Assembly (NCBI GenBank): GCA_048885865.1
Contig: JBHLLF010000045.1
Coordinates: 1-20,643, forward strand
Direction: 5' to 3'
Length of the DNA: 20,643 nt
Source: Candidatus Hermodarchaeota archaeon
GTDB lineage: Archaea; Asgardarchaeota; Thorarchaeia; Thorarchaeales; Thorarchaeaceae
Each line of letters begins with the position of its first letter. Positions within the stretch are counted from its first letter, which is position 1. The notes below the pieces were generated by a model, which was not told the DNA's origin, searched no databases, and saw only the letters and a program-made list of their open reading frames with translations. The translations under genes were made by a program, and so were the position numbers. This document shows, in pieces, positions 1 through 20,643 of this stretch.

Positions 1-236
1 TCAGGAAGAATGACCATGTCACGGCAGTGAGTCTTGACAATAACGTCCTTCCCCTTCTTTGCCTGCTTTCTTGCTGCCCTGAGCTTCACCAGGAGCTTCT
101 TCTGTCTAGGAGGAAGGCCTCTCTTGAGGGTCCTTCTGCGGCGTGAGGGGAGCAGCTCAATAAGAGTGTCCATGTTCATCTGAACTAGGTCCGTGAGCTT
201 GTGACCGCGGTACATTGGTTCGCCTTTCTGTGACAT
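1..236 (-). CDS. rps19: 30S ribosomal protein uS19 (archaeal S19P / eukaryotic S15 type); 3' end runs off the window; missing from the ORF track
   Basis: Manual translation from ATG at 236: MSQKGEPMYRGHKLTDLVQMNMDTLIELLPSRRRRTLKRGLPPRQKKLLVKLRAARKQAKKGKDVIVKTHCRDMVILP(E). The YRG, LPSRxRRxLKRG and KTHxRDMxILPE motifs are typical of archaeal uS19. GGTGA SD lies just upstream (241-245, minus strand). Confidence 0.95.
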   Translation of the reverse strand, partial: MSQKGEPMYRGHKLTDLVQMNMDTLIELLPSRRRRTLKRGLPPRQKKLLVKLRAARKQAKKGKDVIVKTHCRDMVILP

Positions 237-304
237 GTTATCACCGAAGATGGTATACGGAGTGGACAATGACCACTCAGAACGATGTCTGCTCCCTGAG
301 AAGT

Positions 305-314
305 GAATATAAGC
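305..314 (-). promoter_or_regulatory. Putative TATA box (CTTATATT) for rps19
   Basis: Minus strand reads GCTTATATTC directly after the TPR gene stop, about 70 nt upstream of the rps19 start. Confidence 0.45.
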
Positions 315-875
315 CTATTCATCTGGAGTCGCATCTTCCCAGGGTGCATTGATGACATTCCCTTCTTCGTCGAGCATCCCTGCGTTCTCCATCGCTTTAG
401 GAACCCAGTTTAGAGCCTCTTCTATTCCAGGGTCCCTGATGAGTGCTAGTCTTGCCAGCTCGACAGCCTCTGTCCATCGCTCGAGTTCGTAATTGATCTC
501 TGCCTTGTGTAGGATAGCCAGAGTAAGCCTGTCCTCAATTTCAAGTACCTTATCAAACTCCGACAAGGCCTCCTCCAGCATGCCTAGGTTTCTCAGACAT
601 ACCGCCTTGTTGAACACTGGCACAGCATCCTTGGGCTTCAGTTCAGCAGCTCGGTCCAGTAGTGAGAATGCCTCTTCGGTTTCCGGTGATTGTCTATCAG
701 GTTCTTCCTGCCCGTTAATGAGCGATACGGCGAGAGAGACCATACCATTGATGTCCTTGGGGTGCTTCTCGAGGAATATTCTAAGCTTCTCTGCAGCTTC
801 TTTAGGTCTATCCTCTGAGAGCAGCTTCGCAGCCTCTTGGTATTCCTTGTCTTTCTTTCGTCCAAAGATAGGCAT
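315..875 (-). CDS. Tetratricopeptide repeat (TPR) protein
   Basis: Repeated helical units with TPR consensus (AVPVFNKAVCLRNLGMLEEALSEFDKVLEIED; AILHKAEINYELERWTEAVELARLALIRDP). I prefer ATG 875 (MPIFGRKK) over the track start at 932, which would overlap the divergent promoter. Confidence 0.85.
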   Translation of the reverse strand: MPIFGRKKDKEYQEAAKLLSEDRPKEAAEKLRIFLEKHPKDINGMVSLAVSLINGQEEPDRQSPETEEAFSLLDRAAELKPKDAVPVFNKAVCLRNLGMLEEALSEFDKVLEIEDRLTLAILHKAEINYELERWTEAVELARLALIRDPGIEEALNWVPKAMENAGMLDEEGNVINAPWEDATPDE

Positions 876-907
876 CTGAGTGACCCTGTCTGAACGGATT
901 ATCAACA

Positions 908-917
908 CTCTTAAGTC
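908..917. promoter_or_regulatory. Putative bidirectional TATA-like element (palindromic CTTAAG) between divergent TPR and glmM genes
   Basis: CTTAAG at 910-915 sits about 35 nt from both ATG 875 (minus) and ATG 951 (plus). Confidence 0.45.
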
Positions 918-950
918 AATACCTAAGACCATCGCACAGTAGTGAAGAAT

Positions 951-2309
951 ATGGGCCGCCTATTTGGGACAAACGGAGTTCGTGGGGTGACTAATGAAGG
1001 ACTCACTGTAGAACTCGTACTCGATTTGGCGAGAGCAGCTGGAACAATACTGGGACCAGGAAAGTTTGCTATTGCACGAGACTCCAGATATGGTGGGCGG
1101 ATGTTCTATAATGCAGCCATCTCAGGACTTCTCTCCACAGGGTGTTCAGTTGTGGATGTTGGGCTCGTTCCCACTCCTACCCTACAATTCATGATACCAA
1201 AGCTGAGTTGCGTGGGTGGAGTCATGGTTACAGCATCACACAATCCACCAGATTTCAATGGAGTCAAAGTGATGGGGGCCAATGGTATCGAGGTCTCCAA
1301 GGAGGTTGAGGCCAAGATCGAGGATGTCTACTTCGATAAGAACTTCAAGATGGTGGACTGGGACTCGATAGGGGAGGTCTCCAAATACGATGCAGCCATC
1401 ATGGACTTCATCGATTCGATAAAATCACATGTTGATGTTGCAGCCATTGAGAAAAACAGCTTCACAGTAGTGGTGGATGGAGCCAACAGCGTAGGTTCAC
1501 TGGTCACACCAATTCTTCTGAGAGAGATGGGCTGCAAGGTACTCTCCCTCAATGGCCAACTTGATGGTGGCTTTCCAGGCAGAAATCCCGAACCCACACC
1601 AGAAAATCTAGTCAAGCTAAGAGAAACAGTCCGGTCAGTAGGAGCTAACCTTGGGATTGCACATGATGGTGATGCAGACAGAGCAACGTTTGTAGATGAA
1701 ACCGGACGCATCCTCTGGGGCGACCAATCATTTGCCATTGTTGCTTCCCGTGTGCTCTCAAAGAAGAAAGGTTCTACCCTTGTGACGCCTGTAAGTAGTG
1801 GTCGACTCATAGAAGATGTCGTGAGAAACGCTGAAGCCAAGATTGATTGGACTGTTGTTGGAAGTGTTGTAGTGTCCCACCGACTAGAAGAAACCGGTGC
1901 TGAACTAGGGGGTGAAGAGAATGGTGGTATATTCTATCCTCCTCATCAACCAGTCCGAGACGGCGCAATGACCGCCGCTCAAGTAATCGAAATAATGGCT
2001 GTTGAAGGCAAGAAGCTCTCTCAGTTGGTGGCAGAGCTGCCAACATACTTCAGCACGAAGATTAAACTCCCTGTTCCTGTTGAGAAGAAGGAAGCTCTAC
2101 TTGATATGCTTGTGGAGTTAACTGATGAACAGGAAAGAATCACCATTGACGGTGTAAAGCTCATTTTCGATGATGGTTGGGTTCTAATACGTCCCTCCGG
2201 AACCGAACCGCTTTACCGTTGTTTCTCCGAGGCCACGACTCAGGAAGAAGCGAACAGACTTGCAGAGCACGGTGCAGAGCTAATCAAAGAAGCAATCACT
2301 AATCTCTGA
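951..2309 (+). CDS. glmM: Alpha-D-phosphohexomutase (phosphoglucosamine mutase / PMM-PGM family)
   Basis: LFGTNGVRG N-terminus, catalytic TASHNP, metal-binding DGDADR, sugar-binding GGEENG and phosphate-binding RPSGTEP. Exact substrate cannot be decided from sequence. Start ATG 951 (alternative GTG 942). Confidence 0.9.
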   Translation: MGRLFGTNGVRGVTNEGLTVELVLDLARAAGTILGPGKFAIARDSRYGGRMFYNAAISGLLSTGCSVVDVGLVPTPTLQFMIPKLSCVGGVMVTASHNPPDFNGVKVMGANGIEVSKEVEAKIEDVYFDKNFKMVDWDSIGEVSKYDAAIMDFIDSIKSHVDVAAIEKNSFTVVVDGANSVGSLVTPILLREMGCKVLSLNGQLDGGFPGRNPEPTPENLVKLRETVRSVGANLGIAHDGDADRATFVDETGRILWGDQSFAIVASRVLSKKKGSTLVTPVSSGRLIEDVVRNAEAKIDWTVVGSVVVSHRLEETGAELGGEENGGIFYPPHQPVRDGAMTAAQVIEIMAVEGKKLSQLVAELPTYFSTKIKLPVPVEKKEALLDMLVELTDEQERITIDGVKLIFDDGWVLIRPSGTEPLYRCFSEATTQEEANRLAEHGAELIKEAITNL

Positions 2310-2324
2310 CTGAAGAGAATCCCA

Positions 2325-2972
2325 TTATGGCCATAGTATTGCAGATGCGGCTCTACCTACAGTGCCCTCAAGCCCAGCCAGATATTCAAGAAGTCGTCCG
2401 CACTCTGCATCACCCAACTGCCTGAAATCTATGAATTTCTCGATTTCCTGTTTCACAATTCGGACTAGGATGACCTCGGTATCTTCAGAAACATTATCAT
2501 CATCTGCATGCACTGCTTTCACTAGTGACTCTAGGTTCTTCACAAGCTGTTGCAGCGGCTGTATTCTTCCAGATTGGAATGGGTTCCTGAATTTCATTGC
2601 AACTATTGCTAGGAACAATCCAATACCAAATGAGATCACAACAGCGGATAGAAAATGCACCCCAAAATAGTATGCCATACCAGATTCTGCAGCCGAGAAA
2701 CCAATTATTATCTCATAAGCAATGAGCGCCCCAAGAGAGTAATCAATTATGGTGAATAAGCTCCATCTCGTTGATAATGACTTTAGCAGATCTCGCCGCT
2801 CCTCCGCCTCACTTATGGATTCCTCATTATCATTAGGGTAGATGATTGGAAGTCGCCATGCTTTCTTAATCAATCCACTACTCTGCTTTGTTGTGATGTA
2901 GATTAGGAGGAGCAGTATTAGGAATAAAAGAAGACGGATACTTGTAAGGAGAGTCACATCGGAAGACTGCAT
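2325..2972 (-). CDS. Hypothetical membrane protein (about 3 TM segments plus C-terminal helical domain)
   Basis: 215 aa ORF filling the space between glmM and the next gene, with hydrophobic stretches near aa 8-27, 70-95 and 100-127. No family recognised. Confidence 0.7.
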   Translation of the reverse strand: MQSSDVTLLTSIRLLLFLILLLLIYITTKQSSGLIKKAWRLPIIYPNDNEESISEAEERRDLLKSLSTRWSLFTIIDYSLGALIAYEIIIGFSAAESGMAYYFGVHFLSAVVISFGIGLFLAIVAMKFRNPFQSGRIQPLQQLVKNLESLVKAVHADDDNVSEDTEVILVRIVKQEIEKFIDFRQLGDAECGRLLEYLAGLEGTVGRAASAILWP

Positions 2973-3099
2973 AAGTTACCAGTAATTTGCAATACAATGA
3001 AGATATCAATCTGGCGCTTAATGTGAGGCCTGTCAATATATTTTCATTTTCCTTGCTCATTCCGAATGGTATTTCACTGACCAGATTTGCATTTTTCAT

Positions 3100-4509
3100 A
3101 TGTCACAGGTTGCAGAAGACAGTCCAACAGAGGCTGTTGAAACTCAGGAACGAGTTAGATATTGGCAAATCGATGCTCTGAAAGCGTTTGCCATTGCTCT
3201 GGTTGTTTTGGACCATAGTCTCACCTGGGATCTAAAGAGCCTAATCGGTGGAGTCTTCTGGGAGCGGACCGCCATCCCCATATTCATGATCGTCATGGGC
3301 TTCAACATTGGACTCTCCTTCAAGAATTCAGGAGCCACCACACTTCGGGAGCTATATTCACGAGAATATTTCAGGAAGAAGATCGAGCGTTACGTCCTTC
3401 CTTTCCTTCTTCTCTACTGGGGTTCTCTAATACTGGGACTATATTTCAACTCATTCACTTGGAATGAATATACCCTGATAGGATGGCTGCCGTTCTGGGG
3501 TCCTGGCAACTGGTTTATCCCTGTGCTTTTCAGTTCCATTCTCGTGCTCCCAATCGTCTACAGAGGCTACATTTCATATCCAAAGCTTACAGTTTTCCTA
3601 TGTTTCCTAAGCGAAATCCTTCTGCAGCTGTTTCTGTTCTATAATGTTCCATTGGTACTAGTGGATGGGCACTGGCAATATACAAGCTATGAAGCAGCAT
3701 TCCTGACCAGTGTCATAAGAACCAATATCTTGTTCCTTCTGCCAGCTGTTGGTCTTGGTCTATGGTTCACCGATAATCCTAGCATCACTGCAAAGCGAAA
3801 TCGGCTCATGTGGCTTGCTTTGCCTCTGAGCGTTATTTACATGATTGCCTATCAGTTTCTTAATTACCGAGCCTACGTGATTAACGGAGTCTACAGGCAC
3901 AACTTGATTTGGGGGGACTACACATTTCTAGTAATCCCATATACTGCCTTTCTGTTTCTGCTTGCGATGAGATATCTGCCCTCGACACCCCAGACAAGAC
4001 TCCAGACAATTATCCAACGAATTGGTAGAGCCAGCTACCATATCCTTCTAATCCAAATACTCTATTACTCAGTCTGGTACTACGACCATCCGAATTGGGC
4101 AAATGTAGGTTTTGGTTCAGATGTCCTGTTTCATGTCTGGTTCTATCTCTTCAGTCTTATCCTGACTTTTGCTGGAGGGATTGCATGGTATGAAGCTGAA
4201 CGAGCCGCCTATCAAAGAGGCAAAGCTTGGTGGCGTCATAACTACATGAAAAGAGTAGTCTACTTGGGCACTGCTCTAATCACCCTAGCACTGATGGGCT
4301 TTGTTATTGATATAGTAAGTGACCTTACAGGGCTGACTGCATATAGTCGAAGATATGGTATTATTGTCTTCAACCGTTATACAGGACCAGGGATAATGGC
4401 CAATTTCATTGTCATCCTGATTATGATCGCGATATGTCTGTTCCTTATTTACAGAGGCTTTACAACCATGGATGATGAAATCCCACTTGAGTTGTTGGAA
4501 TCAAGCTGA
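3100..4509 (+). CDS. Acyltransferase family 3 (OafA-like) polytopic membrane protein with extra C-terminal TM segments
   Basis: N-terminal R..WQIDALKAFAIALVVLDH motif, AIPIFMIVMGF, YFRKKIERYVLPF, GNWFI and IGRASYHILLIQ follow the AT3 consensus. About 12 TM segments. Confidence 0.85.
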   Translation: MSQVAEDSPTEAVETQERVRYWQIDALKAFAIALVVLDHSLTWDLKSLIGGVFWERTAIPIFMIVMGFNIGLSFKNSGATTLRELYSREYFRKKIERYVLPFLLLYWGSLILGLYFNSFTWNEYTLIGWLPFWGPGNWFIPVLFSSILVLPIVYRGYISYPKLTVFLCFLSEILLQLFLFYNVPLVLVDGHWQYTSYEAAFLTSVIRTNILFLLPAVGLGLWFTDNPSITAKRNRLMWLALPLSVIYMIAYQFLNYRAYVINGVYRHNLIWGDYTFLVIPYTAFLFLLAMRYLPSTPQTRLQTIIQRIGRASYHILLIQILYYSVWYYDHPNWANVGFGSDVLFHVWFYLFSLILTFAGGIAWYEAERAAYQRGKAWWRHNYMKRVVYLGTALITLALMGFVIDIVSDLTGLTAYSRRYGIIVFNRYTGPGIMANFIVILIMIAICLFLIYRGFTTMDDEIPLELLESS

Positions 4510-4578
4510 CCTGTTGAAATCTACAATCGACTCTGCACATTGAATGCTCTAAGACTAAATCAATCTAAAATGGATATG

Positions 4579-4598
4579 AAAGGGTCCTGAGACCCTTT
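4579..4598. terminator. GC-rich hairpin between convergent genes
   Basis: AAAGGGTC-CTGA-GACCCTTT: perfect 8-bp stem, 4-nt loop. Confidence 0.6.
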
Positions 4599-4627
4599 AC
4601 ATGATCTGCTATAATCTCTACGTAAGT

Positions 4628-4963
4628 CTACTCTTCAGGCTTTGATTCAGCGACTTCTTCTTCATCGAAGTCGAAGTCCTCAAGCGGCTCAGGTGCAGGA
4701 GTGGTCAGCATAGTCCAGCCAATCCACATCGCAATCACCATGATCAACACAGCTGCAGCCCAAATTGGCAGAATGATCAAGAACATCGGATCTGGGAGGA
4801 AGAAGTCATGCCAGAATCCAGATGGGAATATTGACTCGACCCAGGCTGTTATGCCCGGCCCGGTAATAGCGTTCTGGACCAATACGAGCGCCCATGTGTA
4901 GTACAATAGCACCAGAAACGCGAAGATGAATATCAGTGCACCAAGTATCTTTTCCTTGCCCAT
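4628..4963 (-). CDS. Small 2-TM membrane protein with acidic tail; DPM2-like
   Basis: Two TM helices with YYTW, HDFFLP and WIGWTMLTTPAPEP. GAGGT SD upstream. Pattern resembles eukaryotic DPM2 as recalled from memory. Confidence 0.75.
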   Translation of the reverse strand: MGKEKILGALIFIFAFLVLLYYTWALVLVQNAITGPGITAWVESIFPSGFWHDFFLPDPMFLIILPIWAAAVLIMVIAMWIGWTMLTTPAPEPLEDFDFDEEEVAESKPEE

Positions 4964-5263
4964 CGAAAACGACCTCGAATGGTGTTTAATGGTTCTGAGT
5001 CGTTAAGCAAAGTCCGTCTCATAAAAGGATTGCGTAGGTTTGAATGCTGTTCCGCAGAGAAAAGAAAAGAACAGTGGTCTGAGCTCCCATGATTGTTGCT
5101 GTCAATGAAGTTGTAGCTACCCTGAAGGGCAAAGCAAATTGTTTCCCCTTGCGTTCGTTCTCTGGCATCAAAGCATTTATTGTTCAGATTGGAGAGATTA
5201 GTCTTAATCAGAACACTGCTCGTTTCGAATAGCTAAATGACTTGCTAATAAATTATGAGAAAG

Positions 5264-5278
5264 AGGAATTGAATTCCT
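5264..5278. promoter_or_regulatory. Perfect palindrome, candidate transcription-factor site upstream of etfBA
   Basis: AGGAATT-G-AATTCCT, ending about 32 bp upstream of a TTATAT box. Confidence 0.5.
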
Positions 5279-5303
5279 TGGTGTTTTTCCTGTCAGCCCT
5301 GCC

Positions 5304-5316
5304 AAATCCCTTATAT
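5304..5316 (+). promoter_or_regulatory. Putative BRE/TATA promoter of etfBA
   Basis: AAATCCCTTATAT about 60 nt before the ATG. GGAGTGA SD at 5362-5368. Confidence 0.55.
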
Positions 5317-5375
5317 CTTGGTCATTTTCGCCCCAATGCGTTTGATATTTACCTCAATTCAGGAGTGAATCTACC

Positions 5376-6164
5376 ATGAAGATTATCGTGCCTGTCAAGC
5401 AGGTACCAGAGGTTGCAGAAGTTAAGGTCAATGAGGAGACTGGCACACTGATTCGAGATGGTGTACCCAGTATACTCAATCCGTTCGATGAATTTGCAGT
5501 TGAGGAAGCTGTAAGGATTAAGGAATCTCACGGTGGCGAGGTCACGGTCATTACAATGGGTCCTCCTCAAGCAAAATCAGCTCTATTGAAGGCCCTTGCC
5601 ATGGGAGCTGACAAGGCAATCCACATGACTGACCGCATCTTTGCTGGAGCAGATACTTGGGCCACAGCCTATACCTTGGCTGAACAGATCAAGAAGATGG
5701 AGTTTGATATTGTCATCTGCGGAAAGCAGGCCATTGATGGTGACACTGCTCAGGTAGGTCCAGAGATTGCAGAATTGCTGAGTGTTCCGCAAATTTGCTA
5801 TGTGCGTCATCTTGAGATTGCTGAGGGTGGCAAACATGTCATAGCATATCGTGAAACTGATGAGGGCTATGACATCGTCAGAGCAAGAATGCCTGTCTTG
5901 TTGACAGCGACTAAGGGCATCAACGAGCCAAGATTGGCAAATGTAATGGCTATCATGAAGGCCAAGCAGAAGCCAATGGAAATCGTGGATGCAGCTACTT
6001 TAGGCACTCCTGAGGATGAGCTCGGTCTGAAGGGGTCTCCAACTCAAGTGCGAAAGGTGTTTCCCCCTGTCAAGAAAGCTGGAGGAGTGAAGCTGGAAGA
6101 TGTTGATGCCAAGACTGCTGCCAAGCAGCTTGTTGAATTCTTGGCAAAGAAGGGGGCGATCTAG
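5376..6164 (+). CDS. etfB: Electron transfer flavoprotein beta subunit
   Basis: MKIIVPVKQVP, NPFDEFAVEEA, TMGPPQA, ALAMGAD, AGADTWATA, GKQAIDGDTAQV, INEPR and GSPTQV motifs. Confidence 0.96.
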   Translation: MKIIVPVKQVPEVAEVKVNEETGTLIRDGVPSILNPFDEFAVEEAVRIKESHGGEVTVITMGPPQAKSALLKALAMGADKAIHMTDRIFAGADTWATAYTLAEQIKKMEFDIVICGKQAIDGDTAQVGPEIAELLSVPQICYVRHLEIAEGGKHVIAYRETDEGYDIVRARMPVLLTATKGINEPRLANVMAIMKAKQKPMEIVDAATLGTPEDELGLKGSPTQVRKVFPPVKKAGGVKLEDVDAKTAAKQLVEFLAKKGAI

Positions 6165-6166
6165 AA

Positions 6167-7366
6167 ATGGGATTGATCTATGATAGAGAAAAATGCACTG
6201 GCTGCATGCTCTGTCCGAAGGTATGCAACTTCGATGCAATTGAGAAGGATGGTGACAAGGTCAGATTTGACTTCGACAAGTGTGTTCTCTGTGGCTCATG
6301 CGAGGAAATATGCCCGGAAGACGCCATTCTAATCGAACGTAAAGCTGTGGATACGGTTGAGATCGCCAAGTACAAGGATGTCTGGGTCTGGTGTGAAACC
6401 AATGACGGACGTCTGAGAAATGTCGCTTACGAGCTTGTGACCAAGGGCCGTGAGCTAGCTGACAAGCTTGGTGAGAATGTGGTTGCAGTCCTTCTTGGTC
6501 ATGAAACCGAACACCTTGCAGAGTCCCTGATTCATCAGGGTGCTGACAAGGTCTTGGTTGTTGACGATAAAGCCTTCGAACACTACACCACTGATGCATA
6601 TACCATCGCAATGGTTACACTGATAGCTCCAAGAAAACCATCCATTGTTCTCTATGGAGCAACAAGCAATGGAAGGGATCTGGCTCCACGAATTGCTGCT
6701 AGGATGGCTCTAGGTCTGACAGCAGACTGTACTGGACTTGACATTGACGACGAGCGTCAGCTGGTTCAGACTCGTCCTGCGTTCGGTGGTAATATCATGG
6801 CTGAAATCCTCTGTCCATACACTAGGCCTCAGATGGCCACAGTCCGACCAAATGTATTCAAGCCTAGTGAGCATGATAGGTCGCGCACTGGAGAGATAGA
6901 AAAGGTCGAAATCAAAATTGGAGCCAACCAAATCAGGACTAGAGTTCTCGAGAGTGTGAAAGAAGTTGTTGAGGGTATGAAATCTGTGGAGGAGTCTGAT
7001 ATTGTGGTCTGTAGCGGTCGAGGAATCAAGGATCCTTCCAATCTGGATCTTCCTCGTGAACTAGCCCGTCTGCTAGACGCAGCTGTTGGGGGTTCTCGTC
7101 CAATTGTTGATCTCGGATGGCTGCCTCCATCGCAGCAGGTTGGTCAGTCAGGTCGTACAGTTTCTCCAATGCTTTACTTTGCTCTTGGCATCTCAGGAGC
7201 TATCCAACACTGTGCAGGAATGAGTTCTTCCGATATCATAGTTGCAGTGAATAAGGACCCTGAGGCTCCAATCTTTGAGATTGCTGACTTCGGCATAGTT
7301 GGTGACATATTCGAGGTAGTCCCTGAGATAATCGAGGAGATTAAACGAATTCAAGCTGAGAGGTAG
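6167..7366 (+). CDS. etfA: Electron transfer flavoprotein alpha subunit with N-terminal 2x[4Fe-4S] ferredoxin domain
   Basis: [11 protein letters not shown] and [12 protein letters not shown], then [39 protein letters not shown] and GISGAIQH. Starts 2 nt after the etfB stop. Confidence 0.96.
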
Positions 7367-7374
7367 ACAATTCT

Positions 7375-7399
7375 GGGGGTCCTTTATTCATAGACCCCC
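7375..7399 (+). terminator. Hairpin after etfA followed by a pyrimidine-rich tract
   Basis: GGGGGTC-(11 nt)-GACCCCC, then CTCATCTTCATTTT. Confidence 0.6.
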
Positions 7400-7488
7400 C
7401 TCATCTTCATTTTGGACCTTAATCATACAAAACCCTATTTGCGCATTTACTCCCATCTTACCTAGAACATCACATTTCTACTGTGGCA

Positions 7489-8901
7489 ATGGGGAGTTTG
7501 GACTTGTCTGATGAATTCATAGACTCTGCGCAGACAGATGATGAACTGAATTCTGATCAAGTGCGCGAGATTGTCAATGATGTGTATCAGCGAGGAGGCC
7601 TTACCCCGCCCTATGTAATTGATTTCAGTCAAAGAGATGAATCAGAAACCGAAGTCAGAGTCTTTCTCAAGAACGAGTGTCTGCACATTGTTGCTTCAAA
7701 TGAACCGGAATTGAAGCGAGCACTTGGTCGATATGTCACAGAAAGTGCTTGGACACGGAGCGACTGGATTTTGACAACAAGAGTCGGACTATACACTGCA
7801 GTCTACTGTCTTCTTATGATTGCATTGGCAGCTTTTGCAGCTAGTGTTTCATACTTACTTCCTGAGATGGGTTATGGAGTAGCCGTTTCGGCGTCCTTCG
7901 TCATAGCAGTTGTTGCGCTATGGTCGAGTCGCCAGCTGGCCATCAAGAGATATGACCTACGTCGAGATTTCACGAAGCAAATGGTTGAATTAGGCTGTAT
8001 GACAGAGTTCGATGCGCACGACTACGAGGATACTAGTTCCTTCGCTGTACATGCAGGGGTCCTTCTCATTGCCCTCGGAGCGGCCCTGGCTATTGGATTA
8101 GCCCTGCCGTTTGATTTGGAAGATATGTGGATAATCATTGTTGAGTTTGCATTATTGCTTGTAGCAGCATTAATGGTCATGTTCAAAGGGGCATTCAAAT
8201 CAATTGACACAAATGTCTGCTACGAGGAAGTTGATTCTGAAGGCGAAGCCAACCATGAAGGCCTTGAGGAGGAGGAAGACAACTTTGAGGATTCTGAGTA
8301 CCTACAAGCCGCATTTGCAGACATCATAGAGCGAATGAGTCTATGGGATTCTCTTAATGACAAACATGATGCTGAGATTCAAGAACTCAGAGCAAGATAC
8401 TCCAATACACAATATGCTCAATGTCGAGGCGTCTATGATTACGTAGAAGAGGGGATTCTCTTCATCGATGCTCTTGATATTAGCGAGGAAGCAGCAGAGC
8501 GGTTTGGGGCAGCTATACTAGCCACAGGCTCGCTCCACTTCTACAGGAACTTGAGTTTCACTAGAAGGGCTATTCATGGCGTTGCCTTCTTCTTCGGCTT
8601 AGTCATGCTAATGGTGATACTATTAGGCGGTTTCATGATTTCGATGGAGTTTGGGATCTTTTCAATTGTGGGCACGAGCATCGTCTTCTCAAAGCTCTGG
8701 CATACTGGCTGGAAACAAAATGAGCAGGTTAGAAGAGACCTTCCGTTAGCACTCCAAGAAACTCGAGTCTTCAAAGACTATGAGCTCGAATTCTATCGCA
8801 ATCATATGTTTTCGACAACATCTCGATTCGATTTTGGGTTCATAATTGGATTCCATTTGGTATTGATATTCATTGGGTACCTTGTTCTGATTTGGAGCTA
8901 G
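7489..8901 (+). CDS. Hypothetical polytopic membrane protein built from two homologous halves
   Basis: About 470 aa ORF (ATG 7489 or GTG 7483) with about 7 TM segments, an acidic central linker and an internal repeat (see findings). Confidence 0.8.
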   Translation: MGSLDLSDEFIDSAQTDDELNSDQVREIVNDVYQRGGLTPPYVIDFSQRDESETEVRVFLKNECLHIVASNEPELKRALGRYVTESAWTRSDWILTTRVGLYTAVYCLLMIALAAFAASVSYLLPEMGYGVAVSASFVIAVVALWSSRQLAIKRYDLRRDFTKQMVELGCMTEFDAHDYEDTSSFAVHAGVLLIALGAALAIGLALPFDLEDMWIIIVEFALLLVAALMVMFKGAFKSIDTNVCYEEVDSEGEANHEGLEEEEDNFEDSEYLQAAFADIIERMSLWDSLNDKHDAEIQELRARYSNTQYAQCRGVYDYVEEGILFIDALDISEEAAERFGAAILATGSLHFYRNLSFTRRAIHGVAFFFGLVMLMVILLGGFMISMEFGIFSIVGTSIVFSKLWHTGWKQNEQVRRDLPLALQETRVFKDYELEFYRNHMFSTTSRFDFGFIIGFHLVLIFIGYLVLIWS

Positions 8902-9042
8902 CACGGCTCAACCATGCTCAAAATATCCCCGGAGCGCTATTTTCATCGCTCATAGATACATTTATTATAGTTAAGAACGACGAAAAAGCGCCCAAACTCT
9001 TAAAAACCGGCGCGAAACCCGTGTTTTGGGAGGGTTGCCTAG

Positions 9043-9056
9043 GATAGCCTTAAATG
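9043..9056 (+). promoter_or_regulatory. Putative BRE/TATA promoter of the histone gene
   Basis: GATAGCCTTAAATG about 52 nt before ATG 9108. Further TATA-like boxes at 8961-8969 and 9000-9005. SD-like GGGGTG/GGAG at 9092-9103. Confidence 0.5.
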
Positions 9057-9107
9057 CAACTAGGGCTCATTTTACGTACACACTCGCCTTAGGGGTGTTG
9101 GAGAAAA

Positions 9108-9296
9108 ATGGCTAAGAAGAAATACCCAACCTTCTTTGTAAAGAGTGCCGTAAAGGCCTTTGCAAAGGAAAAGAACATGATGGTCGGCAGCGATGCCTAT
9201 GAAGCCATCAATATGGCAATTGGTGACATGCTCACCGCCGCAGCCAAGCGCTGCACCGACAACAAGCGAAAGACTCTCAAGGCCTACGACTTGTAG
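9108..9296 (+). CDS. Histone-fold protein, short-alpha2/truncated-alpha3 (face-to-face-like) type
   Basis: 62 aa: alpha1 FVKSAVKAFAKEK, loop NMMVG, alpha2 SDAYEAINMAIGDMLTAAAKRCTDN, then the histone L2 motif KRKTLKAYDL and an immediate stop. Has its own SD, TATA and terminator. Confidence 0.88.
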   Translation: MAKKKYPTFFVKSAVKAFAKEKNMMVGSDAYEAINMAIGDMLTAAAKRCTDNKRKTLKAYDL

Positions 9297-9316
9297 ACTT
9301 TGAAGTGGTAGCTTAG

Positions 9317-9359
9317 ATCTGGGGGGCAGCGAAAGTTGCCCCACCAGGTTTCTTATTTT
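9317..9359 (+). terminator. Strong stem-loop with GAAA tetraloop and U-rich tail after the histone gene
   Basis: ATCTGG-GGGGCAGC-GAAA-GTTGCCCC-A-CCAGGT (14 bp including two G-U pairs, one bulge), followed by TTCTTATTTT. Confidence 0.7.
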
Positions 9360-9410
9360 GATAGTATTTCTCCTCATTAGGCTTTGCGCCAAACTGCTAA
9401 CGTAGAACAG

Positions 9411-9455
9411 AAAGTTTAAATGTAATATAACCGAAGAAGAAAATGTAATAATGTA
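9411..9455 (+). promoter_or_regulatory. TATA box plus direct repeats upstream of the ArsR-like regulator
   Basis: TTTAAA at 9415-9420. AAATGTAATA occurs at 9418-9427 and 9441-9450. Confidence 0.55.
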
Positions 9456-9473
9456 CAGTTGTCGTGTTTGATA

Positions 9474-10403
9474 ATGCCTGATGAAATAGACGAAATGAAA
9501 CGCGAACTTGAAGAGATTCGTAGAATAAAAGAAGAAATAAAGCGAGAGCTGCAGCAGGCCAAGCGAGAGCGTCTGGAGGCGTTAAAACGAGAGAAGCTCG
9601 AGCGCCAAAAGCCGCCTAGACCCCCAAGGCCCGCCAAAGCTCCAAAAGCTCCAAGAGCGCCGCGCCGTGCTTCCATTGTGGATCTTAGAGGTCTCACTGA
9701 CAGTCTTGAGGATATGATGGTTGGTCTAGAAGACTCCATACGGGAGTCTGTGAAGGGACTGGAAGAGTTCGGAAGGGAATTCTCTGGACCTTATCTGCGT
9801 GCCAGAACGGGTAAGAAACGCAGGAAGAAGAGTGATCGCGACATTGAAACAATCCCTCCTGAGCGGGTTGCCAAGATTGTCAGTCCGCTGGGGAGTGAGG
9901 AGCGTCTGAGAATACTGGATTTCCTAAAAGAGGGCGGACGCACATTCAACGATCTCGAGATACATACCGGAAAGACTGGAAGCTCACTCACACACCATCT
10001 GACTCCTTTGCTGGAAGCTGGGTATGTGATCAAGGGTGAAGTCCGTGGAACCTATTATGTGACAGTGGAAGGTCGACTGGCCTACCGTCTAGCACAATGG
10101 TTGACCAGCAAGGTTGAACGTCAACAAGAGAGGACAGTAAACGGCAATGGTGAAGGTCCACTGAGAGTGGTTGTTGACACAGAAGACGACGGGTTCACTG
10201 TAAGACTGAATGAAGAGATTGGCGGTGACGTCGATGATGTGGAAGACGAGCTTCATGATCATGTTCAGGACGAGATTGACAAGTATCACGACAAGATGGA
10301 CGAGTACCAGGATCAGCTAGATGATATCCAGGACAAGATGGATGAGATTCAGGAGCAAATGGAAGAAGAGATTGAGGAGCAAGAAGAGGAGGAAGATTGG
10401 TAA
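9474..10403 (+). CDS. ArsR-like winged helix-turn-helix regulator with N-terminal coiled coil/Pro-rich arm and acidic C-terminal coiled coil
   Basis: Central PLGSEERLRILDFLKEGGRTFNDLEIHTGKTGSSLTHHLTPLLEAGYVIK..RGTYYVTVEG is a wHTH. ATG 9474 preferred over TTG 9459. Confidence 0.85.
   Translation: MPDEIDEMKRELEEIRRIKEEIKRELQQAKRERLEALKREKLERQKPPRPPRPAKAPKAPRAPRRASIVDLRGLTDSLEDMMVGLEDSIRESVKGLEEFGREFSGPYLRARTGKKRRKKSDRDIETIPPERVAKIVSPLGSEERLRILDFLKEGGRTFNDLEIHTGKTGSSLTHHLTPLLEAGYVIKGEVRGTYYVTVEGRLAYRLAQWLTSKVERQQERTVNGNGEGPLRVVVDTEDDGFTVRLNEEIGGDVDDVEDELHDHVQDEIDKYHDKMDEYQDQLDDIQDKMDEIQEQMEEEIEEQEEEEDW
9636..9662 (+). repeat. 9-bp in-frame tandem repeat (KAP-KAP-RAP)
   Basis: AAAGCTCCA AAAGCTCCA AGAGCGCCG. 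Confidence 0.7.
10266..10370 (+). repeat. Five degenerate 21-bp in-frame repeats encoding acidic heptads
   Basis: QDEIDKY/HDKMDEY/QDQLDDI/QDKMDEI/QEQMEEE; each unit begins CA(G/C)GA. Confidence 0.75.
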
Positions 10404-11167
10404 TGAAGAATCTGAAGTCTGAGGGTGTCGTGATGATTACTGAGGGTTCATACGAGCTAATCTCGACTGACAAAGCCTTGTTGACCCTGGCTGAGGGTGT
10501 TGCATGGGTCTACGTGGTCAACAATGACGACAGAGTAGGCGTAGCTTTTGCCGGTCCCAGTCGACTTGCAGTCGATGCAATAGCGGAAACAGATGCGGGA
10601 GCCGTGGGTAAATCAGTAGTGACTCGGCTTGAAGGACTGCAACTCTATTTGGGCGAAACGCGAATTGAGAGGCTATCTCGAGAAGCGTCTGCTTCAGATT
10701 TAGCTGCTCTTGGATACGATGGTCATGATGATTTTCTGAGTGGGGTTGATTCACTCATCAAGGATAAAGTGAATGGCGACTCAAAGGTAAACATTGAGAA
10801 CCAAGAATCCAAGGTCCTAATCGGTGCAGGGGAAGACAAGAAATCAATTGTGCTCGTGGTGGGGGATAGAAAGAATGACCTCGTGTTTACGTATGGAAAG
10901 AACGTGTTTGTGGTTGGTGATAATGAAATGGTTTCTGTAGACAAGTCTGGTGTGAGAATCAAGGGAACGCATGGCAAGACACTCTCCATAACAGAAGATG
11001 GAATCAGTGGCCTTGAAGGTCTAGAGAACTTGGGCGAAACAATCGCCGAAGCAGTCAGTAGTGCTATGAGCGGTCTTGCTAGCATCAAGCCCTTCAAATC
11101 GATAAAGGCTGTTCGATCAATCCCTCACGCCTGGGACAATGTAGACGACTTCGATTGGGATGATTAG
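10403..11167 (+). CDS. Hypothetical beta-rich soluble protein, translationally coupled to the regulator
   Basis: TAATG stop/start overlap at 10401-10405. 254 aa, ends in DDFDWDD. Confidence 0.8.
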   Translation: MKNLKSEGVVMITEGSYELISTDKALLTLAEGVAWVYVVNNDDRVGVAFAGPSRLAVDAIAETDAGAVGKSVVTRLEGLQLYLGETRIERLSREASASDLAALGYDGHDDFLSGVDSLIKDKVNGDSKVNIENQESKVLIGAGEDKKSIVLVVGDRKNDLVFTYGKNVFVVGDNEMVSVDKSGVRIKGTHGKTLSITEDGISGLEGLENLGETIAEAVSSAMSGLASIKPFKSIKAVRSIPHAWDNVDDFDWDD

Positions 11168-11192
11168 TACTATCTCCACTATGATATTCAGA

Positions 11193-11218
11193 GGTCCCCG
11201 CCTTTCTTTGCGGGGGCC
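11193..11218. terminator. GC-rich hairpin between convergent genes
   Basis: GGTCCCCGC-CTTTCTTT-GCGGGGGCC, 9-bp stem with one G-U pair. Confidence 0.65.
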
Positions 11219-11241
11219 GCTCACATCTCTTTCCTGTGGCC

Positions 11242-13050
11242 TTAGAACTTGACCTCTGCTGAATATTGCATTGCTCTTGGGCGGAGCTGCAATTCATAGA
11301 GAGAGAAATACGTTCCTTTCTTCGACATTAGTTCGGAATGGGTTCCCGTTTCTACGATTTTCCCATCTTCAATAACCACAATTCTATCAGCATTGACTAT
11401 TGTGGAAAGACGATGAGCAATGACAATAGAGGTTCTTCCACGAAGCAAGGTCTTCATACCTTTTTGAATAGCATATTCAGTGTATACATCAATTGAGCTC
11501 GTGGCTTCATCCAAGACTAGGACTTTTGGATTGGCCAGAAGTGCTCGTGCGAAACTCACCAACTGACGCTCACCCTCAGAGAGTCTACTGCCTCTTTCAC
11601 CCACTTCTGTGTCAAAGCCCTCCTCTAGATTCTCAATCAGCCTCCTTGCACCAATTGCATCAGTTGCTTCGATTATTTCCTCGTCGGTTGCCTCCGGACT
11701 TCCATATCGGATGTTGTCCCTTACATTTCCCATGAACAAGAAAGGATCTTGAAGCACGAGTCCAATCCTTCCTCGGAGTGACTCCTGAGTCACCTCCCGA
11801 ATATCAATGCCATCAATCTCGATGGCACCCTTCCAAATATCGTAGAATCTGTTGAGGAGGCTGACCACTGTTGTCTTTCCAGCCCCAGTGTCACCTACGA
11901 TTGCAATAGTTTCGCCTGGCTGTATCTCCAAGTTGAAGTTCTCAAGCACCGGGACGTCTTCAAGATAGCCAAAGTCGACATCTCTGAAACGAATATGTCC
12001 TTTCAGTTCAGGCAATTCTATTGCAGCGGGACTGTCCACGATGGTTGGCTGAGAGTCCAGAACTGTGAACACACGCTCCGCACCAGCGAAGGCACTCTGC
12101 ACGGAGGTATAGAAATTGGCAATCATCAGAATTGGACGGAAGAACCTGTCACTAAACTGAATGAATAACACAACGGTGCCCAGGGTCATTGTTCCTGCGA
12201 TTAAACGGTATCCACCTAGAAGAATGATGAGAAAGACGCCTAGCCCGCCAATGAATCTGATGACCGGAAAGAAGGCAGCCATCGCCTTACCGGCATCGAC
12301 ATTGGATTGATAGTCTGCTTTATTCAACTCGGCAAACTTCGCAACACTCCGGCTTTCCCTTGCAAAGCTCTTCGTCACCTTTGCTCCAGAGATACTCTCT
12401 GCAAGATTGGAGGTCACACTAGATATCGTCTTGCGTGTCCTTCTATAAGCATCTCTCAGTTTCTTCCGAAAGTATATCGTGGTAATCAGTAGGATGGGAA
12501 CAACTGCAAGAGATGCAATAGCCAGCTCGGTGTCTACAGTGAATATAACCCCACCAATGACAAACACGATGAAAATCTGAGCAAATGTGCTGATTAGACC
12601 TCCACTCAGAAGCTCACTCATTCTGTCCACATCGTTGATGAGACGTGAGATGATCCGACCTGATGACGACTTGTCATAGAAGTCCTGGGACATTCTCTGC
12701 AGGTGTTGATACAAATCCTGTCTCATCTTGAAGATGGCCTTCTGTCCCATGAGCGACATGAGATATTCGAATCCGTATGTACTAAGCCAGACTGCCAACT
12801 GCAGTGCAACATAGAACCCTGCGGTGAGAAGAAGGGCGTTGAGGTTGCCGCTTGGAAAATCGACATCTATTGCATGCTGAAGTACAAATGGCAACCAAGT
12901 GCTAAGTGCAATGCTCAGGGCCACGAGTAATGACACTGCGATAAACATCCCACGATAAACAAGTAGATACTTGACCATCCTCGTAAGCAAGGTCCCATCT
13001 GAGTATGCATAGGTCCTTTCCTCATCGTCTGCGACCATATGCCTACTCAT
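11242..13050 (-). CDS. ABC exporter half-transporter (TMD+NBD), TM288/TmrA-like subunit of a heterodimer
   Basis: TMD followed by Walker A GDTGAGKT, Q-loop VLQD, deviant signature LSEGERQ, canonical Walker B VLVLDE and H-loop IAHRL. ATGA overlap with the upstream gene. Confidence 0.95.
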   Translation of the reverse strand: MSRHMVADDEERTYAYSDGTLLTRMVKYLLVYRGMFIAVSLLVALSIALSTWLPFVLQHAIDVDFPSGNLNALLLTAGFYVALQLAVWLSTYGFEYLMSLMGQKAIFKMRQDLYQHLQRMSQDFYDKSSSGRIISRLINDVDRMSELLSGGLISTFAQIFIVFVIGGVIFTVDTELAIASLAVVPILLITTIYFRKKLRDAYRRTRKTISSVTSNLAESISGAKVTKSFARESRSVAKFAELNKADYQSNVDAGKAMAAFFPVIRFIGGLGVFLIILLGGYRLIAGTMTLGTVVLFIQFSDRFFRPILMIANFYTSVQSAFAGAERVFTVLDSQPTIVDSPAAIELPELKGHIRFRDVDFGYLEDVPVLENFNLEIQPGETIAIVGDTGAGKTTVVSLLNRFYDIWKGAIEIDGIDIREVTQESLRGRIGLVLQDPFLFMGNVRDNIRYGSPEATDEEIIEATDAIGARRLIENLEEGFDTEVGERGSRLSEGERQLVSFARALLANPKVLVLDEATSSIDVYTEYAIQKGMKTLLRGRTSIVIAHRLSTIVNADRIVVIEDGKIVETGTHSELMSKKGTYFSLYELQLRPRAMQYSAEVKF

Positions 13051-14957
13051 TCATTGCTTCCCCCTGTGGTGTCTTCTAATGTGGGTGCAATGGCAGCCAT
13101 CTCAGTCAAAGTCCCGTGAATGTTCGCGTAGAATCCTCCAAGTGCGAGCAGATCTTCATGTGACCCCATCTCTACTATGCGGCCTCTCTCCATCATCACA
13201 ATCATGTCTGCATTTCTAATAGTGCTGAGCCTATGCGTAATGATGAAGGTTGTACGTCCAACCATGAGATTCTCCAGCGCCTGTTGTATCATCATCTCCG
13301 TCTTCGCATCGACTGAGCTTGTCGAATCATCCAGAATTAGTATTCTGGGGTTTGCGAGTAGCGCTCTGGCAATGGCTATCCTCTGTTTCTGCCCTCCTGA
13401 AAGAGTTACACCCCGTTCTCCAATCTCTGTCTCATACCCCTCTTCCAGTGTCATCACGAAGTCATGAATCATGGCGGCCTTGGCAGCTGCTTCAACCTCC
13501 TCTAGAGAAGCCTCAGGCCTACCGAAAGATATGTTCTCACGAATGCTTGCAGAAAAGAGAAACGGATCTTGATGCACCATTCCTATCGATTTTCTTAGCT
13601 GGTCAATCCTCATTTCACGGATGTCAAATCCATCAACTCGAACTCTGCCTGGGGGCTTTACAGGAATCTTTTCTCCTTCAATCTCCACTGAGTCTTCTAC
13701 GATTCTATAGGTCTGTTCTCCAATCTTCACAGTGCCCTTATGACTTGCCAGATATGAGCGGCCCTGAAAACTCACAGTTCCATGATCATCTACATCATAG
13801 AACCTTGGAATCAGATTGATTAGACTAGTCTTCCCGGAACCGGTTCCTCCAAGCAGGGCAATCACTTGACCCGGTTTGACATGGAGGTTAACATCACGAA
13901 GGATGTAGTTGCCTCCACGATAGCTGAAGAAGACATCATCAAAGTCCACTTGCCCTACAATCTCATCGATTTTTACAGGGGTTTCTGGATTCATGATTTC
14001 ATCGCGATGGTCCAGAATGTAGAATGTCCGCTCACCTGCAGCAGACGCTCTCTGAAACATTCCCACACCCCATGCTAGGAATCTTGCTGGGAGAATCAGC
14101 ATGCCAACCAAGGATAGGAACCCAACAAAGACACCATAGGATAGGTCTCCTAGGATGAAAGAGTACCCACCTAGATAGATGAGAACACCCGTTGTCACTC
14201 CAAAGACAGTAGGCAGAAGCGGCCGATAAAAGGACAGAAGCCTTAGCGCCTCAACCCGAAGCTCGAGAAAGCCTCTGTTTTCCTTCTCAACTCTTTCAAA
14301 TTCTCTATCACTAGCAGCATATGATTGAACAACCTTCATCCCGACTATGTTTTCAGTTAGGACTGAGCTCAGAACACCATATTGGCTTCGTGCCTCATAG
14401 AAAACAGGTCGCACCTTCTTAGAGAAGACAGCTATGAAGATAGCAGTGAAAGGGATTAGAAGAAACATGAACATAGTCAGTTGTGGATCTAGGGACCACA
14501 TGACTAAGTATGTCCCTATCATTGTAGCAATGCCTATGAAAATGACACGGTATCCCCAGAACAGAAACTCACGCATCGTAGTCACATCTGTGGTGACTCT
14601 GGCAAGCAGTTGTCCCGTTTCGTTCTCGTCATAGAATGCAAGGTCTTTCTCCATCAGAGAGTCGTATAGTTCCTCTCTTAGGTCATAGATGACATGTTGT
14701 GCCATTAGTGCAGCCACATATCGCCCGACCATGTCAAACAACATGTAACATGCAGTGAGGGAAATATACAGCACTGCGAGCGTGAACAACTCATCCCCAG
14801 TGATCGTTGGGACAGGGAACAGTGAATCGATTATCTGGACAAGAACAAGCGGGGATATGACATTGAATATAGTCCCGACTCCGGCTGCAGCAAGAAAGCC
14901 GAAGAAGTGGCCACGATGCTTTAGGGCGTACCCTGTGAGTCGTGAAACATATCCCAT
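13047..14957 (-). CDS. ABC exporter half-transporter (TMD+NBD), TM287/TmrB-like subunit, with a 45-aa NBD insertion
   Basis: Walker A GGTGSGKT, signature LSGGQKQR, Walker B ILILDD (catalytic Glu replaced by Asp) and ITHRL. Confidence 0.95.
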   Translation of the reverse strand: MGYVSRLTGYALKHRGHFFGFLAAAGVGTIFNVISPLVLVQIIDSLFPVPTITGDELFTLAVLYISLTACYMLFDMVGRYVAALMAQHVIYDLREELYDSLMEKDLAFYDENETGQLLARVTTDVTTMREFLFWGYRVIFIGIATMIGTYLVMWSLDPQLTMFMFLLIPFTAIFIAVFSKKVRPVFYEARSQYGVLSSVLTENIVGMKVVQSYAASDREFERVEKENRGFLELRVEALRLLSFYRPLLPTVFGVTTGVLIYLGGYSFILGDLSYGVFVGFLSLVGMLILPARFLAWGVGMFQRASAAGERTFYILDHRDEIMNPETPVKIDEIVGQVDFDDVFFSYRGGNYILRDVNLHVKPGQVIALLGGTGSGKTSLINLIPRFYDVDDHGTVSFQGRSYLASHKGTVKIGEQTYRIVEDSVEIEGEKIPVKPPGRVRVDGFDIREMRIDQLRKSIGMVHQDPFLFSASIRENISFGRPEASLEEVEAAAKAAMIHDFVMTLEEGYETEIGERGVTLSGGQKQRIAIARALLANPRILILDDSTSSVDAKTEMMIQQALENLMVGRTTFIITHRLSTIRNADMIVMMERGRIVEMGSHEDLLALGGFYANIHGTLTEMAAIAPTLEDTTGGSNE

Positions 14958-15038
14958 TTCCTGTGCCCGTTCGATTCCAGTTTCAGGACCATGATAAGAG
15001 TTGCGCTAGGAAAGACAATCATCTGCCTCTTAATGATG

Positions 15039-15455
15039 CTATTTGCAGCTCTCAGCCAGCTTTTTGCCAAGTGCTTTGCAGGCCTCAATACCAGTATCAT
15101 CTGGATAGTCTTTCACTCTCAACGGACTATCAACAAGCACCCCTCCAAGTGATTCAAGCTGCTGTCCAATTACCCCTGGCGCTTCCCCACTCCAGCCATA
15201 CGACCCAAATGCCGCAACCGGTTTTCCATCAAGTGGTTGCAGTTCAGAGAGGATTTGGCGAACCTTTGGTAGAGGTCTCTTCATCCTAGTGGATGCACCT
15301 ACTGCCAATGCACATGCATCTCCCAATTCATTGAAACCTGTGGCGTTGATTAGATCGCAATCTGCGCCTGCAGATTTCACACCTTCGCAGATGGCATCAG
15401 CCATTGCTTTTGTTCGACCTCTAGTGCTCTCATAGACGACAATAATACGCATCAT
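15039..15455 (-). CDS. Flavodoxin (FprA-type flavodoxin domain)
   Basis: IVVYESTRGRTKAMADAI FMN phosphate loop and AAFGSYGWSGEA. Start at 15455 or 15452. Confidence 0.9.
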   Translation of the reverse strand: MMRIIVVYESTRGRTKAMADAICEGVKSAGADCDLINATGFNELGDACALAVGASTRMKRPLPKVRQILSELQPLDGKPVAAFGSYGWSGEAPGVIGQQLESLGGVLVDSPLRVKDYPDDTGIEACKALGKKLAESCK

Positions 15456-15555
15456 CAATCATCTCTGGGAGAACCAGAATACAACAAAAGGCTTCTGAAG
15501 TGGCAATATCCATGAGCTTAAGTGTGTCTTCATATAGAGGACCGGTCTGCTTTCC

Positions 15556-16242
15556 ATGAGTGATACTGTGTCAATTGGTTCTGAAAACCGGCGGAAAGTC
15601 AATGCTGTCTGCAAGCTGCTGACTCGGGAGTATGGCGACATCATTGTCGAACGCGCATTGGATCCTCTTGAGGAATTGGTCTTTGCTATTCTGTCCCAGA
15701 ACACTACCGATGTCAATTCAGGACGCGCCTTCAGCTCGTTGCGGGCCTCCTATGCCACTTGGGAAGAAGTCCTAGAAGCACCGCACAGCGAGCTCGCTCA
15801 AGTCATAAGGTCTTCTGGCCCATTTAGAGTCAAGGCAGAGAGGATTCAGTCAACACTCGCAGAAATAAAGAAGCGAGTTGGATCGCTTGATCTCTCATTG
15901 CTCAAGGAAATGGAATCCTCTGAAGCAATGCATTGGCTAACATCCCTACACGGAGTGGGGCCCAAGACAGCTGCTATTGTCCTATTGTTTTGCTTCGAAA
16001 AACCAGTCCTGCCGGTGGACACCCATGTATGGAGAGTGTCGAAAAGACTGGGATTAGTACCCAGCAATGCTACAAGAGTGAAAGCACAAGATATGCTGCA
16101 AGATATCATTCCGTTGTCCTGCCTCTATTCAATGAATCACAATCTTGTTAGGCATGGTAGGGAAGTCTGTATTGCTAGAACGCCACGATGTACAGATTGC
16201 TTTCTGCAGAAACACTGTAGATATTTCGAAACCCTACATTGA
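15556..16242 (+). CDS. nth: Endonuclease III (HhH-GPD DNA glycosylase/AP lyase, [4Fe-4S])
   Basis: ILSQNTTD, HhH LHGVGPKTA with catalytic Lys, PVDTHV and C-x6-C-x2-C-x5-C. CTTAAG TATA-like box at 15517-15522. Confidence 0.93.
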   Translation: MSDTVSIGSENRRKVNAVCKLLTREYGDIIVERALDPLEELVFAILSQNTTDVNSGRAFSSLRASYATWEEVLEAPHSELAQVIRSSGPFRVKAERIQSTLAEIKKRVGSLDLSLLKEMESSEAMHWLTSLHGVGPKTAAIVLLFCFEKPVLPVDTHVWRVSKRLGLVPSNATRVKAQDMLQDIIPLSCLYSMNHNLVRHGREVCIARTPRCTDCFLQKHCRYFETLH

Positions 16243-16369
16243 TATCTGAAGACTACTTCCCTCCATTATCCAGAAAGCATGGAGCACCATCATATCAACA
16301 CCTTAAAATGTGACCAAATTTCATCGCCCGCGCATTGAGCAGGAACTAGAATCGGAGTGAAACTAAAAC

Positions 16370-17767
16370 TTGCAGGAAGCCATACCATCTGAGATACTGT
16401 TCTTGATTGGAGCAGCTATAGTCTTCTCATTCGGTGGAGCAGTGATTATGAGGAAGCTGGGCATTCCCCAGACTCTTGGCTTCATGCTTGTTGGAATTGC
16501 GCTGGGTATTTTCGGAATTGCAAATGAAGAATTGGTACATAGTCTTAGACTAATCGTTTCTCTGGCGCTGGGACTGATAGGTTATAACATTGGACACGAA
16601 CTGAGAAGTGATGAGTTAGAGGGACGTATCCCTAAGCTTGCGGTTATCGTGATATTTGAAGCAACAGCTGCATTTCTTCTTGTGGCCATTGTTACCTACA
16701 TAGTCGTTCAGCAATGGCATGTTGCCTTGCTACTCGGTGCTCTCGCAAGTGCAACTGCCCCTGCTGCAACGGCTGATGTTGTGTGGGAACACGAATCAGA
16801 AGGCGAACTCTCGTCATCTCTTATGTTTGTACTTGCAGCTGATGATATTGCCGCAGTCATTCTTGTAAACTCCGCCATGTCCTACGCGCTCTGGATATTC
16901 ATCCCAGATACAACGACACTGTTGGAGGTCATTCTTGTCCCTCTTGTCGAGATTGGTGTTGCTGCTGCATTGGGCGCTGTATTCGCTTTTGTGTTTCTAA
17001 GGTTCGTGAATAGAGAACGAGATCGAGGAAAACTCCTTGAACTCGAACTGGGACTAGTCATCTTCCTGATTGGACTATCGCTTGTCCTCGGAGTCAGCGA
17101 AATCTTCTCCTGCATTGTTTTCGGTTTCCTTGTTGGCAAATACATCGATCCTGACAAGGAGCCAGTCCCCGTGCTCGTTGAGAGAATTATGTCGCCTATT
17201 GTTATGATATTCTTCGTTCTAGTTGGGGCTAGGATGGCTCACTTGCTCTCAGTTCAGGCAACATTGGCATTGATAATAACAACCGCGATATTATATCTTG
17301 CAGGCCGTACGATAGCCAAATACTTTGGCGCCCGAATTGGAGCAACAATCGTGGGTGAAAGCGAGAAAATACGGAAATATCTCGGTTCCAGTCTGTTCTG
17401 CCAAGCTGGTGTTGCCCTTGGCCTCTCATTCCTTGTCGAGGAAACCTTCGTTTCTCTTGGCGGAGAGGCTGCTTCTATTGGTGCATTAATACTGGGAGTA
17501 GTTGCTGTTTCGACCATAGTTCTTGAGGCCGTGGGTCCTATTGCTGTGAAGCATAGTCTCAGGCAAGCCGGTGAGCTCCCAGAAGGTGAAGAATATCTTG
17601 AGCCTCATGAGATCACTACGATTGCCAGATGTGGCGTAGACTTCATCAATTGCAAGCAAATTGAGCAATTGTGCAAAGATTGCCCTCATTGCGAAGAAAT
17701 GGCTGATGAGGATGAATTGCCAGATAGGCCCTCAGAGCCCACCGAAGAGGGCTGGTTTGCGGACTAG
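16370..17767 (+). CDS. Cation:proton antiporter (CPA2, NapA/KefB-like) with Cys-rich acidic C-terminal tail
   Basis: About 12-13 TM segments, IGHEL, LASATAPAAT, LAADDIAAV, IFFVLVGA, RTIAKY and QAGVALGL. TTG start supported by GGAGTGA at 16354-16360 and CCTTAAAA at 16301-16308. Confidence 0.92.
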   Translation: MQEAIPSEILFLIGAAIVFSFGGAVIMRKLGIPQTLGFMLVGIALGIFGIANEELVHSLRLIVSLALGLIGYNIGHELRSDELEGRIPKLAVIVIFEATAAFLLVAIVTYIVVQQWHVALLLGALASATAPAATADVVWEHESEGELSSSLMFVLAADDIAAVILVNSAMSYALWIFIPDTTTLLEVILVPLVEIGVAAALGAVFAFVFLRFVNRERDRGKLLELELGLVIFLIGLSLVLGVSEIFSCIVFGFLVGKYIDPDKEPVPVLVERIMSPIVMIFFVLVGARMAHLLSVQATLALIITTAILYLAGRTIAKYFGARIGATIVGESEKIRKYLGSSLFCQAGVALGLSFLVEETFVSLGGEAASIGALILGVVAVSTIVLEAVGPIAVKHSLRQAGELPEGEEYLEPHEITTIARCGVDFINCKQIEQLCKDCPHCEEMADEDELPDRPSEPTEEGWFAD

Positions 17768-17798
17768 TTATCAGGATGAAAAGTAGTTCAACTGAACC

Positions 17799-18092
17799 AT
17801 GTCTGAACGAAATTGTATTCGAGAGGAGTCCTGGCACATACTCTGTAGAGTTGTGAAGCAGGAAGGAACTTGTGGAGCAGGTCACAAAATCGGTGATGAG
17901 ATATTATTCACAGGGGATGAAGTGAGGGGGAAACTTTGCTTCAGCGCCCTATACTCAATGGTCCCGAAAGTCTACGCAATGATGTACAACGCACGTTTTC
18001 CATGGCTGAAAGACCAATGTGTGGCGACTCATGCGTGTCCGGATGGATTCAATCCTGTCATGTTCGAGATAATTAGAAAGGAACCAGAATAA
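17799..18092 (+). CDS. TIGR04076-like small Cys-containing protein
   Basis: GTCGAGHKIGDE, KLCFSALYSM.P and ACPDGFNPVMFEI fit the C..GHKxGD / C..A / CPD..NPVxFE pattern I recall for this family. Confidence 0.75.
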   Translation: MSERNCIREESWHILCRVVKQEGTCGAGHKIGDEILFTGDEVRGKLCFSALYSMVPKVYAMMYNARFPWLKDQCVATHACPDGFNPVMFEIIRKEPE

Positions 18093-18103
18093 CGAATTAT
18101 GCC

Positions 18104-18466
18104 TTACAATTCATCCATTGGTATCTCATCGTATTCATCTTGAGAGTCATCCATCAATGGAGCGAAAGCCCCTTTCATGTCTTCAAGGACTGCATCAGGA
18201 TCGGGTCTATTACTCATAATTGTGATAGACCGTCCGTACCACCCGCAATCAAGACAGTAGAAGGCAGGTTGGAAACTCCCGATGTATCCCAAATCATAGT
18301 ACGATGTCAAATCAACTAATCGTGGACTCTTGCAGTTGGGACATATAGGAATGTCTGCAGATATTCCCCGACGTTTAAACTCGTCAAGAGCTTCTCTGAC
18401 CGCTTTCATCCTCTTCAGCTCTTCAAGTTCCTTTCTAGAAAGCTGACCAGATTCCTGCCTTTCCAT
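18104..18466 (-). CDS. Zinc-ribbon protein (CPNC...CLDC)
   Basis: Two CxxC knuckles, an N-terminal charged helix and an acidic tail. Confidence 0.8.
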   Translation of the reverse strand: MERQESGQLSRKELEELKRMKAVREALDEFKRRGISADIPICPNCKSPRLVDLTSYYDLGYIGSFQPAFYCLDCGWYGRSITIMSNRPDPDAVLEDMKGAFAPLMDDSQDEYDEIPMDEL

Positions 18467-18534
18467 GGGGTGAGCCTCAAGTTAATGCTGATTGATTCGC
18501 TTTTACACATTATGTTGGATGCGCTGATGTACTA

Positions 18535-18960
18535 TCACCAGAATATGGTATATGCTAAAACGCCCAAAGCAAATGTGGCAATCCAGAGGATGAGGATTAG
18601 TATCATCAATGGTCTTGTACGTTTTAATAGTTTCAGTGGCATATCCCTTCTCACAACAAACACAATAGACACAATGATACTCAGTGCTACTGCAATGAGA
18701 CCGAGTGTGTCATGAAGAATCTGATGCCAGCTATTAGCAAAATCATCAAAGTAGCCGAATGATGCCAAGTTGATAGCTTGAGGTATCATCCACAAGCCAA
18801 CAATCAATGAGTTGACCAGGACAATCGAATATATCGCCCTGTGATGGACTCTAAAGTCCAGCCTACGTGCCCCATAAAGCCATCCAATAAGAAGCACTAT
18901 GATCATCAGCACTTCTATTATCAATGCACTTGTTGCGACTACATACAGGTCTATTTGCAT
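18535..18960 (-). CDS. 4-TM membrane protein, DUF420-like, with His residues
   Basis: Four hydrophobic helices with RVHHRAI and WHQILHDTLG. ATG 18960 preferred because GGTGA lies at 18969-18973 (track start GTG 18972). Confidence 0.65.
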   Translation of the reverse strand: MQIDLYVVATSALIIEVLMIIVLLIGWLYGARRLDFRVHHRAIYSIVLVNSLIVGLWMIPQAINLASFGYFDDFANSWHQILHDTLGLIAVALSIIVSIVFVVRRDMPLKLLKRTRPLMILILILWIATFALGVLAYTIFW

Positions 18961-18964
18961 TAGA

Positions 18965-19720
18965 TTATTCACCGTCCTTTGATACTATTTTGCTGACACT
19001 ACCGCTGATAGTGAATGTGCTGGATTCAAGATTGGTTTCTCTCCCTTCATGTGCTGCAACTATTGCTGAGGCTATCATTCCCCAAGGGCAAAACCGTACA
19101 TGGAGGCTTCGATACGCATCAGAGTCATGGATTCTGGAAAACTCACACTTGTTTGTAGCAACTGTAATGCCATTTTTGCCAAGACTTACTCGTGCATATT
19201 TCACAAAGCCATGCTCCTTGAGGAACCGGGCATAAGACTGAAGCTTCTCCTGCAATGGAATATTGGGATCCATCAGTTCCATTGGCAGGTATGCTGATAG
19301 AATGTCAGCAACTCTTGTGAACATATAGTTCTTGATGGCTGACTCACCGAGTATCTTGATGAAGACGCTTTCATACCCAAAGATAGCCGCTCTGAGTTTC
19401 CATATGTCTTCCATAATTAGCTGGTGGGCTGAACCCTGTGCCCTTGCATCATCGACTTTCCGTTTGAAGTCCTTCAGAAACCTATCGAGCTCGCTTACAA
19501 GCTCATCGGCGTTGCTTCTCTCTGAGAATATCTCAGGAAGGAATTCTCTTACATAGTAGACCATCCTAGGTAAAACATGTTCCTCGAGCACATTTGGACC
19601 AATCAGCTCTATGCCAACCGCTTCATATGCATCTAGAATGCCCATGTAGAGGAAAACGGCATCAAGGGCACCAGCACCGTTGCCCATGAATAGATCCTTC
19701 GACATTGTTGCATCCGCCAT
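18965..19720 (-). CDS. V4R/MetOD1/Bet3-fold-like protein with duplicated N-terminal helical region
   Basis: C-terminal half FLKEHGFVKYARV..ITVATNKCEF..H...FCPWGMIASAIV....TNLESS has the V4R-like layout. aa 19-84 repeat aa 103-169. Confidence 0.65.
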   Translation of the reverse strand: MADATMSKDLFMGNGAGALDAVFLYMGILDAYEAVGIELIGPNVLEEHVLPRMVYYVREFLPEIFSERSNADELVSELDRFLKDFKRKVDDARAQGSAHQLIMEDIWKLRAAIFGYESVFIKILGESAIKNYMFTRVADILSAYLPMELMDPNIPLQEKLQSYARFLKEHGFVKYARVSLGKNGITVATNKCEFSRIHDSDAYRSLHVRFCPWGMIASAIVAAHEGRETNLESSTFTISGSVSKIVSKDGE

Positions 19721-19779
19721 TGACCAGCTGATTTCATCACCAGTGAAATGACACTAAAAACAGTTCCCTTCAGAGAGAA

Positions 19780-20643
19780 TCATAGGTGTTGCAGAACTTC
19801 TAGCGTCATCCTATCAGAGCTAGTCCTACTTAAGCTAAGCTCTTTCACCGGTTTGCCCTTTGTGATGACCTCGAAGCCCTCGAAGCTTCTCCGTGTCACC
19901 GACTTGAAGAAGCCATCAAGATTGTTTGCTAGTGTGGATACAAATACCGTGCTTACAGAGGGAAGCCTAGAACCTTCTTCCTGAATCATGGTGCCGTCAT
20001 TTTTGAAAACTGCTCTGCTTAGAACAGTTGGAGATGGACTCAAGGTAGCTAAGGAACTGGTGGTAGCATGATAACAGACATTCGCGGCAGCATCCAAGAC
20101 ATCTCCTTTAGATGTCCTCATCGCGCCGCTAGTGACACTGAGGAGGTTTCCACTCCAGCAAGTTGCAACAACATAGCCTGATGTGTGAAGCGTGAAGTAG
20201 TTGTAACTCTCAGCGACTTCAAGTTTCGAGAGTGTTCTAAGTAAAGTTGAGTGTGCCAGTAGAAACTCTCTGACCTGGTCTTCTCTGAAGAGCGGCTTTG
20301 GTCTAGCGAATTTAGCAACGACTTCCTTGCTCTCTGAGTCGAGAAGAAATGCAAGAGAAATATCGGTTCTACTTGCTAGTACTTCGTTTATGTATGCATC
20401 TAGATACTCAGTACCAAAGAGTTGAGCCGAGAGAGTCCCAATGCGATTTCTAAATTCCTCCTTCAGTTCCGGTTCAAGCTGAATCCCCGTTCTAGGGATA
20501 TCAAACTCTTCTATAATCTCCTGGGCTCTCTCTAACGCCTCTCTTGCAACGCGTTCAGAGGCACGTCTATCGAAAACCCCTACTGTGACTAGGCCCGATT
20601 CGGGATTAGAAACGAATAAGATGTACTCTGTTTCTGTCGAGAG
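19780..20643 (-). CDS. 5'-truncated multidomain protein (at least 287 aa) with longin-like and roadblock-like segments
   Basis: Manual translation shows the frame of track ORF 19780..20121 is open to the window edge: LSTETEYILFVSNPESGLVTVGVFDRRASERVAREALERAQEIIEEFDIPRTGIQLEPELKEEFRNRIGTLSAQLFGTEYLDAYINEVLASRTDISLAFLLDSESKEVVAKFARPKPLFREDQVREFLLAHSTLLRTLSKLEVAESYNYFTLHTSGYVVATCWSGNLLSVTSGAMRTSKGDV... The CDS is solid; domain calls rest on secondary-structure pattern only. Confidence 0.75.
   Translation of the reverse strand, partial: LSTETEYILFVSNPESGLVTVGVFDRRASERVAREALERAQEIIEEFDIPRTGIQLEPELKEEFRNRIGTLSAQLFGTEYLDAYINEVLASRTDISLAFLLDSESKEVVAKFARPKPLFREDQVREFLLAHSTLLRTLSKLEVAESYNYFTLHTSGYVVATCWSGNLLSVTSGAMRTSKGDVLDAAANVCYHATTSSLATLSPSPTVLSRAVFKNDGTMIQEEGSRLPSVSTVFVSTLANNLDGFFKSVTRRSFEGFEVITKGKPVKELSLSRTSSDRMTLEVLQHL

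What the first reader, a model, noticed from the sequence alone, without database searches (positions are those of the whole stretch)
4628..4963. Archaeal DPM2-like protein, a possible unrecognised eukaryotic signature protein
Seen: EKILG-(TM)-YYTWALVL...HDFFLP..FLIILP-(TM)-WIGWTMLTT. From memory, human DPM2 reads DQVVG-(TM)-YYTAWVILLP...HKYFLPRAYAVAIP-(TM)-FISYVMLKT, so motif order and spacing match over the whole length apart from a longer loop here. DPM2 is the regulatory subunit shared by dolichol-phosphate-mannose synthase and GPI-GlcNAc transferase. The WIGxT(M/L)xTTP.P.P acidic tail also recalls a widespread uncharacterised archaeal family. Inference: this protein may bridge that family and DPM2, implying an archaeal origin of the multi-subunit DPM synthase.
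Basis: partly seen in the sequence, partly recalled or inferred. Interest (0 to 1): 0.75.

Follow-up and report, generated by a model that had tools for sequence, protein, structure and literature searches.

The report
Asgard DPM2/PIG-P-family membrane hairpin protein
This is a real 111-residue, two-helix membrane protein of a Thorarchaeote, related to DPM2 and PIG-P (small helper subunits of eukaryotic lipid-sugar transferases); the kinship is already published, and its archaeal partner enzyme is still unknown.

Summary
The ORF is real. It lies at 4628..4963 on the minus strand, encodes 111 aa, and is under strong purifying selection (dN/dS 0.04-0.10). It folds as a two-TM hairpin with an invariant tail, WIGWTMLTTPAPEPLEDFDFDEE.

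Kinship to DPM2/PIG-P is supported. The window protein scores just under Pfam's DPM2 cutoff (22.2 vs 27.3 bits). An 85%-identical ortholog and Hermod-/Promethearchaeota orthologs pass it. One Asgard member passes both the DPM2 and PIG-P cutoffs over its full length.

The family is near-universal in Asgard archaea (281 of 301 genomes) and extends into Bathyarchaeia and Nitrososphaerota, so it is not Asgard-specific. It is also not unrecognised. Kay et al. (Nature 2025) list PF07297 (DPM2+PIGP) as Asgard-derived, and automatic annotation already names Thor members DPM2. This scan has also flagged the family on other genomes.

The 'multi-subunit DPM synthase' inference is only partly supported. 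TM-less DPM1-type synthases do exist in Asgard archaea: all 32 frames found are at most 274 aa. None was found in this MAG or in a closed Thor chromosome that keeps the invariant tail. DPM3 was not found, and the genes are never adjacent.

Gene context instead links the family to sugar-nucleotide synthesis (GlmM, ManC/GlmU-like transferases). The most likely role is a small accessory subunit of lipid-linked glycosylation, partner unknown.

The parts
4628..4963 (-). Gene for the 111-aa DPM2/PIG-P-family two-TM hairpin protein (stop codon at 4628-4630)
   Evidence: ORF listed. Homologs. Pfam DPM2 E=1.7e-4, 22.2 bits. dN/dS 0.04-0.10. AF2 pLDDT 91.
4877..4957 (-). TM helix 1 (residues 3-29). It includes the invariant G8 after the N-terminal K-E-K and ends in the YYTW motif (Y21 is invariant among Thor orthologs; Y22, T23 and W24 are at least 90% conserved).
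   Evidence: AF2 helix H3-29. Conservation in A1 and A2. The DPM2 profile N-terminal positions 2-30 match this region in Hermod orthologs.
4703..4789 (-). TM helix 2 (residues 59-87), preceded by the conserved P57
   Evidence: AF2 helix H59-87. Best DPM2-profile stretch is residues 50-87 to profile positions 35-71 of 75.
4658..4726 (-). Signature at the end of TM2 plus the tail: WIGWTMLTTPAPEPLEDFDFDEE (residues 80-102). Almost every position is invariant in 34 Thor orthologs. The W-I-G-x-T-x-x-T-T-P-x-P core is at least 90% conserved family-wide. This is the likely docking site for a cytosolic partner (inferred).
   Evidence: Invariant columns and nearly invariant columns. Tail pLDDT 60-76. 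C-terminal HhH_5/DUF4332 fusions in relatives place this end in the cytoplasm.
942..2309 (+). Context gene: archaeal GlmM (phosphoglucosamine mutase, UDP-GlcNAc pathway). It is the conserved convergent neighbour of the hairpin gene in Thor loci. Here it is displaced by two inserted genes (2325-2972 and 3100-4509).
   Evidence: TIGR03990 Arch_GlmM 560.6 bits vs cutoff 439. Neighbour cluster 5 is present in 22 loci.
4579..4598 (.). Perfect 8-bp stem with a 4-nt loop between the convergent genes, about 30 nt after the stop codon. Possibly a terminator; weak evidence.
   Evidence: Sequence. Fold -15.2 kcal/mol but z only -1.6. Not called by the consensus terminator scan.

Best explanation
The gene encodes a member of a near-universal Asgard and Thermoproteota family of small two-TM hairpin proteins that is homologous to eukaryotic DPM2 and PIG-P. 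Both termini most likely face the cytoplasm. The hairpin probably sits in the membrane beside a lipid-linked (polyprenyl-phosphate or inositol-lipid) glycosyltransferase as a non-catalytic accessory subunit. The invariant, acidic, proline-rich tail (TTPAPEPLEDFDFDEE) probably docks a cytosolic partner. Shown here: the gene is real, the two-TM fold, the kinship to DPM2/PIG-P, the distribution, and the recurrent neighbourhood with sugar-nucleotide genes. Inferred: the accessory-subunit role, the topology, and tail docking. The partner is not identified. In this lineage it is probably not, or not only, a DPM1-type synthase.
For: Homology: DPM2 is the top Pfam hit for the window protein. 24 of 34 Thor orthologs hit DPM2 and 9 of 34 hit PIG-P, with no other family. 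P0008 (85% identical) scores 30.5 bits and P0029 27.9 against the 27.3 cutoff. P0126 passes PIG-P (39.8 vs 39.3; residues 5-108 to profile 3-101 of 121) and DPM2 (32.6; residues 4-79 to profile 2-71 of 75). Hermod and Promethearchaeota orthologs score 33.4, 33.4, 32.8 and 27.5 bits on DPM2. Literature: the PF07297 tree is assigned to Asgard ancestry. Fold. Core gene: 281 of 301 Asgard genomes, 87 of 90 high-quality genomes, 28 of 30 families. Context in three lineages with three different arrangements: GlmM convergent in 22 Thor loci; a ManC-like nucleotidyltransferase divergent about 150 bp away in Hermod-type loci, with GT4 and DUF1616 within 4 kb; a roughly 250-aa nucleotidyltransferase about 50 bp downstream on the same strand in at least 11 Bathyarchaeia loci. 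Cytoplasmic C-terminus: natural fusions to HhH_5/DUF4332.
Against: No profile-profile test against eukaryotic alignments could be run. The window protein itself is below the Pfam cutoff. Short-loop Bathyarchaeia members give only weak DPM2/PIG-P hits (at most 24.6 bits among those scored individually), with equally good hits to a generic two-TM holin family. No glycosyltransferase is fused to the family. None lies directly adjacent, although a GT4 lies within 4 kb in the Hermod-type loci. Sugar-nucleotide neighbours suggest a pathway but do not show a physical complex. Fold searches return only generic hairpins. The archaeal profile does not detect the PfDPMS TM domain.
Confidence: 0.55

Rival explanations
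1. One reading: the protein is the DPM2-type subunit of a human-like, multi-subunit Dol-P-Man synthase. It anchors or stabilises a TM-less DPM1-type catalytic subunit, possibly doing the job of DPM2 and DPM3 in one protein through its tail.
For: TM-less DPMS-type GT2s exist in Thorarchaeota. L102 (229 aa, no TM) matches the catalytic domain of P. furiosus DPMS 5MLZ at 3.3e-42, against 1.8e-19 for the next GT2. A same-genus GT2 (L100, 239 aa) matches at 9.5e-26. All 32 DPMS-type frames found in 30 of 101 Asgard genomes are at most 274 aa and none has the fused four-TM form. These soluble-looking enzymes must reach the membrane somehow. All 30 of those genomes also carry the hairpin gene.
Against: No DPMS-type gene was found in this MAG by tblastn or genome search. 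None was found in the closed Thor chromosome G304, even at E<=1e-3, yet its ortholog P0046 keeps the invariant tail. The hairpin is in about 93% of Asgard genomes, while the DPMS type was found in about 30% at the threshold used. The two genes are never linked (different contigs or more than 170 kb apart). No DPM3 was found in 61 genomes, although that search had no positive control. The 30-of-30 co-occurrence is expected by chance (0.93^30 is about 0.11).
Confidence: 0.15
2. The protein shares ancestry with DPM2/PIG-P but works outside glycosylation. It would be a general membrane tether whose acidic proline-rich tail recruits some other conserved cytosolic factor.
For: The tail, not the helices, is the most conserved part. 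Relatives fuse the tail to HhH_5/DUF4332 domains that have no link to glycosylation. In 31 Bathyarchaeia loci the upstream same-strand gene is S-adenosylhomocysteine hydrolase. The family is far more universal than any single glycosyltransferase type examined.
Against: Association with sugar-activating genes recurs in three lineages with different gene orders. Both eukaryotic relatives act in lipid-linked glycosylation (established knowledge; Gandini et al. 2017, PMC5526996).
Confidence: 0.2
3. There is no true homology. The DPM2/PIG-P hits reflect hydrophobic composition and chance motif matches between short two-TM proteins.
For: Distant members hit the unrelated two-TM family Phage_holin_3_6 about as well (26 of 60, best 2.4e-6). 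The archaeal profile's best solved-structure hit is the DHHC20 hairpin (E=0.035). The window protein is below the Pfam cutoff.
Against: Thor orthologs hit only DPM2 and PIG-P. Several Asgard members exceed curated cutoffs in full-length, co-linear, single-stretch matches, and one does so for both related families. An independent published pipeline placed Asgard sequences in the PF07297 tree.
Confidence: 0.07

Closest known systems
DPM2 (Pfam PF07297), regulatory subunit of eukaryotic type-II Dol-P-Man synthase and component of GPI-GlcNAc transferase
   Same: Small two-TM hairpin. The match runs co-linearly through both helices: the N-terminal D/E-K-x-x-G, the YYT-W end of TM1, a conserved P before TM2, and the I-x-x-x-M-L-x-T end of TM2. 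Close orthologs pass the curated cutoff.
   Different: About 25 residues longer than the 75-position Pfam DPM2 model. The loop is longer and holds two short helices. The tail is invariant, acidic and proline-rich; as I recall, DPM2 has a short basic tail. No DPM1-type or DPM3 partner was detected in this genome. The window protein itself scores 22.2 bits, below the 27.3 cutoff.
PIG-P (Pfam PF08510), subunit of eukaryotic GPI-GlcNAc transferase
   Same: Two-TM hairpin followed by a conserved segment after TM2. The PIG-P profile match in P0126 runs through the tail (residues 5-108 to profile 3-101 of 121) and passes the cutoff. 35 of 60 broad-family members hit PIG-P. The neighbouring GlmM makes the precursor of UDP-GlcNAc, the sugar donor of GPI-GnT.
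   Different: The window protein hits PIG-P only at E=1.2. No PIG-A domain or PIG-C (GPI2) was found in the genome. The Thor GT4 enzymes lack the PIGA domain.
TM domain of type-III Dol-P-Man synthase (P. furiosus DPMS, PDB 5MLZ)
   Same: Gandini et al. 2017 (PMC5526996) describe its two TM-helix pairs as topologically equivalent to DPM2 and DPM3, and report similarity of TMH1 and TMH3 to human DPM2.
   Different: There the hairpins are fused to the catalytic domain. Here the hairpin is a separate gene, and the Asgard DPMS-type enzymes found are TM-less. The archaeal family profile did not detect 5MLZ at E<=10.

Membership tests
DPM2 (PF07297) | Whole-protein score at or above Pfam's gathering cutoff (27.3 bits), window protein itself | tested here: not met
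   22.2 bits, E=1.7e-4. Top hit, in two stretches.
DPM2 (PF07297) | Orthologs of the window protein pass the gathering cutoff | tested here: met
   P0008 (85% identical) 30.5; P0029 27.9; P0126 32.6; Hermod L031 and L032 33.4; L042 32.8; L033 27.5. 24 of 34 Thor orthologs hit at E<=0.01.
DPM2 (PF07297) | Small two-TM hairpin matching the profile co-linearly over both helices | tested here: met
   AF2 helices 3-29 and 59-87. Window residues 50-87 match profile 35-71 of 75. P0126 4-79 and L042 7-80 match profile 2-71 of 75.
DPM2 (PF07297) | Works with a TM-less DPM1 catalytic subunit and with DPM3 | tested here: inconclusive
   A DPM1-type GT2 was not found in this 87%-complete MAG or in closed Thor genome G304. 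It is present in a same-genus genome and in 14 of 31 Thor genomes. DPM3 was found in 0 of 61 Asgard genomes, but that search had no positive control.
DPM2 (PF07297) | Enhances Dol-P-Man synthase or GPI-GnT activity | not testable with these tools
   Needs biochemistry or complementation.
PIG-P (PF08510) | Score at or above the gathering cutoff (39.3 bits) | tested here: not met
   Window protein 9.4 bits, E=1.2. Only one family member tested individually passes (P0126, 39.8). 35 of 60 hit at E<=0.01.
PIG-P (PF08510) | Partners PIG-A (GT4 with PIGA domain) and PIG-C present | tested here: inconclusive
   PF08288 and PF06432 were not found in the own genome. The PF06432 search had no positive control. 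Thor GT4s lack the PIGA domain.
Phage_holin_3_6 (PF07332), a generic two-TM family | Score at or above the cutoff (28.4 bits) | tested here: not met
   No hit for the window protein or any Thor ortholog. The best distant member scores 28.0.
Type-III DPMS TM domain (5MLZ) | Detectable sequence similarity of the hairpin to PfDPMS TM helices | tested here: inconclusive
   Profiles A1 and A2 did not list 5MLZ at E<=10. HMMER filters may drop weak matches.

The most novel reading that the evidence does not exclude
A human-like, split Dol-P-Man synthase predates eukaryotes. In Asgard archaea the TM-less DPM1-type enzyme would be held at the membrane by this hairpin protein, with the invariant acidic tail doing what DPM3's cytosolic tail does in mammals. 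In some Thorarchaeota that enzyme is encoded directly upstream of a PIG-M-like Dol-P-Man-using GT-C enzyme. The same hairpin would also serve other lipid-sugar transferases, which would explain why it is more universal than DPM1 and why eukaryotes split it into DPM2 and PIG-P.
Probability: 0.15. Interest if true: 0.7.

Novelty: new member of a known kind. Interest (0 to 1): 0.38.

Why it matters
DPM2 and PIG-P are poorly understood helper subunits of two ER enzymes: Dol-P-Man synthase and GPI-GlcNAc transferase. A single-copy, near-universal archaeal relative offers a simpler system for learning what such hairpins do. It also bears on how the ER glycosylation machinery was assembled from archaeal parts. 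The kinship itself is already in print, so the open and testable question is the archaeal partner. Asgard DPMS-type enzymes are all TM-less. The hairpin persists with an unchanged tail in a closed Thor genome that has no such enzyme. Its gene repeatedly sits beside sugar-nucleotide genes.

Tried and rejected
1. Profile-profile comparison with eukaryotic DPM2/PIG-P was not possible. No tool returned eukaryotic sequences, and I did not type them from memory. A 'longer' database search with a short first sequence and E<=10 found nothing, because that length band is fixed at 220-2000 aa.
2. Sequence search of solved structures with the family profiles found no DPM2 or PIG-P chain.
3. Fold searches (Foldseek PDB; VIA-align wide) gave only generic helical hairpins, Z<=5.2.
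4. The protein-language-model Atlas returned only archaeal clusters.
I built neighbourhoods from the search for related loci instead.
6. A whole-genome PF07297 scan missed the window gene and flagged an acyltransferase on contig 9. I rejected that hit as spurious.
7. A search for fusions to glycosyltransferases found only HhH_5/DUF4332 fusions.
8. The two tandem TM-less GT2s on contig 25 are not DPM1-like: they have no solved-structure match and only weak PgaC-like hits.
9. I first read Thorarchaeota as lacking GT2 altogether, based. One search corrected this: 30 of 31 Thor genomes have GT2s.
10. No credible GT2-signature ORF lies within 6 kb in the 80 fetched loci; the single motif hit is dubious.
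11. My iterative GT2 search from the contig-25 seeds did not spread beyond them.

Full report
**1. Observation**

The ORF listing shows an ATG-started ORF at 4628..4963 on the minus strand, encoding 111 aa.

AlphaFold2 with a 60-sequence alignment gives mean pLDDT 91:
- helices at residues 3-29 and 59-87, which form the TM pair;
- two short helices in the connecting loop (35-45 and 50-55);
- a lower-confidence C-terminal tail.

The gene is real. More than 150 clusters at 90% identity are homologous. dN/dS against four orthologs with unsaturated dS is 0.04-0.10.

Near-identical proteins are named Candidatus Thorarchaeota by their sources, so the window comes from an Asgard archaeon. The assembly is a 3.58-Mb MAG, 87% complete.

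**2. Kinship to DPM2 and PIG-P**

Pfam results for the window protein and its relatives:
- **Window protein:** DPM2 (PF07297) is the top hit at E=1.7e-4 and 22.2 bits, below the curated cutoff of 27.3.
- **34 Thor orthologs:** 24 hit DPM2 (best 4.5e-7) and 9 hit PIG-P. No other family is hit.
- **Individual orthologs passing the DPM2 cutoff:** P0008 (85% identical to the window protein) at 30.5 bits; P0029 at 27.9; two Hermodarchaeota orthologs at 33.4; two Promethearchaeota orthologs at 32.8 and 27.5.
- **P0126 (an Asgard member):** it passes both models in single, full-length, co-linear stretches. DPM2 scores 32.6 bits (residues 4-79 to profile 2-71 of 75). PIG-P scores 39.8 against a cutoff of 39.3 (residues 5-108 to profile 3-101 of 121).

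I therefore regard homology to the DPM2/PIG-P superfamily as well supported, at roughly 85-90%.

Caveats:
- Short-loop members, typical of Bathyarchaeia, give only weak DPM2/PIG-P hits (at most 24.6 bits among those scored individually). A generic two-TM holin family scores about as well on them.
- Fold searches are uninformative for a helical hairpin.

**3. The family**

An exhaustive phmmer search and alignments A1 and A2 define the family by:
- an N-terminal K/R-D/E-K-x-x-G, with the G invariant;
- TM1;
- a variable loop;
- TM2 ending in W-I-G-W-T-M-x-T-T-P-x-P;
- an acidic tail.

In Thorarchaeota almost every position of the 23-residue stretch WIGWTMLTTPAPEPLEDFDFDEE is invariant.

Distribution:
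- The A2 profile finds the gene in 281 of 301 genomes of the window's phylum, in 87 of 90 high-quality genomes, and in 28 of 30 families. It is mostly single copy.
- A pattern scan of species-representative genomes confirmed at least 339 loci. These include Thor-, Hermod-, Hel-, Jord-, Atabey- and Promethearchaeota, many Bathyarchaeia, and a Nitrososphaerote.

So this is a core archaeal gene of at least two phyla, not an Asgard-only signature protein. The only fused forms found carry C-terminal HhH_5/DUF4332 domains, which argues that the tail faces the cytoplasm. No glycosyltransferase fusion was found.

**4. Prior knowledge**

- Kay et al., Nature 2025 (PMC12872463), state that the 'DPM2 and PIGP' duplication belongs to ER families of archaeal origin. 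Their supplementary table lists the PF07297 tree with lineage 'Asgard'.
- Precomputed Pfam hits on several homologs, and an Atlas cluster auto-named 'Dolichol phosphate-mannose biosynthesis regulatory protein', show that public pipelines already make this link.
- Gandini et al. 2017 noted that the TM-helix pairs of Pyrococcus DPMS are DPM2/DPM3-like.
- Lombard 2016 proposed an archaeal origin of TM-less Dpm1.
- Oswal et al. 2008 stated that the accessory GPI-GnT subunits had not been found in archaea. That statement is now out of date.
- This scan has reported the same family on other genomes, with similar verdicts.

**5. Gene context**

I clustered the ORFs of 80 related loci.

- **Thor loci (22):** the convergent neighbour is an archaeal GlmM, which scores 560.6 bits on TIGR03990 against a cutoff of 439. 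In this window it is displaced by two inserted genes: an unknown 215-aa protein and an acyltransferase_3.
- **Hermod-type loci (five):** a roughly 350-aa Man-1-P-guanylyltransferase-like gene lies divergently. It is about 150 bp away in four of the loci; in L035 another gene intervenes. A DUF1616 membrane protein, two small TM proteins and a GT4 lie within 4 kb.
- **Bathyarchaeia loci (at least 11):** a roughly 250-aa nucleotidyltransferase follows about 50 bp downstream on the same strand. An S-adenosylhomocysteine hydrolase precedes the gene in 31 loci.

The recurrent link to sugar activation, in three different arrangements, is the main functional clue. No credible GT2-signature ORF lies within 6 kb in any locus; the single motif hit is dubious.

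**6. Testing the multi-subunit DPM synthase idea**

What this MAG contains:
- DPM3, PIG-P, PIGA and GPI2 models find nothing credible.
- The only canonical GT2s are two atypical TM-less genes on contig 25. They are unrelated to DPMS.
- The genome does carry two GT4s, one of them beside a BshC-like gene, and one Alg7/AglH-type GPT.

What other Thor and Asgard genomes contain:
- GT2s occur in 30 of 31 high-quality Thor genomes.
- A 229-aa TM-less Thor GT2 matches the catalytic domain of P. furiosus DPMS (5MLZ) at 3.3e-42, against 1.8e-19 for the next GT2.
- A same-genus genome has a 239-aa GT2 that matches 5MLZ at 9.5e-26.
- Across 101 Asgard genomes, 30 have a DPMS-type match at E<=1e-25. All 32 frames are at most 274 aa, so none has the fused four-TM form.

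Evidence against the idea:
- The enzyme was not found in this MAG.
- It was also not found in a closed 3.2-Mb Thor chromosome, even at E<=1e-3. That genome has no PF00535 match at 1e-8, yet its hairpin ortholog keeps the invariant tail.
- The hairpin is far more widespread than the enzyme: about 93% of genomes against about 30% at the threshold used.
- The two genes are never linked.

The conserved partner is therefore probably something more universal, or there are several partners. The latter would echo DPM2's two roles in eukaryotes.

**7. Verdict**

- The homology claim is supported but already published.
- 'Unrecognised' and 'Asgard signature' are not supported.
- The split-DPM-synthase inference is only partly supported.

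The most likely mechanism (about 55%) is a non-catalytic membrane hairpin subunit of lipid-linked glycosylation machinery that docks a cytosolic partner through its tail. I rate the DPM1-specific version about 15%, a role outside glycosylation about 20%, and chance similarity about 7%.

Noticed in passing
L104:299-3099 (G053) and L105:166-2972 (G114), Thorarchaeota: A two-gene same-strand unit. A TM-less DPMS-type GT2 (238 or 244 aa) is followed directly by a roughly 690-aa protein with about 13 TM segments. That protein's only solved-structure matches are to GPI mannosyltransferase 1 (PIG-M), at E=2e-5. This suggests a Dol-P-Man synthase plus a PIG-M-like user in Asgard archaea. Neither gene was found in the window's own MAG.
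   Followed up: partly
Asgard phylum sample: Every DPMS-type GT2 frame found in 30 of 101 high-completeness Asgard genomes is short (179-274 aa; the 179-aa one is cut at a contig edge). None resembles the roughly 375-aa fused four-TM type-III enzyme of Pyrococcus. I found no paper in the held library describing Asgard DPM1-type enzymes.
   Followed up: partly
family profile A2 vs PDB: The best solved-structure hit of the archaeal family profile is the N-terminal TM1-TM2 hairpin of human zDHHC20 palmitoyltransferase (E=0.035, 17.3 bits). It is co-linear over the whole profile, including a W-x-x-W-M-T-x-x-T-x-P-x-x-P match after TM2. The hit is marginal and could be chance.
   Followed up: no
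P0199, P0211-P0225 (about 290 aa) and P0173, P0207: Relatives of the hairpin protein carry C-terminal HhH_5 and DUF4332 domains after the acidic tail. JGI annotates them as 'flap endonuclease-1-like 5' DNA nuclease'. The meaning is unknown.
   Followed up: no
window 2325-2972 (-) and 3100-4509 (+): Two genes sit between GlmM and the hairpin gene, which are direct convergent neighbours in most other Thor loci. One is an unknown 215-aa protein with no Pfam or NCBIfam hit. The other is a 469-aa acyltransferase_3 membrane protein. They are shared with only 3-5 close relatives.
   Followed up: partly
L097:3-2666 (G000 contig 117) and L090:2-2745 (G304): In two Thor genomes a GT4 glycosyltransferase lies directly upstream of a BshC-like gene (PF10079, 52-59 bits). 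This resembles the BshA-BshC pair of bacillithiol synthesis, which is unexpected in an archaeon.
   Followed up: no
L084 (G000 contig 25, 14078-17472): Two tandem atypical TM-less GT2 genes (268 and 317 aa) lie beside a nucleotide-sugar dehydrogenase that is closest to UDP-ManNAc dehydrogenase. The 268-aa one, the only one searched, has no solved-structure relative.
   Followed up: partly
window 6167-7366 (+): The ETF alpha subunit carries an N-terminal 2x[4Fe-4S] ferredoxin domain. The ETF beta/alpha pair is the conserved divergent neighbour of the hairpin gene in about 22 Thor loci.
   Followed up: no
Asgard families f14, f28, f29: Several genomes carry two matches to the family profile instead of one. 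This fits earlier scan notes of paralog pairs in some Asgard lineages.
   Followed up: no
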